From the IMG/VR virus record IMGVR_UViG_3300029786_000322: a DNA stretch of 64,000 nucleotides; one strand, given 5' to 3'. Under the pieces are notes generated by a model. The model was not told where the DNA came from, searched no databases, and saw only the letters and a list, made by a program, of their open reading frames with translations. The DNA comes from a virus. Positions 1 through 64,000 of this stretch are shown piece by piece (within the stretch, counting starts at the first letter, position 1; the number at the start of each line of letters is the position of its first letter). A program made the position numbers and the translations under genes.

Positions 1-297
1 ATGCAACAAATTACATCATATAACCAGCTGTTCACTAATATTTCAGAGCATCCAGAATATCCATACATAATCATTGATTTTCTTGTTGTAAATGATGAGA
101 AAGTAGATCTTTGGTGTTCGCAGCGTACTTCATCATTATTGAAGATTGGAGAACCAAAGCATCGGCTATTGAGAGGAAAAGTAGCTTATGATACCCCGGA
201 AATGAAAAGAATAGGCAGAGAGATAAAGAGAAAACTGCAGAAAGATTTGCGTGGTACTGGTTTTGAAGTGCATAGCAATCTGCGTTTTAGGTTCTGA
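1..297 (+). CDS. hypothetical protein, 3' portion of a gene that starts upstream of the window
   Basis: Open frame running from the window edge to a stop at 297. No recognisable domain. Confidence 0.35.
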   Translation: MQQITSYNQLFTNISEHPEYPYIIIDFLVVNDEKVDLWCSQRTSSLLKIGEPKHRLLRGKVAYDTPEMKRIGREIKRKLQKDLRGTGFEVHSNLRFRF

Positions 298-395
298 CAT
301 TTACAGATGGAATTAAGAAGAGTCTTCTGGCTCTTCTTTTTTTTATTGCATATTAAGGGTGTAAACAAAACATATTTGAAAGGAGAATTGAAACT

Positions 396-890
396 ATGAA
401 AGAGTACAAAGAATTTAAAGATCAGGATGAAATGTATAAAGTAATTACTTTCTGGAGTAATTGCTGCGGTGACCTGCATCACAACGGGGAATACGATGTC
501 AGCGAGGAACAGCTTCCGGAAGAATTGCAAAGGGCATACCGCGAACTGTGGGAAGAAGGCAACGGATGCCTGGAATATCTTCTTGAGTATGGCGGCAGAT
601 ATTACGTTGCGTTGTCTGCGGAATTTGATGGCGATTACGCAGATATGCTTGGTCTTTCCATGGACGAACTGTATGCGGTTGGTAAATGCAATGCACTTAA
701 ACTGTATTGCACGGATCTGTTTAAGGATACACTGCTTCTTATGGCAAAAAAGCCGCTAGATGGAGATTGCCACGAATTCATATTCCTGGTTCCGGCAATG
801 GAGTCGAAGGAAGTTTACGATGAAATCGAGAAGGAAATCAGCGAAAAAATCTGGGATGTCCCGAAGGAAGTTGTGGATAAGAGAAGATAG
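396..890 (+). CDS. hypothetical protein, acidic, 164 aa
   Basis: ATG with a GGAG RBS (gaaaggagaattgaaactATG). Clean 164-codon ORF. Confidence 0.6.
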   Translation: MKEYKEFKDQDEMYKVITFWSNCCGDLHHNGEYDVSEEQLPEELQRAYRELWEEGNGCLEYLLEYGGRYYVALSAEFDGDYADMLGLSMDELYAVGKCNALKLYCTDLFKDTLLLMAKKPLDGDCHEFIFLVPAMESKEVYDEIEKEISEKIWDVPKEVVDKRR

Positions 891-1039
891 CAACAAATCA
901 CTTAAGGGGGAATGGGAAACCGTTCCTTCTTTTTCTGCCTGCAAGCAGACGATGTATACAGTTTATTTCAAAAATTAAAATATGAGGTTTTTCAGTATAC
1001 GGTTGTAAAAATATTTTTAAAAAAACTTTCTAAATTCCT

Positions 1040-1068
1040 TTGACAATTTTCCAGATGGCGCAATATGT
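1040..1068 (+). promoter_or_regulatory. conserved promoter-like element copy 1 (TTGACA-N11-GGCGCAATATGT)
   Basis: One of 12 copies sharing the -35-like TTGACR, an 11-nt AT-rich spacer and an invariant GGCGCAATAT. Lies upstream of leader RNA copy 1 and the helicase gene. Confidence 0.65.
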
Positions 1069-1073
1069 GTATT

Positions 1074-1219
1074 GTAAAGGTCATAAACCGGGCTGCCAGG
1101 GTTACCGGCTGGCAGAAATCCTTTCGATATTTGTTTACGCTTCCGGGGAAACCCGGAAAGGAGCAGGAGGACAGCAGCACATGCTGCTTCCGGGTCCGAT
1201 TCCCGGATGCTTCTTTTAC
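1074..1219 (+). ncRNA. structured leader RNA, copy 1
   Basis: Three hairpins shared with copies at 12637 and 17663. CUGCCAG..CUGGCAG. CCGGGGAAACCCGG, which carries a GNRA loop. CCGGGUCCGAUUCCCGG, which has a tRNA T-loop-like UUCGAUU loop followed by a U-tract. A closing stem AAAGGAGC/GCUUCUUU has G-U covariation between copies. Confidence 0.55.
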
Positions 1220-1280
1220 AAGACCGCACGAAGCGGCGCAAAAACCACATAAACATGACAAAATACAGGGAGATTAAAAA

Positions 1281-3584
1281 ATGAATCAGAATAAGAAGAT
1301 AGCAGAGAAAAAATCAAGACCATACCAGCAGGAATGCATTGATAAGGTAGACAGCTTAAAAGAAGGAAGATTCCTGATTGCTCTTGCAACAGGGCTTGGG
1401 AAGACATGGATCTTCTCCCACTTTAAGAGATACGGAAGGGTACTTATTCTTTCACACAGGGATGAACTGGTCAACCAGCCGAGACGGTATTTCGACTGTA
1501 GTTTTGGCGTAGAAAAGGCAGAAAACCATTCCAATGGGGAAGAGGTAGTATCTGCGAGTGTTCAGACACTCAGCCATGACTCCCGTCTTAAGCAGTATAA
1601 GCCGGACGATTTCCACACGATCATCATTGATGAGGCGCACCACGCTGCCGCACCATCCTATAAGAAGATCTTAAATTATTTTTCCGGCGCTAAGCGTGTA
1701 ATCGGTGTCACGGCAACTCCGAAGCGTGGCGACAACGTCCGGTTAGATGACGTTTTTAACGAGATTATTTATGCAAAGGATCTTCGTTGGGGGATTAAAA
1801 ATAAATATTTAAGTCCGGTGCACTGCCGGGAGGTCCGTGCAAAATATTCCCTGAAAGGCGTAAAAAAATCTATGGGGGATTTTAATGTATCCGATTTGGA
1901 CGGTTGTATTACGGAAGAAGCTGTAATAAGTGTTGCAAAAGTTCTTACAGACTGTCTCCAGGAGAATCGGCATATTCTTATTTATTGTACTACTGTCAGA
2001 ACCTGTAATTTCCTGAAGGCAGTAGTTGACAAACTGCTCCCGGAAAAAGAACGTGGCAGTGTTGCTGTTTTATCAGGGAAAACACAGGAAGAAGATAGAA
2101 AAAATATGCTTGATGGTTTTATGAACGGGAGTGTCCGCGCCATTATTAACTGCATGGTTTTAACAGAAGGTACAGATCTTCCTATTGCGGATACCATTAT
2201 CAACTTCCGGCCGACGTGCAACGCGTCTTTGTATCAGCAGATCATCGGAAGAGGAACCCGGCTCTATGAAGGTAAGGAAAACTGTTTATGCATTGATATT
2301 CTTCCAGATGATGGCAGCGGGACAAGAAATCTGTGTACAGCTCTTACTCTTTTTGGTATAGATGCAAAACTTCTTGGAAAGAAACAGTCTCGAATGCTTG
2401 AAGGTGAGATTGATCCGCTTGAGATTAGCGATGAAATTGCAGGACGATTTGCAGAACTTACAAAGGCGTATGAATATCGGTTGGAGCAGGTTAATCGCTT
2501 TGTGCAGGAGCAGGAAGAAATTATATCTTCTGCGCGGAAGAAACCACATGCAGATTTAAGCGACCTTGCGCATGCAGTAGATAAATATAATTCAAAGAAA
2601 ATGGATGAATTCCAAAATGATTATGATTTTCTTGGAATGGATTACTCACTTATGCCGGATACGGAACATCGTTATTGTATCAAACCTACATGGAATGACC
2701 ATATTTACCTTGCTGATCCAGATGTTATGGGTAATACAACAGTTACGTTTGATCTTACTGCCAGTGTCGGGAAATATTATATCGGTGAAATGAAAATGCA
2801 GGATGCAATTTCATTTGTTCATGATTTTTGTATGGTATCTCCAGATTATATGAAATATTCCTGGAACGTGGCATTACAAGATGAATGGGGGAAAATAAAA
2901 GCAACTGAAAATCAAATTGGACGTCTTATGAATGAGTATGACGGGTTTCACAAAGGAAATATTAACAAACTTCAAGCATCCAGACTGATTGATCTTGCCT
3001 CTCGTATTTCGAAGATGAAGGCAGAGGGGAAAATGATGCTTATTACACCAAGAATGCAGGAAAAAACAATTGATAAAAAAAAGAAAATGTTTAAGGAAAT
3101 ACTCGAAAAGGAACTGAGGGCAAAAGAGCAGGGGCGTAGTGAGTTTGGAGAATTCCAGTCGAAAATCTTTGCTTTGGCAGAAAAAAAGAAAAAAGACGAA
3201 GAGAAATTAAAGAACCAAAAGCCTTTGGAAGAAGAAATGCTCGAAAATGGGGCGATTACAGTTAATATTGCTGTTTTTAGTTCAAAAAAAACAGCAAGCG
3301 ATGCGCAGATAAAATTTCTTGGTAATTTAAAAGATAAATTAAAAAACAGAGGAGTGGCTGTCGATAAAAAAATTCCTTATATAGGAATGGGAGCAGAAGA
3401 GGCAAGTGTATATATTACTATATTAAAAACGCTTGTAGATCGTAACGTAGACCTTATAAAATATGGTAAAAAAATTTATTTTAATCCAAATACAATCATG
3501 AGTGTTGTATTAAAACTAAAGGACACTTCATCCAGAGAAATTAAATGTTGTATCCCGTTCGAAAAAATAGAAGAATTGAGATAA
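1281..3584 (+). CDS. superfamily-2 DEAD/DEAH-box helicase (type III restriction res-like ATPase core) with a long Lys-rich C-terminal extension
   Basis: Walker A ATGLGKT, DEAH box IIIDEAHH, motif III VTATP, motif VI QQIIGRGTR. RBS AGGGAG precedes the ATG. Confidence 0.85.
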   Translation: MNQNKKIAEKKSRPYQQECIDKVDSLKEGRFLIALATGLGKTWIFSHFKRYGRVLILSHRDELVNQPRRYFDCSFGVEKAENHSNGEEVVSASVQTLSHDSRLKQYKPDDFHTIIIDEAHHAAAPSYKKILNYFSGAKRVIGVTATPKRGDNVRLDDVFNEIIYAKDLRWGIKNKYLSPVHCREVRAKYSLKGVKKSMGDFNVSDLDGCITEEAVISVAKVLTDCLQENRHILIYCTTVRTCNFLKAVVDKLLPEKERGSVAVLSGKTQEEDRKNMLDGFMNGSVRAIINCMVLTEGTDLPIADTIINFRPTCNASLYQQIIGRGTRLYEGKENCLCIDILPDDGSGTRNLCTALTLFGIDAKLLGKKQSRMLEGEIDPLEISDEIAGRFAELTKAYEYRLEQVNRFVQEQEEIISSARKKPHADLSDLAHAVDKYNSKKMDEFQNDYDFLGMDYSLMPDTEHRYCIKPTWNDHIYLADPDVMGNTTVTFDLTASVGKYYIGEMKMQDAISFVHDFCMVSPDYMKYSWNVALQDEWGKIKATENQIGRLMNEYDGFHKGNINKLQASRLIDLASRISKMKAEGKMMLITPRMQEKTIDKKKKMFKEILEKELRAKEQGRSEFGEFQSKIFALAEKKKKDEEKLKNQKPLEEEMLENGAITVNIAVFSSKKTASDAQIKFLGNLKDKLKNRGVAVDKKIPYIGMGAEEASVYITILKTLVDRNVDLIKYGKKIYFNPNTIMSVVLKLKDTSSREIKCCIPFEKIEELR

Positions 3585-3653
3585 TAATATTATATTAAAA
3601 TAAAAGTTTGTTACTATGTATAAAAATAAATACAATATTCTTTTAAAATTTTT

Positions 3654-3680
3654 TTGACGTTTGTTTAAATGGCGCAATAT
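3654..3680 (+). promoter_or_regulatory. conserved promoter-like element copy 2
   Basis: TTGACG-N11-GGCGCAATAT, directly upstream of the conserved 55-nt element and mini-array A. Confidence 0.6.
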
Positions 3681-3702
3681 TCATAACGAAGGAAGTAAAC
3701 AG

Positions 3703-3757
3703 TTAAAAATAATCCCACGGGGATAGAGGTTAGTGAATAGCTTTAAGCCACTGTTAT
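3703..3757 (+). ncRNA. conserved 55-nt structured element (leader of mini-array A). A near-identical copy follows the tnpB stop codon at 59021-59073
   Basis: TTAAAAATAATCCCACGGGGATAGAGGTTAGTGAATAGCTTTAAGCCACT versus TTAAAAGTAATCCCACTGGGATAGGGCTTTGTGAATAGCCTTAAGCCACT. Two hairpins, the second with compensatory changes (GGTT/AGCT versus GGCT/AGCC). Confidence 0.5.
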
Positions 3758-3758
3758 A

Positions 3759-3992
3759 GTTGCACCACGCAAGGGTGCAGGGGTGAAATATTATACTGAA
3801 TCGTCGCTGCCTGCATAGATATAGTTGCATCCCTTATGGGATGTATGGGTTGAAATTCAATAGAAACAGATGCATTCGGAGGTGTTACAAGTTGCACCCC
3901 CGCAAGGGGTGCATGGGTTGAAAATAAGAAATGGTAGGAAGGAATTCAGATATGAACATTAGTTGCATCCCGCAAGGGTGCAGGGGTGAAGT
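3759..3992 (+). CRISPR. mini CRISPR array A: 4 type I-C-like repeats, 3 spacers of 33-35 nt
   Basis: Repeats at 3759-3789, 3824-3856, 3891-3925 and 3962-3992. They keep GTTGC...(G/T)GGTTGAAAT ends, but each has a different palindromic stem. Spacer 2 recurs in array D. Confidence 0.7.
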
Positions 3993-4151
3993 AAAAGGAT
4001 GTTGCCAGATATGTCAACCAAACTCGACTATTGAATAAATAACCGAGCATGATTCCTTCGGAACTGCTGAATCATGTAGTCTGACTGGTGAAGCGATGGT
4101 ATACATATTTGAACAAATTAAACAAAAATACAGAATCAGAGGGAAAATAAT

Positions 4152-4799
4152 ATGTCAAAAACAAAAGGACTATCAAAGAAGAAAAAATTACTAAAAACGC
4201 TCATACATAAATACCTTCCATTGCAGGTACTACTTACTGTCTTTTTGTATGCAGTAATTGTATTTATTAACATTCCAATTAATAAATGGCTTACTCTCAA
4301 CTGTCAGAAATGGTCAAGTGGGGAATATCATTTTTATGATGCATTTTTTATTCTTCCATTTGCTGAACTGTTAATTTTTGCCATTATGTCTGCCGTTATT
4401 TGCGCTGTTTATTATTTTGTCAGTGGAATAATCGCATATAGGAATTACTGTTACATTCCACTTACAGAAGATGAAATCAAGAAAAAAGGATTTAAAAATG
4501 CAGATGAGTATTTTGCTTATGTGTGCAACATGTGTTCTTATGGTTTTAAAAATAATAAAGACTACATTCTTGTTGGTGATGAAGACCTCCAAAAAATGTT
4601 AACTACCTGTCTGCAGGTATTTCCTGATAATGGGACAATTTTTGGAATAAACCGCCATATGGTACGAAATATCATATGGGATCCTGATTTTCTTTCCGCA
4701 CTTGCACTAGCCAGTGACCAAAGGGCGGAAATCATCAATGGACGTGTTGTATTGTCTGGCACCACAAAAGATGGTGACAGAAAAGAATATAAGATATAA
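4152..4799 (+). CDS. membrane protein with two N-terminal TM helices, array-linked paralog family (copy 1)
   Basis: RBS GAGGGAAAATAATATG. Paralog of 25498-26145 with shared blocks INIPINKWLT and AYRNYCYIPLTEDEIK. Sits directly downstream of array A. Confidence 0.7.
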   Translation: MSKTKGLSKKKKLLKTLIHKYLPLQVLLTVFLYAVIVFINIPINKWLTLNCQKWSSGEYHFYDAFFILPFAELLIFAIMSAVICAVYYFVSGIIAYRNYCYIPLTEDEIKKKGFKNADEYFAYVCNMCSYGFKNNKDYILVGDEDLQKMLTTCLQVFPDNGTIFGINRHMVRNIIWDPDFLSALALASDQRAEIINGRVVLSGTTKDGDRKEYKI

Positions 4800-4815
4800 A
4801 GCAAGGAGATATAAT

Positions 4816-5034
4816 ATGTCAAAGAAAGCATCAGAAACACCGGAGGTGCCATCATATATCCCTCCGGCAAGTGAAAAGGAAAAGATTATAGAAAAGATCC
4901 GAAAAAAAGGAATTGAATGCAAACCGGATGGTACCGGGATTCCAATATTCTACACAAATGACCCGAAAGTAATGGATATGATCCGAAAAGAGATCAATGA
5001 ACGATTTTCGTTCGGGTTTCATATTCGTCCATAG
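4816..5034 (+). CDS. hypothetical small protein, 72 aa
   Basis: AAGGAG RBS 7 nt upstream of the ATG. In frame with track ORF 4714-5034. Confidence 0.5.
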   Translation: MSKKASETPEVPSYIPPASEKEKIIEKIRKKGIECKPDGTGIPIFYTNDPKVMDMIRKEINERFSFGFHIRP

Positions 5035-5073
5035 GGAAAATAATAGAAAATAAGATTATAGGAGAAATAGTAC

Positions 5074-5406
5074 ATGTCAAAGAAAAAAATATCAAAAAAG
5101 AAAAATGTATTAAAGGTGTTATGGAATGAGTGTATAACATTCAAGGTGTTAATTTTTATCATAGCATATGTAGTGCTTGCGTTTATTAATATGCCATTTG
5201 AAAAATGGCTCTCACTTTATTTCGAATGGGAAAAATTAAAGGATTATCAAGAAGTATTCATGGAGGAGATAACATTATTAGTAATTCTCCCTCTCATGGA
5301 GATAGCTGCTGTTGCATTAATTTGTTTTATTATCTATGAGTTTTTTTGCTCTGTCAGTAAGATGATTGCATCTGATGAAGTAATTTCGATTGAAAAGGAA
5401 GAATGA
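5074..5406 (+). CDS. truncated paralog of the array-linked membrane protein (N-terminal TM part only)
   Basis: MSKKKISKKKNVLKVLWNEC matches the N-terminus of 25498-26145. RBS ATAGGAGAAATAGTACATG. Confidence 0.55.
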   Translation: MSKKKISKKKNVLKVLWNECITFKVLIFIIAYVVLAFINMPFEKWLSLYFEWEKLKDYQEVFMEEITLLVILPLMEIAAVALICFIIYEFFCSVSKMIASDEVISIEKEE

Positions 5407-5474
5407 TACGAAAAGAACACCGCTATTAGGTCAGAAATAAATAGCAGAGGTTTGCAGATATAAGGAGGATCGGA

Positions 5475-5645
5475 ATGTGTACTTTAAAGGATAAGTTAGT
5501 GGAATGTGGAGCATGTGTAGCAGCTGTAATTCTTGTGTTGGCAGTTTGTTATGGACTAAGTTGGATTGTAACATGTGGAGTTATTAAGCTGATTACGATG
5601 TGTTTTGGATTAACATTTAAGTGGTCCATTGCAACCGGTAAATGA
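5475..5645 (+). CDS. small Cys-rich membrane peptide, 56 aa
   Basis: Strong RBS TAAGGAGGATCGGAATG. Hydrophobic core AAVILVLAVCYGLSWIV. Confidence 0.4.
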   Translation: MCTLKDKLVECGACVAAVILVLAVCYGLSWIVTCGVIKLITMCFGLTFKWSIATGK

Positions 5646-5901
5646 GCTATGACAATATTAAATTTTATCATTGAGTGTTGGAAGAATTCTTGCGACGAAA
5701 AAATCAAAAGGAATTATGTTGAATCCCTTGCTAAAGTGGCGGTTTCAGTGGCCATCATTATTATATCTGTTTTATTATATTTGCACATATGAAATGTATA
5801 ACGGAAATGTATATTTTGGGGGAGGAGGGGTAAGTACAAACATAATTTTTAAAAAAGTAGCGCAAAGAAAGAATTCACTAATGCAGAAGGGGCGTAACAA
5901 T

Positions 5902-7725
5902 ATGATCAACGGAGAATTAGTTGTAGATAATTTTGCGGGCGGAGGAGGAGCTTCCACAGGAATTGAACTTGCTACCGGATACAGCGTAGACATAGCTATT
6001 AACCATGATCCGGAGGCCATTAAGATGCATAAAGTAAATCATCCCAATACAAAACACTATTGTGAAAACGTATGGGAGGTTGATCCAGTAAAAGCCTGCA
6101 AGGGGCACCCTGTCGGTCTTGCATGGTTTTCTCCGGACTGTAAGCATTTTTCCAAGGCCAAGGGGGGAAAACCGGTAGAAAAGAATATTCGCGGTCTTGC
6201 GTGGGTTGTGCTTAAATGGGCGGCACTTGTCAGACCAAGAGTTATCATGCTTGAAAATGTGGAAGAATTTCAGACATGGGGACCATGTATTCCTATCAGG
6301 GATAAAGATACAGGACGCGTTATTGTCAGCATGGTAGGAAGGCATGACAGAGAGAAGAACGAGCCGCGTACGAGGGTTGCAGATCCAGGAGAAGTTGTTC
6401 CTGTGGATCGCCAGATATTCCAACCAGATCCTAAAAGGAGCGGCCAGACATACAAAAAATGGAGAAAGCAGCTAGAAGCACTTGGATATGAGATAGATAC
6501 AAAGGAACTTGTAGCAGCTGATTATGGCGCACCTACTATGAGAAAGAGATTCTTTATGATTGCACGGTGTGATGGCAAGCCGATTGTCTGGCCGGAACCA
6601 ACACATGGACCGGCAGATAGTGAAGAGGTAAAGGCAGGACTGTTAAAACCATACGTTGGAGCGTATACGCAATTGGATTTTTCTCTTCCTTGCCCGAGCA
6701 TATTTGATACGGCAGAGGAAATCAAAAGGAAATATGGAATACGCGCTGTACGTCCATTGGCGCAGAAAACAATGGATCGAATCGCAAGAGGATTGAAAAA
6801 GTTCGTATTAGACAATCCGGAGCCGTTTATTATCCAATGCAATCATGGTGGAGAGCGTAGACAAAACGACATCAAAGAGCCTTTACCTACTATTACTGGA
6901 AAACACGGATATGGAATTGTGGAACCTAAGATTGTTCCATATATGGGAACCAATACAACAAATCATCCAGGTGGAAATTGTAAAAATCCTATACATACAA
7001 TTACAACAGGAAATCAACAGTGCCTTATCAGCCCAACGCTGATTCAGTATCATTCCGAAACATCGAAGGATGAAGTCAGAGGCCAATCGATTGAAGATCC
7101 GATAATGACCGTGGATGGTTCGAACCGATACGGATTGGTCACGTCGTTTCTACATAAATATTATGACGGAGGATACACTGGAGCTGGTGATACTGTCGAA
7201 AATCCGTTACCGACAGTAACATCCTGGGATCATAACAGTCTGTGTGCAGTTAATCTGATCCAAATGAATAATCATTGCGATGGAAGGGACGTGAAGGAGC
7301 CAATTCCAACAATCACAGCAGGCGATGGTCATTTCGGAGAGGTTAGAGCATTTCTGATCAAGTATTATGGTCAGGGAACTGGACAGGATGTTAAGGAACC
7401 TTTGGATACGGTTACATCAAGAGATCGATTTGGTTTAGTTACAATTAATGGTACCGACTATAAGATCGTGGATATCGGATTGAGGATGCTTGAACCGAAA
7501 GAACTGTATGGATGCCAGGGATTTCCAGATGATTACATCATAGACCGCGATTACACAGGGAAAAAATACCCAAGAAGCGAGCAGGTACGCAGGTGTGGAA
7601 ATGCTGTATGTCCTCCGATTCCGGCTGCTCTTGTAAAAGCAAATCTTCCGGAATTATGCGTAGCGAAACGCACTGGGAATATGAAAATTCGTGAGGAACA
7701 GACCGGGCAGCTTAGATTTGCATAA
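5902..7725 (+). CDS. DNA (cytosine-5)-methyltransferase, probably multispecific (five tandem target-recognition-like repeats)
   Basis: Motif I FAGGGGAS, PC motif SPDCKHFS, ENV motif MLENVEEF, motif VIII-like QTW. Five repeated blocks KEPLPTITG / EDPIMTVDG / ENPLPTVTS / KEPIPTITAG / KEPLDTVTS. The start is placed at MINGEL, which has an AAGGGG RBS. The track ORF extends to 5671, but the N-terminal extension looks non-coding. Confidence 0.8.
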   Translation: MINGELVVDNFAGGGGASTGIELATGYSVDIAINHDPEAIKMHKVNHPNTKHYCENVWEVDPVKACKGHPVGLAWFSPDCKHFSKAKGGKPVEKNIRGLAWVVLKWAALVRPRVIMLENVEEFQTWGPCIPIRDKDTGRVIVSMVGRHDREKNEPRTRVADPGEVVPVDRQIFQPDPKRSGQTYKKWRKQLEALGYEIDTKELVAADYGAPTMRKRFFMIARCDGKPIVWPEPTHGPADSEEVKAGLLKPYVGAYTQLDFSLPCPSIFDTAEEIKRKYGIRAVRPLAQKTMDRIARGLKKFVLDNPEPFIIQCNHGGERRQNDIKEPLPTITGKHGYGIVEPKIVPYMGTNTTNHPGGNCKNPIHTITTGNQQCLISPTLIQYHSETSKDEVRGQSIEDPIMTVDGSNRYGLVTSFLHKYYDGGYTGAGDTVENPLPTVTSWDHNSLCAVNLIQMNNHCDGRDVKEPIPTITAGDGHFGEVRAFLIKYYGQGTGQDVKEPLDTVTSRDRFGLVTINGTDYKIVDIGLRMLEPKELYGCQGFPDDYIIDRDYTGKKYPRSEQVRRCGNAVCPPIPAALVKANLPELCVAKRTGNMKIREEQTGQLRFA

Positions 7726-7865
7726 ATTGCATAAATTGCTATACTGTAAAAAGAAAATGTAAATATTGCTATCATTTGTATTTTTATAGACGTTCATATG
7801 CGCAATACATAATTCTTTTTGAAAAAGTAATGAGATGGTAACAAAGAAAAAAGGAGAGTGAAAGA

Positions 7866-8324
7866 GTGGTTCAAAATTTTGAGGCGTATGGAGTTGAAAT
7901 TACGGTAGAGAAACCAATTGCTGTATGCGTAGCGTGCTCATTTTGTGTAAACATAGATATGGCGGTGGATAAAAATGTTACTCATTTTTGTGAAATTCTT
8001 GGGAAAGAAATGACTAATCAAGAAGCTGATAATAAACCTTGTTCAGAATGTCCAATTACATATAGAAATAAAGAGTCTTTAAATGAAAAGAAGGAGAAAG
8101 GAAAAATGTTGATAATAAGTATTGTAATTTTATTTATGGGACTTGTATACATGGGGGCTATTGGAGTTGAAACTTTTTCACGCTCATTAATTTTTATTAT
8201 GATTTCCATCGTTGAGCTTTTTCTTATCGTGTATGCGGACCGAAAAGATTTTGAAGAAAAAAGAAAACGTGATCATTCCATAACTCAATATGATCCGGAT
8301 GAAGAAACAATAGAAGAGGATTAA
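7866..8324 (+). CDS. hypothetical Cys-rich protein with a C-terminal TM segment (GTG start)
   Basis: AAGGAGAGTGAAAGAGTG RBS. CxxC...CxxC pairs, then a hydrophobic stretch LIISIVILFMGLVYMGAIGV. Confidence 0.45.
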   Translation: MVQNFEAYGVEITVEKPIAVCVACSFCVNIDMAVDKNVTHFCEILGKEMTNQEADNKPCSECPITYRNKESLNEKKEKGKMLIISIVILFMGLVYMGAIGVETFSRSLIFIMISIVELFLIVYADRKDFEEKRKRDHSITQYDPDEETIEED

Positions 8325-8512
8325 AAAATGGGGGATGAAATTTGCTATTTGCATGCTTCAGAATAGGAAATTAAAAGGATAATGGAGAATAGAAATGGGA
8401 GTTTTTCAAACAAAAGTATACAAGGAATGTTATCCATTTTCGAGAGAGGTTTTGTACAATACAGAAAAACGGAAATTAATAATTCATTTACTAGAAAGGT
8501 GGTGATATAATT

Positions 8513-8782
8513 ATGCATGAAATAGAAAACAAAATTTTAGAAGAATTGCTTGTTGCACCTTTGTGCATTGTTCAAGACCGGTATGGTGGATGTTATTCTG
8601 GAGCAGAATATCTGGCATTTAATATGGAACCGTATTTAGTAACAGAATTGGACGTAGATGCAGGTGATATGAGCTGTCGCGATTTTTGGGAATACGAAGC
8701 GAAAGAGTATATTATTGGAAAAGGAAATACTCCGTTAGAAGCACTATGCGATTTACAAATTAAATTAACTTCAAAGAAGTGA
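8513..8782 (+). CDS. hypothetical protein, 89 aa
   Basis: RBS AAAGGTGGTGATATAATTATG. Confidence 0.5.
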   Translation: MHEIENKILEELLVAPLCIVQDRYGGCYSGAEYLAFNMEPYLVTELDVDAGDMSCRDFWEYEAKEYIIGKGNTPLEALCDLQIKLTSKK

Positions 8783-8976
8783 TTGTGGCAGAAAGAACGG
8801 GTATAAAATGAAAAAGATTCCATGGCTTGTCTTATCTATCAATAACAGCAGAGTACCACTTCCATATGATGCTCCGCATGGGAGTGGTAGTTCATAAAAA
8901 AGCTTCCATCAATGCTTTTGAAAAGCTATAATTATAACGTGTTATGGTCAAGCTTATAATAAGGAGATGAATAAAT

Positions 8977-9192
8977 ATGTACGGTATATCAAGGAAAATC
9001 CATGAGAGATTCATAAATAGAAAGTCAAAGAAACACGATGAAAAATATACAGTCCCATTTCCTACGGACATTCCAAACCCAAATATCGTGGTTTTCGGTA
9101 CTCATGGGAGTGGTAAATGTCGGATGCCTCTTCGCGTTAATGCTCAAATAAAAGAACTGACTACATATGATGGACTGACAGAAAGGAGATAA
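8977..9192 (+). CDS. hypothetical protein, 71 aa
   Basis: RBS ATAAGGAGATGAATAAATATG. Confidence 0.5.
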   Translation: MYGISRKIHERFINRKSKKHDEKYTVPFPTDIPNPNIVVFGTHGSGKCRMPLRVNAQIKELTTYDGLTERR

Positions 9193-9194
9193 AT

Positions 9195-9539
9195 ATGGGA
9201 ACTATTAGAAACAGATTAACGATTGTGAATGATTACAATTTTGATAGAATTACCAACACAAGACAAAATGCGGTTGAATATTTTGGAAAAATCATGCGAG
9301 ATGAATTTGACTTTCCGGATTATGATGTGAACACACAGATGATAAGTCCTATTTTGCCAAGTGTAGTAAACGGCATATACACCTTTGTTATTATGGGAGA
9401 CTGCTCAAAAGACGGATGGGAATTATCTAACGATTTTAAAAAGTACAGAGACGAGTGGATTCGGAAAAATAAGGGTCTAAATATATTGGTTGCAGACTTT
9501 GGAGAGGGAGATGCAGAAGCATATATAAAAGAGTATTAA
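9195..9539 (+). CDS. hypothetical protein, 114 aa
   Basis: RBS GAAAGGAGATAAATATG. Begins 2 nt after the upstream stop. Confidence 0.55.
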   Translation: MGTIRNRLTIVNDYNFDRITNTRQNAVEYFGKIMRDEFDFPDYDVNTQMISPILPSVVNGIYTFVIMGDCSKDGWELSNDFKKYRDEWIRKNKGLNILVADFGEGDAEAYIKEY

Positions 9540-9746
9540 TGCCCGTTTACAGTCTATAAAAGACATATTGTATCCAGAATTAAGCAAACAAGCCGTTTCT
9601 TCTCGCCTGTAGAAGGAAGGTTGAACTGGATGAAGATGTGACAGTAGACAACTGGAAGGCTCGTATAGATATTGATGAATTAGAAGCTACATATCGGGTC
9701 GCAGATTTATATACCGGTTCAATCGAAGCGTGATAGTTAATGTGTA

Positions 9747-9780
9747 AAGAAAGAGTCTTGGAATAAGGCTCTTTTTTTTA
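9747..9780 (+). terminator. rho-independent terminator
   Basis: AAGAGTCTT-GGAATA-AGGCTCTT stem followed by T8. Confidence 0.65.
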
Positions 9781-9815
9781 TTTCAGAAAAATTTTCAAGA
9801 AATTTCTGATTTACT

Positions 9816-9842
9816 TTGACGATTTTTCAAAAGGCGCAATAT
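9816..9842 (+). promoter_or_regulatory. conserved promoter-like element copy 3
   Basis: TTGACG-N11-GGCGCAATAT. Confidence 0.6.
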
Positions 9843-9885
9843 GTGTAATGAAGACGAAAATAAGACGATTTTGGAGGGAGAAAAA

Positions 9886-10215
9886 ATGAAAATTTACTTT
9901 GAGGATGGAAAACTTGTCAATATTAAGCAATTACCGATTGCGCCGGATTATGTGATTGATGCTTCTGATGGAGTAACTGCCTGCATGGATATGCTGGATC
10001 GAATTTACTCGACTAATCGAGATGCAGTTGTATATACAAATTCAATTATTGCATTCAGTAACCGGTATGCATGGAATGAAGAGAAGAAAATTTCGGATGT
10101 TTATATCAGAGATGGAGAGGGTATGGAATTTACCAATATTGCGCTTCTGACAAATAGACAACTTCGGGAGGGGCATAATCTCGCGAAGTTGTATCTTGGC
10201 GGTGAGTTCCGGTAG
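9886..10215 (+). CDS. hypothetical protein, 109 aa
   Basis: Start moved to MKIYFEDG, which has a GGAGGGAG RBS. The track start at 9841 lies inside the promoter element. Confidence 0.55.
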   Translation: MKIYFEDGKLVNIKQLPIAPDYVIDASDGVTACMDMLDRIYSTNRDAVVYTNSIIAFSNRYAWNEEKKISDVYIRDGEGMEFTNIALLTNRQLREGHNLAKLYLGGEFR

Positions 10216-10609
10216 GAAAGAAAGGGAAAAATCATGGACAAAAGTGGAGTAATTAACGGATAGACTTACGAGGAAACAAACCAGACTGCGAAAACTGCAT
10301 GATTGTGGGAAAAAATATGTACAGATAGGATGTCCTACGACAGCTTATGGGATTTGTGTAGGCATACAAAAAGGAAATTGATGAATACTATGCGGTCGGA
10401 GTCCCAGAAGAGCGCCTGGAAAATGCAGAAAAGCAGAGAAAGGAAGAAAAACTTGAGCAAGAATCTAATTTGCATATGAGGGTATAGCAGATTCAAGATC
10501 GGTTGTATGTATTATTTTTGAAAGGGGTGATGCCTATTGAGAGTTAATTTTAAAGAGAGTACATAAATAGCAGTTTAAAAAATCATAAAGAATGTGAGGG
10601 AAAAAATAT

Positions 10610-12394
10610 ATGAGTGGTTTACCATTTGATCCTATTATTATTGCGGTTGTCGCGGTCGTTGTGATCCTTATCGGCATACTTGCCAGCGGGTATGTCAAAG
10701 CGCCGGCAGACAAGGCATACATCATTTCCGGACTTAAGAAAGTTCCGAAGGTGTTAATTGGCCGGGCAGGAATTAAGATTCCTTTTCTGGAAAGAAAAGA
10801 CGAACTTCTGTTAAAGCAGATCGGTATTGATATTAAAACCGGAGGCTATGTTCCAACGAAAGATTTCATCGGTGTTGATATTGATGCGATTGCAAAAATC
10901 CGTCTGATTTCCATGCAGGATGTAGGCAAAGAGAAAACCTATACCAGAACAATCGTTGATGAGATTGTTGACGGCAGCAATACAAAAGATGGAGATAAAG
11001 AATATTCAACTCATACAGAAACTGTTACAATCAAGATTACAGAAGATATGGCGCGTGCGGCAATGCGGAATTTCCTTAATATGAAAGAATCCAACATTGT
11101 TGAAGCTTTACAGGATTCTTTACAGGGAAATATGAGAGAAATCGTTGGTACGCAGACATTGCGTGCTTTGTGCCAGGATCGTAAATCTTTTGGTGATGAG
11201 GTTCAGAGCAAAGCGCAGCCGGATATGAATGCCCTCGGTGTATGGATCGAGTCCTGCAATATTCAGCGTATTGAGGACGAACAGGATCTGATCAATGCTC
11301 TTGGTATGGATAACATGGCTGCTATCCAGAAGAGTGCAAGCATTGCAAAGGCAGAGGCTGACAAAGACGTTGCGATTGCACAGGCGAAGGCAGCAAGAGA
11401 AGCAAATGATGCAAAAGTCGCCGCTGATACGGAAATTGCTGAGAAGCAGAACGAGCTTGCAATCAAAAAGGCAGAATTACAGCAGCTCTCTGACACAAAG
11501 AAGGCGATTGCGGATGCTGCTTATAAGATTCAGGAACAGGAACAGCGTAAAGCGATTGAGACAGCAAAAGTTAATGCAGATATTGCAGAGCAGGAAAGAA
11601 CTGTTGAACTTCGCGAGAAGGAAGCACAGGTTGCAGAACAGACACTTAATGCGACGGTAAAGAAGCAGGCGGATGCAGATAAGTACAGCAGACAGCAGGC
11701 TGCAGAAGCAAATCTGATTGAAAAATCCCGTCAGGCTGATGCAGAAAAATATCAGCAGGAGAAGGAAGCAGAAATCCAAAAGATTAAGGCAGAGGCCGAT
11801 AAGGAAGCGAAGAAAAAAGAAGCAGAAGGTATTCTTGCAATCAAGAGATCAGAAGCAGAAGGTATCGCCGCTGTAGGTAAAGCAGAAGCTCAGGCAATCG
11901 AAGCAAAAGGTATTGCAGAAGCTCAAGCAATGGAGAAAAAAGCAGAAGCTTATTCAAAGTATAACAAGGCTGCTGTTGCAGAAATGACGATCAAAATGCT
12001 TCCAGAGCTTGCAGCCAAAGTTGCTGAGCCGCTTGGACAGATTGACAAAATCACAATCATCGGAGGCGGCGATGGCAGCAATGGTATCGAACAGGTTGCC
12101 GGGAATGTTCCTGTTGTTATGGCGAAGGTCTTTGAGAGTGTCAAAGAAGCTACAGGGATAGATCTGACAAGTATTGTTAATGCTGAGTCTTACGATGCGA
12201 AGGTTAACCGCAATGTTAATTTAACCGGTATCAAAGATACGGTGGCAATTTCCGGCGGATCAAAGAGTGATACTGACGCAGATAAAACCGAGAATTCCGG
12301 CATCGATTCTGATTTATCAGGAGAAAATGCAGAGGTCATCCGTTCTTTGGCAGAAAATGCTAATCAGGAATCAGCTGACAGTAATCTGGACTAA
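10610..12394 (+). CDS. flotillin-like SPFH/band-7 domain membrane protein with a long Ala/Glu/Lys coiled-coil
   Basis: N-terminal TM segment IIIAVVAVVVILIGILASG, an SPFH core, then EA-repeat coiled coil AEAQAIEAKGIAEAQAMEKKAEAY typical of FloT/YqiK-type flotillins. Confidence 0.75.
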   Translation: MSGLPFDPIIIAVVAVVVILIGILASGYVKAPADKAYIISGLKKVPKVLIGRAGIKIPFLERKDELLLKQIGIDIKTGGYVPTKDFIGVDIDAIAKIRLISMQDVGKEKTYTRTIVDEIVDGSNTKDGDKEYSTHTETVTIKITEDMARAAMRNFLNMKESNIVEALQDSLQGNMREIVGTQTLRALCQDRKSFGDEVQSKAQPDMNALGVWIESCNIQRIEDEQDLINALGMDNMAAIQKSASIAKAEADKDVAIAQAKAAREANDAKVAADTEIAEKQNELAIKKAELQQLSDTKKAIADAAYKIQEQEQRKAIETAKVNADIAEQERTVELREKEAQVAEQTLNATVKKQADADKYSRQQAAEANLIEKSRQADAEKYQQEKEAEIQKIKAEADKEAKKKEAEGILAIKRSEAEGIAAVGKAEAQAIEAKGIAEAQAMEKKAEAYSKYNKAAVAEMTIKMLPELAAKVAEPLGQIDKITIIGGGDGSNGIEQVAGNVPVVMAKVFESVKEATGIDLTSIVNAESYDAKVNRNVNLTGIKDTVAISGGSKSDTDADKTENSGIDSDLSGENAEVIRSLAENANQESADSNLD

Positions 12395-12410
12395 CAGAAT
12401 ATGTAATTTA

Positions 12411-12456
12411 AGACATATACCGGGGTACTTGCGTATTCTGGTATATGTCTTTTTAT
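12411..12456 (+). terminator. rho-independent terminator
   Basis: 11-bp stem AGACATATACC / GGTATATGTCT followed by TTTTTAT. Confidence 0.7.
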
Positions 12457-12479
12457 GCTTTTATGGTGAGAGTTTTATT

Positions 12480-12590
12480 TTTGATCATGGCGAAACGATA
12501 CCAAAGAAAGTCCGGTTTGCAGTGTACGAAAAATGCAACCACCGGTGCAATTTTTACTTCGAAAAGATCGGACTGGATATGGCGTAAGTT
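12480..12590 (+). pseudogene. internally deleted remnant of an HNH endonuclease gene (compare 49753-50169)
   Basis: Encodes ...KKVRFAVYEKCNHRC|NFYFEKIGLD, i.e. the N- and C-terminal ends of the HNH protein fused, with the catalytic core missing. Confidence 0.4.
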
Positions 12591-12602
12591 TTCAAAAAAT
12601 CT

Positions 12603-12629
12603 TTGACGATTTTTCAAAAGGCGCAATAT
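12603..12629 (+). promoter_or_regulatory. conserved promoter-like element copy 4
   Basis: TTGACG-N11-GGCGCAATATGTATAGTG. Confidence 0.65.
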
Positions 12630-12636
12630 GTATAGT

Positions 12637-12780
12637 GTAAAGGTCATAAACCGAGCTGCCAGGGTTACCGGCTGGCAGAAAATCCTTTCGAAAAATGTTT
12701 ACGTTCCGGGAAATCCCCGGAAAGGATAGTGGGTACGCAGCGCAAGTTATTCCGGGTTCGACTCCCGGATATCCTTTTTC
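12637..12780 (+). ncRNA. structured leader RNA, copy 2
   Basis: Same three-hairpin architecture and T-loop-like terminal hairpin plus U-tract as copy 1. Closing stem AAAGGAUA/UAUCCUUU. Confidence 0.55.
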
Positions 12781-12812
12781 AAAATTGCAGGAAAAATGTG
12801 GAGGAAAAGAGA

Positions 12813-13118
12813 ATGGATGAACTGATCAAGAAACTTCGGATGTATGCAGACACATACAAAAAAGAACCAGCCGGACGGGAAGTTGAAGGTACCGTGGAAT
12901 TGCTCGAAAATTCTGCAGATGCTTTGCAGGAAGCAGGGGAGGCTGTTCAAAAATTAAAGCAGAGATTTGTGGATGGAATAGATGTCCATTACCAGGGACA
13001 TGATGCCGACGATTACATTGAGTGTCCTTTCTGCGGATACGAGGTTGCAGCGATCGACGATTACTGTGAGCTGCGCCCAAATCATTGTCCGAAATGTGGA
13101 ACAAAGCTGATATACTAG
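12813..13118 (+). CDS. small zinc-ribbon protein, 101 aa
   Basis: GGAGGA RBS. C-terminal CPFCG...CPKCG zinc ribbon. The track ORF start at 12729 overlaps the leader RNA. Confidence 0.6.
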   Translation: MDELIKKLRMYADTYKKEPAGREVEGTVELLENSADALQEAGEAVQKLKQRFVDGIDVHYQGHDADDYIECPFCGYEVAAIDDYCELRPNHCPKCGTKLIY

Positions 13119-13133
13119 ATATAGGAGGCTGGC

Positions 13134-13361
13134 ATGAAAGAATTGAGGAAGTTGTGCATGCACCCATTGTGCGATGCAGAGCCAAAAATGCATACGATTT
13201 ACGAATATATCGGAAAAGCCGGGACGAAAGGTACGACAGTTTTGTGGTTCCTTGAGATCCCAAAAAAGGAGCCAAAGTGTATGGGATCAGTGAGGAAGAC
13301 CATGTTTCTCCGTATATGGAAGGCATGGCATTCCGGTATGCAGAATTCAAACCATACATGA
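13134..13361 (+). CDS. hypothetical protein, 75 aa
   Basis: RBS TATAGGAGGCTGGCATG. Confidence 0.45.
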   Translation: MKELRKLCMHPLCDAEPKMHTIYEYIGKAGTKGTTVLWFLEIPKKEPKCMGSVRKTMFLRIWKAWHSGMQNSNHT

Positions 13362-13470
13362 TTGATGAGATTTACAGCAATGGATTCGTTGTCTGCCACG
13401 AGTGTTAGGATAAGACAAAAATGCGTGTCCAATTAACAAGAAGGAATATGCGGTAAGTAATGGAGATATT

Positions 13471-13950
13471 GTGGATATAAATGCAGAATACCACAAAAGG
13501 GCATCAAATCTTGGCATGGAGAAGCAGAGGACTTACCTTCAGTATGAGATCTCCAAGCCAGATGCCATCAGAAAAGATCTTGAGACCGCAAAAAAGAGGC
13601 TGGAAAAGGCAAAAGAAAGAAATTTTAAAACGTTGGATGAGTGGGAAGAAAAAATTGAAGCTTATACGAAAGTGTTGGAAGACAGCAAAGTATCTTCCTT
13701 GTTTTACAATGATATTTCTAACGCCATTTCGGACGGAACAGCACAGTGCCGTATCTGTACCTTCGTTTGGCAGGGTAAATGGAAATATACGGAAAATATT
13801 TCCCTTGGAGTGTGCGTCGTGATCAAGCACATGGGGTACACCTACATTTTTGGCACAAGTCCAGACAGCCAGTATTCTCCATGTTTTGCAGTATGGGAAA
13901 GCGAAGGAGAACCAGAGCTGGAAGAAGAAAACTACCTTATAGTCAAGTAA
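13471..13950 (+). CDS. hypothetical protein, 159 aa (GTG start)
   Basis: GGAG lies 8 nt upstream of the GTG. Coiled-coil-like N-terminus. Confidence 0.45.
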   Translation: MDINAEYHKRASNLGMEKQRTYLQYEISKPDAIRKDLETAKKRLEKAKERNFKTLDEWEEKIEAYTKVLEDSKVSSLFYNDISNAISDGTAQCRICTFVWQGKWKYTENISLGVCVVIKHMGYTYIFGTSPDSQYSPCFAVWESEGEPELEEENYLIVK

Positions 13951-14002
13951 GAAAGAAGCCGTGGAATCCCGACTTTTCTGCTGCATTGTGTGTATATTTT
14001 AA

Positions 14003-14075
14003 CGCCGCCTGCGGGATTCGAACCCGCGGATAAAGAGTTCAAAGCTCCCTGCGTTAACCTTTTCGCCAAGGCGGA
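14003..14075 (-). tRNA. tRNA-Gln(TTG), provisional
   Basis: T-arm GCGGG-TTCGAAT-CCCGC, anticodon loop CTTTGAA, U1 as in Gln tRNAs. Acceptor pair 1-72 is mismatched. Confidence 0.5.
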
Positions 14076-14076
14076 G

Positions 14077-14144
14077 CACACCCGGAAGGACTCGAACCCT
14101 CGTTACCGGTTTTGGAGACCAGTTTCTGTCCATCAGACAGGTGC
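14077..14144 (-). tRNA. tRNA-Trp(CCA), provisional (short D-arm)
   Basis: Anticodon arm CTGGT-CTCCAAA-ACCGG identical to the canonical Trp arm. T-loop TTCGAGT. Acceptor GCACCTG/CGGGTGT has two G-U pairs. Confidence 0.5.
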
Positions 14145-14148
14145 ATAA

Positions 14149-14219
14149 CAGGCGATAATGGAATCGAACCATTGTTTTCTGAGTCAGAATCAGATGTCTT
14201 ACCATTGAACGAATCGCCC
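14149..14219 (-). tRNA. tRNA-Gln(CTG), provisional
   Basis: Anticodon arm TCTGA-TTCTGAC-TCAGA, T-arm AATGG-TTCGATT-CCATT. Confidence 0.55.
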
Positions 14220-14221
14220 AG

Positions 14222-14295
14222 TATCCCCAAAGGGACTCGAACCCTTAACCGACAGATTAGAAATCTGTTGCTCTTTCCAATTGAGCTATGGGGAT
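14222..14295 (-). tRNA. tRNA-Arg(TCT)
   Basis: Acceptor ATCCCCA/TGGGGAT, D-stem GCTC/GAGC, anticodon arm ACAGA-TTTCTAA-TCTGT, T-arm AAGGG-TTCGAGT-CCCTT. Confidence 0.7.
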
Positions 14296-14301
14296 ATATA
14301 G

Positions 14302-14391
14302 CGCAGACACCGGGGATCGAACCCGGACAGCGGGTGTGCCGCATGCCACATTAGCAGTGTGGAGGGGTACCATTTACCTTTATATGTCTGC
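14302..14391 (-). tRNA. class II tRNA-Ser(GCT), provisional
   Basis: 90 nt. Anticodon arm CCACA-CTGCTAA-TGTGG, long variable arm GCGG..CCGC, T-arm CCGGG-TTCGATC-CCCGG, acceptor GCAGACA/TGTCTGC. Confidence 0.55.
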
Positions 14392-14396
14392 ATAAG

Positions 14397-14468
14397 AGGC
14401 ATCGGAGGGGATCGAACCCTCGCCTTCCGGGTTGCAGCCGGACGCCTTCGCCGTTTGGCTACGATGCC
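14397..14468 (-). tRNA. tRNA-Cys(GCA)
   Basis: Acceptor GGCATCG/CGATGCC, anticodon arm TCCGG-CTGCAAC-CCGGA, T-arm GAGGG-TTCGATC-CCCTC. Confidence 0.7.
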
Positions 14469-14498
14469 ATATAATTCTTCCCGATAAGAGAAGATGAG

Positions 14499-14582
14499 CG
14501 CTGGGGCAGGGAGTCGAACCCTGATATCCTTTCGGAATGACGGTTTTCAGGACCGTTGCTTTACCAGTTGAGCCACCACAGC
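14499..14582 (-). tRNA. class II tRNA-Ser(TGA), provisional (C33, one acceptor mismatch)
   Basis: 84 nt. Anticodon arm ACGGT-CCTGAAA-ACCGT, variable arm TCC-GAAA-GGA, T-arm CAGGG-TTCGACT-CCCTG. Confidence 0.5.
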
Positions 14583-14827
14583 AAAAATAAAAGCATACAC
14601 CTCTCAATCGAAAGATGTATGCTTTGCAATTCCAGGTATTTCCAATATTCTCCCGGAAATTTCCCTACAATGACCACATTTCTTTCAATTTGAGACAATA
14701 TTTATTTGCACGACAACTACGCCAGATACATGACTGCGACTGACTCATACTTGCCTGTGAATATTGTCTCATTACTGCTGTAATCATTGATTTTCCCTTC
14801 CTTTCCTTGGTTTTCTTGAATATTTAG

Positions 14828-14901
14828 TGTGTCTGGTGGGACTTGAACCCGACGACCCCACGATTAAAAGTCGCGTGCTCTGCCAACTGAGCTACAGACA
14901 C
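14828..14901 (-). tRNA. tRNA-Lys(TTT)
   Basis: Acceptor GTGTCTG/CAGACAC, D-arm GCTC-AGTTGGCA-GAGC, anticodon arm CGCGA-CTTTTAA-TCGTG. The T-stem has a 1-nt bulge. Confidence 0.65.
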
Positions 14902-14906
14902 ATAAG

Positions 14907-14978
14907 CGGATCAGGAGGGAATCGAACCCTCATCTTCCGGTAGACAGCCGGATGTACTAGCCGCTATACTACAGATCC
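14907..14978 (-). tRNA. tRNA-Asp(GTC), provisional (U37, one acceptor U-U)
   Basis: Anticodon arm TCCGG-CTGTCTA-CCGGA, T-arm GAGGG-TTCGATT-CCCTC. Confidence 0.55.
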
Positions 14979-14982
14979 ATAA

Positions 14983-15055
14983 AGCTCCCGTCCGGCTTCG
15001 AACCGGAAACCTTCTGATTACAAGTCAGATGCACTACCAGTTGTGCTACAGGAGC
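14983..15055 (-). tRNA. tRNA-Thr(TGT)
   Basis: Acceptor GCTCCTG/CGGGAGC, D-stem GCAC/GTGC, anticodon arm TCTGA-CTTGTAA-TCAGA, T-arm TCCGG-TTCGAAG-CCGGA. Confidence 0.7.
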
Positions 15056-15139
15056 AGGAACACTTCCGACGGGTGCTGCCCCGCTATCTCCGCCGTGACA
15101 GGGCGGTGACTCTGTTGTTTGTCCTCGGAAGTAAATAAG

Positions 15140-15221
15140 TGCGCCGGGGAGGACTCGAACCTCCGGTGTTTCTTTGTGGCTGATTTACAGTCAGCTGCTG
15201 TCGCCTCTGAGCCACCGACGC
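15140..15221 (-). tRNA. class II tRNA-Tyr(GTA)
   Basis: Anticodon arm GCTGA-CTGTAAA-TCAGC, long variable arm, T-arm GGAGG-TTCGAGT-CCTCC, acceptor GCGTCGG/CCGGCGC. Confidence 0.7.
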
Positions 15222-15226
15222 ATAAG

Positions 15227-15298
15227 CTGGTCCGGAGGGTCTCGAACCCTCAACGCCCCGGTTAACAGCCGGGTGCTCTACCATTGAGCTACGGATCA
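15227..15298 (-). tRNA. tRNA-Asn(GTT)
   Basis: D-arm GCTC-AATGGTA-GAGC, anticodon arm CCCGG-CTGTTAA-CCGGG, T-arm GAGGG-TTCGAGA-CCCTC. One A-C acceptor mismatch. Confidence 0.65.
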
Positions 15299-15299
15299 G

Positions 15300-15371
15300 A
15301 GCATGTGACGGGTCTCGAACCCGCCCGTCCTGCTTGGAAGGCAGGTGTGCCGCCAACAACACTTCACATGC
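15300..15371 (-). tRNA. tRNA-Gly(TCC)
   Basis: Acceptor GCATGTG/CACATGC, anticodon arm CCTGC-CTTCCAA-GCAGG, T-arm GCGGG-TTCGAGA-CCCGT. Confidence 0.7.
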
Positions 15372-15436
15372 ATGCGGATAAAAGAAGTGCCTGTTTTCTC
15401 TTATCCATTCAGTTTTTTTACCGCATCGCTGCGGAG

Positions 15437-15508
15437 TGGACAGGAGTGGTAACGATCCACCCTGTAAGGATTTTCAGTCCTTCGCTAATCCATCTCAGCT
15501 ACCTGTCC
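15437..15508 (-). tRNA. tRNA-Phe(GAA) with an atypical T-loop (A54/U58 swapped)
   Basis: Perfect acceptor GGACAGG/CCTGTCC, D-arm GCTG-AGATGGAT-TAGC, anticodon arm AAGGA-CTGAAAA-TCCTT, T-arm GGTGG-ATCGTTA-CCACT. Confidence 0.55.
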
Positions 15509-15880
15509 ATGGCTTTTTCTGCAATAAAAAAGCCGCATCAAGAAATTTCCTCTTCTCTCTGCGGTCATCTGCGTTTTGCAATATTTCGGTTTTAAGTGCC
15601 TGGTTTAAAATCGAAATCGACCGCGGGAAGGTGTATCATAATAGTTCTGTCCCCATGTTTTCCCGGATTTTGAGCATGAGAAACTAAACATATTGCTGAA
15701 ATCGCCGTATGTTCTACAATCATTATTAAAATTTTTACTACTCATCATCTTTAACATGGTTTTCTTTTCCTTTCATTTTAATTAATGCTGGATAAACAAA
15801 AAGCCCGTCACTTAACTCAAAGCTACACACCCAAATAGCTCTGAGTTAAAAGACAGGCACTTCTTTTATCTCATGCACCT

Positions 15881-15909
15881 ATCATATCATACTGATCGTG
15901 AAGTGTCAA
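15881..15909 (-). promoter_or_regulatory. canonical sigma70-type promoter driving the tRNA cluster
   Basis: On the minus strand: TTGACA, a 17-nt spacer, then TATGAT. Confidence 0.6.
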
Positions 15910-15925
15910 CAGGAAATTTAAAAAA

Positions 15926-15994
15926 GGTTATTTTTGGTTATTTTGGTTATTTTTCAAAATAAAACAAAATAAAACAAAATAAAACAAATAAAAA
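15926..15994. repeat. short tandem repeats (GGTTATTTT x3, then AAAACAAAAT x3-4)
   Basis: Direct reading. The two AT-rich blocks are imperfect reverse complements of each other. Confidence 0.6.
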
Positions 15995-16019
15995 TCTCCG
16001 CCAAAATAGACGGAGATTT
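15992..16019. terminator. bidirectional hairpin terminator
   Basis: AAATCTCCG-ccaaaataga-CGGAGATTT, flanked by A/T runs on both sides. Ends the minus-strand gene 16025-16645. Confidence 0.6.
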
Positions 16020-16024
16020 GAAAA

Positions 16025-16645
16025 TTAACAGGTTAATTCGTAGTCGTACAGATCGAGCGGCGTTTTGTTTCCGCTGGACCACTCAAACTCTTCGTTGTCC
16101 CAAATGCTGCGGGCGTTGTTCAGATTGATCTCATCCGTCAATACCTTTTCTTCGATATTAATGAACCGTTCCAAAGATTCTTTGAAGCGGTTGATGACTT
16201 CCTCGGGATTCTTTGAATGCCAGCTGTATTCGTCGAAAAACCTTCCACTGGCGGTAATTGTTAATTTCTCGCCGTTATCCGACAATCCAGATAGTTCAAG
16301 TGTAACCATTCCCTCGGAAATATCGCTATAATATTCGCCTGGTTTGTTGGTATCGTTGATTTTGTTCCCTAGTTCTTCCGCTTTTTCCATCATGCCCCAA
16401 ATTTCCCCTGGAAGCGTAAGGTAGTCTTCTGGATAGTATTCCACGGTTGGGTTGATTTCCTCTTGCAGGAGATCTTCAACAAAATTGTCTCCTTTAAAAA
16501 TAGCAAAAGAGTCGACACCTCTTGCGGAAACCTCAACTTTCCCGCATTTGCATGGGAATATTTTAAAAAGTCTTCTATCTCGAGTGTCATAAGCTACTGA
16601 AAAAATGCCGCATTCTTTGCATTTAAAATTTCTTTGTGTTTTCAT
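16025..16645 (-). CDS. hypothetical protein with an N-terminal C4 zinc ribbon, 206 aa
   Basis: Start at MKTQRNFKCKECG with a GAAGGGAGAAAAATC RBS. The longer track ORF start overlaps the divergent promoter. Confidence 0.6.
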   Translation of the reverse strand: MKTQRNFKCKECGIFSVAYDTRDRRLFKIFPCKCGKVEVSARGVDSFAIFKGDNFVEDLLQEEINPTVEYYPEDYLTLPGEIWGMMEKAEELGNKINDTNKPGEYYSDISEGMVTLELSGLSDNGEKLTITASGRFFDEYSWHSKNPEEVINRFKESLERFINIEEKVLTDEINLNNARSIWDNEEFEWSSGNKTPLDLYDYELTC

Positions 16646-16673
16646 GATTTTTCTCCCTTCATCAATGGTTTTA

Positions 16674-16694
16674 TTTACACTTTTAATATGAAAT
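16674..16694 (-). promoter_or_regulatory. conserved motif GTTTACACTTTTAATATGAAAT upstream of a minus-strand gene (copy 1 of 3)
   Basis: Also found at 17577-17598 and 63823-63844, each 30-50 nt upstream of a minus-strand start codon. Confidence 0.45.
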
Positions 16695-16728
16695 ATTAAA
16701 AATATTTCAAAAAATTTCCCGGAAATTT

Positions 16729-16755
16729 TTGACGAAATTTCAAAAGGCGCAATAT
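16729..16755 (+). promoter_or_regulatory. conserved promoter-like element copy 5
   Basis: TTGACG-N11-GGCGCAATAT. Divergent from the minus-strand motif at 16674. Confidence 0.6.
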
Positions 16756-16783
16756 ATGTAATGAAAGGAGGAGGAAATACAAA

Positions 16784-17116
16784 TTGAAATGTTTGACATG
16801 CAAGAAACACTGGTCGCAGGGAGGCCGCTGTTCAGAGAACGTGAGAAACTGCCTGCATTATGAGGAAGAACCAAGAGGAAAAATGGTCCGCACAGAACTG
16901 TCTTTTCGTATGGATGCAGAGGCGGAAACTCCGGTGGTCAGATTTGGAGAGAAAATACTGGTTTCCGATGGTTCAAAAGCGGTCGAGATGACTGTGGTCA
17001 AGATCAACTGGGTTAATCTTCGGGATATGCTCTGCAATGTATCCGCGGATTATCATGAGAATGAGATGCCGCGATTTGAGAAAGAAAAGAAGTTCAAAGC
17101 ATTACATGGAAAATAG
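16784..17116 (+). CDS. hypothetical protein, 110 aa (TTG start)
   Basis: AAAGGAGGAGG RBS 9 nt upstream of the TTG. The stop codon abuts the first repeat of mini-array B. Confidence 0.5.
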   Translation: MKCLTCKKHWSQGGRCSENVRNCLHYEEEPRGKMVRTELSFRMDAEAETPVVRFGEKILVSDGSKAVEMTVVKINWVNLRDMLCNVSADYHENEMPRFEKEKKFKALHGK

Positions 17117-17222
17117 TTGCATTCCAGTGGAATGCATGGGGTGAAAGAAATAGGCAAATCGCATGACAATTTCTGAAATTAAATTGTTGCGCTCCCGTGG
17201 AGGGGGGCGTATGGATTGAAAT
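17116..17222 (+). CRISPR. mini CRISPR array B: 2 repeats, 1 spacer
   Basis: Repeats GTTGCATTCCAGTGGAATGCATGGGGTGAAA and GTTGCGCTCCCGTGGAGGGGGGCGTATGGATTGAAAT. Begins at the last base of the upstream stop codon. Confidence 0.55.
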
Positions 17223-17275
17223 GTGGAATCCTGTGATTGGCACATACTTGGGTGTAGTGCAGAAAAAGTGACCCA

Positions 17276-17551
17276 TTACAGATCACTTTCGATGAAAATT
17301 TGCTTTGCGATTTTTCCGATCACCCAATTTGGAATGTCGCTGCGGCATCCAGAATGGATTTCTCCGTTTTCAACAAAAAAGAATGCGGATTCTTCCGTTT
17401 TCATGCGGTCTAAAGCTTGCGCAGAAAAATATAAGGAATGGTGGAAGTCGCATCTTTGTGCCTCCTCATATGTATGGACTTCCTCTATTTTCCCATCGAT
17501 CAGGCTGACACAGCCGGACCAGAACTCTTTTCCTTCGAATATTGCTGCCAT
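17276..17551 (-). CDS. hypothetical protein, 91 aa
   Basis: AAGGAG RBS. Preceded on the minus strand by the conserved TTTCATATTGAAAGTGTAAAC motif. Confidence 0.55.
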   Translation of the reverse strand: MAAIFEGKEFWSGCVSLIDGKIEEVHTYEEAQRCDFHHSLYFSAQALDRMKTEESAFFFVENGEIHSGCRSDIPNWVIGKIAKQIFIESDL

Positions 17552-17576
17552 GTTTTGCTCCTTTCAAAATACTTTC

Positions 17577-17598
17577 GTTTACACTTTCAATATGAAAT
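17577..17598 (-). promoter_or_regulatory. conserved minus-strand upstream motif, copy 2
   Basis: GTTTACACTTTCAATATGAAAT. Confidence 0.45.
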
Positions 17599-17628
17599 GA
17601 AAATATTTCAAAACATTTCCAAAAACTT

Positions 17629-17655
17629 TTGACGATTTTTTAAATGGCGCAATAT
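17629..17655 (+). promoter_or_regulatory. conserved promoter-like element copy 6
   Basis: TTGACG-N11-GGCGCAATATGTATCATG. Confidence 0.65.
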
Positions 17656-17662
17656 GTATCAT

Positions 17663-17805
17663 GTAAAGGTCATAAACCGAGCTGCCAGGGTTATCGGCTG
17701 GCAGAAATCTTTTCGATATTTGTTTACACTCCGGGGAAACCCGGAAGGGGTAGTGAGGACGCAGCGTGTGCTGTTTCCGGGTTCGATTCCCGGGTATCCC
17801 TTTTG
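17663..17805 (+). ncRNA. structured leader RNA, copy 3
   Basis: Same architecture as copies 1 and 2. CCGGGUUCGAUUCCCGG T-loop-like hairpin plus U-tract. Closing stem AAGGGGUA/UAUCCCUUUU. Confidence 0.55.
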
Positions 17806-18020
17806 ACTGCCACATACGGTCTTCTCAAAATTCAGCCGTCTGCGGCCTGTGGAACTTTCCACTGGACCAAAATAACGATAACCGCCAGAATAACAGCAGC
17901 GTGCGTTGGCGTGAGAACTATCGGCGCACAGGGATTACTCCTTTCATATTTATCTATCAAACCTTTCCGTACATCGTATGGAAAGGTTATGGGACAGCAG
18001 GTGCATAGACATGAACTATT

Positions 18021-18050
18021 CCGGGATCGTTTCCCGGATGTTCCATTTTT
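18021..18050 (+). terminator. attenuator-like hairpin plus T-run in the long 5' UTR of the 18083 gene
   Basis: CCGGGATCGTTTCCCGG followed by ATGTTCCATTTTT. Confidence 0.4.
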
Positions 18051-18082
18051 AAAACATTAAAACAAATCATAGGAGGGAATTG

Positions 18083-18808
18083 ATGATGGAGAAAGAAGTA
18101 GTATATGTTGCAGAACTGGATTCCGATGTTGATGATGTCGTTGCGGCACATTACTTATTTAACGAGGGTGTGTTAAAGTGTGTAGTATGCGATCCATATC
18201 CAAGAACACCGGAGGGGTTGGCACGAAAGGGAAAGCTGGAAGCGCTTGGCATCGATGTGGTTAAGAAAATGCCACCGGTTGCAAAATATGTGTTTGTTGG
18301 CGGCGCTCTTACGGCTGTTGCTGGCTATATCCGGATGCACCATGTCGACTGGCTGGTAATGAACGGAGGCTTTGTTGGAGCAAATATTGCGACCTTTGAA
18401 CTGGATAAGTTCAAGGGGAAGAACACTGTCCGTACCTTCAATTTCAACTGCGATGTTGTGGCTGCAGATACGGTTTTGAAAACTGATGAGAAGCATATTT
18501 CTCATATTGTTCTTGTCGGAAAAAACGTCTGCCATGACGTCCGAAATACGAAAAATGGTCTCTGGAGTGGCGAGAAATACAAGAAATTGTTCGATGAGTA
18601 CCGGGTTAAGGATGAGAAGCGTCAACACGACTTGCTTGCCTGCCATGAGGGGCTTGCATTTCTGCGGGGAACCAATGCGATCTGTGAGTATGAGATGGTA
18701 AGACCATACAACACAGGCTTGAATGGCAAGCTGACGCAGTGGGGTAGCACAAAAACCATGGAAACACCATATCGCGAAGTGCTTGCTGCTGTTGGCTACC
18801 AGAATTAA
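18083..18808 (+). CDS. hypothetical protein, about 241 aa
   Basis: GGAGGG RBS. ATG at 18083; the track gives a TTG at 18080. Confidence 0.6.
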   Translation: MMEKEVVYVAELDSDVDDVVAAHYLFNEGVLKCVVCDPYPRTPEGLARKGKLEALGIDVVKKMPPVAKYVFVGGALTAVAGYIRMHHVDWLVMNGGFVGANIATFELDKFKGKNTVRTFNFNCDVVAADTVLKTDEKHISHIVLVGKNVCHDVRNTKNGLWSGEKYKKLFDEYRVKDEKRQHDLLACHEGLAFLRGTNAICEYEMVRPYNTGLNGKLTQWGSTKTMETPYREVLAAVGYQN

Positions 18809-18810
18809 AA

Positions 18811-18915
18811 GCTGCATCATGTGCGGGGGTGTATGGATTGAAATGTCGGAGTATGGTGTAAGAATCATATATATTCCTACGTTGTGCTCCTCCCGGTTGG
18901 TGCACGGGTTGAAAT
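18811..18915 (+). CRISPR. mini CRISPR array C: 2 repeats, 1 spacer
   Basis: GCTGCATCATGTGCGGGGGTGTATGGATTGAAAT, a 35-nt spacer, then GTTGTGCTCCTCCCGGTTGGTGCACGGGTTGAAAT. Starts 2 nt after the upstream stop codon. Confidence 0.55.
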
Positions 18916-19613
18916 ATAGTTCTAAAAATGGTTGGAAGACCTGTTTTTTGGTTACACCCATTGTCAGCTGTAAACCACAGTTAAGGCTTTCGGATGCGGT
19001 TAAAGTTTAAAAAGGCAACACCGCCAGATGGCTGTTCCTTTCGCGCCCTGAGATCAAGAAATCATTATGGGGCGGGCACTTACCAAATGAACTTGAAAGA
19101 AAGATCTACGTGGAATCCATGATCCACAGGACAAAGGATAATCCCATTGTCCTTTATGACTTTGATGACAGGTTTTACCAGTGCATGTACATGCTCCACT
19201 ATGCGTGAAGATGGCACAGTCGCTGAAAGACGGTTCTTAAAACTCCCGGCAGAATACGACTCTCTGCAACATAAGATCGATCATATCAAACGTGCACGGC
19301 ACCATGGTTCCAGACGTGTTTCAAACCTCTGGGCATATGCAGACGACGTCAATAAAGACATTGTTGTAAAAACAGCCCAGTTTGTTACGGATACTGCCGT
19401 GCTGCATGTTAACAGCATGCAGTTGCGGTGTTATCACTGTGTCCTCAGTCAGCGAGTCCATACGGGAAAACAGGTATGGAAGCACGCGAATTTAGTCATG
19501 TGAGACTTCACGGCCGGCCGCCGAAAGGACGTACACTACAAAAGCCTTTTGCACCTGACTTTTCTGTGGTATACTGAAAATATAAAAGATATTTCAAGGA
19601 GAAGGCAGAGAAA

Positions 19614-20486
19614 ATGAGAAAAAGTGTGAAAGATTTTGGAAATTTTGTAAGAAAAGACAATTACCCGGAGCTTCCAGAAGAATTGAAAGAATTTAACTAT
19701 TTTTTGAGTGATGGCGAGACGGGACATGTGATCATGGCTGTGCCTGAGCACACTTTGAATAAAGCAGAAGAAAATGTGGATGAACTGGATGATTACGAAT
19801 GTCCAGTTCCAGTGGCATATGTTCTTAAGAATGGCTATCGGCTGTATAAGAACCATGTAATATGCCAGGTTCCGTACGATGAGAAACTGGGGGTGCGTAT
19901 TCCGGAAGAATATTACGAACCGTCGATTATTTCTACAGATGCCGGGGAAGCAGAGAATCCGGTGTCCGGAGAGTTCCCTTATGAGAAAAGGAAATGCTAT
20001 CCAGAATTTGCAAACCATGCAGAAGCTGTAGTTGCGGATATCGTTAAGGATTACGTGCAGATCCGCGTATTTTTTAAAAATCCTACAGAAAACGAGATTG
20101 CACAGTTTTCTCCGGATGCCAGACTGAAAATTCGTTTTACGGAGATGGATGGAACCTGTCTGTTTACCGTTAAAGCTGGTGATTTGTCATGGATGGATGC
20201 ACCATACCATGCAAAACTTGCAAAAGATTTGTCTGGATTCGACTTTACAGGTGAAAGTGAGATTCCGTTATATCTCCTCCTGATCGACTCATCGAATGGT
20301 GAGGTCAAAGCGGTTCGAAATGTCCAGTTGTCAGAAGAGTTTTCCAGCAAATTGAGAAATCTGGTGGATCGTCAGGTCAACTCTGATTTTGATAAAAAGA
20401 AATATGCGGATATATTGTCCAACATTTATCTCCTTTTTTCATCGGATGAGCTGGCGGATGCCAGCACCATTAAGTGTCAGTGGTAG
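19614..20486 (+). CDS. hypothetical protein, 290 aa
   Basis: RBS GGAGAAGGCAGAGAAAATG. Confidence 0.65.
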   Translation: MRKSVKDFGNFVRKDNYPELPEELKEFNYFLSDGETGHVIMAVPEHTLNKAEENVDELDDYECPVPVAYVLKNGYRLYKNHVICQVPYDEKLGVRIPEEYYEPSIISTDAGEAENPVSGEFPYEKRKCYPEFANHAEAVVADIVKDYVQIRVFFKNPTENEIAQFSPDARLKIRFTEMDGTCLFTVKAGDLSWMDAPYHAKLAKDLSGFDFTGESEIPLYLLLIDSSNGEVKAVRNVQLSEEFSSKLRNLVDRQVNSDFDKKKYADILSNIYLLFSSDELADASTIKCQW

Positions 20487-20506
20487 GTAAGAAGATATAC
20501 TTTACT

Positions 20507-20724
20507 GTTGCGCCCCATTGGGTGCATGGGTTGAAATCTTTATGACCTTCTGAAAAGTGAGGGCATCTTAGTTGCACCCCCGCAAGGGATGTATGGGTTG
20601 AAATTCAATAGAAACAGATGCATTCGAAGGCGTTACAAGTTGCACCCCGCGAGGGGTGTATGGGTTGAAATTGCAGAAAGCTCAGGATTGGAAGGTTGCA
20701 TCCTATGGGATGCATGGATTGAAA
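20507..20724 (+). CRISPR. mini CRISPR array D: 4 repeats, 3 spacers
   Basis: Repeats at 20507-20537, 20571-20604, 20639-20671 and 20695-20724 with divergent stems. Spacer 2 (20605-20637) is near-identical to spacer 2 of array A. Starts 20 nt after the upstream stop. Confidence 0.7.
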
Positions 20725-20764
20725 CGAACATATTTGTTATTATTTATTATTGAGATCAGAAAGG

Positions 20765-20800
20765 TCTGCAGTCAGTTAATCTGGCTGCAGATTTTTTTTG
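20765..20800 (+). terminator. rho-independent terminator
   Basis: TCTGCAGTCAG-ttaat-CTGGCTGCAGA followed by T8. Confidence 0.7.
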
Positions 20801-20828
20801 CAATTTTTTAAAAATTTTCCAAAATCTT

Positions 20829-20855
20829 TTGACGATTTTTTAAAAGGCGCAATAT
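20829..20855 (+). promoter_or_regulatory. conserved promoter-like element copy 7
   Basis: TTGACG-N11-GGCGCAATAT. Its flank CCAAAATCTTTTGAC matches spacer 3 of the main array. Confidence 0.6.
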
Positions 20856-20863
20856 ACATATTG

Positions 20864-21085
20864 AAGGGATAAACAGGGGCTTACCGTTTGTTTCTTCAAT
20901 AAGAGTTTTTCTCTTATATGCCTCCTTAAGTTTCCTGCGCTGCATTTACAGCATTTTGGCAGCGCAGGGGGAATCCACAGGACTGCATTTGACGTTGTGT
21001 GGCGGCCTGCTCATCCGGTTCAACCCCGGAGGATTCCCTTACCGCTTATTTTTGCGGAGACAAAAATTTTAAAAAATATTCAAAA
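20864..21085 (+). ncRNA. candidate small structured RNA between promoter copies 7 and 8
   Basis: No ORF with an RBS. Several strong hairpins, including CCTGCGCTGC...GCAGCGCAGG, GGGAATCC...GGATTCCC and CCGC-ttattttt-GCGG. Confidence 0.35.
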
Positions 21086-21090
21086 ATTCT

Positions 21091-21117
21091 TTGACGATTT
21101 TTTAAAAGGCGCAATAT
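21091..21117 (+). promoter_or_regulatory. conserved promoter-like element copy 8 (cas operon promoter)
   Basis: TTGACG-N11-GGCGCAATAT, 95 nt upstream of cas5. Confidence 0.65.
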
Positions 21118-21170
21118 GTGTATTGAAGGAATAAACAGGGGCTTGCCGCTGTTGATTACCAGAGTTAAAA

Positions 21171-21200
21171 GTTGTGCCCCTATGGGGTGCATGGGTAATA
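21171..21200 (+). CRISPR. solitary degenerate CRISPR repeat in the cas5 5' UTR
   Basis: GTTGTGCCCCTATGGGGTGCATGGGTAATA has the repeat 5' end and hairpin but a degenerate 3' handle. Confidence 0.35.
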
Positions 21201-21210
21201 AGAGAAAGGA

Positions 21211-21885
21211 ATGGAAAAAGAAAAAATGGGAGTGAAACTAAAAGTCTGGGGAGATTACGCATTGTTCACCAGACCAGAACTGAAAACTGAACGGTATACA
21301 TACGATGTGATGACACCGTCGGCGGCTAGAGGAATTCTGGAATCTATCTACTGGCATCCGGGACTTCGGTGGTATGTAGACAAGATTCATGTATTAAATC
21401 CGATTGCCACTACGAGCGTGAGAAGAAATGAACTTCTCAGTAAGATACCAAAGTCAAATATGCTGCAGGCATACAACGGCGGGGATGTGAAACTGTATAA
21501 CTCGTCAAGAGACGATATTATCCAGAGGGCATCTGTTATTCTCCGGGATGTCTGCTATGTGATTGAGGCGCATTTTGAAATGACAGGGAAAGCGAGCCCA
21601 ACAGACAGCCCGGCAAAGTTTATAAGTATCTTTAACAACAGGGCAAGAAAAGGGGCATGTTATTCGATGCCGTATTTTGGTGTAAGGGAATTCCCGGCAC
21701 ACTTTGAACTCTGCGAAGGAGATGAAAAGATCCCATCCTACTATGAAGGACTTCCGGATAAAGATCTCGGGCTGATGCTTTATGATCTGGATTACTCCTG
21801 CGGTAGAGATATCCAGCCAATGTATTATCATGCGATTATGAAAAACGGCGTTATTGACGTTGGGAACAGTGAGGTGCTTCGATGA
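21211..21885 (+). CDS. cas5: Cas5 (type I-C Cas5d, crRNA-processing subunit)
   Basis: N-terminal LKVWGDYALFTRPE...SAARGILESIYWHPG is the Cas5d signature. The stop overlaps the cas8c start (ATGA). Confidence 0.9.
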   Translation: MEKEKMGVKLKVWGDYALFTRPELKTERYTYDVMTPSAARGILESIYWHPGLRWYVDKIHVLNPIATTSVRRNELLSKIPKSNMLQAYNGGDVKLYNSSRDDIIQRASVILRDVCYVIEAHFEMTGKASPTDSPAKFISIFNNRARKGACYSMPYFGVREFPAHFELCEGDEKIPSYYEGLPDKDLGLMLYDLDYSCGRDIQPMYYHAIMKNGVIDVGNSEVLR

Positions 21886-23621
21886 TCCTTCAGTCACTTG
21901 TGAAATTATATGAAACACTTGCGGATCAGGGAAAAGTGTCCCGTCCTGGCTGGTGTAATGCAAAGGTATCCTATGCGGTGGTTTTAAACCATGATGGGAC
22001 GATTAAAGATATTGTTTCCGTGAAACAGAAAGTGAAGAGAGGAAAGAAGACTGTTGAAATTCCAATAATTATGCAGGTTCCAGAGATGGTCACCCGCGCT
22101 AACAACATTGCCTCCAGCTTTCTCTGCGAAAATGCAAAGTATCTCTTTGGGATTGACGAAAAGATGAGTTTGCGTACACTGGAATGTTTTAAGGCGGCAA
22201 AGAAAAAACATCTTGATATTCTTGATGTTGTGGATTCACCTGTAGCACAGACGGTATGTAACTTTTTCCGTTCATGGGATCCGGAACAGGCGTTGGATCA
22301 ACCGGCTGTTGCAAAACTTGCAGAAGAGTTTTATAAAGGCGGAAACCTCGTTTTTGAAGTAGATGGGGAATATGTGCATGATAATGAAGAAGTCCGCAGG
22401 GCATGGATGGATTACAGCAGTGTACCATATGAAATGGTAACTGGAAGATGCCTTATTACTGGAGAGGAAGCGGAGATTGCCCGCACGCACGGGAAAATCA
22501 AAGGAGTTCCGGGAGCACAGTCATCTGGCGCGTCGCTTGTATCATTTAACGGAGCATCCCTTGAGTCTTATGAAAAAACACAGAGCTACAACGCGCCGAT
22601 TAGCACCTATGCGGCGTATGCATATGTGACCGCGCTGAATTACTTGCTTTCTACGGACGGGTATCACAGCAAGGTAGGAGATTCCATGGTGGTTTTCTGG
22701 ACAGATTCCGGGGATGTGGATGATGTGAGCAGACTGCGGAAGATGATGGGAAGCATCAATGAAAAGGATCACACCCCTACAGATACGGATGAAAAACTGT
22801 ACGTCCTCTGCCTTGCACCAAATGCCGGGCGAATTGCAGTCCGGTTCTTCTATGAGGATGCGATCGGGGTAATCTGGGAAAACCTGTCCGAACATGCCAG
22901 TCGGATGAAGATTGTAAAACCAGTATTTGAGGATCAAGAATTTATCAATATCTGGCAGATGCTCATGGAGACAGTCAACCAGAATCTTACAGATAAAACA
23001 CCTGTCCCGCATATGTCAGCAATGACGTTACAGTCAGTCATTTCGGATACACCGTATCCGCAGAGTCTGTATGCAGGTGTGTTATCTCGTATCCGCGCGG
23101 AGCACAAAGGTGTTACTTACAGAAAAGCATCGATTATTAAAGCTTTTTTAATAAAGAACTACAAATGGGAGGAAGGAAAAAATATGGAAGCATTAAATGA
23201 AGGCTGTAAGGATCGGGCATATATCCTTGGAAGACTGTTTGCGGTTATGGAAAAGGCACAGAAAGAAGCAGTTGGCAATATCAACCAGACAATTTGTGAT
23301 AAGTTTTACAATTCCGCGTGCACAACACCAAGATCGATCTTTCCAGTACTGATCAGGCTATCTAACAGTCATTTAAGTAAGTTGAAACGGACAAAACCGG
23401 GGAGAGGATATTATTTTACAGCTAAAATGCAGGATTTAATGGATAAAATTCCGGTAACAGATGATGATCCGGGATTCCCGCGGCGTTTCTCATATGAGGA
23501 TCAGGGTAAGTTTGCACTTGGTTATTATCATCAGATGCGGGCGGAATATACAAGCAGTAAGTTAAAAGATAATGATTCAGAAGGTGATCAGACAAATGCA
23601 GAGAATATGGAGGAAAACTAA
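21882..23621 (+). CDS. cas8c: Cas8c (Csd1), type I-C large subunit
   Basis: 579 aa. Its position between cas5 and cas7 and its size fit Csd1. N-terminal MILQSLVKLYETL. Confidence 0.85.
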   Translation: MILQSLVKLYETLADQGKVSRPGWCNAKVSYAVVLNHDGTIKDIVSVKQKVKRGKKTVEIPIIMQVPEMVTRANNIASSFLCENAKYLFGIDEKMSLRTLECFKAAKKKHLDILDVVDSPVAQTVCNFFRSWDPEQALDQPAVAKLAEEFYKGGNLVFEVDGEYVHDNEEVRRAWMDYSSVPYEMVTGRCLITGEEAEIARTHGKIKGVPGAQSSGASLVSFNGASLESYEKTQSYNAPISTYAAYAYVTALNYLLSTDGYHSKVGDSMVVFWTDSGDVDDVSRLRKMMGSINEKDHTPTDTDEKLYVLCLAPNAGRIAVRFFYEDAIGVIWENLSEHASRMKIVKPVFEDQEFINIWQMLMETVNQNLTDKTPVPHMSAMTLQSVISDTPYPQSLYAGVLSRIRAEHKGVTYRKASIIKAFLIKNYKWEEGKNMEALNEGCKDRAYILGRLFAVMEKAQKEAVGNINQTICDKFYNSACTTPRSIFPVLIRLSNSHLSKLKRTKPGRGYYFTAKMQDLMDKIPVTDDDPGFPRRFSYEDQGKFALGYYHQMRAEYTSSKLKDNDSEGDQTNAENMEEN

Positions 23622-23622
23622 G

Positions 23623-24534
23623 ATGAGCACACCAATTAAGAACAGATATGATTTCGTAGTATTATTCGACGTAGAGAATGGAAATCCGAACGGTGATCCG
23701 GATGCCGGAAATATGCCGAGAGTTGATCCAGAGACTGGCATCGGGCTTGTGACAGATGCCTGCATAAAGCGCAAGATCCGTAATTATGTGGAAACTGTAA
23801 AAGAAGATGCAGCCGGGTTCAAGATCTATATTAAAGAGGGGGTCCCGCTGAACCGGAGTGACCTTAAGGCAGTCGAAAGTCTTGGTATTGACGTCGGTGA
23901 CGACAAAAATGCACTTGAAGATGTAAAGAAGCTGAAAAAGACAGATGAAGATGTGGATCTTAAGCTCCGTGACTATATGTGTAGTAATTTCTATGATATC
24001 CGTACATTTGGTGCTGTCTTGACTACCTTTACAAAGGCGGCATTAAACTGTGGGCAGGTACGTGGCCCGGTACAGATTGGTTTTGCAAAAAGTATTGATC
24101 CTGTTTTCAGCCAGGATATTACTGTAACCAGAGTTGCAATCACAACGGAAAAGGATGCGGAAAAGAAAAATACAGAAATGGGAAGAAAGAGTATTATTCC
24201 TTATGGACTTTACCGTGTGGAGGGATATATTTCTGCTAATCTTGCCCGTAAGACCACCGGCTTTTCTGAAGACGATCTGGAACTGCTTTGGGAAGCAATC
24301 ATTAACATGTTTGAGAATGACCATTCCGCAGCACGCGGGAAGATGGCAGTGCGTGAGCTCATCGTATTCAAGCATAACAGCGAGCTTGGCAATTGTCCAT
24401 CGTACAAACTGTTTGAAACTGTTGATGTTAAGAAGAATGATGGTGTTGAGTTTCCTCGTAAATATTCCGATTATGCAGTGACTATTCATGAGGATGCGAT
24501 TCCGGATGGCGTGACAATGACTCGCAAAATCTAA
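23623..24534 (+). CDS. cas7: Cas7 (Csd2), type I-C backbone subunit
   Basis: Start at MSTPIKNRYDF with a GGAGGA RBS. DVENGNPNGDPDAGNMPR is the Csd2 signature. Confidence 0.9.
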   Translation: MSTPIKNRYDFVVLFDVENGNPNGDPDAGNMPRVDPETGIGLVTDACIKRKIRNYVETVKEDAAGFKIYIKEGVPLNRSDLKAVESLGIDVGDDKNALEDVKKLKKTDEDVDLKLRDYMCSNFYDIRTFGAVLTTFTKAALNCGQVRGPVQIGFAKSIDPVFSQDITVTRVAITTEKDAEKKNTEMGRKSIIPYGLYRVEGYISANLARKTTGFSEDDLELLWEAIINMFENDHSAARGKMAVRELIVFKHNSELGNCPSYKLFETVDVKKNDGVEFPRKYSDYAVTIHEDAIPDGVTMTRKI

Positions 24535-24784
24535 AAAGATTTCCAGAGATTACAAGGCAACCCGCGTTTTGCGGGCTGCATCTGCTTGGGTTATGCCGAA
24601 ATGTAGAATTCCGGTGCGAACTGAAAGCTTACATAGCTTCTCTGGGAGACTCGCACCGGAAATGGAGGTATTAGTGTACAAAAAGAACACAAAACCCAAC
24701 TGTATAAGGCCGTTTGAGAACAATTAATTAGAGGAATTGTTTATATTTTGGCGATCGGGAGAGTTGTTTCTGTTCACTTTTACA

Positions 24785-25482
24785 GCTACGCCCCATGGAG
24801 GGGCGTATGGATTGAAAATGATTGTTATTGTTTTTTATTCATGGAGAGGAAAGCTACGCCCCATGGAGGGGCGTATGGATTGAAAAGTAAGGTTTCGTCT
24901 CGAAGCCTTTATTCTGTTTTGCTACGCCCCATGGAGGGGCGTATGGATTGAAATACCAAAATCTTTTGACATTCTTATAAATGGTAACAGCTACGTCTTA
25001 TGGGGTACGTATGGATTGAAATCATAATAATTGTAGAGATCTCAATACAAAATAAAGCTGCGTCTCATGGAATACGTATGGATTGAAATGAAAAGGCGAG
25101 TTTGCGAAAGCAGATATTGGAATGTTGCGTCTCGTGGAGTACGTATGGATTGAAATTCCAACTTTAACTACATAACTATCCTGATAAACTTGCTGCACCC
25201 CATGGAGAGTGTATGGATTGAAATTTAAAAAATCATGGATAACATCTGCGATAAGACGTTGCACCTCGCTAGGGGTGTATGGGTTGAAATTTCCATAATC
25301 GGTAGCCAATTATTATCATTAGGTGTTGCACCCCATAGAGGGTGTATGGATTGAAATTATATAAAAATGATGAATATGTAAAAAAAATAAAAGAGTTACG
25401 CTCCATGGAGTGCGTATGGCTTGAAACCTCTTATTTTTTTAAAGATATCACAATTACGCCCAAAGTGGGCTTACGTAAATTT
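24785..25482 (+). CRISPR. main CRISPR array: 10 repeats of 33 nt plus a degenerate terminal repeat, spacers of 33-37 nt
   Basis: Repeats at 24785, 24853, 24921, 24990, 25057, 25124, 25192, 25258, 25325 and 25395. A degenerate eleventh sits at 25454-25482. The first three are identical (GCTACGCCCCATGGAGGGGCGTATGGATTGAAA). Later ones keep the GYTRC 5' end and TATGGATTGAAAT 3' handle but have different, internally complementary stems. Confidence 0.85.
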
Positions 25483-25497
25483 AAAGGAGAAAAGTAC

Positions 25498-26145
25498 ATG
25501 TCAAAAACAAAAGGAATATCAAAAAAGAAAGATATATTAAAGGTATTTTGGAATGAGTGTGCAGTATTTAAGGTAGTTGTTTGTATTCTTGCGTATGTGA
25601 TACTCGGCTTTATCAATATACCAATTAACAGGTGGCTTACATTTCATGTACCTAAATGGTCAGATGGGAAACTACATGATATAACAGGATCATTTTTTGT
25701 TCTTCCTATCCTTGAAGTATTAGCGGTCACTTTAATTTATCTTATCGCTAATGGATGCTTTTATTTCATCAGCAAGATGATCGCGTACAGGAATTACTGT
25801 TACATTCCGCTTACGGAAGATGAAATTAAAGGAAAGAAATTTAAGAATGCAAATGAGTATTTTTCCTATGTCCTCAATGTCCTTTCCTATGGTTTTAAGA
25901 ATGAAAAAGAAAATCTCCAGGTTAGTGATGATGATCTTCGAGAAATGCTTATAACTTGTCTGATTGTATTCCCTGATAATGGGACAATATTTCAGATAAA
26001 ACCAGAAACTGCGTGGAATGTTTCAGACGACATCCTTTTCTCCGAAGCCGTTGAATTGAATTGCGGAAAAGCAGAAATAATTGATAAGCATGTTGTATTG
26101 TCTGGTGATAATAGAAACGGCAAAAGAGAAGAATATACAGTGTGA
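25498..26145 (+). CDS. membrane protein with two N-terminal TM helices, array-linked paralog family (copy 2)
   Basis: Paralog of 4152-4799. RBS AAAGGAGAAAAGTACATG. Starts 16 nt after the terminal degenerate repeat. Confidence 0.7.
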   Translation: MSKTKGISKKKDILKVFWNECAVFKVVVCILAYVILGFINIPINRWLTFHVPKWSDGKLHDITGSFFVLPILEVLAVTLIYLIANGCFYFISKMIAYRNYCYIPLTEDEIKGKKFKNANEYFSYVLNVLSYGFKNEKENLQVSDDDLREMLITCLIVFPDNGTIFQIKPETAWNVSDDILFSEAVELNCGKAEIIDKHVVLSGDNRNGKREEYTV

Positions 26146-26196
26146 AAGTTGATAGGTCCTCATTCGAATTTTTTATCAAATTATGGAGGAATGGCA

Positions 26197-26721
26197 ATGG
26201 AAACAATAAGAGATTACGAAGCAATGGTATACGTACTTGAACATAACCGGAAAAGTGCCGGAACAGGTGAAAATATCAGTTGGAAGAAAATATCATATGA
26301 AAAGTTAAGTAAAGAGATGAAAAGCTATACCGGACGGATTAAGCGTATGCTTGGAGAACTTATATTAAACGGACGGATAGAGATTAAAACAGAACGTCCT
26401 TTTGTTTACCGTGTTCTTATTAAATCCGTGTTTACAGAAGAAGAATTTAAGGAATACCAGGATACCCGTCTTCTTGGAAAATTCCATGACTCATTATCAA
26501 AATTAACTGATACTGTGGAAACTGCTTCCGAAACAGTACAAGCTGTTTGGCGTCCAAGTGAAGCTATGCAGAAACGCCAGACGGGTGCGGGGAATACGTT
26601 TGTGTATAGCAAAGGGAATTCTTTAAGCGTGCATGAGAGTTTTGAACGGTCAAAACAGAACCGGGAATACCGGCCGGCAGGAGAAAAGGCAGGAAAGAGA
26701 AAAGCTGTAACGATATGGTAA
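26197..26721 (+). CDS. hypothetical protein (possible DNA-binding regulator)
   Basis: GGAGGA RBS with 6-nt spacing to the second ATG. Confidence 0.45.
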   Translation: METIRDYEAMVYVLEHNRKSAGTGENISWKKISYEKLSKEMKSYTGRIKRMLGELILNGRIEIKTERPFVYRVLIKSVFTEEEFKEYQDTRLLGKFHDSLSKLTDTVETASETVQAVWRPSEAMQKRQTGAGNTFVYSKGNSLSVHESFERSKQNREYRPAGEKAGKRKAVTIW

Positions 26722-26749
26722 TTAAAAAGTAGGAAGGAAGTGAAGCGGA

Positions 26750-27214
26750 ATGTATGGTCTTATTATTAAGAAAAAATGGTTGGATTTAATCATGAGCGGG
26801 CAGAAGACTCTGGAGATCCGCGGAAGCAGGACTTCCCATGCAGGAGAAGAGATTGCGCTTCTCGAAAGCGGATCACAGAAGATCCGTGGTTTTTGTACGA
26901 TTAAAGAAGTAACGGCCTTGGATAAAGGAAAATGGGAAGCACACAGGGATCGCCATTGCGTGGATGTGCCGTGGGAAAATCTTATTAAACGATATAAGAC
27001 GCCATATGCGTGGCACTTATCTTCAATCACACCAACGGAGGAACTTACATATGAGCATCCAAAGGGTGCCGTGATCTGGGTTAACCTGGATCATGTTCCT
27101 GTATTTAAAAAAATGAACAATAAAGGAAGAAATTGTCATGAACAAATCAAGGGAACCAGCTTGCACAAATATTTCATCTCGGGAGGGTTCTATGGAAAAT
27201 ATCATAACTTATAA
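26750..27214 (+). CDS. ASCH-domain (PUA-like) protein
   Basis: KKKWLDLIMSGQKTLEIRGSRTSH matches the ASCH N-terminal beta-barrel motif. Confidence 0.55.
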   Translation: MYGLIIKKKWLDLIMSGQKTLEIRGSRTSHAGEEIALLESGSQKIRGFCTIKEVTALDKGKWEAHRDRHCVDVPWENLIKRYKTPYAWHLSSITPTEELTYEHPKGAVIWVNLDHVPVFKKMNNKGRNCHEQIKGTSLHKYFISGGFYGKYHNL

Positions 27215-27596
27215 AACGACAAACTTATTTTCAACACCAGATCTGGTTTCTCTTTTCACATCTGTTGGATGGGTTAATGAAAGTGCAGAATATCCTAATC
27301 GATTGGAAAATGCAATGTATCATTCAGATATTGTTTTTAGCGCATGGGACGGAGATAAGCTTGTTGGTTTATTAAGTACCATAAGTGATACAATGCATGT
27401 TTATATAACATATCTTCTAGTCGATCCATCTTATCAAAATAGAAAGATAGGTACTAAATTGTTAAATATGTTTGAAAAACATTATGTTAATTACAAAAAA
27501 GAACTTAAAACGGAGAAAGCATCAGATTATTATAAACGCTTTGGGTGGCATTCGGATTCTGTGGGGATGGTTAAGAATGATCTTCCCCCTTTATGA
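27192..27596 (+). CDS. GNAT-family N-acetyltransferase
   Basis: GGGAGGG RBS. Motif A QNRKIGTKLL plus YYKRFGW. Confidence 0.65.
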   Translation: MENIITYKTTNLFSTPDLVSLFTSVGWVNESAEYPNRLENAMYHSDIVFSAWDGDKLVGLLSTISDTMHVYITYLLVDPSYQNRKIGTKLLNMFEKHYVNYKKELKTEKASDYYKRFGWHSDSVGMVKNDLPPL

Positions 27597-27751
27597 TTAT
27601 TGATTCTTAACAAATGCACCAATTGCGAAGTAGAAGGAGACGCAAATGTCATATATGAGTGAGTGGATTTATTCCGAAGAAGATGCATATTTTATTATTT
27701 TAGCAGTTGCTGATATTGTAACAGGGATTTCAACACTTGGAGGTTTTAACC

Positions 27752-28177
27752 ATGAATAACGTTGTATTGATAATTATAGCTATTGCCACAACATTTGTAA
27801 TTGATAAAGTATTTGATGATGTTCTAAGTCCTGCTGCAAAGTTTATTGTGACATTGTTGACGATATTGTTTTTCGTTTTTATTTATGTTTTTGGACAGTA
27901 TGCAGCGGGTTCTGCCACTGCTGAACTACACAAATTTGTAGAACAACTTGATACGGAACAGCAGAATCAGGTAGTTGAGACAGAAAAACAAGCTAATCCA
28001 AAAAAGCAAACAAGAAAAGAGCAGGAAGAGAAATTACATAAACTTGCCGCATCTGGTAAAGCGAAGATTGTAATAGATGGTGAACCGACAAGTGATGAGT
28101 TTGATATTGATGGCATTAAATTAAAAGATTATGATATCAAATTTAAGAATGGAAAAGTCTATTTGATATCAAAATAG
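27752..28177 (+). CDS. membrane protein. C-terminal domain is paralogous to 37364-37699
   Basis: GGAGG RBS. Two TM helices. C-terminal DIDGIKLKDYDIKFKNGKVYLISK matches DIDINGINLDRYNIKIKEGKIYLIDK. Confidence 0.5.
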   Translation: MNNVVLIIIAIATTFVIDKVFDDVLSPAAKFIVTLLTILFFVFIYVFGQYAAGSATAELHKFVEQLDTEQQNQVVETEKQANPKKQTRKEQEEKLHKLAASGKAKIVIDGEPTSDEFDIDGIKLKDYDIKFKNGKVYLISK

Positions 28178-28414
28178 GAAGCTATTACTATGTATTTCAT
28201 TACTCTTATCTAAGTTTTGTTAGAATTAAAGAGGTTTGTCATGCTTATTGTTTTGAGCGTCATTATAGTATTTATGGGTAATTCAGAATGGGTATCCTGC
28301 AAGAATTGTAATAGAAAAATCTGAGGCTATTAATTCATTATTCTTTCCTAAAAATACAGAAGCCAAAGATTAGATTATTCTTGCAAAAATGCATTTAAGG
28401 AGGAACAAATTTTA

Positions 28415-28903
28415 ATGAATACGTTGGAAAATTTAGAAATGGTATTGTTTGACTTTGATGATACGCTGTGTATACATAGTCATCGCTCAGATTCTTATGA
28501 GGAACTGATGGAATATTTGTCATATATTCATTCAGGTGAAACATTTCCAAAATCATGGAATAAATCAAAACCGAATTTGCAGTTAAAGAAATTCATGGAT
28601 TATCTTGCTTATAAGAATATCCCTATGGGTTTAATTAGCGGAGTGCGTGATTGTAAGACTGCGGAAAGAAAGATCAAATGGGTTAAAGAAAATTACGGTT
28701 ACTTACTGGAAAATTACTGTGTATCCAGTCAGGAACAGAAGATTATTGAACTTAAGGTCCTTGCAAAGGTTAACAGGCTTCATGAAAACCAGATTGCTAT
28801 TATCGACGATTTATATCCCAATCTTGAAAAAGCAGAAAGTGAAGGTTTCGTTGCTCTTTCCCCAATGCAGGTTGTCAATTTATTTAATGAAATATCTAAA
28901 TAG
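28415..28903 (+). CDS. HAD-superfamily phosphatase (nucleotidase-like)
   Basis: Motif I LFDFDDTL (DxDxT). AAGGAGG RBS. Confidence 0.7.
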   Translation: MNTLENLEMVLFDFDDTLCIHSHRSDSYEELMEYLSYIHSGETFPKSWNKSKPNLQLKKFMDYLAYKNIPMGLISGVRDCKTAERKIKWVKENYGYLLENYCVSSQEQKIIELKVLAKVNRLHENQIAIIDDLYPNLEKAESEGFVALSPMQVVNLFNEISK

Positions 28904-29092
28904 AGACCTACTGATACTGCCGAGATTGCACAAGATTACGATTTTCCATTGCAGGATATGTGAGAGATAATTTGTTGAATTAGAGGTGATTATATTGGAT
29001 TTATTTGGAAGAGATTTATGGACCCAAGCAGATGAAGATTTTTTAGGTAGAAAGTGTTATTTGTTGCAAAGTACGGTTGGAAGGGGATTTTA

Positions 29093-30088
29093 ATGAATAA
29101 GTTGGAAAATTTAAAAATGGTGCTGTTTGACTTTGATGATACATTGGCTGTGCATAGTCAAGGACATCGCATAAGCGATCATCTGATGAAATATATGATA
29201 AACGTGCATTCTGGAAGTAAAGAATTATGGAATACCTCGAAACCGAATTTACAATTAAAGAAATTCATGGATTATCTCGCCTGTAAGAACATTTCTATGG
29301 GATTGATTAGTGGAGTACATGATTGTAAAGCCGCGGAAAGAAAAATCGAATGGGTCAAAGAAAACTATGGGTATTCATTAGAGAATTATTGTGTATCCAG
29401 TCAAGAACAGAAGATGATTGAATTATCAACCATTGCAGAGGTTAATGGATTTCATGAAAGCCAGATTGCTCTTGTTGATGACTACTATGAAAATCTCGGA
29501 AATGCTGAAAAAATGGGATTTACAACATTTTCTCCTATGGAAATTGTTAATTTGGTTAATTGCTTTCAAAATACAGATTTGGAAAAAATGTTGATCAGCC
29601 CTGATCCTGGGTGGGGGATAAATTTACGAAATAAATACATATTCTGGGATATAGACGGCACTTTAGCGGAATACCGGTTTAACGGGCATGTTTCAGATCC
29701 GGAAGGTACTGATAACGGTATGAGTTTAAAAGAAATTGAGGATGGGGTTTTTCTCAAGAGAAAACCATCTTATCATATGCAGATGGTATTGTCTACATGT
29801 GGCGCGAAGCAGAACATTGTAATGGGGCACTGCCAGGTACAGAAAGAAATGGATGATAAACAGCTCTGGCTGGACAAGTATTATCCAAGTATCACAGAAC
29901 GTTTACTTGTGTCGGAAGATAAATCGAAAGCAGATACCATTTTGCAATACTGTAAGGATCATGATATTAGCTTGCAAGATGTGGTATTTGTTGATGACAC
30001 GATTCCATTTCTCCGCGAAGCAGAGCGAAAAGGGATTAAATCATTTCATATCAGCAGTTTTTTGGATTGGGATTTCGAAAGGAGGTAA
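29093..30088 (+). CDS. tandem HAD-domain phosphatase
   Basis: The N-terminal domain is paralogous to 28415-28903 (LFDFDDTL). A second DxDGT motif sits at IFWDIDGTLAEY. Start taken at MNKLENLK. Confidence 0.7.
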   Translation: MNKLENLKMVLFDFDDTLAVHSQGHRISDHLMKYMINVHSGSKELWNTSKPNLQLKKFMDYLACKNISMGLISGVHDCKAAERKIEWVKENYGYSLENYCVSSQEQKMIELSTIAEVNGFHESQIALVDDYYENLGNAEKMGFTTFSPMEIVNLVNCFQNTDLEKMLISPDPGWGINLRNKYIFWDIDGTLAEYRFNGHVSDPEGTDNGMSLKEIEDGVFLKRKPSYHMQMVLSTCGAKQNIVMGHCQVQKEMDDKQLWLDKYYPSITERLLVSEDKSKADTILQYCKDHDISLQDVVFVDDTIPFLREAERKGIKSFHISSFLDWDFERR

Positions 30089-30092
30089 CATA

Positions 30093-31160
30093 ATGGATTT
30101 ATGTATTGACTACAACTTGTTGTTTGCAGAATTAAAGAAACATGGTTTCTGCCTTGGTTTTTCAACAATTGAGAATGTTGCGCTTTCAAAGGATCAGGTG
30201 GATTACTGGCATCGTGGCAATTTCATTTGTTGTGTAAAATCAAAGGGATTAATTGCAACTTATGTATGCTTTATTACTGGTGATGAATTGAAAGATGAAT
30301 TCTCTACTTATAAGAGTGTTCATGAGTATTTGAATTTCACAGATACTATAGAAGCTCAGCGGAGACCATCAATCATTAAAGCATTTGAAAACGTTTTATT
30401 TGCCAGTTATTCTGATGCAGTTGCTAAATATAATCAGATGCTTGCTGTTTTTCCAAAATTTACACCAGCATTTAAAGAATTGTTTGCAGAAGAAATGGAT
30501 GCTCTTGCAGTATCTAATACGTCAATTCAGGTTAAACCTGATTTGTCTAAAATTTATATAAATAAAGAGCATGAATATTGTTACATCTCAGCTGTTACAC
30601 CGGATAGTGTTTGTGTTAACCGGCTCACCGCTGTATCTTTTGAAAAAGAGCTGGATTATCGTGAATTGCAGCAATACACTGCCGTTCCAGAAGTTTTTGA
30701 CGAATTACGTTCACTTCTGTTAACAGTATTACACGGTCTTTCTTCTGTTATCAAGATAAATAATCTGCCTGAAGATAACAGTGTTTCTTTGAAATATTAT
30801 AATGAAACCGATGAATTCCGTGATACAAGATATACTGCAGTTGGTCAAAATTTCGAATTGATACTTATCAATATGCTTGGTGCTTCCTGTTATTTGAGTG
30901 ATAAGTCTCGTACACATGATTCAGATAATAAGTGTCACGCATACGATATTGCTGATGTTTTTTCAGCAAATGCTAAAGCCAAACGTATTCATGATTTTCT
31001 TGTAAAACTCATGAAAGAGTTTGCGCCTATTTTAGCAGGTGACCTGGCATTGCGGAAGCAGCTTTTCGATTATTTGTATACACTTGAGGATGGTGATAAT
31101 TCCGTTAATGCGCAGCAACCAGGGTTGCCAGATAATACGGATTCTTTGCCTCATAAATAG
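30093..31160 (+). CDS. hypothetical protein, 355 aa
   Basis: AGGAGGTAACATAATG RBS. The track ORF 29853-31160 has a spurious N-terminal extension overlapping the previous gene. Confidence 0.6.
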   Translation: MDLCIDYNLLFAELKKHGFCLGFSTIENVALSKDQVDYWHRGNFICCVKSKGLIATYVCFITGDELKDEFSTYKSVHEYLNFTDTIEAQRRPSIIKAFENVLFASYSDAVAKYNQMLAVFPKFTPAFKELFAEEMDALAVSNTSIQVKPDLSKIYINKEHEYCYISAVTPDSVCVNRLTAVSFEKELDYRELQQYTAVPEVFDELRSLLLTVLHGLSSVIKINNLPEDNSVSLKYYNETDEFRDTRYTAVGQNFELILINMLGASCYLSDKSRTHDSDNKCHAYDIADVFSANAKAKRIHDFLVKLMKEFAPILAGDLALRKQLFDYLYTLEDGDNSVNAQQPGLPDNTDSLPHK

Positions 31161-31188
31161 GAAGAAAAAGGAGGAAAATAATTGCGAT

Positions 31189-31971
31189 ATGTATACTAAA
31201 ATATATGCTATTTTTACGACAGTGGTTAAATATTTTATTCTGGCGTGTGGTATATCCTTATTACTATTTTTCTTTTATGATAATGAATTAGAACCAACAA
31301 AAGACAATATTAAATGTGTAGTTAGCATAATATATATGAATTTATTAACTGCAGTAGTAATTACATATTTATTTAAAAAATTAATTGGTAGTATTAAGGA
31401 AGACGTTGTAAATGCAAAGCCGTATGGAAAAGCGCAAATAGGAAATAAAGAAAAAACGTATGAGAATATAAGAGAAATAATTACTGTTCACGAAGCAGGT
31501 CATGCAGTAATGTCTTATTTAAAAAATGCAGATACAATTATTGTGAATGCTTCTCTTTGCGAACCCAATGTAGTATCGGGATATGATAGCGTAGTAAATG
31601 CAGAAGTTGTGAAAAGCATGATACTTATTAAATACGCAGGAGCAATAGCAGAAGAATTAATATTTGGACATTATGATGCAGGTTCTTTTCTCGGATCTAA
31701 TTCAGATTTTAAAAATGCGACGGAATTAATTAAGGGCTACATTACTATGATTGATCCAGAACGGAGCAAAACACTATTAGATGACGAACTGAAAGATCAA
31801 CTTATAGATATATCAAAAACTTTTTATCAAGAATGCAAAGAATTACTTAGCTGTAATATAAAATTAGTTGAACATTTATCTAATGTATTGACATACAAAG
31901 AAAGATTAACCACAGAAGAAGTACTTGAGATAATAAATGCTTTCAAGGAGAGCAAAGAAATAAATACTTAA
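31189..31971 (+). CDS. membrane-anchored M41 (FtsH-like) zinc metalloprotease domain protein with no AAA module
   Basis: Two N-terminal TM helices. TVHEAGHAVMSY is the FtsH HEAGH zinc-binding motif. Downstream helical region resembles the FtsH peptidase domain. Confidence 0.65.
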   Translation: MYTKIYAIFTTVVKYFILACGISLLLFFFYDNELEPTKDNIKCVVSIIYMNLLTAVVITYLFKKLIGSIKEDVVNAKPYGKAQIGNKEKTYENIREIITVHEAGHAVMSYLKNADTIIVNASLCEPNVVSGYDSVVNAEVVKSMILIKYAGAIAEELIFGHYDAGSFLGSNSDFKNATELIKGYITMIDPERSKTLLDDELKDQLIDISKTFYQECKELLSCNIKLVEHLSNVLTYKERLTTEEVLEIINAFKESKEINT

Positions 31972-32131
31972 ATTTTTATCATTTCCGGATGTCACGATTA
32001 TCTGCAATGATTGCCACGGCAGAGGCTTTGCGGTTGTTGCAGAGAGTATTCGTGAACTGTCCGACAATATAAAGCAGCTGATTGAACAGAACAATAAGGA
32101 TTGAAGATGATATTCTGTATTTAATGTCAAA

Positions 32132-32332
32132 GTGAAAGGAGAATTGTATATGGTTGTTATTATTGGAGCAATAATTGTTTTTTGCCTTTTCATGGGAGTT
32201 ATTCTTATAATTTCCGGATGTCACGATTATAACGAAGCAAACAGAGGAATGGAGATTGGCATTGGTATTTCTCTTATCCTCGCCCCAATTGTTGTTACGT
32301 TGACATATCTGGCTTTTGGAGGTGTGTTGTAA
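32132..32332 (+). CDS. small membrane protein, 66 aa
   Basis: RBS GAAAGGAGAATTGTATATG. Two hydrophobic segments. Confidence 0.45.
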   Translation: MKGELYMVVIIGAIIVFCLFMGVILIISGCHDYNEANRGMEIGIGISLILAPIVVTLTYLAFGGVL

Positions 32333-32524
32333 TTTCTTGCGGAGCAGAGCAGAGGAAGGCTCACCGGGCTCATGACCTGGGTGTCGGATGTTCGATTCCT
32401 TTCTCCGCAATTAATTTTAAAAAAGGGAGGTTATAACATGTTCTAACTGATTAGAAAACATAAACAAGCATTCGTTCAAAAGAAAGATTCGTATGTGAAA
32501 AAAGGATGGGAGGAAAAGAAAATC

Positions 32525-33490
32525 ATGGGAATGGATGTAAACATGCTTGCCTGCGTGCGGGCACTTGCAGAAAACAGAATACAGGATGCGAAGAAATACG
32601 CGGTCTGCTGTTGTGCCAATGACAATACGAAGAAAAATGAGAGCCAAGTCAGAAGATGTAAAAATCTTCTGCTCAACGGTCCAAATATGATCGAGCTGCC
32701 AGCAAATCTTAACGGGCTCCTACGTATGGAAGATGTGTCCAGCTTTCATGCCGAGCGGTACTACCTTGGGAAAACCCAGTGGGATCTTTTTGAAAAGATT
32801 AAACGTGGTGTGGCGGTCACGCTTAAATTAATGGAGTATGGGATTCCCTACAAAAACAGCACCCTCATATACGGCGTGCCCGGCACTGGGAAAACGGAGT
32901 TTGCCAGATATGTGGCGTATTCCCTGGGTATTCCTTATGCATATATTAATTTTTCCTTCCTGATCGACTCATTCATGGGGAATACATCGAAGAATATCCA
33001 GCGTGTGTTTGATTTCTGCAAAGGGCAGAAATGTGTCCTGATGCTTGATGAGATCGACTGTATCGGATTAAAGCGCGGCATAGGAGGAAATGGGGGACCA
33101 GATGGGGAAATATCAAGAACGACCATTTCTCTTATGCAGGCATTGGACGATCTGACAGACGGGCAGATCATCATTGCTGCCACGAACCGGTACGACCTGC
33201 TTGATCCCGCTTTGTCCAGACGGTTCCAGAACCATGTGGAATTCCGTCCATTCAATTTTGAAGAAAACAGGGAGATGATGGAAAAATTCCTGGCGGCAGT
33301 GGACGAGTCTTTGCTGAGTGTTATGGAAATTGTAACGTATGCAAGAGAAAACCATACGCAGGCAGAGGTAACCGGGCATCTCATTGAAGTACTGACGCGC
33401 AAGGTATCGCAGGAAGTGGATGTGGAAGCGGCGCTGGAAGCACTAAAAAGTGGGAATGGAAGAACAGATGACTGGGAAAAGCTTTTCTAA
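32525..33490 (+). CDS. AAA+ ATPase of the FtsH/Cdc48 clade
   Basis: Walker A GVPGTGKTEF, Walker B VLMLDEID, sensor/second region IIIAATNRYDLLDPALSRRF. GGGAGG RBS. Confidence 0.75.
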   Translation: MGMDVNMLACVRALAENRIQDAKKYAVCCCANDNTKKNESQVRRCKNLLLNGPNMIELPANLNGLLRMEDVSSFHAERYYLGKTQWDLFEKIKRGVAVTLKLMEYGIPYKNSTLIYGVPGTGKTEFARYVAYSLGIPYAYINFSFLIDSFMGNTSKNIQRVFDFCKGQKCVLMLDEIDCIGLKRGIGGNGGPDGEISRTTISLMQALDDLTDGQIIIAATNRYDLLDPALSRRFQNHVEFRPFNFEENREMMEKFLAAVDESLLSVMEIVTYARENHTQAEVTGHLIEVLTRKVSQEVDVEAALEALKSGNGRTDDWEKLF

Positions 33491-33520
33491 CCGGTATTAA
33501 TGGCAATAAGGAGGAAAATC

Positions 33521-34444
33521 ATGGACAATCAGATTAACATTAAATATATGTTCACTGTGATCGGTGGAGGCTGGGAGCGTGTATCGAGGGCGTATTTTAT
33601 TGCTGATGATAGGGTTTATTTTTTAAATAAGTTTTCACCAGATGATTTAAAAATGTTGGAGAATCATTTTGATGATATCACAGCTACACTTGCTTCCGTG
33701 AATTTTGATACAACCGGGCTGGATTTTGTGAATCATGGCACGAATGTAGGGTTTGATATGCCGACAATTACCATGTACCGGTATGAGGATGGGAAATACA
33801 AAAAATTGTGGTCAGAAGGGGATTATCGAAATTCAGAAGCTGTCGATACAATCCAGAGCATTTTTCAGGATTCCGGCTACCTGGCAAAAGGGGGAAACCC
33901 GGTCTGCAAATACCGCTACTTCATGAGTGGGATGTTTTACCCGACTGACGGAAACGAATACGAGATCAATATTCCATCTCCAGTGATACATGACTCTGAA
34001 GAAGAAGCTATGGCTGATGGAAACTTTGGTTACCGCTTTATACAGATAGATAGATCGGTTGGACCGGTAATCGTTATATTTGAAAATGAAAATTTCAAAG
34101 TCACAACTGATGAAAAAGGTCAGTCCTGTTTAGAACAATGGGTTGAAGGGAAAATCGTCGGTACTTATACGTTTGAACAATTCAAAAAATCGGGCGGATA
34201 CATTCGAATGCTTAAACCGGAATGCAAAGGGAGAGGTTTCATTGATGGAAATACCGATTTTGTTCCAACGGAGAAAACGTTTGCGGACATATTCCCGGAT
34301 ATTCAGCCGCAAAAGCTTTATTACATTGATAACGAAGCATATTGGATTGGTGAATTAAAGAGAAATAAGGAAGAAACTCCGGATGGAAAGCCGAAGCTGT
34401 ATACCGGGGATATTAACGAGCTGATCAAGAAGTTCCAAAAGTAA
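33521..34444 (+). CDS. hypothetical protein, 307 aa
   Basis: AAGGAGG RBS. The C-terminal 22 aa and the downstream hairpin are shared with 48041-48427. Confidence 0.55.
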   Translation: MDNQINIKYMFTVIGGGWERVSRAYFIADDRVYFLNKFSPDDLKMLENHFDDITATLASVNFDTTGLDFVNHGTNVGFDMPTITMYRYEDGKYKKLWSEGDYRNSEAVDTIQSIFQDSGYLAKGGNPVCKYRYFMSGMFYPTDGNEYEINIPSPVIHDSEEEAMADGNFGYRFIQIDRSVGPVIVIFENENFKVTTDEKGQSCLEQWVEGKIVGTYTFEQFKKSGGYIRMLKPECKGRGFIDGNTDFVPTEKTFADIFPDIQPQKLYYIDNEAYWIGELKRNKEETPDGKPKLYTGDINELIKKFQK

Positions 34445-34515
34445 TCAGATCCGCAAAGTTGCCTCATGCCGGGGCAGTTTCTTATCGTCAAATACGGATA
34501 CACAGAGGTTTAAAT

Positions 34516-35256
34516 ATGTTGGAAAAATACAGTTATGAATTGTGGAATGGAAATTGTCTGGAATTAATGAAATCTATTCCTGATAAATCAATAGATATGA
34601 TTTTATGTGATCTGCCATATGGGACAACTAAGTGCAAATGGGATATCGTAATACCATTTAAACCAATGTGGGATCAATATAGTCGTATTGCAAAAGATAA
34701 TGCTGCAATCGTATTGTTTGGACAGGAGCCATTTTCTTCTTTATTAAGGGTAAGCAATATCAGCGATTACAAGTATGATATTTACTGGGAAAAAGAGCGG
34801 TTAACAAATATTAATCAGGTTAAACGGAGAGTTGGGAAAACTGTAGAGACAATATCTGTATTTTATAAAAAACAATGTACATATAATCCTCAAATGGTTA
34901 AGCATGAAGGGAAACTAAGGAAAAACAGGGTAAAAAATGGTAAACTCGGAAAACTTACAGATGAAAATGAAAAAAAAGTAATTGAGTATAATGATACTGG
35001 GTGGCGTTACCCTACGCAAGTTTGGAAATTCCAAAGAGATTGTCTGACTTCAAATTTGCATCCAACCCAAAAACCATTGCTTTTATGTGAGACACTTGTC
35101 AAAACATTTTCCAATGAAGGCGATATTGTCCTGGATAATTGTATGGGGTCTGGAACAGTTGGTGTAGCATGCAAACTTCTAAACCGTAAATTTATTGGTA
35201 TAGAACTTGAAGAGAACTATTTCAAAATTGCAAAGGAAAGGATTAGCCAAAATTGA
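34516..35256 (+). CDS. DNA N6-adenine / N4-cytosine methyltransferase (beta class)
   Basis: DLPYG (DPPY-type catalytic motif) comes early. The SAM-binding FxGSG motif comes late (NCMGSGTVGVA). Confidence 0.7.
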   Translation: MLEKYSYELWNGNCLELMKSIPDKSIDMILCDLPYGTTKCKWDIVIPFKPMWDQYSRIAKDNAAIVLFGQEPFSSLLRVSNISDYKYDIYWEKERLTNINQVKRRVGKTVETISVFYKKQCTYNPQMVKHEGKLRKNRVKNGKLGKLTDENEKKVIEYNDTGWRYPTQVWKFQRDCLTSNLHPTQKPLLLCETLVKTFSNEGDIVLDNCMGSGTVGVACKLLNRKFIGIELEENYFKIAKERISQN

Positions 35257-37073
35257 GAAAAGGACAGATTAAATTACTGGAAAAAGCAGAAAAAGAAGGA
35301 TTTACAGAAGAACAGCTGGCTGTATTACGTGGTAATCAGATGTTATACACTTTAGATTATTATTACTTTTTGCTGAAGCGTGGTGTTTCTGCTTCTGTAA
35401 TTAATGCAATCATCAAAGCTGGTGAAGGATGGGGAATGCATTCGTTTGGATTCCAGTTGATGGAATGTGGTTATTCATTGGAGGATATCCTTACATATAT
35501 TGAGAAAAGCAAAAAGCTGTTACTTAATCATAATTATTTTTACGAAGAGATCATGACAGGGAAAAGTAAAAATGAAACTGATGTGTCTTTGCGTAAAAGC
35601 TATGCAGAAACACTTATACAGATTCCCGAATTATTGAGTTGCCATGATCAATATATTACAAGGGCTGTCGAATTTGCAATCAATTCACGAATTTCAGTGA
35701 AAGATTTTATTGAGGAATTTTTCCCAAAGGAAGAGGATAGCTGGAAGGTCTTTAGAAACGGAAATTATAAAGATAGCCAGTATACCGCTTTACTTTCGTT
35801 TTGGCGTAACCATATTCCACATTTATCAGACTTGTTATTGCCCAATGACAACAGTTTGTTTTACGAGCAGAAAGAAGTAGCTTTGGAAGATCAGATGAAA
35901 CTTTTTATGGAAGCATGGAAAGCCCTTAACCATGTAACAGGGAAAGAACATTTCATTAAAATAAAAGACTGCCCCATGTACTACAGGAGTATTGACATTA
36001 ATAAGTCAGCAGTTAATATTGATCTGGCTTCGTCTTCTTATACAAATATTAACAATGGCGAATTCCATTTTGATGCACCGGAAGTATCTATGAAACTGGT
36101 CATTTTTCATTCCGGTGGATATTACTATAAGGGTTTCAAAGACCGGCTGTTTCCGCTTTCCTTAAAGAAATTAAGTTCCATATGGAATGATTATGGAAAT
36201 CTTGGAAAACAGGTGGTTGCATTCATCCTTGGACATGCAATGGAAAAATTAAATGCCCCGGTCATGAAGGATATCCTGCGAACATTTGAAAAAGATAATT
36301 TTATGCTGCTTCCAATCAGACTTATCGACTGCCGAGATTCGTATAATTACAATCATCTGCTTCAGAAGAGGTGGGTTGCTGCGGATAAGATCAACTGGAG
36401 CAGGACAGACGTCAACCTTGCTTACCTCGTAATTAAAAGTCTTCCGTACCTGGGACGTGAAATCGATAAAAAACGATTATTACAGACAAAAGATGCATCC
36501 CTGCTTGATGTGGTGGATTCTTCCTTCTGGAAGAGGAGATGGAACAACAAATGTATTTCCACTTTCCTCGGATGCTTTATTGCAGACGGTATCAGTGATG
36601 TGCCTGAAGACGGCGGTCTGAATAAGGTCAGAACCACAGCGGATGATTACATAAAAATGGCACACGAGATGCACCAAAAGGTTAAGCTTGGGTTCCGTAG
36701 CTGGAAGAAACTTAAGGATGCGCATGACAAAATATCAAAGAAATACAAAAATCGACTTCACCGGGTGCATGTTCCAAAGAACAGCAAGTTCAACCATCTG
36801 AGGGAACTGCTCCCGGAATCCTATGAATGGATCCGTACAGGCAGCCGTCTCCGCATGGAAGGTATTGAGATGGGACACTGTGTGAATTCTTACTGGCAAT
36901 ACATAAACCAGGATACCTGTGCCATATATTCCTTTACAGCAGGAGAAAAACGCTACACTGCAGAATTCCGTGTTGGCAGTAACGGGAAATATACGGTCCG
37001 GCAGATCCAGTCAAAGTATGACAGGGGATGTCCGGCTTCTGTCCGGAAACAGGTGGGTAAGTTGATTTCCTAA
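35253..37073 (+). CDS. hypothetical large protein, 606 aa (TTG start)
   Basis: Long clean ORF. A PcfJ-like assignment for the C-terminal region is possible but uncertain. Confidence 0.55.
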   Translation: MRKGQIKLLEKAEKEGFTEEQLAVLRGNQMLYTLDYYYFLLKRGVSASVINAIIKAGEGWGMHSFGFQLMECGYSLEDILTYIEKSKKLLLNHNYFYEEIMTGKSKNETDVSLRKSYAETLIQIPELLSCHDQYITRAVEFAINSRISVKDFIEEFFPKEEDSWKVFRNGNYKDSQYTALLSFWRNHIPHLSDLLLPNDNSLFYEQKEVALEDQMKLFMEAWKALNHVTGKEHFIKIKDCPMYYRSIDINKSAVNIDLASSSYTNINNGEFHFDAPEVSMKLVIFHSGGYYYKGFKDRLFPLSLKKLSSIWNDYGNLGKQVVAFILGHAMEKLNAPVMKDILRTFEKDNFMLLPIRLIDCRDSYNYNHLLQKRWVAADKINWSRTDVNLAYLVIKSLPYLGREIDKKRLLQTKDASLLDVVDSSFWKRRWNNKCISTFLGCFIADGISDVPEDGGLNKVRTTADDYIKMAHEMHQKVKLGFRSWKKLKDAHDKISKKYKNRLHRVHVPKNSKFNHLRELLPESYEWIRTGSRLRMEGIEMGHCVNSYWQYINQDTCAIYSFTAGEKRYTAEFRVGSNGKYTVRQIQSKYDRGCPASVRKQVGKLIS

Positions 37074-37172
37074 TCGGTACCGGAAACAAAACTGCCGTAA
37101 GGAAAACATGACATGCGGATTTTTATGTCATCCTTTAAATACGGAATAAGATCGGAGATTCGATAATAAATC

Positions 37173-37367
37173 ATGGGTTTTAAATTTGAAGAAAAAAACG
37201 TCAGCTTAAAATGCACTGAGTGCGGTCAGGATTACGAAGATACGCAGATAATTGTGAATGGTGTTCCGAGCTGCAAATTCCACATATGTCCGGAATGTAA
37301 AAGAAAAGTAATTGAAAAAGCTTTTGGAAAGATCAACGAAGTTAATAAGAAAGGTGATAGGAAATGA
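37173..37367 (+). CDS. small zinc-ribbon protein, 64 aa
   Basis: CTECG...CPECK. A pseudogene copy lies at 44845-44980. Confidence 0.5.
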   Translation: MGFKFEEKNVSLKCTECGQDYEDTQIIVNGVPSCKFHICPECKRKVIEKAFGKINEVNKKGDRK

Positions 37368-37699
37368 ATACATGTTTTTTGATTTTTGGAATTATTTTTA
37401 TAGTTGCTGGAATACTTCTCGAAATATACGGATTGGGTAGTCATAATAAGAGGCCTATTGCGGTTTGCGAAGGTATTACGCTTGTATTATTAGGTATTGG
37501 TATGTTCATAGAACGGAATGAAAAATCGCCTTATGAAATACAGGCAGAACTTGAGTCGGAAGCTATTGAAAACTATGATAACGGTTCAGAAGTTTATATC
37601 AATGGCAAGAAAACCGATGACATAGACATTAACGGTATTAATCTTGATAGATACAATATTAAAATCAAGGAAGGAAAAATTTACCTGATTGATAAATAA
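37364..37699 (+). CDS. membrane protein, paralog of the 27752 gene's C-terminal domain
   Basis: Overlapping ATGA start, two TM helices, shared C-terminal motif. Confidence 0.5.
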   Translation: MNTCFLIFGIIFIVAGILLEIYGLGSHNKRPIAVCEGITLVLLGIGMFIERNEKSPYEIQAELESEAIENYDNGSEVYINGKKTDDIDINGINLDRYNIKIKEGKIYLIDK

Positions 37700-37707
37700 G
37701 CAGCCAA

Positions 37708-37750
37708 AACACAGTTCCATATTCATGATATAGGACTGTGGTTTTTTTTG
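37708..37750 (+). terminator. rho-independent terminator
   Basis: CACAGTTCC...GGACTGTG followed by T8. Confidence 0.7.
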
Positions 37751-37780
37751 TAAGAAAATAAATAAAATTTTAAATTTCCT

Positions 37781-37807
37781 TTGACGAATTTTGAGATGGA
37801 TAAATAT
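37781..37807 (+). promoter_or_regulatory. conserved promoter-like element copy 9 (degenerate: GGATAAATAT)
   Basis: TTGACG with the same 11-nt spacing, but the downstream box is diverged. Confidence 0.4.
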
Positions 37808-37902
37808 ATATACAGAAGATAAAAATTGCCATACAGGAGACAGAACGCATAGAATTTTCTGCCATCCTTTAAATATCAGAAAATTAAAGGAGAATAATTT
37901 CC

Positions 37903-39348
37903 ATGAAAGAAAAATTTTTCCACCAGCTTCTTTCCATGTTTAGGGTAACACCGGAATATCCGGAAACGCTTATCCCGTCCGTAGAGGAAACCGCAAGAAT
38001 TTTAAAAACAAACCCGGAAATATATAAGAGATTTGAGAATGCCTACCAGACTTCAGATGCTATAGGTATTCCCGGCTATCCCGTAAATGCAAAACAGGCT
38101 GCCAGAGAAAAAGAGGGAGTGGATACATCTGCTCCGGATCTTTCCTCTCTTATGAACAGGATCGTTAGAGAGTTGGAAAACGATACTTTTATCTGGCAGT
38201 ACACGGATGGAACTGTTTCCCCATTTAGTATCAACATTCCGGAAATAACAGAAATACCGGAACCTGTAACGGTGGAAGAGTTAAACATTGTTCCAAGGGA
38301 ATACCGCCCACAGCTTGCCGGGAATATCGTCTGCAGGGGCTGGAATGACCATGCAGGGCGGCAGGCTGCATACTGGTATAATCTTGCAGTTAGTGAAAAA
38401 TCAGAAAAGAAAAGGGAAGAAGCTTATTCCATGTTCCGGAAAAGTCTGGATATCCTTAACCCTGATCCTGTTACATACAAAATGATCGGGATGCATGTCA
38501 ATTCCATGGGTTACTGGCTTCCAAAGATGGTGAATGCCATAAAGGAAGACGGCTTCTTTAAAATTCCAGACACAACAATCATTAAAATCCCGCTTCCTCT
38601 GTTACAGCTCACATTTCTGGAATACAGCGACATTAACCGTACAACCCTTGATATCGTTGATGATTACTGCAGGAAGGTTTTTTCGTTGGACGAGACAAAG
38701 GAATACTTCATTAAAACCGGAGTTTTTTCATCCAAATATGATTTCAGAAATGCCCGTGTAAGTGGGTCAAAGGAAGTCCGTGAACTTGGCGAATACCTGC
38801 TGTATATCCATGGATTTTCAAGGGTTGTTGGTGGCCCAACATCCTATGGTGCTGCCACAACTAACGAGTGGGTGGTTCGTGACTTTATTCCGGACACAGA
38901 GAATAACCCAACGATCTACCATGGTCTGCCGCTCCATACGGAATACCGGGTATTTGTGGATTTTAATGCTACAGATCCCTTTGAGCAGGTGCTTGGTATC
39001 AGTCCGTATTGGGAACCAAAAACCATGAAAAATCATTTCATGCCTCTTGTAGAAGGTCGCAGTGGAATGAATCCGGATGCATACCATGACTACTGCACGT
39101 ATTCCGTTGCCGAGGAAAAACTGATGAAGAGGTACGAAGAAAACAAGGAGAGAGTTCTGGATCATGTTTTGAATATCGTCCGCTGCAATGAACAGATGCA
39201 CGGACAGTGGTCCATGGATATTATGCAGAATGGAAATGATTTCTGGTTTATCGACATGGCAACAGCAAGTGAATCTGCATTAAAAGAATGTATTCCGAAA
39301 GGAAAATTAAAAAAGATGAAAGAAAACTGGATTCCGGAGATCAGATAG
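37903..39348 (+). CDS. hypothetical protein, 481 aa
   Basis: RBS AAAGGAGAATAATTTCCATG. Confidence 0.65.
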   Translation: MKEKFFHQLLSMFRVTPEYPETLIPSVEETARILKTNPEIYKRFENAYQTSDAIGIPGYPVNAKQAAREKEGVDTSAPDLSSLMNRIVRELENDTFIWQYTDGTVSPFSINIPEITEIPEPVTVEELNIVPREYRPQLAGNIVCRGWNDHAGRQAAYWYNLAVSEKSEKKREEAYSMFRKSLDILNPDPVTYKMIGMHVNSMGYWLPKMVNAIKEDGFFKIPDTTIIKIPLPLLQLTFLEYSDINRTTLDIVDDYCRKVFSLDETKEYFIKTGVFSSKYDFRNARVSGSKEVRELGEYLLYIHGFSRVVGGPTSYGAATTNEWVVRDFIPDTENNPTIYHGLPLHTEYRVFVDFNATDPFEQVLGISPYWEPKTMKNHFMPLVEGRSGMNPDAYHDYCTYSVAEEKLMKRYEENKERVLDHVLNIVRCNEQMHGQWSMDIMQNGNDFWFIDMATASESALKECIPKGKLKKMKENWIPEIR

Positions 39349-39357
39349 GGGGAAACT

Positions 39358-40059
39358 ATGAAAATTATTTATTCTAAATATACATTTGAAGAAGTCCACA
39401 ATACAAGAAGAAAATGGTTATCTGATGAACCTGGTACTTCGCATGAAAAAATAAAAATTGTATTACGATCCTTTCCATTTTTAGTTTATTTTTTATTTTG
39501 TGAGTATATCCTTCTCAAGTATACCCTTCTCATTAACATATTTGATTATTCACAGCCGCTGGCTTATAGAAATGTTATGAGGAAAATAATGAACCTTGAT
39601 ATTTATAAAAACGCAGGGGTTTATACGAAGTTTTCAATCGATATACTATCGTACATATGTTATATGAGCGCTATTGGCATTGCATTATGTCTAATAGCGA
39701 TACTAATTTGCAAAATATATAAAAATATTGTATGCAGAATTATACCAATCAGTACGCCATGTATAGATAGAAATAAGAAAAATCGATACGGGTATGATAA
39801 AACAATTGATATTGAAAAATTACTTGAAAGACAGAAAATGTTAAAAGAATTTATCAGTGATCACAATGCAGTATTTGTTCTAACAGGGAACGTGTTAAAA
39901 GTGACAATTTGTGAAGATGGATATTGCGAAGAAAAGTCTTTCCAGTTATCAGAGACAGAAGCAGAAAACATTCGGGAAAATGGGACATTTGATTTTTCTT
40001 ATCTTGATGAAGAATGGGAAAAAATAATGTCGTACATACGAGGAGAAGAGAAAATATGA
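39358..40059 (+). CDS. membrane protein, 233 aa
   Basis: Several hydrophobic helices. Confidence 0.5.
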   Translation: MKIIYSKYTFEEVHNTRRKWLSDEPGTSHEKIKIVLRSFPFLVYFLFCEYILLKYTLLINIFDYSQPLAYRNVMRKIMNLDIYKNAGVYTKFSIDILSYICYMSAIGIALCLIAILICKIYKNIVCRIIPISTPCIDRNKKNRYGYDKTIDIEKLLERQKMLKEFISDHNAVFVLTGNVLKVTICEDGYCEEKSFQLSETEAENIRENGTFDFSYLDEEWEKIMSYIRGEEKI

Positions 40060-40634
40060 ACAGTGAAATATTTAGAGTAGGTCAAACCTACAGTTTCATG
40101 GGTTACGATTGGACGGCCTGTGAGCTGATCAATAAAGGTAAAACCCTTGTGATTCAGTCCCATGGTGTAACCCATGGGGAATGGCCGGGCTTTGTAATGC
40201 CACAGTTTGGCAATGGTAATTACTATGCTGATTCCATTGATGGACAGGATATCAGTGCCTATGACAACAAGATGCAGGCACTCTACGATGCCATCAAGGA
40301 TGCTGAGGATTCATCCACTTCCTATGGTAAGGGATTGTTTCTTATTAGCAAAGAAAAAGTCGGTTTTACGGAATGGGGTAAATCTGGTTCCGGAAATTAC
40401 TGGCAGGCTTTGAAAAAAACAGCGGAAAACGCCTGTTCGTTCGGGTCTCCCGACAACTATGCGTGGCTTGGTACCGTCTACGGTAGCGGCGGCGCGTGGT
40501 ATGTCAACTCGAATGGCGGCGTCTCCTACAACGATCAGAGCGACGACTATGTGGTCGCGCCCGCTTTTAATCTCGACTTATCCAAAGTTGAGGTTGTTGA
40601 AAATCAAATTGTCAAAATAAGGTTAGAAAGGTGA
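40056..40634 (+). CDS. hypothetical protein, tandem paralog A
   Basis: About 60% identical to 40631-41257 (WTACELINKGKTLVIQSHGVTHG...VAPAFNLDLSK). GGAGAAG RBS. Confidence 0.6.
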   Translation: MNSEIFRVGQTYSFMGYDWTACELINKGKTLVIQSHGVTHGEWPGFVMPQFGNGNYYADSIDGQDISAYDNKMQALYDAIKDAEDSSTSYGKGLFLISKEKVGFTEWGKSGSGNYWQALKKTAENACSFGSPDNYAWLGTVYGSGGAWYVNSNGGVSYNDQSDDYVVAPAFNLDLSKVEVVENQIVKIRLER

Positions 40635-41257
40635 AAAATATGAATAGTCAAATTACAAAAAATAACAATGTTTTAGAACTCGGAAAAACATACCAATTTG
40701 CCGGTTATAAATGGACAGCCTGTGAACTGATCAATAAAGGTAAAACTCTTGTGATCCAGTCCCATGGTGTAACCCATGGCGCATGGCCGGGATATGTAAT
40801 GCCGCAGTTCGGCAACGGGAATTTTTATGCAGCAGATATTGATGGCGAGGATATTAGTGCCTACGATGACAAGATGCAGACACTCTACGATGCCATCAAG
40901 GAGGCTGAGGATTCATCCGCTTCCTATAGTAAGGGATTGTTTCTTATTAGCAAAGAAAAAGCCGGTTTTACGGAATGGCGTGAACCCGGCTCTGGAAATT
41001 ACTGGCAGGCTTTGAAAGAGGCTGCGATGAATTATCAGTCGTTCGGGGCTGCCGACGGCATCGCGTCGCTCGGTACTGTCAACGGCAGCAACAACGCGTG
41101 GTATGTCTACTCGGATGGCTACGTCTACAACGACGAAAATCAGGACTACGACTTTGTTGTCGCGCCCGCTTTTAATCTCGATTTATCCAAAATAGAGATT
41201 GTTGGGGACGAGATTATCATTATGCATAAAGAAAATTTTAAAGATGAAGAAAAATAA
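40631..41257 (+). CDS. hypothetical protein, tandem paralog B
   Basis: See paralog A. Confidence 0.6.
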   Translation: MKNMNSQITKNNNVLELGKTYQFAGYKWTACELINKGKTLVIQSHGVTHGAWPGYVMPQFGNGNFYAADIDGEDISAYDDKMQTLYDAIKEAEDSSASYSKGLFLISKEKAGFTEWREPGSGNYWQALKEAAMNYQSFGAADGIASLGTVNGSNNAWYVYSDGYVYNDENQDYDFVVAPAFNLDLSKIEIVGDEIIIMHKENFKDEEK

Positions 41258-41402
41258 TATAATGAATTACGTTTTAAATTTATGGCGAAAAATCCACAGG
41301 CTTGCCTGTGGGATGAAAGCTACATTTTTCACTTACTTGTTTCAACAGTTGGACACATAAGTGAAACTACAGTGATCAAATACATTGAGGAGCAGAAAAC
41401 AC

Positions 41403-42791
41403 ATGGATGCTGACGAGTACAAAAAACTTCTGAAAAAATTTCATAAACTTTCTGACAGGCATATCCTGGTCGCTGAGACGGATATGTCTTATCCTGATGT
41501 GCAGAAGGTCGTAAATTTCTCCGGCAGGATCCGGAAAGCTGGCAATGAGCTTGTTGGTGTCATGAAAAAGAATTATGAACAGCTCATGCGTACCAAAAAG
41601 TACCGCAAGATGCTCCAGCTGTATGGCTCCACTGAGGACAAAAACAAACGCAAAACATATGCCGGACAGCTCAACGAAATGCAGGAACAGTATAATCTCA
41701 CAAAGGAGTCCTGCCGGACGTTGATGATACCCATTGGCAAGAAGTACGGCATTGATGCCATATTTGCCCTCGCGAAAGCCGAGGACGTGTGGCGAGGTGT
41801 TGAAAAATGCCTTTACGGGAATGGAAGGATGCTTCATTTCTCCAGATATGGAGACTTTCCATGCATCAGGGCAAAGCAGATCAACCGCGGCGTCCCGATG
41901 CCCGTAAAAAACGATGAACTGAAGTTTAAGCTGGGAAAATTAGTTTTCGGGATACAGGTCAAAGACCGGTTCCAGACAGACGAAGTCAATGCCGTCCTGG
42001 ATTATCTGGCACAGCCGGAAGTCATAGACAACAAGGCAGTAAAGACTCTTCAGGATGAAGCGTGCTGTATCAGCACGTACCGGCCTTGCTACGCAACGCT
42101 CGTACCGAAATTCATCCGTGGGAAATACAGGGTGTACCTGCATCTCGTCATCGAAGGAAAGGCAAAACCGAAGTACGACAGTTCCGGCAATCCGCGGCAT
42201 AAATACGGCAGGGGCGTCGTTGGTGCGGACATTGGCACACAGACGATAGCCTATACTTCCGATACAGAGACAGGACTTAAAAACTTATCGGAAAGAGGCA
42301 ACAGCATACAGAAATCCGAACGTCTGGAAAGACTGTATTACCGCGCCATGGACCGAAGCAGACGTGCCACGAATCCGGAGAATTACAACGCCGATGGCAC
42401 CATTAAGAAAGGGAAGAAGAAGTGGACTTACTCCAGGCATTACAAAAAGCTGAAGGCAAAACATGCGGAACTCTGCCGCATAAATGCCACAAACAGGCAG
42501 CTTGCCATAAATGAGGATGTAAACCACCTGCGTTGTCTCGGAGATACATTTGTCACGGAACCTAAAAATGCAGCCAGGCTCATGAAACGGGCGAAAGAGA
42601 CAACTGTTAATAACAAAGGCAAGATCAACAGGAAGAAACGTTTTGGAAAGTCGGTAAAGAACCGGTGCCCGGGCGGTTTCCAGGCTGCCGTGGAAAATAA
42701 GTTCAAAACATCCGGCGGTACATATATAGAAGTACCCAATAATTACAGGGCAAGCCAGTATGACCACACGGCAGATGATTACATAAATTAG
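41403..42791 (+). CDS. tnpB: TnpB-like RuvC-fold protein, truncated by an insertion (lacks RuvC-III and the C-terminus)
   Basis: RuvC-I VVGADIGTQTIAYTSD and the central region FQAAVENKFKTSGGTYIEVPNNYRASQYDH. The frame stops right after a 217-bp segment that is repeated at 43153-43370. Confidence 0.6.
   Translation: MDADEYKKLLKKFHKLSDRHILVAETDMSYPDVQKVVNFSGRIRKAGNELVGVMKKNYEQLMRTKKYRKMLQLYGSTEDKNKRKTYAGQLNEMQEQYNLTKESCRTLMIPIGKKYGIDAIFALAKAEDVWRGVEKCLYGNGRMLHFSRYGDFPCIRAKQINRGVPMPVKNDELKFKLGKLVFGIQVKDRFQTDEVNAVLDYLAQPEVIDNKAVKTLQDEACCISTYRPCYATLVPKFIRGKYRVYLHLVIEGKAKPKYDSSGNPRHKYGRGVVGADIGTQTIAYTSDTETGLKNLSERGNSIQKSERLERLYYRAMDRSRRATNPENYNADGTIKKGKKKWTYSRHYKKLKAKHAELCRINATNRQLAINEDVNHLRCLGDTFVTEPKNAARLMKRAKETTVNNKGKINRKKRFGKSVKNRCPGGFQAAVENKFKTSGGTYIEVPNNYRASQYDHTADDYIN
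42570..42788 (+). repeat. direct repeat copy 1 (about 217 bp, tnpB internal segment)
   Basis: Near-identical to 43153-43370. The two copies flank a roughly 365-bp insert. Confidence 0.7.
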
Positions 42792-42812
42792 AGTTGTAGA
42801 AAGGATATATGA

Positions 42813-43193
42813 ATGATTCTAACAGAACATGAACAGGTAATTATTAACAATATGAGACACCCATCAATTCGTACAGTAACGGCGAGCAAATCGTATAAAG
42901 ATTTATCCGATGAAGAGCTTACTTCACTAATTGGCAAAATAGATGACTATGTGAATGAAATTGGTGAAACACAGAGAGCTTTCGGTAATTATGATGAATT
43001 TTACGTATTAGAATTTGATTCGATTAAGGCTCATCTAGTAGATGAATGTCAACGCAGAAAAATTATGCTTAGAATGCAAGGCGATAAATTTGACGTTTAT
43101 CGAAAAGAATATAATGAAATAGTAAATAGCGCAATGAATCATCCTGTTGGATGCAGCCAGACTCATGAAACGGGCGAAAGAGACAACTGTTAA
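42813..43193 (+). CDS. hypothetical ORF inside the insert that splits tnpB
   Basis: 126 aa, RBS AAAGGATATATGAATG. Its end runs into repeat copy 2. Confidence 0.35.
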   Translation: MILTEHEQVIINNMRHPSIRTVTASKSYKDLSDEELTSLIGKIDDYVNEIGETQRAFGNYDEFYVLEFDSIKAHLVDECQRRKIMLRMQGDKFDVYRKEYNEIVNSAMNHPVGCSQTHETGERDNC

Positions 43194-43596
43194 TAACAAA
43201 GGCAAGATCAACAGGAAGAAACGTTTTGGAAAGTCGGTAAAGAACCGGTGCCCGGGCGGTTTCCAGGCTGCCGTGGAAAATAAGTTCAAAACATCCGGCG
43301 GTACATATATAGAAGTACCCAATAATTACAGGGCAAGCCAGTATGACCACACGGCAGATGATTACATAAAAAAGAAGCTGTCCGACAGGATGTATAAACT
43401 TACAGACGGGACACTGGTACAAAGGGACTGGTACTCATCATTCCTGTTGTACTGCTACAATTACAGAACCAATGATATAGATAAAAAGAAATGTGCTGCA
43501 GAATTTAAAAAATGCTACAGCATGGAAAAGGAATTAATTGAATGGATCAAAAAACATAAGATCAAAGTGCTGAACAGCGGAATTAAAACCGCTTGA
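43147..43596 (+). pseudogene. tnpB: displaced C-terminal fragment of tnpB, including the RuvC-III-like QRDWYSSF region
   Basis: In frame with the repeat. Continues ...HTADDYIKKKLSDRMYKLTDGTLVQRDWYSSF, which aligns to the TnpB C-terminus. Confidence 0.5.
43153..43370 (+). repeat. direct repeat copy 2
   Basis: See copy 1. Confidence 0.7.
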
Positions 43597-44023
43597 CTAT
43601 ATGTTCGTAGGGAGACTGACTATGCTTCCTTGTCGCCAGACAGAAATTTACTGAAAAACAACTAGCTTTCTTTACATAATAATGTGGCCGTAGGGCTGCA
43701 TGGTAATAAAGTCCTTGCTTGAAATAGACTTATACCTGTATTCCAAAGCCTGCAAATGGTGTACGATTACAGGCAAAACTTGAGAGCAAGAACCCCACAG
43801 GCTTGCCTGTGGAAGTAGTCAGTTATGCCGTATTAAACGATTGTCCTCCTGGAACAACGACATATTTTTTTGTTGAAAAAATGTTCAGAAGAAAAATCAA
43901 ATGAGAATATTAGAGATAACATTCTTAAATCAAGTAACACTTATAGTTTCATGGAGAGATAGGTTAACTACTCCTGACAATGCAGGAGACTTTTTCTTAG
44001 ATATTTTATTAAATAAATGACCG

Positions 44024-44059
44024 ATAGCCTTGTGTTTTTTACACAGGGCTATTTTTTTC
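44024..44059 (+). terminator. rho-independent terminator
   Basis: ATAGCCTTGTGT-tttttt-ACACAGGGCTAT followed by T7. Confidence 0.6.
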
Positions 44060-44098
44060 TAATTTCGCAAAAATTTTTAAAAACTTTTCAAGATTTCT

Positions 44099-44125
44099 TT
44101 GACGATTTTTCAAATGACGCAATAT
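44099..44125 (+). promoter_or_regulatory. conserved promoter-like element copy 10
   Basis: TTGACG-N11-GACGCAATAT. Confidence 0.55.
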
Positions 44126-44168
44126 CTATAGTGTAAGGATAAAAATGCGAAGTACAAGGAGGAAAAAT

Positions 44169-44801
44169 ATGGGAAAATTAAAGAAAATTGTTGTATCAGC
44201 ACTGATTGTCGGCATGTTGTGCGCATGTACCGGGTGCGGGTTGTTTGATAGTGAGGTTAATGAGTTGAACGGAACGATAAAAGGAAATACCTATAATATT
44301 TCCTTTTATTCCAATGAAGGAGAGAAATTCATGGAAATGTCCGGTCAGAAGATTGACATGAATTCGAATACTGTTGAAGAACCTACATATACGGATAGCG
44401 GGTGGGGATATACCCAGACTCTTTCCAGTGTAGTCACAATTACTGTAGATGGCAAGGAAGTTGAAAGTTGTGGAACTACAATGTTGTTTGCAGAAAATGG
44501 CCTGTCGCCGGATGTTGATTTTACACAGCCGGATAAAATTAACAGTAAGACGGATGGGAAGCTGTCTGATAATACTATCATTGCCAAGACGGTAAATAAA
44601 TATAAAAACTATTTTGGAAAGTCTAGGATTGTAGTCATTCAATCACAGCTTGGAGATCCAATCTGCGCATATTCCGGGGATGAAGTGTATTGGAAAGTGT
44701 GCAAGGACCTACCAAAGACAACAAAACTGATGGTTGATGGAAGGGCGTTGTATATCCACCGTGCGAATTTCCAGATCATCGACAAAGCACTTCTTAAATA
44801 A
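44169..44801 (+). CDS. lipoprotein, about 210 aa
   Basis: AAGGAGG RBS. Signal peptide with a lipobox-like LCACTGC. Confidence 0.6.
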   Translation: MGKLKKIVVSALIVGMLCACTGCGLFDSEVNELNGTIKGNTYNISFYSNEGEKFMEMSGQKIDMNSNTVEEPTYTDSGWGYTQTLSSVVTITVDGKEVESCGTTMLFAENGLSPDVDFTQPDKINSKTDGKLSDNTIIAKTVNKYKNYFGKSRIVVIQSQLGDPICAYSGDEVYWKVCKDLPKTTKLMVDGRALYIHRANFQIIDKALLK

Positions 44802-44844
44802 CGGGAGAAAAATAATGGAAATTCATAAAAGAAACGTTGTGATC

Positions 44845-44980
44845 AAATGTCATGAGTGAGGTCGGGATTACGAAGATACGCAGATAATTGTGAATGGTAT
44901 TCCGTGCTGCAAATTTCATGTATGTCCGGAATGTAAAAGAAAATTAGTTGAGGCAGTTTTTGGGAACCACGGAAATAACA
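44845..44980 (+). pseudogene. zinc-ribbon gene copy with a premature TGA (paralog of 37173-37367)
   Basis: AAATGTCATGAGTGAGGTCGG versus AAATGCACTGAGTGCGGTCAGG. A TGC to TGA change creates a stop. Confidence 0.5.
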
Positions 44981-45005
44981 TAAAATAACATAAGGAAGTG
45001 AATGT

Positions 45006-45761
45006 ATGAAAAAAATAATAAAGCGTATGCTTCAGGCAAAAACAAAAGAAGAACTTTTGACATGCGAGGTAGATCTGCAGATTCAATACAATCATCTTTC
45101 AGAAGAATTGTTGGAGGATGGTGCGATAAGTGAAAAGGATTACGAGGGAATTTTGACGTTTTACCGTTCCTCTCGAGAATTGTTGGTGGATATTAATGAG
45201 AAAGCAGAAAATTTACAAAAAAAATTTCCGAGAGCCATTGAGATTTTACAGCTTGCGATTTTGTACTATTCCCGAGAAATTCTGCATTTGTTGTATTCGG
45301 GATATTGGGATAATCTGCTTGTGATGAAGGGTAAGAAAAAAGAGCGGTTTGTTAATCTGGTTGAAGAACTTGAAAAAAGCCAGATGGGATTATTCCTTGG
45401 TCTGTGGCAGTGCTTTTCTTTTACAATCATCGGTATTGGGGATTACAAAAAGAGGTCAGAAAGCCGGAATCGCAAAAGGTGGACTGAATATTGTACTGTA
45501 TTAGAGTTGGATCAGCCAGAGGAAATTACTATTTATAACAATGATTATGAAGAGCTTTTGAATCATTCTTTAACTTCCTTTGGTGGAAGCCTGTTTTCGC
45601 AAATTGTAGACAGGTGTCTCGGGCAATACATTGCTTATTTTACAAAGATCGAATACATACTCAATTATCAGCCGATTTTCGTAGGTGCGGCATTTACATT
45701 GTTAAAAATTATAGCAGAAGAAAAGAGAAAATCGCAGAAAACGGAGGTGCAAAAGATGTAA
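45006..45761 (+). CDS. hypothetical protein, 251 aa
   Basis: RBS AAGGAAGTGAATGTATG. Confidence 0.55.
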   Translation: MKKIIKRMLQAKTKEELLTCEVDLQIQYNHLSEELLEDGAISEKDYEGILTFYRSSRELLVDINEKAENLQKKFPRAIEILQLAILYYSREILHLLYSGYWDNLLVMKGKKKERFVNLVEELEKSQMGLFLGLWQCFSFTIIGIGDYKKRSESRNRKRWTEYCTVLELDQPEEITIYNNDYEELLNHSLTSFGGSLFSQIVDRCLGQYIAYFTKIEYILNYQPIFVGAAFTLLKIIAEEKRKSQKTEVQKM

Positions 45762-45941
45762 AGTAAGGTCAGAAAATTAAAATAGATTAATGCGGCGGTA
45801 AAGATTGCAGCAATCATTGTAATTTTTTTGTTTCTCTGATTGTTTTTGGAATCGGATTTGCAGATTTGTCATTTTACACAAAAATCGGGGGAAGACAGCA
45901 TTGGTACAATCTATCTCTATTTGTCCATCATCGTGACAAAT

Positions 45942-46040
45942 GTTGCACTCCCGCGGAGGGGGTGCATGGATTGAAATCGACTTTCGAAACGGTAATTGGA
46001 TTTTACTACGCTGCGTCCCCGCGAGGGGCGCATGGATAAA
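45942..46040 (+). CRISPR. mini CRISPR array G: 2 repeats, 1 spacer
   Basis: GTTGCACTCCCGCGGAGGGGGTGCATGGATTGAAAT, a 32-nt spacer, then GCTGCGTCCCCGCGAGGGGCGCATGGATAAA. Confidence 0.5.
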
Positions 46041-46064
46041 GAAACAGGGAAAGGGAGGGAACGT

Positions 46065-46463
46065 ATGAGTATATTACAAAATGTTGTCGATGAGTATACA
46101 AAAGATTACCATCCGACGGAGAAGCAATTGGATACGGTGGACGAACTTTATACAAACAATAGGGAATTGGATGTTGGTAAGTATTACGGTGATGCCTCAA
46201 TGGTTATCGGTGGAGCAAGAGGAGATATAGCTGCAATGGAAACGATCGCAGGTGTTTGCGCCCGCCTTTGTACAAAACCAGAGGAGGATATGACGGCGGC
46301 TCCGCAGATTGCGGCAGGTGTGCATGCCCGCTGGCCTGACGAGCAAATGGTTCTTTCAAAGGCGGACGGCGGGATGTCGTTTTCTACAAAAATGGATGTT
46401 GTTCGGACGTGTTTTAACGAGAATGACGTGCAGGTTGTGATTGATCCGAAGAGGGAGGTTTGA
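46065..46463 (+). CDS. hypothetical protein, 132 aa
   Basis: GGGAGGGAACGTATG RBS. Lies 25 nt downstream of mini-array G. Confidence 0.5.
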   Translation: MSILQNVVDEYTKDYHPTEKQLDTVDELYTNNRELDVGKYYGDASMVIGGARGDIAAMETIAGVCARLCTKPEEDMTAAPQIAAGVHARWPDEQMVLSKADGGMSFSTKMDVVRTCFNENDVQVVIDPKREV

Positions 46464-46467
46464 AAAA

Positions 46468-47004
46468 ATGAGAAAAAATAAGATTCTTGGAAGAGTAGCA
46501 GCGTGCGTAGCTGCAGGCGTGCTTGTACTTTCAAGTTGCACAGCTTGTGGCGTCAATATATACAGCACTATGGATGACAAAATTGATCTTGTGATTGAAG
46601 GGGAGAAGAACATTGCGCAAATTTCATCCATTGTCGGATCACCGGTGGCATCATTGACTTCAAAAGATAATGTATTGGTAGTCAGGTATAAAAATGGCGC
46701 ATCTTACACATCTGGAATAAAACGTGACGGATGTAAGCTGATTTTTACAAATAAGGTTACAAATACAAGCAATGTCCTTTCAGATCAGCAAGTTAAGGAC
46801 GTCATCTGTTACTCATTTGAAGACTATATGGATAACCAGGATGTGCAAAAAGTAGTAGATGAGATCTGCCATGCGTATAAAGAGGACATGCTTTACAACG
46901 GTTCGTTTAAAGACGAGGGCATAAAATACGATGTATTGTTTGTTACGAGTGATCGAGGTGAAGAGTTGAGGGACGTTACCCTGCAGATAACTGCAAAACA
47001 TTAA
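46468..47004 (+). CDS. lipoprotein
   Basis: GGAGG RBS. Signal peptide ...VLVLSSCTAC. Confidence 0.55.
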   Translation: MRKNKILGRVAACVAAGVLVLSSCTACGVNIYSTMDDKIDLVIEGEKNIAQISSIVGSPVASLTSKDNVLVVRYKNGASYTSGIKRDGCKLIFTNKVTNTSNVLSDQQVKDVICYSFEDYMDNQDVQKVVDEICHAYKEDMLYNGSFKDEGIKYDVLFVTSDRGEELRDVTLQITAKH

Positions 47005-47024
47005 CAATAGGAAGGAGAAAATTA

Positions 47025-47792
47025 TTGAAGAAGAGAATAGTAGTTTCGGTGATTGAAATTCTGCTGGCATGTCTGGTTATTGTTGCAATGCTTTTTGGTA
47101 CTTTTTATGTCAGCCGGAAAATTGATCAAAGATTTTTTACAGGTAAGTCCTACATATATTTGTATCCAGAAGAAGATAACACACCTATTTCTGTTAGTCT
47201 TTCTGATGATACGGTGTATGCGTCAGAAGATCCTTATCCAACATTCAGTCATGAAAGCACATGGAATGTCAAGGGAGACCATGATGGTTTTATTGAGTGT
47301 AATGGAGAATATTATAACAAATTGGGACGAAAAGTGGAGGGATTTGATTGGAAATGGGATTTCCGTAAGGGATACTGTGTTTCAAAGGAAGAAACATATT
47401 CGTTTATATATAAATCATTGAAACAGCTTGGCGTGAATGATTTTGAGGCAAGGAAATTCCTACATGACTTACCATGGATGGATCGTTCTCCATATAATGT
47501 TATTTCGTTTCAGTCAGATATATATCAGGACCATGTGAAGCTGAAAACGGAACCGGAGTCTGATACCGTGAACCGTATATTTATGGTTTGGTATCCGTCA
47601 AAAAAGAAAATTAATATTGAACCTCAGAAGCTTGCTACTTTGAAAAGAAAAGATTTTGATGTTCTTGAACTAGGTTATACGGAAACGGAAAAATGGATGT
47701 GCGTTTTTTCAAAGGAAGATCGATTTTATCCAAGACCGTTTTTGTCTTTTCATCCTGAAATAAGAAAAATAATGGATAATATCAGGAAATAG
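47025..47792 (+). CDS. membrane-anchored protein, 255 aa (TTG start)
   Basis: RBS GGAAGGAGAAAATTATTG. N-terminal TM helix. Confidence 0.5.
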   Translation: MKKRIVVSVIEILLACLVIVAMLFGTFYVSRKIDQRFFTGKSYIYLYPEEDNTPISVSLSDDTVYASEDPYPTFSHESTWNVKGDHDGFIECNGEYYNKLGRKVEGFDWKWDFRKGYCVSKEETYSFIYKSLKQLGVNDFEARKFLHDLPWMDRSPYNVISFQSDIYQDHVKLKTEPESDTVNRIFMVWYPSKKKINIEPQKLATLKRKDFDVLELGYTETEKWMCVFSKEDRFYPRPFLSFHPEIRKIMDNIRK

Positions 47793-47817
47793 ACGATTTT
47801 AGGAGAAAAATTGATTT

Positions 47818-48018
47818 ATGGGATCAAAGGATTTTATTTTTTATTATTACATAGTTTGCGGAATATTATTTATGGTATATGGATTCGTGTTGATTGGCGG
47901 TTTTCTTAAAATGAAAAGCAACGATACTGGTGTGCCTTATCTAATAGTAGGTATTGTTGAAATTTTTTTAGGTATTTTATTGATGTTTTTGTTGTGGAAA
48001 ACAAAATTTGCTTATTAA
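47818..48018 (+). CDS. small membrane protein, 66 aa
   Basis: Two TM helices. Confidence 0.4.
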   Translation: MGSKDFIFYYYIVCGILFMVYGFVLIGGFLKMKSNDTGVPYLIVGIVEIFLGILLMFLLWKTKFAY

Positions 48019-48040
48019 AAAAGTGATGGAGGAAAGATTA

Positions 48041-48427
48041 TTGAAGAAGAGAATAGGAATGCTTACAGTAATTGGATGTATTTTTTTTAGTGGAATGTTT
48101 GTCGGTGGATGCAGAATGCCGGATACGGTTAAAGGAACATTGTCGTCAGATGGAACTATCTATGATGTTGAGTCGTACAAGTTGAGTGGAGACGTTACGT
48201 TTCTTCCAATTTCTGTACAGAAGATTGATAACCACAGTGCAGAGTCGACTGTGATTACAGAATTTGTTAATATCAAGGATAAGACGGTGTGGATGCAGTC
48301 GTACAAAGGATATTATCGGGCAGACAGTGGTGTTGGGCAGAGCATGGTTCAAGAACTTGATCCGGATGGAAAACCGAAGCTGTACTCCGGGGATATTAAC
48401 GAACTGATCAAAAAATTTCAGAAATAA
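48041..48427 (+). CDS. putative lipoprotein (TTG start). Its C-terminal 22 aa are shared with 33521-34444
   Basis: GATGGAGGAAAG RBS. Start context paralogous to 47025. C-terminus DPDGKPKLYSGDINELIKKFQK. Confidence 0.45.
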   Translation: MKKRIGMLTVIGCIFFSGMFVGGCRMPDTVKGTLSSDGTIYDVESYKLSGDVTFLPISVQKIDNHSAESTVITEFVNIKDKTVWMQSYKGYYRADSGVGQSMVQELDPDGKPKLYSGDINELIKKFQK

Positions 48428-48445
48428 TAAGGTTACTTTATAAAA

Positions 48446-48472
48446 CTGCCTCGTTTTGGGGCAGTTTTTGTT
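48446..48472 (+). terminator. rho-independent terminator
   Basis: CTGCCTCG-tttt-GGGGCAG followed by TTTTTG. Confidence 0.65.
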
Positions 48473-48509
48473 TAAAATTTAAAAAATGAAAGAAAATACA
48501 GATTTGACT

Positions 48510-48536
48510 TTGACGATTTTATAAATGGCGCAATAT
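48510..48536 (+). promoter_or_regulatory. conserved promoter-like element copy 11
   Basis: TTGACG-N11-GGCGCAATATGTATAGTG. Confidence 0.65.
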
Positions 48537-48818
48537 GTATAGTGAATGGAGAAATAGGGGTTCTCTTAAATCTTAACTTAGCCAATTCAAGGCTTAAAAA
48601 ACATTACAATAACAGAAACGGAGGAAAAATTATGAAGAAAAGAACAAAATTAGTAGGATTGATCCTTTTGGCAGCACTTTTGACGGCCACTTTTTCTGGG
48701 TGTTCCTATGAAGAGGAATATGTTCCAGTAGATACACAGACTGATGTTTTACAAAATACCGAAAACAGCAATGGCACTGTAAGTATTCCAAACTTAATAT
48801 GATACGGGAAAGTATTCT

Positions 48819-49307
48819 TTGAAAAACTGGCATGTAACGGATACAAAGTCGATCAACATGAATGTGCATACCAAAAATTTGCTGGATGGGTATGATGTCA
48901 TGGTGGAGCATATGCATGCAGACATCTCACTTGTAAGCACATCTCCGCAGATTAACGGTATTACACAAGATTCCATGGATAATTCTTTCCACGGAAACAC
49001 CCAGGACGGTTTTGTAATTGATAATAAAACAAGCTATTACCGGACTTTCGCAATAGAAGGATACACGGATCAGTTTTACCAGTTATGGGGGTGTGCATTC
49101 GGAGATTTCGGAACTCTAAGCAGTACTTATAAACGTTTGACAGAACTCAATATTATTAAAGTTGGGACATATGCTGAACGCTTATCAGTTGTTTATGATC
49201 TTGCCATCAAGGCTCCAGGCGATAAGAAATACCATTCCACTTCTGTAAAGAGTGAGATTTTAATCCCCGTCAGCCAGAATGTCAAAACAAGAACCGTGGA
49301 ATATTAG
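48819..49307 (+). CDS. hypothetical protein, 162 aa
   Basis: Clean ORF. May be fused by a frameshift with the small lipoprotein-like ORF at 48632-48802. Confidence 0.4.
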   Translation: MKNWHVTDTKSINMNVHTKNLLDGYDVMVEHMHADISLVSTSPQINGITQDSMDNSFHGNTQDGFVIDNKTSYYRTFAIEGYTDQFYQLWGCAFGDFGTLSSTYKRLTELNIIKVGTYAERLSVVYDLAIKAPGDKKYHSTSVKSEILIPVSQNVKTRTVEY

Positions 49308-49318
49308 GAGGTCAGGTC

Positions 49319-49600
49319 TTGAGGATTTATATAAAGAATAAAAATAACTTTGGAGATTTTCTGATTCTTATTTTTGTCATCATTTTTCTAATCTTGTCAA
49401 TTATTCTTTCTATTGTATATGGTATAGATGCCCTTATAGCTATTACTGCACTTTTAACAATATGTTTTTGCGGAATAATTGCCGTTATGCTTATCATTTT
49501 GGCAATTTATGGCATGGTTATTCTTATAAAAAATACATTCGGGATAAAATTTGACAGGTCAGAGGGGAAAGATAAAAATGGGAAAAAGAAGAAAAAATAA
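49319..49600 (+). CDS. membrane protein, 93 aa (TTG start)
   Basis: TAGGAGG RBS. Three hydrophobic helices. Confidence 0.45.
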   Translation: MRIYIKNKNNFGDFLILIFVIIFLILSIILSIVYGIDALIAITALLTICFCGIIAVMLIILAIYGMVILIKNTFGIKFDRSEGKDKNGKKKKK

Positions 49601-49748
49601 GGAAATTCCAAAATACGCAAATCGAACAGGGTGGACCCAGCCGGTATATGCCTGTCCGACATGCGGGGCGCGTTTGATCAGTCCTGATACCTGTATTGAA
49701 TGCGGCCAGCGAATTCGATGGACGGATCCAAAAAATGAAGGATGGTGA
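49578..49748 (+). CDS. small zinc-ribbon protein
   Basis: CPTCGARLISPDTCIECG. Confidence 0.4.
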   Translation: MGKRRKNKEIPKYANRTGWTQPVYACPTCGARLISPDTCIECGQRIRWTDPKNEGW

Positions 49749-49752
49749 AATA

Positions 49753-50169
49753 ATGTCAGCACATAAAAAGATACCCAAGAAAATCCGGCTTCTGGTGTAT
49801 GAAAAATGCAACCACCGGTGTGCATACTGTGGATGTGAGCTGGAATACAAGGATATGCAGGTGGATCATGTAAAGTCTGTTTTTGCCAATACCGATGTCA
49901 GCCATACAATGACAGAAGAGGAAATGTATTCGGAAAAGAACTTTCTTCCGGCATGCCGGCAGTGTAACTTTTATAAGTCATGTGGTAACCTGGAGTCTTT
50001 CCGGGAAGCATTAACAAGCACACTAATGAGAAATCTGCAGAAAACATTTCAGTATCGTCTGGCAATTAAGTATGGACTCATACAGGAACATATTGAGCCG
50101 GTGCAATTTTATTTTGAAAAAATTGGCATTAACATAGATGCCTCAGATTGCGGTCAAAAGGAGGAATAA
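49753..50169 (+). CDS. HNH endonuclease
   Basis: YEKCNHRCAYCGCEL...VDHVKSV...ACRQCN. Contains the HNH His-Asn-His and Cys ligands. Confidence 0.75.
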   Translation: MSAHKKIPKKIRLLVYEKCNHRCAYCGCELEYKDMQVDHVKSVFANTDVSHTMTEEEMYSEKNFLPACRQCNFYKSCGNLESFREALTSTLMRNLQKTFQYRLAIKYGLIQEHIEPVQFYFEKIGINIDASDCGQKEE

Positions 50170-50193
50170 CATGGAAGATAGATATTTATTGCG
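49997..50193 (+). repeat. direct repeat copy 1 (HNH 3' end plus the start of the next gene)
   Basis: Repeated at 50671-50866. The copies flank a roughly 480-bp insert carrying two small ORFs. Confidence 0.7.
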
Positions 50194-50460
50194 GTCAGAA
50201 ATTGGAAATGAAATTTAACTTTCTTTGGTGTGGAAGAGAATTAACTAAAGAAAATTTTGGTGGAGTTTTTAATGATAAGTCAGATACGAAAGAGAGGATA
50301 AATTATGAAAAATAGTATCAATAATTGGTTCAAAAAGAATACTAAAGAAGAAGAAAAAATATTTAGACAAGGGTTACTTGCTTTTTTAATATTTATTATT
50401 GTAGTGATACTCTTAAAAGTATTTAGATTGGGAATTTTTTATGGGTAAAGGGAGAGAACA

Positions 50461-50655
50461 ATGAAAGTAATAACTGCAAGCACAATTGGAAATCTTATCT
50501 CAGCACACATAGAAGGGGATGAGAAAAAATTTCTCGCATATGCAAATTTTATTGCAGATGCATATGACGAAGCAGGAGAAGAGCGTAGTGCTAGAATTAT
50601 TAGAAAAAGGATAGACGGTACATATAAAAATGAACCACAAGTTACTTTGGATTAG
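50461..50655 (+). CDS. hypothetical protein, 64 aa, inside the insert
   Basis: RBS AAGGGAGAGAACAATG. Confidence 0.45.
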   Translation: MKVITASTIGNLISAHIEGDEKKFLAYANFIADAYDEAGEERSARIIRKRIDGTYKNEPQVTLD

Positions 50656-50670
50656 AACGATAAACTGACA

Positions 50671-50866
50671 CTTTCCGGGAAGCATTAACAAGCACACTAA
50701 TGAGAAATCTGCAGAAAACATTTCAGTATCGTTTGGCAATTAAGTATGGACTCATACAGGAACATATTGAACCGGTTAAATTTTATTTTGAAAAAATTGG
50801 AATTAACATAGATGCCTCAGATTGCGGTCAAAAGGAGGAACAACATGGAAAATAGATACTTATTCC
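50671..50866 (+). repeat. direct repeat copy 2 (includes a pseudo-3' end of HNH and supplies the RBS and start of the 50845 gene)
   Basis: See copy 1. Confidence 0.7.
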
Positions 50867-51279
50867 GTGGCAAGCGGATCGACAATGGTGAATGGGTGGA
50901 AGGATATCTGTCATACCCATTTTGCACGAAAAAGGGCAACGAAAGTTATTATTTCTACGCAAAGGATAGTTTGGGTTTCTTCTGTCGTTGTGTTGTAGAT
51001 GCATCTACTATCTGCCGGTGCACAGGATGTGAGGACATGAACGGTAAGCTTATTTTTGAGAATGATATTCTACACAATGGAAATTATTTTGTTGTTAAAT
51101 GGAATGCACCTTGTGCAAGATTTGACATTGTATTAAATAATTCACATAACATTCCAATAGGAAAATGGGAACCAATGATTTGTGATTGGGAAACCAATGA
51201 TTTTAAGGAATATAGAAAATCCGTTGATTATGAAGTTATCGGCAACATCTTTGACAACCCGGAATTATTGGAGGTGTAG
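50845..51279 (+). CDS. hypothetical phage protein (possibly YopX-like)
   Basis: AAAAGGAGG RBS. N-terminal RYLFRGKRIDNGEWVEGY loosely resembles YopX-family starts. Confidence 0.45.
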   Translation: MENRYLFRGKRIDNGEWVEGYLSYPFCTKKGNESYYFYAKDSLGFFCRCVVDASTICRCTGCEDMNGKLIFENDILHNGNYFVVKWNAPCARFDIVLNNSHNIPIGKWEPMICDWETNDFKEYRKSVDYEVIGNIFDNPELLEV

Positions 51280-51393
51280 GCATGATTAAAGGAAGAAAAG
51301 TATATGATCCGCTGACAAAAACATGGAGCACCGGATATTGGATTATGGATAATAAGGGTAATTATTATCCTGTGTGGTCGGAAAGGAATAGCC

Positions 51394-51588
51394 ATGACGA
51401 TTGATGAAGCAATTATCATCATGATTGTTCTAGGAATTATTTTAGTTGTTAATTCATTTAAACTTAAAGATGATGAGGATGATTGGTGGGTTGGTCTAAT
51501 AGGCGGTATTGTCGTATTTTTTTTGGGTGTTTTAACGATGATATTGGCATACAAATATCCGTCAATAATTCATTTATTGGAGGTGTAG
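51394..51588 (+). CDS. small membrane protein. Paralog at 56728-56949
   Basis: Shared block IVLGIILVVNSFKLKDDEDDWWVGLIGGIVVFF. Confidence 0.45.
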   Translation: MTIDEAIIIMIVLGIILVVNSFKLKDDEDDWWVGLIGGIVVFFLGVLTMILAYKYPSIIHLLEV

Positions 51589-51590
51589 GC

Positions 51591-51899
51591 ATGATTAAAG
51601 GAAGAAAAGTATATGAGGCGGCTGTGGAACGAAACAATGAAAAAACTCGGATAATTGATGGAGTTACAGAGTGTTGCGGATATTATGTTGGACCAGGTGT
51701 GTTTCAAGTGGAACTGTTAAATCCTGCCCTATTTGCGGAAGGAAAATTGAAAGGAGCAATGAAGAATGAGATTATATGCGGTAAATGCGGATGTGCTGGT
51801 CCGTATGTAAAAATTAAAGAATTTCCTAACAAGATGGACGCGCAGGGAAAAGCAAAGAAAACATGGAACAGGAGGGTAAATGATGGGAAGATTGATTGA
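51591..51899 (+). CDS. Cys-rich small protein. The N-terminal module MIKGRKVY recurs at 51282 and 52223
   Basis: GGAGGTGTAGGCATG context repeated three times. CGKCGCAGPY motif. Confidence 0.5.
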   Translation: MIKGRKVYEAAVERNNEKTRIIDGVTECCGYYVGPGVFQVELLNPALFAEGKLKGAMKNEIICGKCGCAGPYVKIKEFPNKMDAQGKAKKTWNRRVNDGKID

Positions 51900-52131
51900 T
51901 GCAGATGATGTAATATCATTGCTTGCCAATCATCATTTTGATGACAGCAAGGAAAATACGAAGATATTGAACGGCAGGGGTTGCTTCTGCGGTTGCCAAT
52001 CAGTGAAGATGCACCAGTGTATTCCATCGAGTATTGTTGCGGGAAAAACAAAAGTAATCGGTCTGGAATGTGTTTTAGAGGATTTTGCGAGAATTGTAGT
52101 GATAAGGCGTACTACATACGTGAAAGCGTAG
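51880..52131 (+). CDS. hypothetical protein. The N-terminal 26 aa are identical to 52392-52688
   Basis: MMGRLIDADDVISLLANHHFDDSKENT is duplicated. Confidence 0.45.
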   Translation: MMGRLIDADDVISLLANHHFDDSKENTKILNGRGCFCGCQSVKMHQCIPSSIVAGKTKVIGLECVLEDFARIVVIRRTTYVKA

Positions 52132-52222
52132 CTAAACAATGCAGCATTTGCGAAATTAATAAATCAGTATTCTTTACTCGTGAGGAAACAGAAACTAAGC
52201 TGAAAGAAATGGAGGAAAATCA

Positions 52223-52411
52223 ATGATTAAAGGAAAGAAAGTAGTAATAAACGACAAATACTATGTGTCAGAGAAAAATAAAGGCAAGATTTTTGAAGTT
52301 ACAAGTGAGCCGTATAGTGTATGCGGAACCGTAGTTGTAAAGCTGAAAGGCTTAAGCGGCTGTTATGCGTTGGATGGATTAGATGAGGTGAATGATGGGA
52401 AGACTGATTGA
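52223..52411 (+). CDS. hypothetical small protein
   Basis: RBS GGAGGAAAATCAATG. Confidence 0.45.
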   Translation: MIKGKKVVINDKYYVSEKNKGKIFEVTSEPYSVCGTVVVKLKGLSGCYALDGLDEVNDGKTD

Positions 52412-52688
52412 TGCAGATGATGTAATATCATTGCTTGCCAATCATCATTTTGATGACAGCAAGGAAAATACTGATTTGTTGATACACAATTTATGCAAGG
52501 AAGTAAAGAGTGTTCCAACCGCCTACGATGTGGATGCAGTTGTGGATAAATTAAAGCAGCGAAGCAAAGAATATAATTCTGGCGTTAGGCTTCATGGGAA
52601 ACCAGAAGAAATGATTACCACTGAAGCAATCGAGATTGTTAAAAGCGGTGGCGGTGGTGTAGATGCAATTAGATCTGTCGGCAATTGA
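52392..52688 (+). CDS. hypothetical protein, paralog of 51880
   Basis: See 51880. Confidence 0.45.
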   Translation: MMGRLIDADDVISLLANHHFDDSKENTDLLIHNLCKEVKSVPTAYDVDAVVDKLKQRSKEYNSGVRLHGKPEEMITTEAIEIVKSGGGGVDAIRSVGN

Positions 52689-53030
52689 GAATAGAAAACA
52701 GTTGGTGACTATGAGAGAAATCATACCGATCAATATCATGAATGTCCTTATTCCGACAAAGACGATGTAGACGATTGTATGGATTATTTTATGGGTGAAT
52801 GCCAGAACACATGCAGTTTCTGCCCTATGGAAGACAAATATGGAGTGATCTGGTAAATTACTTGTTGAGGGGAAAATAAGAATTTATTTTAAAAGGGAAA
52901 GGAAAAAAAATTATGGATCAAAATACTAAAGTGGTAGTTTCAGCAGCTATTATTGTTTACTGTATTTTCCGTATATTCCAATTCTTTCATATGAGATAGT
53001 GATACAGGTTGTAAAGGAGTGGTGATAAAG

Positions 53031-53657
53031 ATGGCAATAAAAGCGATTTTATTCGATACAGAGATGGTCAGGGCAATTCTGGAAGGTAGAAAGAGTTGCA
53101 CTAGAAGAATTGTGAAACCACAACAGCTCATAGGGATGTTGCCGGATAAATGCAAAAATGGAGCACCTGAAAAATTCTTGAAAGAAAAGAAACTCATGTT
53201 CAAACCATATTGCGATATGACAGATATAGAACTGATAAATACTGCATACAAAGCTCCATATCAGCCGGGCGATATTCTTTATGTCCGGGAAACATGGAAA
53301 AAGGCGCCGAACGGATACTATTACTACGAAGATTGGCAAAGGAATGACATTGCCGATGTTACAAAGTGGAAACCATCCATCCGCATGCCGAAAGAAGCAG
53401 CGCGTATCTGGCTGAAGGTTACGGATGTGAGAGTGGAGCGGTTGCAGGAGATCAGCGCAGAAAGTGCGTTGGCAGAAGGAGCAGATAAGTATATCCACAC
53501 AAATGGAGGACTTGATGAAAACATGACAATTACATCGTTTATAGGGATTTGGAACAGCACCATTAAAAAATCCGACATTGATCGTTATGGTTGGGATGCA
53601 AACCCCTATGTGTGGATTATCGAGTTTGAGCGGTGTGAAAAGCCGGAGGGAGTGTGA
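53031..53657 (+). CDS. hypothetical protein, 208 aa
   Basis: AAAGGAGTGGTGATAAAGATG RBS. Confidence 0.55.
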   Translation: MAIKAILFDTEMVRAILEGRKSCTRRIVKPQQLIGMLPDKCKNGAPEKFLKEKKLMFKPYCDMTDIELINTAYKAPYQPGDILYVRETWKKAPNGYYYYEDWQRNDIADVTKWKPSIRMPKEAARIWLKVTDVRVERLQEISAESALAEGADKYIHTNGGLDENMTITSFIGIWNSTIKKSDIDRYGWDANPYVWIIEFERCEKPEGV

Positions 53658-53661
53658 TGGT

Positions 53662-53955
53662 ATGTGTACAATGAAGTGGAAAGAAGTTGTCCCAGAACAA
53701 GATGACTGGGAAAAGCAAATAGACATCGTTGCCTATTATGGTAGTATCACCGTAGGAAGCATTGTTTATTGTGGCGAAGAGATAGGATGGCAGTCAGTGA
53801 TTGATGGCCACATGAATTTTATGCAAGCAGAATCCTTAGAGGATGCCAAAAGGGAAATGATTGATATATTGGAGGAGCACTGTACCGACCAAATCAACTA
53901 TTATAAGGAGTTACAGGGATATCTTGAAGAATTAAATGCAGCGGAGGTGAACTGA
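53662..53955 (+). CDS. hypothetical protein, 98 aa
   Basis: GGAGGGAG RBS. A 56-nt piece of this gene is duplicated at 54770-54826. Confidence 0.45.
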   Translation: MCTMKWKEVVPEQDDWEKQIDIVAYYGSITVGSIVYCGEEIGWQSVIDGHMNFMQAESLEDAKREMIDILEEHCTDQINYYKELQGYLEELNAAEVN

Positions 53956-54140
53956 TGGTTAAAGCAGTATTGATTATGGATATGCCGGAATCGTGCGATA
54001 TGTGCGATTTTGCAGACGATACACAGCCACCAAGGTATGGAGAGCGAACGTTGTATTGCAATGCTCCAGGTATTGGAGATGATGTGACAGATTATATTGC
54101 GTGCAGACCAGATTGGTGTCCGCTCCGGGAACTGCCATAG
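53955..54140 (+). CDS. small Cys-rich protein, 61 aa
   Basis: Overlapping ATGA start. CDMCDF...CNAPG...C. Confidence 0.4.
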   Translation: MVKAVLIMDMPESCDMCDFADDTQPPRYGERTLYCNAPGIGDDVTDYIACRPDWCPLRELP

Positions 54141-54233
54141 AAACAGTAAGTGAATATGCAAATCTTGTCTGGAAAATTGCAGGTTGGAATGTGTGCCTGG
54201 ATGAAATCTTAAAGTGAATGGGAGTAGAATTGT

Positions 54234-54464
54234 ATGAATAAACGAATTGCGAAAAAGAAATATAAGAAAGCTGTTGAGATCATAAAAAATCCTAAAGCAC
54301 ATGGATTAGCTTCAGTAATGATTATCAACCAAGCTTGTGTTGATACAAATGGGCAGCCGTGTGATCCGAGGGAAAAACCGGATTCAAGGATAATTCGCCT
54401 TAAACGTCCAAAGATCATCTATATTCGCGATTGCAAAACCGATAAGGAAAAGTGGAAGTGGTGA
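54234..54464 (+). CDS. hypothetical protein, 76 aa
   Basis: RBS GGGAGTAGAATTGTATG. Confidence 0.45.
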   Translation: MNKRIAKKKYKKAVEIIKNPKAHGLASVMIINQACVDTNGQPCDPREKPDSRIIRLKRPKIIYIRDCKTDKEKWKW

Positions 54465-55643
54465 TTGAAGGAAGTGTGTTTCCGCCTATGACAAACGAAA
54501 GGATTTTGATTATGAAACGTATTTTATTTTGTATATCACTAAGGTTTATTATGGCGTCTTTTTTTGTCCATGTAACTTTATCAGAGCCGGTAGTTAAATT
54601 CTTTATGAAATTTTCAAATAATATAGAGGAAGTGGCTTGGTTCCTTATAGTATGGTTTTTAATAGTGGAATGGTTTTTTACTCTGGTTGTAACAACAGAT
54701 TTGGCAAGTTTGTTTTTCAAAAACGATTCTGAAAACAATGAACCGAAGTATCAGGCAAGTGGAAAGAAGTTACCCCAGAACAAGATGTCTGGGAAAAGCA
54801 AATAGACATCGTTGCCTATTATGGCACTTAATTTTGTAATCCATGACAAAATTGATAACGAAGAAATTGCTGGATTATGGATATCCTCACAGAAGAAAGC
54901 GTCGTCGATACTATCTTGGAAGCAAGTTGTTTTGCAAATTAAAGAAGGTATACTTAATCTAACCGGCATTCCTCAAATCCATATCAGAAATAAATTAGAG
55001 CAAAAACTAATTGATTTCATATTAACAGAATTCAACGCTATAAAATTACTAAAATTTCAGTGTAGCTGCAACACCTACATCGCAGTTATCCTAACAGACT
55101 TTAGGTGTTGCAATAATTTTAAAAAAAATGGAGATACAGAAATGAAATATGATAATATTAAATACCATCTAATCAATACTATCAATGAAGTAACTAAAGA
55201 AATTAATTCTTTAGATGAATTTTCTCAAAATCAAATATTCAATGAAGATATCATTCCAGATGAGCCAACTTTATTATTTTTAAATAATAGCTACTATTGT
55301 TTAAACGAATTACTCTTAAGCCTTAATAACCTATGATTTTTTGGTGATACCTGGCGTATGGATCTTTCTATTCACCAAAATAATAAAATTTAGGATGCCA
55401 ATCGGGAATCCTCTGCTATTCAAATATGCTATTTTTTTCAGTTCTTTTCATTGCATTCCATTCCTGCTTATTGGTTTATGCCATCAGTCACGAAACGAGA
55501 AGAAAAAAGTATCCGTGCCACTGGTATATGTCAGGGAGCCGACTTTGGACGAAGTAAGGGAAAAGATAAATGATGTGATTGGTTTTACGAGAGTTCAGTT
55601 TACTTATTTAATTTAAAACGATATCTAAAAGGAAGATTCTAAA

Positions 55644-55931
55644 ATGTCATACAGGACTTACATCAACAATACGCAGGTGTTTGGTAATAACGAATGTTAC
55701 CCAGAATGGATCAAGTACGTTGAAAGCAAGGGTATTACAGTCGGTGAAGACGGAGATTATGAGGGAGAACTTGACGATTTCATGGAAGCTCTGGATGTCG
55801 TCGAGTCGATCGTAATGCGGCTTGAATCAGAAAGGCGGGAGAGGAAAAAGAAGGGAGAAAAGTTCTTCTTTATAAATGGGTACATATATAATATGAAGAT
55901 TCGAAATAATCATAAGAAAGGAAATTTTTGA
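55644..55931 (+). CDS. hypothetical protein, 95 aa
   Basis: RBS AAAGGAAGATTCTAAAATG. Confidence 0.5.
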   Translation: MSYRTYINNTQVFGNNECYPEWIKYVESKGITVGEDGDYEGELDDFMEALDVVESIVMRLESERRERKKKGEKFFFINGYIYNMKIRNNHKKGNF

Positions 55932-56263
55932 TGTACAGAAAAATAATTTTGGGAATAATGCTATTTTTTATGGCACGTTTGTTGTATTTGTATATAGCAT
56001 GGTGGGTGTGCGGAAGCTCAAAAAAACTAATGCATGCTTTGCGTGCACTGTGGTATTTATTCCTGGCTGCTCTTGCTCTTTACTTCCGGTATCAGGGTAA
56101 TTTTTGGGAGAAAGCGACAGAGTTTTCATTTACGAATTGGAAAGATATTGTGTTTCTTGTGATGTATGCGATCCCTATTGTGTTAACAGTTGCAGATGTC
56201 GTGCTTACAAGGAAATACGATAAGAAAGAGAAAAATAAGGAGGATTCAAAATGTACAGAGTGA
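55928..56263 (+). CDS. membrane protein, 111 aa
   Basis: Overlapping ATGA start. Three TM helices. Confidence 0.45.
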   Translation: MMYRKIILGIMLFFMARLLYLYIAWWVCGSSKKLMHALRALWYLFLAALALYFRYQGNFWEKATEFSFTNWKDIVFLVMYAIPIVLTVADVVLTRKYDKKEKNKEDSKCTE

Positions 56264-56727
56264 TCATCTTGGCTTTGCTATTTGCTTTGCTTGCGAGATT
56301 CGCATATAAGCTTGGAGTGTCGAATAAAGTTCTTCAGCCAGAGTATTTTTGATCTGGGGGATATTTACAATGAAGTTGTTGAAGATCCGGAAGAAGAAAG
56401 CTTGCGAAGACATCCTCGAATACAAAGGTCATTCCTGGAGGGGGGAAACATACAAAAATTTTCAAGTTAAAGGAAGGCTGCAAGATCAAAGTAAGTGCCT
56501 GTTAATGGTGAGGTGTGTATGTCTAAATATTACGGGGATATTCCATGTGTGAAACTAAATGGAATTGTACATATAACTAAGTGTGCGACAGAATGCCTGT
56601 GTGGTCAAAAATGGAGTTACTCGCGATCTTCAAATAGAGAAGATTTTAAAACAGAGAATATAATTTGGAGAAGTCTGAATGCGGTAACCTGTGAAAAATG
56701 TAAAGAACTAGGAGTTAAAAAGGGAAA

Positions 56728-56949
56728 ATGAATCAAATCGAAAAATGCAATAAATTTGCAGAAAATTTCTTTTCTTCCTTATGGAAACCTCATGGAATCA
56801 TCATGATTGTTCTAGGAGTTATTTTAGTTGTTAATTCATTTAAACTTAAAGACGATGAGGATGATTCTTGGTGGGCTGGTCTAATAGGCGGTATTGTCGT
56901 AATTTTTTGGGGTGTTTTAACGATTATATTGGGACACAATTATTCGTAA
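56728..56949 (+). CDS. small membrane protein, paralog of 51394-51588
   Basis: Shared block listed at 51394. Confidence 0.45.
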   Translation: MNQIEKCNKFAENFFSSLWKPHGIIMIVLGVILVVNSFKLKDDEDDSWWAGLIGGIVVIFWGVLTIILGHNYS

Positions 56950-56976
56950 AACAAAAATAAGAAAGGATCAGAGAAA

Positions 56977-57285
56977 ATGGGATTACAAATGAGAAAAATA
57001 CCATATGGCTACACATTTTACCCGGTGTTGTGGAAAGGAGAAGCGTATGCTGTTGATCTTCTTTGGAGTAGAGATGGAATCGTGTCCGGGTACGTTATGG
57101 TGCACATATGCCAGTACATAGAGAAAAAAATATTTTTGTACGGATATTCTGGTAAACGGCTGTTCAATGCAGGGAAAATCTACAATGAGCACAGAGTGCC
57201 CCTTCTGACCTACTGGATCAGGAGGTTACCAGTGATACTTCTTCGAAGTACCACAACGGGTGAAAGCACAGAGGATCAAAGATAA
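56977..57285 (+). CDS. hypothetical protein, 102 aa
   Basis: RBS AAAGGATCAGAGAAAATG. Confidence 0.45.
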   Translation: MGLQMRKIPYGYTFYPVLWKGEAYAVDLLWSRDGIVSGYVMVHICQYIEKKIFLYGYSGKRLFNAGKIYNEHRVPLLTYWIRRLPVILLRSTTTGESTEDQR

Positions 57286-57411
57286 TCAATGGCATTATCA
57301 GAGATTATTTATTTTTCTGATTATTGATATACTTCTCAACTGCATCTGCTGTACGGTCACTTACAGTTTTATTCTCTGTAAAAATAAAATTTAAAAAGTT
57401 TCCAAAATCCT

Positions 57412-57438
57412 TTGACAAAATCACAAAAGGCGCAATAT
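57412..57438 (+). promoter_or_regulatory. conserved promoter-like element copy 12 (drives tnpB)
   Basis: TTGACA-N11-GGCGCAATATGTATACCG. Confidence 0.65.
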
Positions 57439-57485
57439 GTATACCGTAAAGGTAAAAATACCACAATGGAAAGGAGACAACTGAT

Positions 57486-59015
57486 ATGGGTTACATGCGT
57501 ACTGCAACTGTATATATCAATGAGGGACACCCTCTGTTCAAATATGCAGACAACTTAACAGCACTGACCAACAACCTCAGTAACGCGGCACGTTTCCGTC
57601 AGCGGCAGGTGCTCTCAGCTGTCTCCAAAGAGGAAGCTGACTGGACAGCCAACGAGCGCGAGGTTATGGAGGAAATCCGTAAAACAGTCCCTCTGAGGGA
57701 AAAGGCATCCATGCCGACCAAAGGAAAACATTTCCTCGGATATATGTTTCTTGAGGGGATCTTGCGGGTGAACCATAACCCGGATTTTTACGCTGAAGGA
57801 CTGCCTCGCCAGACAGCACAGCATGTCTTAAAGACTGCAGTGAAAGACATGAAGAGTTTTTATAAAGCCATTAAGGAATACAATAAAAACCCTGACCGTT
57901 TCACCGGACAGCCAGAACTTCCAGGCTACAAACGCAAGGGAGGCCATTCCACTGCGCTGATCACCAACCAGGACTGCACAATCAAAACCTGTGACGGCAA
58001 GTGGTATGCGTACTTTCCTCACGCAAAGGATAAACCCGTGTGCCTTGGATATCCGATACCGAATGCAAGACTTAAACAGGCATGCATCACTCCGAACAAC
58101 GGACGGTATAAGTTGTCCTTTCAGTTTGAAGTAGATGCAGATATCCCGGAAATCCCAGAGGATATCCGTCCAGAGCGTATCTGTGCCATTGACTTTGGTG
58201 TGGACAACCTTATGTCGGTCACAAACAACTGCGGTCTGCCATCCCTGATTTATAAAGGCGGTGTGGCAAAGTCCGTCAACCAGAAATACAACAAAACGAT
58301 AGCTGCACTCGTGAGCGAGCAGACCCTCCGTACCGGGGAAAAGTTTGTCCCAGATGCAGCGTATCACGCTGCAACAAACAGAAGAAACGACCAGATCTCT
58401 GATTTCATGCGAAAGTGCGCAAAACACTTCGTGGCATGGTGCATAGAAAACCGTATCGACACCGTTGTCATGGGTATAAACAAGTACTGGAAGCAGGAAG
58501 CAGGCCTCGGCAAAAGAAACAACCAGAACTTTGTGCAGCTCCCGTTTGACAGGCTGCGTAACATCATCCGCTATCTCTGCGTATGGGAAGGCATCTTCTG
58601 TCTGGATCAGGAGGAAAGCTATACTTCAAAAGCAAGCTTTCCGGACAGGGACTTTATCCCTGTATACGGTAATGAGAAAGGAAAACCCTCCTTCTCCAGA
58701 CAGCGGAGACCTGTACATTACAAGGGAATGTACAAAAAGGATGGCTTCCGCGGGCTTTATACAACAAAATCCGGCGATATCATCAACTCCGACCTGAATG
58801 GATCTGCAAATATCCTGCGGAAAGCATTCCCAAACGCTTTCACAGAAAAACCTGCGCCTGATTTTAACAGTGTGGTAATTATCCGCCATCCGGATGAAGA
58901 AAAAGTCAAAAATAACCGGAAGAAACAGACGGCAGTGCAAAAACAGGACAGCCATGCAAAAATCAAACGGCAGCGCAAAAAGGATGCAAAGCGTAAAAAA
59001 CATCCGGCTGCGTAA
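57486..59015 (+). CDS. tnpB: TnpB-like RNA-guided-nuclease-family protein (RuvC-I/II/III present, zinc finger degenerate). No tnpA present
   Basis: RuvC-I ICAIDFGVDNLMSVT, RuvC-II region VAWCIENRIDTVVMGINKYWKQ, EESYTSK, RuvC-III INSDLNGSANILRK. AAAGGAGACAACTGATATG RBS. Confidence 0.85.
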   Translation: MGYMRTATVYINEGHPLFKYADNLTALTNNLSNAARFRQRQVLSAVSKEEADWTANEREVMEEIRKTVPLREKASMPTKGKHFLGYMFLEGILRVNHNPDFYAEGLPRQTAQHVLKTAVKDMKSFYKAIKEYNKNPDRFTGQPELPGYKRKGGHSTALITNQDCTIKTCDGKWYAYFPHAKDKPVCLGYPIPNARLKQACITPNNGRYKLSFQFEVDADIPEIPEDIRPERICAIDFGVDNLMSVTNNCGLPSLIYKGGVAKSVNQKYNKTIAALVSEQTLRTGEKFVPDAAYHAATNRRNDQISDFMRKCAKHFVAWCIENRIDTVVMGINKYWKQEAGLGKRNNQNFVQLPFDRLRNIIRYLCVWEGIFCLDQEESYTSKASFPDRDFIPVYGNEKGKPSFSRQRRPVHYKGMYKKDGFRGLYTTKSGDIINSDLNGSANILRKAFPNAFTEKPAPDFNSVVIIRHPDEEKVKNNRKKQTAVQKQDSHAKIKRQRKKDAKRKKHPAA

Positions 59016-59020
59016 ATACA

Positions 59021-59073
59021 TTAAAAGTAATCCCACTGGGATAGGGCTTTGTGAATAGCCTTAAGCCACTTAT
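59021..59073 (+). ncRNA. conserved 55-nt structured element immediately 3' of tnpB (candidate omega-RNA terminal scaffold). Near-identical copy at 3703-3757
   Basis: See 3703-3757. Confidence 0.5.
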
Positions 59074-59092
59074 GTTACTCTAACTCCCGAAA

Positions 59093-59133
59093 CCACGCCT
59101 GATGGCGGAGCGGAGCGAAGGTTTCAGGCGTGG
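59093..59133 (+). terminator. long hairpin 3' of the tnpB locus (terminator-like, weak U-tract)
   Basis: CCACGCCTGA, a 20-nt loop, then TCAGGCGTGG, followed by TAATTCATTTT. Confidence 0.4.
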
Positions 59134-59581
59134 TAATTCATTTTAAATCTGTAATGGATCCATCCGTTTCATTCCATAATATCAGTTACAATCAGATGTT
59201 ATTAGCTCTTTATCCGGATATTATAAAGAAGGCATTCGCTGAATATGAGAAGAGATTGTTTGAACAGACTTTGCAGAATGAAATGGAAAAGAAAGCTGCT
59301 GAATGGGATGGGGTTATAGATGCCGTTCAAGATTCTTCCAGCAGACGAGAAAGGTTAGAAAAACGACTCATATATTTAAAGGATTATTTACAAAAGTACG
59401 ATGGTGTGAGTGAACAGATTTATAATAGTTTTAGCAAAGAAATTACAGAAATAGAAGAAGAACTGGGGAAGCTTGGAGGTTGATACATATCCGCAACTTT
59501 TTAGGGTGTTTCGTTATTTCTTAGCTGATAAGATATTTTGGAGACATAAGATTTACGTTTGATAAAAAGGAGAGAAGTGAT

Positions 59582-60325
59582 ATGTTTAACAATTACGTGG
59601 AAATGCTTAAGAAGGCAACGGAAGCAATGACAAGTTTGCACCACACAGAGGCAGGCCCTGCGGAGTACTTCAGCGCAGTAGGATATGAATTTGCGGTAAT
59701 AGGACTTGGGATTCTTTGGTTAGCCATTATTGTTGCTGTTATTGCAATTCCCATAGTGATTACTAAATGGGTATTAAATGGAAAATTTGCAACCAGAAAA
59801 TGGAAAAAATTTTGCAGCATATGGAAAGATGCAAAAGCTATTATTAAACAGAGAAATGATTTGGAAGTTGATTTTCGCTTTTCGATATTACACGATGTGA
59901 ATGATGTTGTTAATACAATCTTTTCGTTTTATCAGCAGCACTGTGGAAAGGATCGGGTAAAACCGTTTATAGACGCTGCTGCTAAACTTTCAGCAAAAAA
60001 ACTTTGGAAATACATACAGTTTGAAGATCTAACAAATCTGTACTCTAAGAGTTGGGAAAAGAGTGGTGTTTTTATAGATAAAAAAGATAAAATAAATATT
60101 TTTATGACGGGTTTAGGAGTAGAAAAACCAGATGATCATGATTATGATTTAATCGTAAATTCCGATTATATTGATTTGAAAGAAGATGCAAAAAAAATAT
60201 TTACAGATGTAGGTGAATATAAAAAAGAGAAAAAGATAAACCATATTATGACCAATGTGTATTTGATCTTGTTATATGCAGTATATGCAATATTTCTGAT
60301 TCCTTTAATTTTGATTTTCATTTAA
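59582..60325 (+). CDS. membrane protein, 247 aa
   Basis: AAAGGAGAGAAGTGATATG RBS. TM helices at both ends. Confidence 0.55.
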   Translation: MFNNYVEMLKKATEAMTSLHHTEAGPAEYFSAVGYEFAVIGLGILWLAIIVAVIAIPIVITKWVLNGKFATRKWKKFCSIWKDAKAIIKQRNDLEVDFRFSILHDVNDVVNTIFSFYQQHCGKDRVKPFIDAAAKLSAKKLWKYIQFEDLTNLYSKSWEKSGVFIDKKDKINIFMTGLGVEKPDDHDYDLIVNSDYIDLKEDAKKIFTDVGEYKKEKKINHIMTNVYLILLYAVYAIFLIPLILIFI

Positions 60326-60370
60326 GATTTGCAAATTGGAGAGTACAATACTGTTTTTAAGGAGAGATTT

Positions 60371-61111
60371 ATGTTAGTAAAACTTGTACCAGGATTAGAA
60401 AAATATGCTATGGATTCATCAAACGTAACGCTTTTACTTCTTGTAGTATTTGCGTCAATTGTTATCAAGGATATTTTTGAGCAGAAAAAACTGTTGAAGG
60501 AGTATGAGGCTTTTTGGATATACCCTATTATAAGTGTTATATTGTTGATTGGCATTGCTCTAAGTCCGGATATAACATCAGATTTATTTATGATACTTGA
60601 ACTTCTCTGTAGTGTAAAGATGGGGGCGCTCCAATACGAGCTGAATAAGAAATCAAGGAACAGAATGGGGTCATGTGCGATTTATATACTCATATTGCCG
60701 GATAATACGGTAATTGTTGAAAAACCCATGTATGAAAATGAAATGCAGTTGTCAGGATGTATATTTTATAATCCAGAATCCAAGAAATATGAAACTTATG
60801 GGACTGTATCGGATAAAACACTTGCAAAAGTCAGAAATAATGAACCCGATCTATATAAAAAGATAGTCAATAATGAGCCGGTCAATGCGCAGGATTATCC
60901 TTTATCATGTGTATGGGAAAGTAATATCCCAAAGGAACATGATGAGCTGCTGCAATACATAATCGAAGAGTGTGTTTATCTGTATTCAGATCAGCTTATA
61001 GAGTTTGGAGAGTACATGGATAAAGAGACAAATATTATTTTCCAACTTTACGGGAAAAGAAATGATGCAGTCAGCATAACACTTAATGAGTATTTTCAGC
61101 ATTACCGATAA
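60371..61111 (+). CDS. hypothetical protein with N-terminal TM helices
   Basis: AAGGAGAGATTTATG RBS. Confidence 0.55.
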   Translation: MLVKLVPGLEKYAMDSSNVTLLLLVVFASIVIKDIFEQKKLLKEYEAFWIYPIISVILLIGIALSPDITSDLFMILELLCSVKMGALQYELNKKSRNRMGSCAIYILILPDNTVIVEKPMYENEMQLSGCIFYNPESKKYETYGTVSDKTLAKVRNNEPDLYKKIVNNEPVNAQDYPLSCVWESNIPKEHDELLQYIIEECVYLYSDQLIEFGEYMDKETNIIFQLYGKRNDAVSITLNEYFQHYR

Positions 61112-61186
61112 ATGAAATTATAGACAAGATTAAGGCAGAGTTGAATAAACAGTCCTCAGAGAAAGACACATAGGTTATAAAATAAA

Positions 61187-61762
61187 TTGGAATATATCTG
61201 CCGTTGGGCGGGGCTTGTGAAACCGAGAGTGATCATGTTGGAAAACGTAGAAGAATTTAAAACATGGGGACCATTGAACCGGCGGCATCATCCAATTAAG
61301 GCAAAACAGGATAAGACATTTGAGCGGTTTGTGCAACAACTTCGGGAGCTTGGCTATGAAGTGGAGCTCCGTGAGCTGATTGCTGCCGATTATGGTGCGC
61401 CGACTATGCGCAAACGATTCTTTATGATCGCGCGGTGTGACGGCAAGCCGATTGTATGACCAGAGCCAACACACGGACCGGCAGACAAGTGAATAGGTAA
61501 AAGCCGGACTGTTAAAACCATACGTTGGAACATACACACAGATTGATTTCAGCCGGCCGTGTCCTTCGATTTTTGATACATCAGAGGAGATCAAAGAAAA
61601 GTACGGCATCCGGGCAGTACGTCCGTTGGCTCCGAAAACAATGGATCGGATCGCAAGAGGTTTGAAAAAGTTTGTACTCGACAATCCGGAACCATTTATC
61701 ATTCGGTGTAACCACGGCGGCGAGCGCAGACCGAACGATATCCGGGAACCAATACAACAAAT
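61187..61762 (+). pseudogene. decayed second copy of the C5 methyltransferase (frameshifts and stops), 5' and middle part
   Basis: RVIMLENVEEFKTWGP...ADYGAPTMRKRFFMIARCDGKPIV parallels 6240-6600. Downstream, homology continues in other frames (KAGLLKPYVG, IRCNHGGER). Confidence 0.6.
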
Positions 61763-61798
61763 CAAATGTTAAATGCCTCACAAAAAAGGAGAAAAAAT

Positions 61799-62218
61799 AT
61801 GTTAGAAATGATCGAAAAAGTTATTAGAGATGGAGGAAATCTGCATATTGAACCTGCATTATACGGAGGAGATATCTTTGTCTGCATTGATTTCCCGTGT
61901 TATTTTGGTTTAAACAATGCAACTGAGTTGTCAGACGCTACTATTGTTTACGAAGGAACAGAACTAAAAGACACCATTGTCGACATCTGCTCACCTGGAG
62001 ATATACGTGCGATAGCAGTTGAAGATTTTTTAACGGATTATGCAGTCAAAGATCCGGCTTTGTTGGTTGCAAGAGCAGAAAATTTACAGACGGCATTAAA
62101 CCATCTCGAAGAGCGTCTGGCAGAATGGTACCATCTGACAGACGCTCAACAGAAAACAATACTGCTCTCTTTTGCAGCAGAACGGAAAAAATACCTCGAA
62201 AATGTAGTACAATATTGA
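61799..62218 (+). CDS. hypothetical protein, 139 aa, inserted within the decayed methyltransferase copy
   Basis: AAAAGGAGAAAAAATATG RBS. Confidence 0.5.
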   Translation: MLEMIEKVIRDGGNLHIEPALYGGDIFVCIDFPCYFGLNNATELSDATIVYEGTELKDTIVDICSPGDIRAIAVEDFLTDYAVKDPALLVARAENLQTALNHLEERLAEWYHLTDAQQKTILLSFAAERKKYLENVVQY

Positions 62219-62469
62219 AAACTATCATGACTTAAAGGGAAATACCCTATACCCACCCACCATCACAAGAAAGGATTTTTTATGAGACAAAATAGATTGA
62301 CAAAACAGAAGATTCTTTTGTTTACCTTGATGTTTGCAATGGCCGTAGAATATATTCCGCAGCCCTCTTCTGCAACAAACTCCACGACCATCGTGACATC
62401 TGAGGCTAAAGAAAAATTTTCATTATCGGATGTCCCGAAGTACAAAGACCAGGCGGTTGCCAGGGCTTT

Positions 62470-62669
62470 CCAGATGATTACATCATAGACCACGATTACA
62501 CAGGAAAAAATACCCAAGAAGCGAGCAGGTACGCAGGTGTGGAAATGCTGTATGTCCTCCGATTCCGGCTGCTCTTGTAAAAGCAAATCTTCCGGAATTA
62601 TGCGTAGCGAAACGCACTGGGAATATGAAAATTCGTGAGGAACAGACCGGGCAGCTTAGGTTTGCTTAA
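62470..62669 (+). pseudogene. 3' terminal fragment of the decayed methyltransferase copy
   Basis: About 95% identical to 7515-7725, including the stop codon. Confidence 0.6.
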
Positions 62670-62780
62670 ATTTTGGAAAATGATGGTAGGAAATTTAAAG
62701 AGCATGATTAAAAATGAATAGAAGAAAAGCCAAAAAGTGAAAGAATAACACCTATCTTTTATGTAGTAAGTATATTTACA

Positions 62781-62872
62781 GTTGCATCCCTTATGGGATG
62801 TATGGGTTGAAATGCAATCAGGCTGCGGATGCTACCGGCTTGTTGCGCTTTATGAGGCGCATGGATGGAAAT
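62781..62872 (+). CRISPR. mini CRISPR array H: 2 repeats, 1 spacer
   Basis: The first repeat, GTTGCATCCCTTATGGGATGTATGGGTTGAAAT, is identical to repeat 2 of array A. The second is GTTGCGCTTTATGAGGCGCATGGATGGAAAT. Confidence 0.55.
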
Positions 62873-62948
62873 TGCAGAAAAAAAGTGGGAAAAGACAGAC
62901 AGTAAAAAAAGAGCTGCAGATTTTTGCAGCTCTTTTGCGTGTCCGCGG

Positions 62949-63791
62949 TTAAGCGTACATTTTCTCCATGATTTTTCTGATATTTTCCTTCTTCTTCCCG
63001 GATACTCCAGGGAGTCCGGTCATCAGGAAATCAAACATCTCATCCTGACAGCCGCCTGTGGAATAGAGCATGTATCCAACCAGTTCCTCTTCTTTTGCGG
63101 TTTCGAGGAATTTCTGGAGGGCAAGTGCACCTGCATTTTCTCCAGTTTCCGCTTCTGCTTCAAGTACATACTCGTTGCAGGAGCCATACCAGTTGATGTA
63201 AAGCCGGACGAAAGTATCTGGTGTTTGATACAAGAGGACTTCCATCTGGCTGATCGCCTCCTGGCAGGTAATATTACGTCCAGAGTCAGTGTCAGCGAAA
63301 AAGTACCAGTTTCCGCGATATTTGAATTCGTTAGTGGAGAGGTCGTAACCTTGGATAAGCTTTTGGCCTTTCCTTGGTCCATCAAGATACCCGGACCCAT
63401 CTGGGAACTTGTGCCAGATGCAGTTCGGGAAAATCTCAGATACAGAGTCTGTTGCCCTCATATCTTCCGGAATTTCCTCTGGATCCATATGGCGGAATAC
63501 CAGCACCTTAAGATCTCCCAGCTCGAATTCGTCATACGAACTGCACCTGGAATCGGAGCGGGTGTTGAAGATGAGAAAACTCAGCTTGTCAAGCAGCTCC
63601 TTGTTTGATAGGTTGTATCCGAGAGCTTTCGCTCCCTGAAAGTTCATGTAACCGGAAACTTTTTCCTTTCGGTCATGTGACAGCAGCTCAAGCGGGATCG
63701 CACCGGATGCCTCACTGTTGTCAATTCTGATTAAAAGATCCTCGTTTACTTCCTTTTCCTGGAGGATAATATCATATCTTGCGTATTTCAT
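62949..63791 (-). CDS. hypothetical protein, 280 aa
   Basis: GAAAGGAGAAAAACCATG RBS on the minus strand. Preceded by the conserved minus-strand motif. Confidence 0.6.
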   Translation of the reverse strand: MKYARYDIILQEKEVNEDLLIRIDNSEASGAIPLELLSHDRKEKVSGYMNFQGAKALGYNLSNKELLDKLSFLIFNTRSDSRCSSYDEFELGDLKVLVFRHMDPEEIPEDMRATDSVSEIFPNCIWHKFPDGSGYLDGPRKGQKLIQGYDLSTNEFKYRGNWYFFADTDSGRNITCQEAISQMEVLLYQTPDTFVRLYINWYGSCNEYVLEAEAETGENAGALALQKFLETAKEEELVGYMLYSTGGCQDEMFDFLMTGLPGVSGKKKENIRKIMEKMYA

Positions 63792-63822
63792 GGTTTTTCT
63801 CCTTTCGATGTTTAAAAAATCG

Positions 63823-63844
63823 GTTTACATCTTCAATATGAAAT
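63823..63844 (-). promoter_or_regulatory. conserved minus-strand upstream motif, copy 3
   Basis: GTTTACATCTTCAATATGAAAT. Confidence 0.45.
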
Positions 63845-64000
63845 AAAAAAAAGACACGGACAAAGCCGCGCCATGAGTTGATTTTGTATGTGTGATGGAT
63901 TTTTATCCGGATTACCTGGTGGTGCCAGATTGGGAAACTTTTTGCACTTCTTCGAATGTCACGCTTGGGAAAGATGCAAAACAGGTTGTTGGCAGAGCGT

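What the first reader, a model, noticed from the sequence alone, without database searches (positions are those of the whole stretch)
57412..59133. Solitary tnpB expressed from a phage-type promoter, with degenerate zinc finger and a conserved 3' RNA element
The gene keeps all three RuvC motifs, but the CxxC zinc-finger cysteines are replaced. It lacks tnpA and recognisable IS ends. It sits behind conserved promoter copy 12 and is followed by the 55-nt element shared with array A and then a 10-bp-stem hairpin. It looks domesticated: an RNA-guided nuclease kept by the phage, possibly with its guide at 59074-59092.
Basis: partly seen in the sequence, partly recalled or inferred. Interest (0 to 1): 0.5.

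Follow-up and report, generated by a model that had tools for sequence, protein, structure and literature searches.

The report
Mobile TnpB transposon in huge phage
This is a transposase-less IS605-type insertion sequence, not a domesticated gene: its RNA-guided nuclease gene (tnpB) sits behind a copy of the phage's own promoter-like module, it splits a phage gene, and related phages that lack it are mutated exactly at the nuclease's recognition motif, as expected if it spreads like a natural gene drive.

Summary
The interpretation does not. Both IS ends are present, so the element is 57184-59141. It contains, in order:
- a left-end hairpin;
- a 20-codon tnpA stump;
- a 99-nt copy of the phage's promoter-like module, replacing tnpA and the native promoter;
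- tnpB;
- the omega-RNA scaffold;
- the right-end hairpin, ending TAATTCAT.

The 90%-identical autonomous IS, with Y1 tnpA, occurs elsewhere. The same promoter-bearing, tnpA-less element sits at two other sites in related phages, always 3' of TCTAC or TCGAC and always inside an ORF.

The proposed guide (59074-59092) is internal and identical in copies at different sites. The canonical guide starts at 59142.

Related phages carry the uninterrupted 182-codon gene with the exact empty site, TCTAC|TTTAAATCTGTAAT.

Among IS-less alleles the recognition-motif (TAM) codon is the most variable of 180 columns. Other alleles delete the TAM plus target in frame. A second insertion site shows the same TAM-codon polymorphism.

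Absence of the zinc finger is clade-wide. The RuvC-II glutamate appears relocated.

Best reading: a phage-adapted selfish IS acting as an RNA-guided homing element. Nuclease activity and the omega-RNA remain untested.

The parts
56977..57183 (+). N-terminal 69 codons of the phage gene that the element splits
   Evidence: Joining 56977-57183 to 59142-59483 gives a 182-aa ORF. Uninterrupted orthologs of exactly 182 aa exist at 85-95% identity. A paralog in L165 aligns continuously across the junction.
57179..57183 (+). TCTAC: the TnpA target motif and presumed TnpB TAM, immediately 5' of the left end
   Evidence: The empty site in L173-L175 reads ...GAAATCTAC|TTTAAATCTG. Nineteen distinct insertion sites of the family give TCTAT x13, TCTAC x3, and TCGAC, CCTAT and ACTAT once each.
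57184..57304 (+). IS left end (LE). It comprises a 15-nt leader, the hairpin 57199-57225 (CCCCTTCTGA cctactgga TCAGGAGG), a 32-nt palindromic insertion at 57226-57257 found only in copies at this site, and the LE tail.
   Evidence: blastn against the autonomous IS L015 gives 100% over the hairpin and 93% over 57258-57368. Copies at other sites (L111, L142) lack the 32 nt. The DNA fold keeps the hairpin.
57305..57367 (-). tnpA stump: the last 20 codons plus the stop codon of the Y1 transposase
   Evidence: tblastn of L015 TnpA matches residues 119-138 to 57367-57308 at 100% identity. No other TnpA match is found in the window.
57369..57467 (+). Phage promoter-like module inside the IS (core TTGACA-N11-GGCGCAATAT at 57412-57438). 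It replaces 446 nt of L015, namely most of tnpA plus the native TGgTATAAT promoter.
   Evidence: Promoter function is inferred from position and conservation. The module is not a canonical sigma-70 match in the scan.
57486..59015 (+). tnpB, 509 aa, preceded by the IS-derived RBS at 57468-57485. Key residues: RuvC-I D236; canonical RuvC-II position probably G330, with invariant E376/E377 as the alternative; RuvC-III D436 (NSDLN); no zinc finger.
   Evidence: dN/dS is 0.12-0.18 among copies.
59016..59141 (+). 3' omega-RNA scaffold region and IS right end (RE).
   Evidence: The region is conserved in relatives. Hairpin 2 covaries across the family. Identical IS copies diverge right after TTCAT.
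59142..59161 (+). Predicted guide-encoding flank, TTTAAATCTGTAATGGATCC, which is also the target sequence in IS-less alleles
   Evidence: Inferred from the canonical TnpB mechanism. The empty-site alleles carry TCTAC followed by TTTAAATCTGTAATAGATCC.
59142..59483 (+). C-terminal 113 codons of the split phage gene
3703..3767 (+). Relic copy of the omega-RNA core (hairpins 1 and 2 and the start of the linker), lying between a promoter module and CRISPR-like array A
   Evidence: 88% identity over 50 nt; nhmmer E = 5e-12. It is closest to the L159 lineage and has a stem-breaking C-to-G change. A variant phage keeps only its 3' half.

Best explanation
The region 57184-59141 is a non-autonomous IS200/IS605-family insertion sequence. 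It descends from an autonomous tnpA+tnpB element. In it, most of tnpA and the native promoter were replaced by a copy of the phage's own promoter-like module.

It inserted 3' of a TCTAC motif inside a 182-codon phage gene.

Inferred mechanism:
1. The module drives a tnpB transcript that reads through the right end.
2. TnpB binds the 3' scaffold (hairpins 1 and 2 and the RE hairpin) as its omega-RNA.
3. The guide is the first 16-20 nt of the right flank (59142 onward).
4. That guide plus the TCTAY TAM matches only genomes that lack the insertion.
5. In a cell co-infected with a related IS-less phage, TnpB would cut the empty allele, and recombination would copy the element in. This is homing, or a gene drive. 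Transposition to new sites needs TnpA supplied in trans.

Shown here: the element's anatomy, its IS ends, its mobility to three sites, the empty site, purifying selection, and TAM-focused polymorphism in IS-less alleles.

Inferred: promoter activity, omega-RNA production, nuclease activity and the homing itself.
For: Family and ends
- The protein is a TnpB by family and fold.
- The nearest relatives, at 89-90% identity (L014, L015), and one at 68% (L009, in phage context) carry a divergent Y1 tnpA.
- The window aligns to L015 over the LE hairpin, the tnpA tail, the RBS, tnpB and the RE. The 446-nt tnpA/promoter segment is swapped for the phage module.
- Copies at different sites are identical up to TAATTCAT and diverge after it.

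Mobility and selection
- The same promoter-bearing element lies at two further sites in related phages: L111, and L135/L142/L147/L154/L163. Those contigs also carry the phage's promoter modules; the L142-group contigs L142 and L163 also carry CRISPR-like repeats, and L163 shares a 93%-identical flank with the window. Each insertion is inside an ORF.
- tnpB is intact in all copies, with dN/dS 0.12-0.18.

Empty site and TAM polymorphism
- The empty site is found in L173-L175 as TCTAC|TTTAAATCTGTAATAGATCC, within a 182-aa gene.
- The TAM consensus from 19 sites is TCTAY.
- IS-less alleles read TCAAC, TCCAC and TCTTC at the DNA level, and TGY is inferred for the Cys allele.
- The TAM codon is the most variable of 180 columns and needs at least 7 changes on the tree, against at most 4 for any other column.
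- Nine protein clusters carry an in-frame 31-codon deletion that removes the TAM and the target.
- Replicate at the L142 site: the TAM codons read ST, FM or SA. Both are among 9 variable columns of 117, and one is the only three-state column.

Literature
- The homing concept and a TnpB drive in plasmids are described in PMC10055086, 10.1101/2025.02.20.638934 and PMC13565253.
Against: - There are no expression or activity data.
- The canonical RuvC-II glutamate appears to be replaced by Gly330. [quoted passage not shown] - The window copy has a 32-nt insertion next to the LE hairpin, so it may no longer transpose.
- The window's guide differs at position 15 (G versus A) from the IS-less alleles found. 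Same-site copies such as L013 and L110 match fully.
- No synonymous seed mutations are seen among the four IS-less alleles sequenced across the target; escape might be expected to produce some.
- The TAM-codon variation was noticed after the fact. The protein clusters are not independent samples, and recombination could inflate the parsimony count.
- Metagenomic contigs can be chimeric.
Confidence: 0.75

Rival explanations
1. A domesticated, immobile TnpB is kept by the phage as its own RNA-guided nuclease, with a fixed internal guide at 59074-59092.
For: There is no intact tnpA in the window. A phage promoter module lies upstream. The gene is under purifying selection. The window copy's LE carries a 32-nt insertion.
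Against: - Both IS ends are present.
- The identical promoter-bearing element is at three precise TAM-adjacent sites.
- The proposed guide is the same, or differs by 1 nt, in L014, L015, L111, L142 and the window despite different flanks.
- The proposed guide varies by IS lineage, not by location.
Confidence: 0.03
2. The element is a passive passenger. It is an ordinary non-autonomous IS whose TnpB serves only transposon retention after TnpA-mediated excision, or does nothing in phage. On this view, the polymorphism at the TAM codons of IS-less alleles is unrelated protein-level variation or an artefact of recombination.
For: - tnpB-only IS605 elements are the commonest form of the family (PMC10691335, Discussion).
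- The TAM signal was found post hoc from 12 and 6 protein clusters.
- There are no seed mutations.
Against: - With tnpA lost there is no excision in cis for retention to act on, yet tnpB stays intact under purifying selection at three sites.
- Two independent sites both have their most polymorphic column in the TAM codons.
- The substitutions hit TAM positions 2-4, which are near-invariant over 19 insertion sites.
- In-frame deletions remove exactly the TAM plus target.
Confidence: 0.2
3. The nuclease works as a proto-type-V system. TnpB would use transcripts of the phage's CRISPR-like mini-arrays as guides, with the omega-RNA core copy in the array A leader (3703-3767) acting as scaffold.
For: The order promoter, omega-RNA core, hairpin-containing repeat, spacer in array A formally mimics the order scaffold, RE hairpin, guide. 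TnpB-to-CRISPR associations have evolved many times (PMC10691335).
Against: - The array A copy derives from a different IS lineage (L159-like) and has a stem-breaking change in the covarying hairpin 2.
- A related phage keeps the array but only the 3' half of the element.
- The repeats end in ATGGRTTGAAAT and, from my own knowledge, look like type I-C repeats, which would be processed by host Cas proteins.
- Array A is 53 kb from tnpB.
- The other six arrays lack the element.
Confidence: 0.02

Closest known systems
IS200/IS605-family insertion sequences of the IS605 group (ISDra2, IS608) and their TnpB/omega-RNA (OMEGA) systems
   Same: - Relatives carry a Y1 tnpA divergent from tnpB.
- The subterminal hairpins are asymmetric at LE and RE.
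- Insertion is 3' of a pentanucleotide (TCTAY) without target duplication.
- A structured RNA region spans the tnpB 3' end to the RE.
- The guide is the right flank.
- The fold is that of TnpB and Cas12f.
   Different: - tnpA and the native promoter are replaced by a promoter-like module of the carrier phage.
- The protein is about 100 aa longer than ISDra2 TnpB.
- It has no C4 zinc finger.
- The canonical RuvC-II Glu position is probably Gly.
- The omega-RNA is not in Rfam.
TnpB clades with a RuvC-II rearrangement (RIIr-5 in Altae-Tran et al. 2023, PMC10691335)
   Same: An invariant Gly lies at the end of the strand where the canonical Glu sits. An invariant alternative Glu (E376/E377) lies on the next strand. 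These clades are reported to be as mobile as canonical ones.
   Different: Placement in that clade was not tested by phylogeny. The paper names RIIIr-4 as the one major clade that lacks the ZF and says the ZF is lost in some large branches, whereas this clade has none.
TnpB-driven homing, or gene drive, of IS elements (Meers et al., PMC10055086; plasmid drive, bioRxiv 10.1101/2025.02.20.638934; 'transposon non-restorative homing' in PMC13565253)
   Same: The guide plus TAM match only the IS-less allele. The carrier replicon is multi-copy or co-infecting. Over-transmission is the predicted outcome.
   Different: Here the carrier is a huge phage and tnpA is absent. The evidence is population-genomic (empty sites, TAM-variant alleles and target-deleted alleles), not experimental.
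Free-standing homing endonuclease genes of phages (T4 Seg and Mob)
   Same: A selfish nuclease gene in a phage genome is expected to cut related co-infecting genomes and be copied in.
   Different: Recognition is by RNA guide rather than by protein. The element also keeps transposon ends and has moved to new sites.
Domesticated TnpB derivatives (TldR and similar; PMC10705468)
   Same: tnpB without tnpA, kept under selection.
   Different: TldRs are nuclease-dead and immobile and lack IS ends. This element keeps its candidate catalytic residues and both ends, and it is found at several sites.

Membership tests
IS200/IS605-family element with TnpB (OMEGA system) | TnpB protein: RuvC-fold RNA-guided nuclease family | tested here: met
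   NCBIfam NF040570 at 3e-32, above its cutoff; Pfam PF01385 above its cutoff. AF2 model with pLDDT 93; Foldseek probability 1.0 to Cas12f, ISFba1 TnpB and ISDra2 TnpB.
IS200/IS605-family element with TnpB (OMEGA system) | Association with a Y1 (HUH) TnpA transposase | tested here: met
   The window keeps only a 20-codon stump. The 89-90% and 68% relatives L014, L015 and L009 have a divergent PF01797 Y1_Tnp gene.
IS200/IS605-family element with TnpB (OMEGA system) | Asymmetric ends with subterminal hairpins (LE and RE) | tested here: met
   LE hairpin at 57199-57225 and RE hairpin at 59093-59133, both conserved in relatives.
IS200/IS605-family element with TnpB (OMEGA system) | Insertion 3' of a short conserved motif, with no target-site duplication and a seamless empty site | tested here: met
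   TCTAY at 16 of 19 sites (TCTAT x13, TCTAC x3; one-base variants TCGAC, CCTAT, ACTAT at the other three). The empty site TCTAC|TTTAAATC in L173-L175 equals the left flank joined to the right flank.
IS200/IS605-family element with TnpB (OMEGA system) | Conserved structured RNA (omega-RNA scaffold) from the tnpB 3' end to the RE | tested here: met
   The region is conserved in sequence across relatives whose proteins are 45-90% identical. Hairpin 2 shows many compensatory stem variants around a conserved YGTGRAY loop. Transcription was not tested.
IS200/IS605-family element with TnpB (OMEGA system) | TAM-dependent, RNA-guided DNA cleavage | not testable with these tools
   A biochemical or interference assay is needed. 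The only indirect evidence is the TAM-focused polymorphism.
Domesticated, immobilised TnpB (TldR-like or other exapted TnpB) | Loss of transposon ends and a fixed genomic position | tested here: not met
   Both ends are present. The same element is at three sites.
Domesticated, immobilised TnpB (TldR-like or other exapted TnpB) | Inactivated RuvC site | tested here: not met
   D236, E376/E377 and D436 are invariant in 103 sequences. G330 at the canonical Glu position fits the rearranged class, presumed active, described in PMC10691335.
Type V CRISPR-Cas (Cas12) | Effector encoded next to a CRISPR array whose repeat or tracr matches its scaffold RNA | tested here: not met
   The nearest array is at 62781-62872 and has unrelated repeats. 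Only array A, 53 kb away, has a decayed scaffold fragment. No spacer matches the element.
RIIr-5 clade of TnpB (PMC10691335) | Canonical RuvC-II Glu replaced by Gly, with an alternative Glu | tested here: inconclusive
   G330 is invariant at the end of the predicted strand 326-331, and E376/E377 are invariant. The register against ISDra2 rests on a sequence recalled from memory, and hhalign stopped at residue 317. No phylogenetic placement was done.

The most novel reading that the evidence does not exclude
A TnpB insertion sequence that has swapped its transposase for a phage promoter module is acting as a natural RNA-guided gene drive among related huge gut phages. The phage population carries drive-resistance alleles: recurrent substitutions at the conserved TAM positions, and in-frame deletions of the TAM plus target. 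These are seen at two independent insertion sites.
Probability: 0.45. Interest if true: 0.75.

Novelty: new variant of a known kind. Interest (0 to 1): 0.55.

Why it matters
TnpB homing has been shown in the laboratory for chromosomes and plasmids. In the papers I searched, homing between co-infecting phages appears only as a category in a review table.

This locus offers a concrete natural case with all the pieces needed for a test:
- the element itself;
- its exact empty site in relatives;
- a TAM consensus;
- a set of candidate resistance alleles that can be assayed directly.

It also shows an IS adapting to a viral carrier by taking over the virus's own promoter module. And it gives a compact, zinc-finger-free TnpB with a rearranged RuvC site, a defined scaffold and a defined TAM, for biochemical study.

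Tried and rejected
- blastn of the locus against GenBank phages found no match.
- phmmer against PDB sequences gave nothing useful. A profile search gave only a RuvC-I-region match to an ISDra2-like designed nuclease.
- Rfam, at gathering and at E-value thresholds, has no omega-RNA family match.
- A regex for an LE hairpin with the RE stem sequence found only the RE itself, because this IS has different LE and RE stems. The LE was found only by aligning to L015.
- A viral-contig scan with the right flank returned 0 hits.
- A look-up of the 109-aa downstream product was first mis-framed and then found nothing on record.
- My first placement of the RE end at 59130 was a counting error. I corrected it to 59141.
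- A first promoter pattern used the wrong spacing and gave 0 hits. It was corrected.
- I looked by eye for pairing between the variable linker and the RE hairpin loop, as a possible pseudoknot. Short complementarities exist in several lineages but are inconsistent, so I dropped the idea.
- I tested whether the phage's CRISPR-like spacers target the element or its target site. They do not.
Full report
**1. What is at the coordinates**

The ORF 57486-59015 (+, 509 aa) scores above the curated cut-offs of the NCBIfam 'RNA-guided endonuclease TnpB' model (3e-32) and of Pfam OrfB_IS605. It has a weak match to the Cas12f1-like TNB domain. More than 6,500 homologs exist, mostly about 500 aa and from gut metagenomes.

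An AlphaFold2 model built on 103 relatives is confident (pLDDT 93, pTM 0.85). Its best PDB matches are Cas12f, ISFba1 TnpB and ISDra2 TnpB, all at probability 1.0.

The window belongs to a huge phage. The same locus lies on a 327,480-bp ENA contig. The window also carries a 13-tRNA cluster and many CRISPR-like mini-arrays.

**2.

*Promoter.* TTGACR-N11-GGCGCAATAT occurs 11 times, always on the + strand, against 0.09 expected. The copy at 57412-57438 lies 48 nt before the tnpB start. It is not a canonical sigma-70 match, so 'promoter' is an inference from conservation and position.

*Zinc finger.* Between E376 and D436 there is no Cys and only one His. Where canonical TnpBs read YTSQxCxxC, this protein reads YTSKASFPD. 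The same holds for all 103 aligned relatives. The absence is therefore a clade trait, not decay in this copy. Altae-Tran et al. note that the C4 finger is lost in some large TnpB branches (PMC10691335).

*RuvC.* D236, E376/E377 and D436 (NSDLN, the 'derived' NADxN-type motif) are invariant. However, the strand where the canonical RuvC-II Glu sits (326-331, DTVVMGIN) ends in the invariant G330. This resembles the RuvC-II rearrangement described for large TnpB clades, in which Glu becomes Gly and an alternative Glu takes over. My register against ISDra2 uses a sequence recalled from memory, and hhalign stopped at residue 317. This point is therefore an inference.

*3' element.* 59021-59070 matches 3703-3752 at 88%, and the 10-bp hairpin is real.

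**3. The IS ends are there**

The closest distinct relatives are P0002 and P0003 (90% and 89% identity; loci L014, L015) and P0004 (68%; L009, in a phage context). Each has a divergent 137-138-aa Y1 transposase gene.

L014 and L015 are the same IS at two different sites. Their sequences are identical through ...GGCGTGGTAATTCAT and then diverge. So do two copies in one Faecalibacterium MAG and dozens of metagenomic copies. The right end in the window is therefore at 59141.

Aligning the window to L015 gives these segments:

| Window | Match in L015 | Identity |
|---|---|---|
| 57199-57225 | LE hairpin | 100% |
| 57226-57257 | none (32-nt insertion) | - |
| 57258-57368 | LE tail plus the last 20 codons of tnpA, minus strand | 93% |
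| 57369-57467 | replaces L015 452-897 (most of tnpA plus the native TGgTATAAT promoter) with the phage promoter module | - |
| 57468-59141 | RBS, tnpB and RE | 90% |

The element is thus 57184-59141.

**4. The element is mobile, not domesticated**

The same tnpA-less, promoter-bearing element lies at two other places. One is L111 (97% identity; flanks GGATCGAC| and |AAATACAGC). The other is the group L135/L142/L147/L154/L163 (94%; flanks AAAATCTAC| and |GAAATATGTTC).

These contigs also carry further copies of the phage promoter module. L142 and L163 also carry CRISPR-like repeats, and L163 has a flank 93% identical to window 42095-43822. They are therefore related phages.

In both cases the reconstructed empty site is an open reading frame. 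These copies lack the 32-nt LE insertion.

tnpB is intact in all copies, with dN/dS of 0.12-0.18.

PATE-like mini-elements also occur at several sites. They consist of the LE fused to the 115-nt post-stop region, without tnpB (L096/L097/L138, L101, L136).

**5. The proposed guide is not the guide**

The segment 59071-59092 is identical, or differs by 1 nt, in L014, L015, L111, the L142 group and the window, even though their flanks all differ. Across lineages it varies with the IS, not with the location. It is a lineage-variable linker between hairpin 2 and the RE hairpin.

By the established TnpB mechanism the guide is the flank beginning at 59142, TTTAAATCTGTAATGGATCC.

**6. The 3' RNA**

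The post-stop region folds into three parts:
- hairpin 1, ATCCC/GGGAT;
- hairpin 2, GGCT-TTGTGAAT-AGCC;
- the RE hairpin.

Over more distant relatives, hairpin 2 keeps a YGTGRAY loop while its stem changes in a compensatory way: AGGGAG/CTCCCT, AGTAC/GTACT, GGCCG/CGGCC, GTGCT/AGCAC, GGACT/AGTCC, GGCAT/ATGCC. This is good evidence for a functional RNA. No Rfam family matches it.

**7. The copy in front of array A**

The segment 3703-3767 covers hairpins 1 and 2 and the start of the linker. Four observations argue against a function there:
- It is closest to another IS lineage (L159).
- It carries a C-to-G change that breaks the covarying stem.
- In a related phage (L108/L141/L169/L170) only its 3' half remains, while the array is unchanged.
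- The other arrays lack it.

I read it as a relic of an older IS insertion. A hybrid TnpB-CRISPR reading is not excluded, but I give it about 2%.

**8. Empty site and target gene**

Joining 56977-57183 to 59142-59483 gives a 182-aa ORF. A database search returns uninterrupted orthologs of exactly 182 aa at 85-95% identity. Their DNA reads ...GGGGAAATCTAC|TTTAAATCTGTAATAGATCC... (L173-L175). This fixes the boundaries to the base and shows that the insertion is seamless and creates no target duplication.

Nineteen distinct insertion sites of the family give a TCTAY consensus. C at position 2 occurs in 19 of 19 sites, T at position 3 in 18 of 19, and A at position 4 in 19 of 19.

**9. An unexpected population signal**

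Among 12 close full-length alleles, the codon that carries TAM positions 3-5 (Y69, TAC) reads Y, H, N, C or F. It is the most variable of 180 columns, with five residues where no other column has more than three. On a tree built without that column it needs at least 7 changes, against at most 4 for any other column.

At the DNA level the variants are TCAAC, TCCAC and TCTTC. The 14 TAM-proximal target bases are unchanged. Nine further clusters carry an in-frame 93-nt deletion that removes the TAM and the target.

As a replicate, I examined the gene interrupted at the L142 site. Its IS-less alleles read ST, FM or SA at the two TAM codons. Both codons are among only 9 variable columns of 117, and one is the only three-state column. 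The implied base changes hit TAM positions 2 and 4.

This is what resistance to TAM-dependent cutting by a co-infecting IS-bearing phage would look like. Caveats:
- The pattern was noticed post hoc.
- The clusters are not independent.
- Recombination may inflate the counts.
- No seed mutations are seen.
- Cutting has not been shown.

**10. Comparison with what is known**

The anatomy meets the defining features of an IS200/IS605 element with a TnpB/omega-RNA system. It fails those of a domesticated TnpB, because it keeps its ends, its candidate catalytic residues and its mobility. It also fails those of a type V CRISPR effector.

tnpB-only IS605 elements are common (PMC10691335). TnpB homing and plasmid drive are established experimentally (PMC10055086; 10.1101/2025.02.20.638934). 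Homing between co-infecting phages is listed as a category in a recent review (PMC13565253). TnpB genes in huge phages have been reported (PMC11160803).

Within the reach of my searches, three things appear to be new:
- the replacement of tnpA and its promoter by the carrier phage's own promoter module, in an element that still moved;
- a fully documented empty site;
- TAM-focused polymorphism in nature.

**11. Verdict**

The 'domesticated nuclease with an internal guide' reading is wrong. The best explanation is a phage-adapted, non-autonomous IS605-family element acting as an RNA-guided homing element. I am about 95% confident of its identity and about 60% confident of the homing function. 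Novelty: a new variant of a known kind. Interest: 0.55, driven by the testable gene-drive and resistance signal.

Noticed in passing
window 3759-3992, 17116-17222, 18811-18915, 20507-20724, 24785-25426, 45943-46042, 62781-62872 (all + strand): There are seven CRISPR-like mini-arrays with 2-10 repeats of about 33 nt at a period of about 67 nt, ending in ATGGRTTGAAAT. From memory this looks like a type I-C repeat. Within a single array, repeat stems differ by compensatory changes, which is unusual for a CRISPR array. I did not search the window for cas genes. They could be phage-borne arrays that use host Cas proteins, or RNA anti-CRISPR-like decoys.
   Followed up: partly
window 24955-24989: One 'spacer' in the largest array (ACCAAAATCTTTTGACATTCTTATAAATGG...) resembles the phage's own promoter-like module, including TTGACA. 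It could be an internal promoter within the array, or a spacer against the promoters of related phages.
   Followed up: no
window 3857-3890 and 20605-20638: The same spacer, at 94% identity, is present in two different mini-arrays.
   Followed up: no
window 1040, 3654, 9816, 12603, 16729, 17629, 20829, 21091, 44099, 48510, 57412: The promoter-like module TTGACR-N11-GGCGCAATAT occurs in 11 copies, all on the + strand and upstream of + strand ORFs or arrays. The spacing and the GGCGCAATAT box are not canonical sigma-70, which could point to a phage-specific sigma factor or regulator.
   Followed up: partly
window 57226-57257: A 32-nt palindromic insertion (TTACCAGTGATACTTCTTCGAAGTACCACAAC) lies just after the LE hairpin. 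It is unique in the window and present only in copies at this site. It may have immobilised this copy.
   Followed up: partly
L096/L097/L138 (about 700-870 in L096), L101, L136: PATE-like miniature derivatives of the same IS family consist of the LE hairpin fused directly to the 115-nt post-stop omega-RNA/RE region, with no tnpB. They sit at three different sites, one in IMG/VR viral contigs. They could supply omega-RNAs in trans.
   Followed up: partly
L177 1501-1953 and protein clusters P0133-P0142: These alleles of the split phage gene carry an in-frame 93-nt deletion covering the TAM and the TnpB target. There is no obvious microhomology at the junction.
   Followed up: partly
L165 about 545-2780 and 4134-4508: This variant contig is 99.96% identical to the window through 59136, but the last 5 nt of the RE and the right flank are replaced (GGCGTGGTAAAAGCCGG...). 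It also holds an uninterrupted 50%-identical paralog of the split gene, which is absent from the corresponding place in the window. It could be a rearrangement or an assembly chimera.
   Followed up: no
window 14002-15508 (- strand) and 32337-32411: A cluster of 13 tRNA genes plus a separate tRNA-Met, which fits a huge phage genome.
   Followed up: no
window 6505-6886 vs 61373-61755, and 7559-7728 vs 62503-62672: These are long-range direct repeats, at 76-81% and 99% identity, about 55 kb apart. The downstream copy overlaps a DNA-methylase-like ORF that was called in L098.
   Followed up: no
window tnpB vs L111 vs L013: The window's tnpB differs from the L111 copy, at another site, by only 3 nonsynonymous changes. 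It differs from the same-site L013 copy by dS 0.05. The LE tails group the other way round. This suggests gene conversion or recombination among the IS copies.
   Followed up: no
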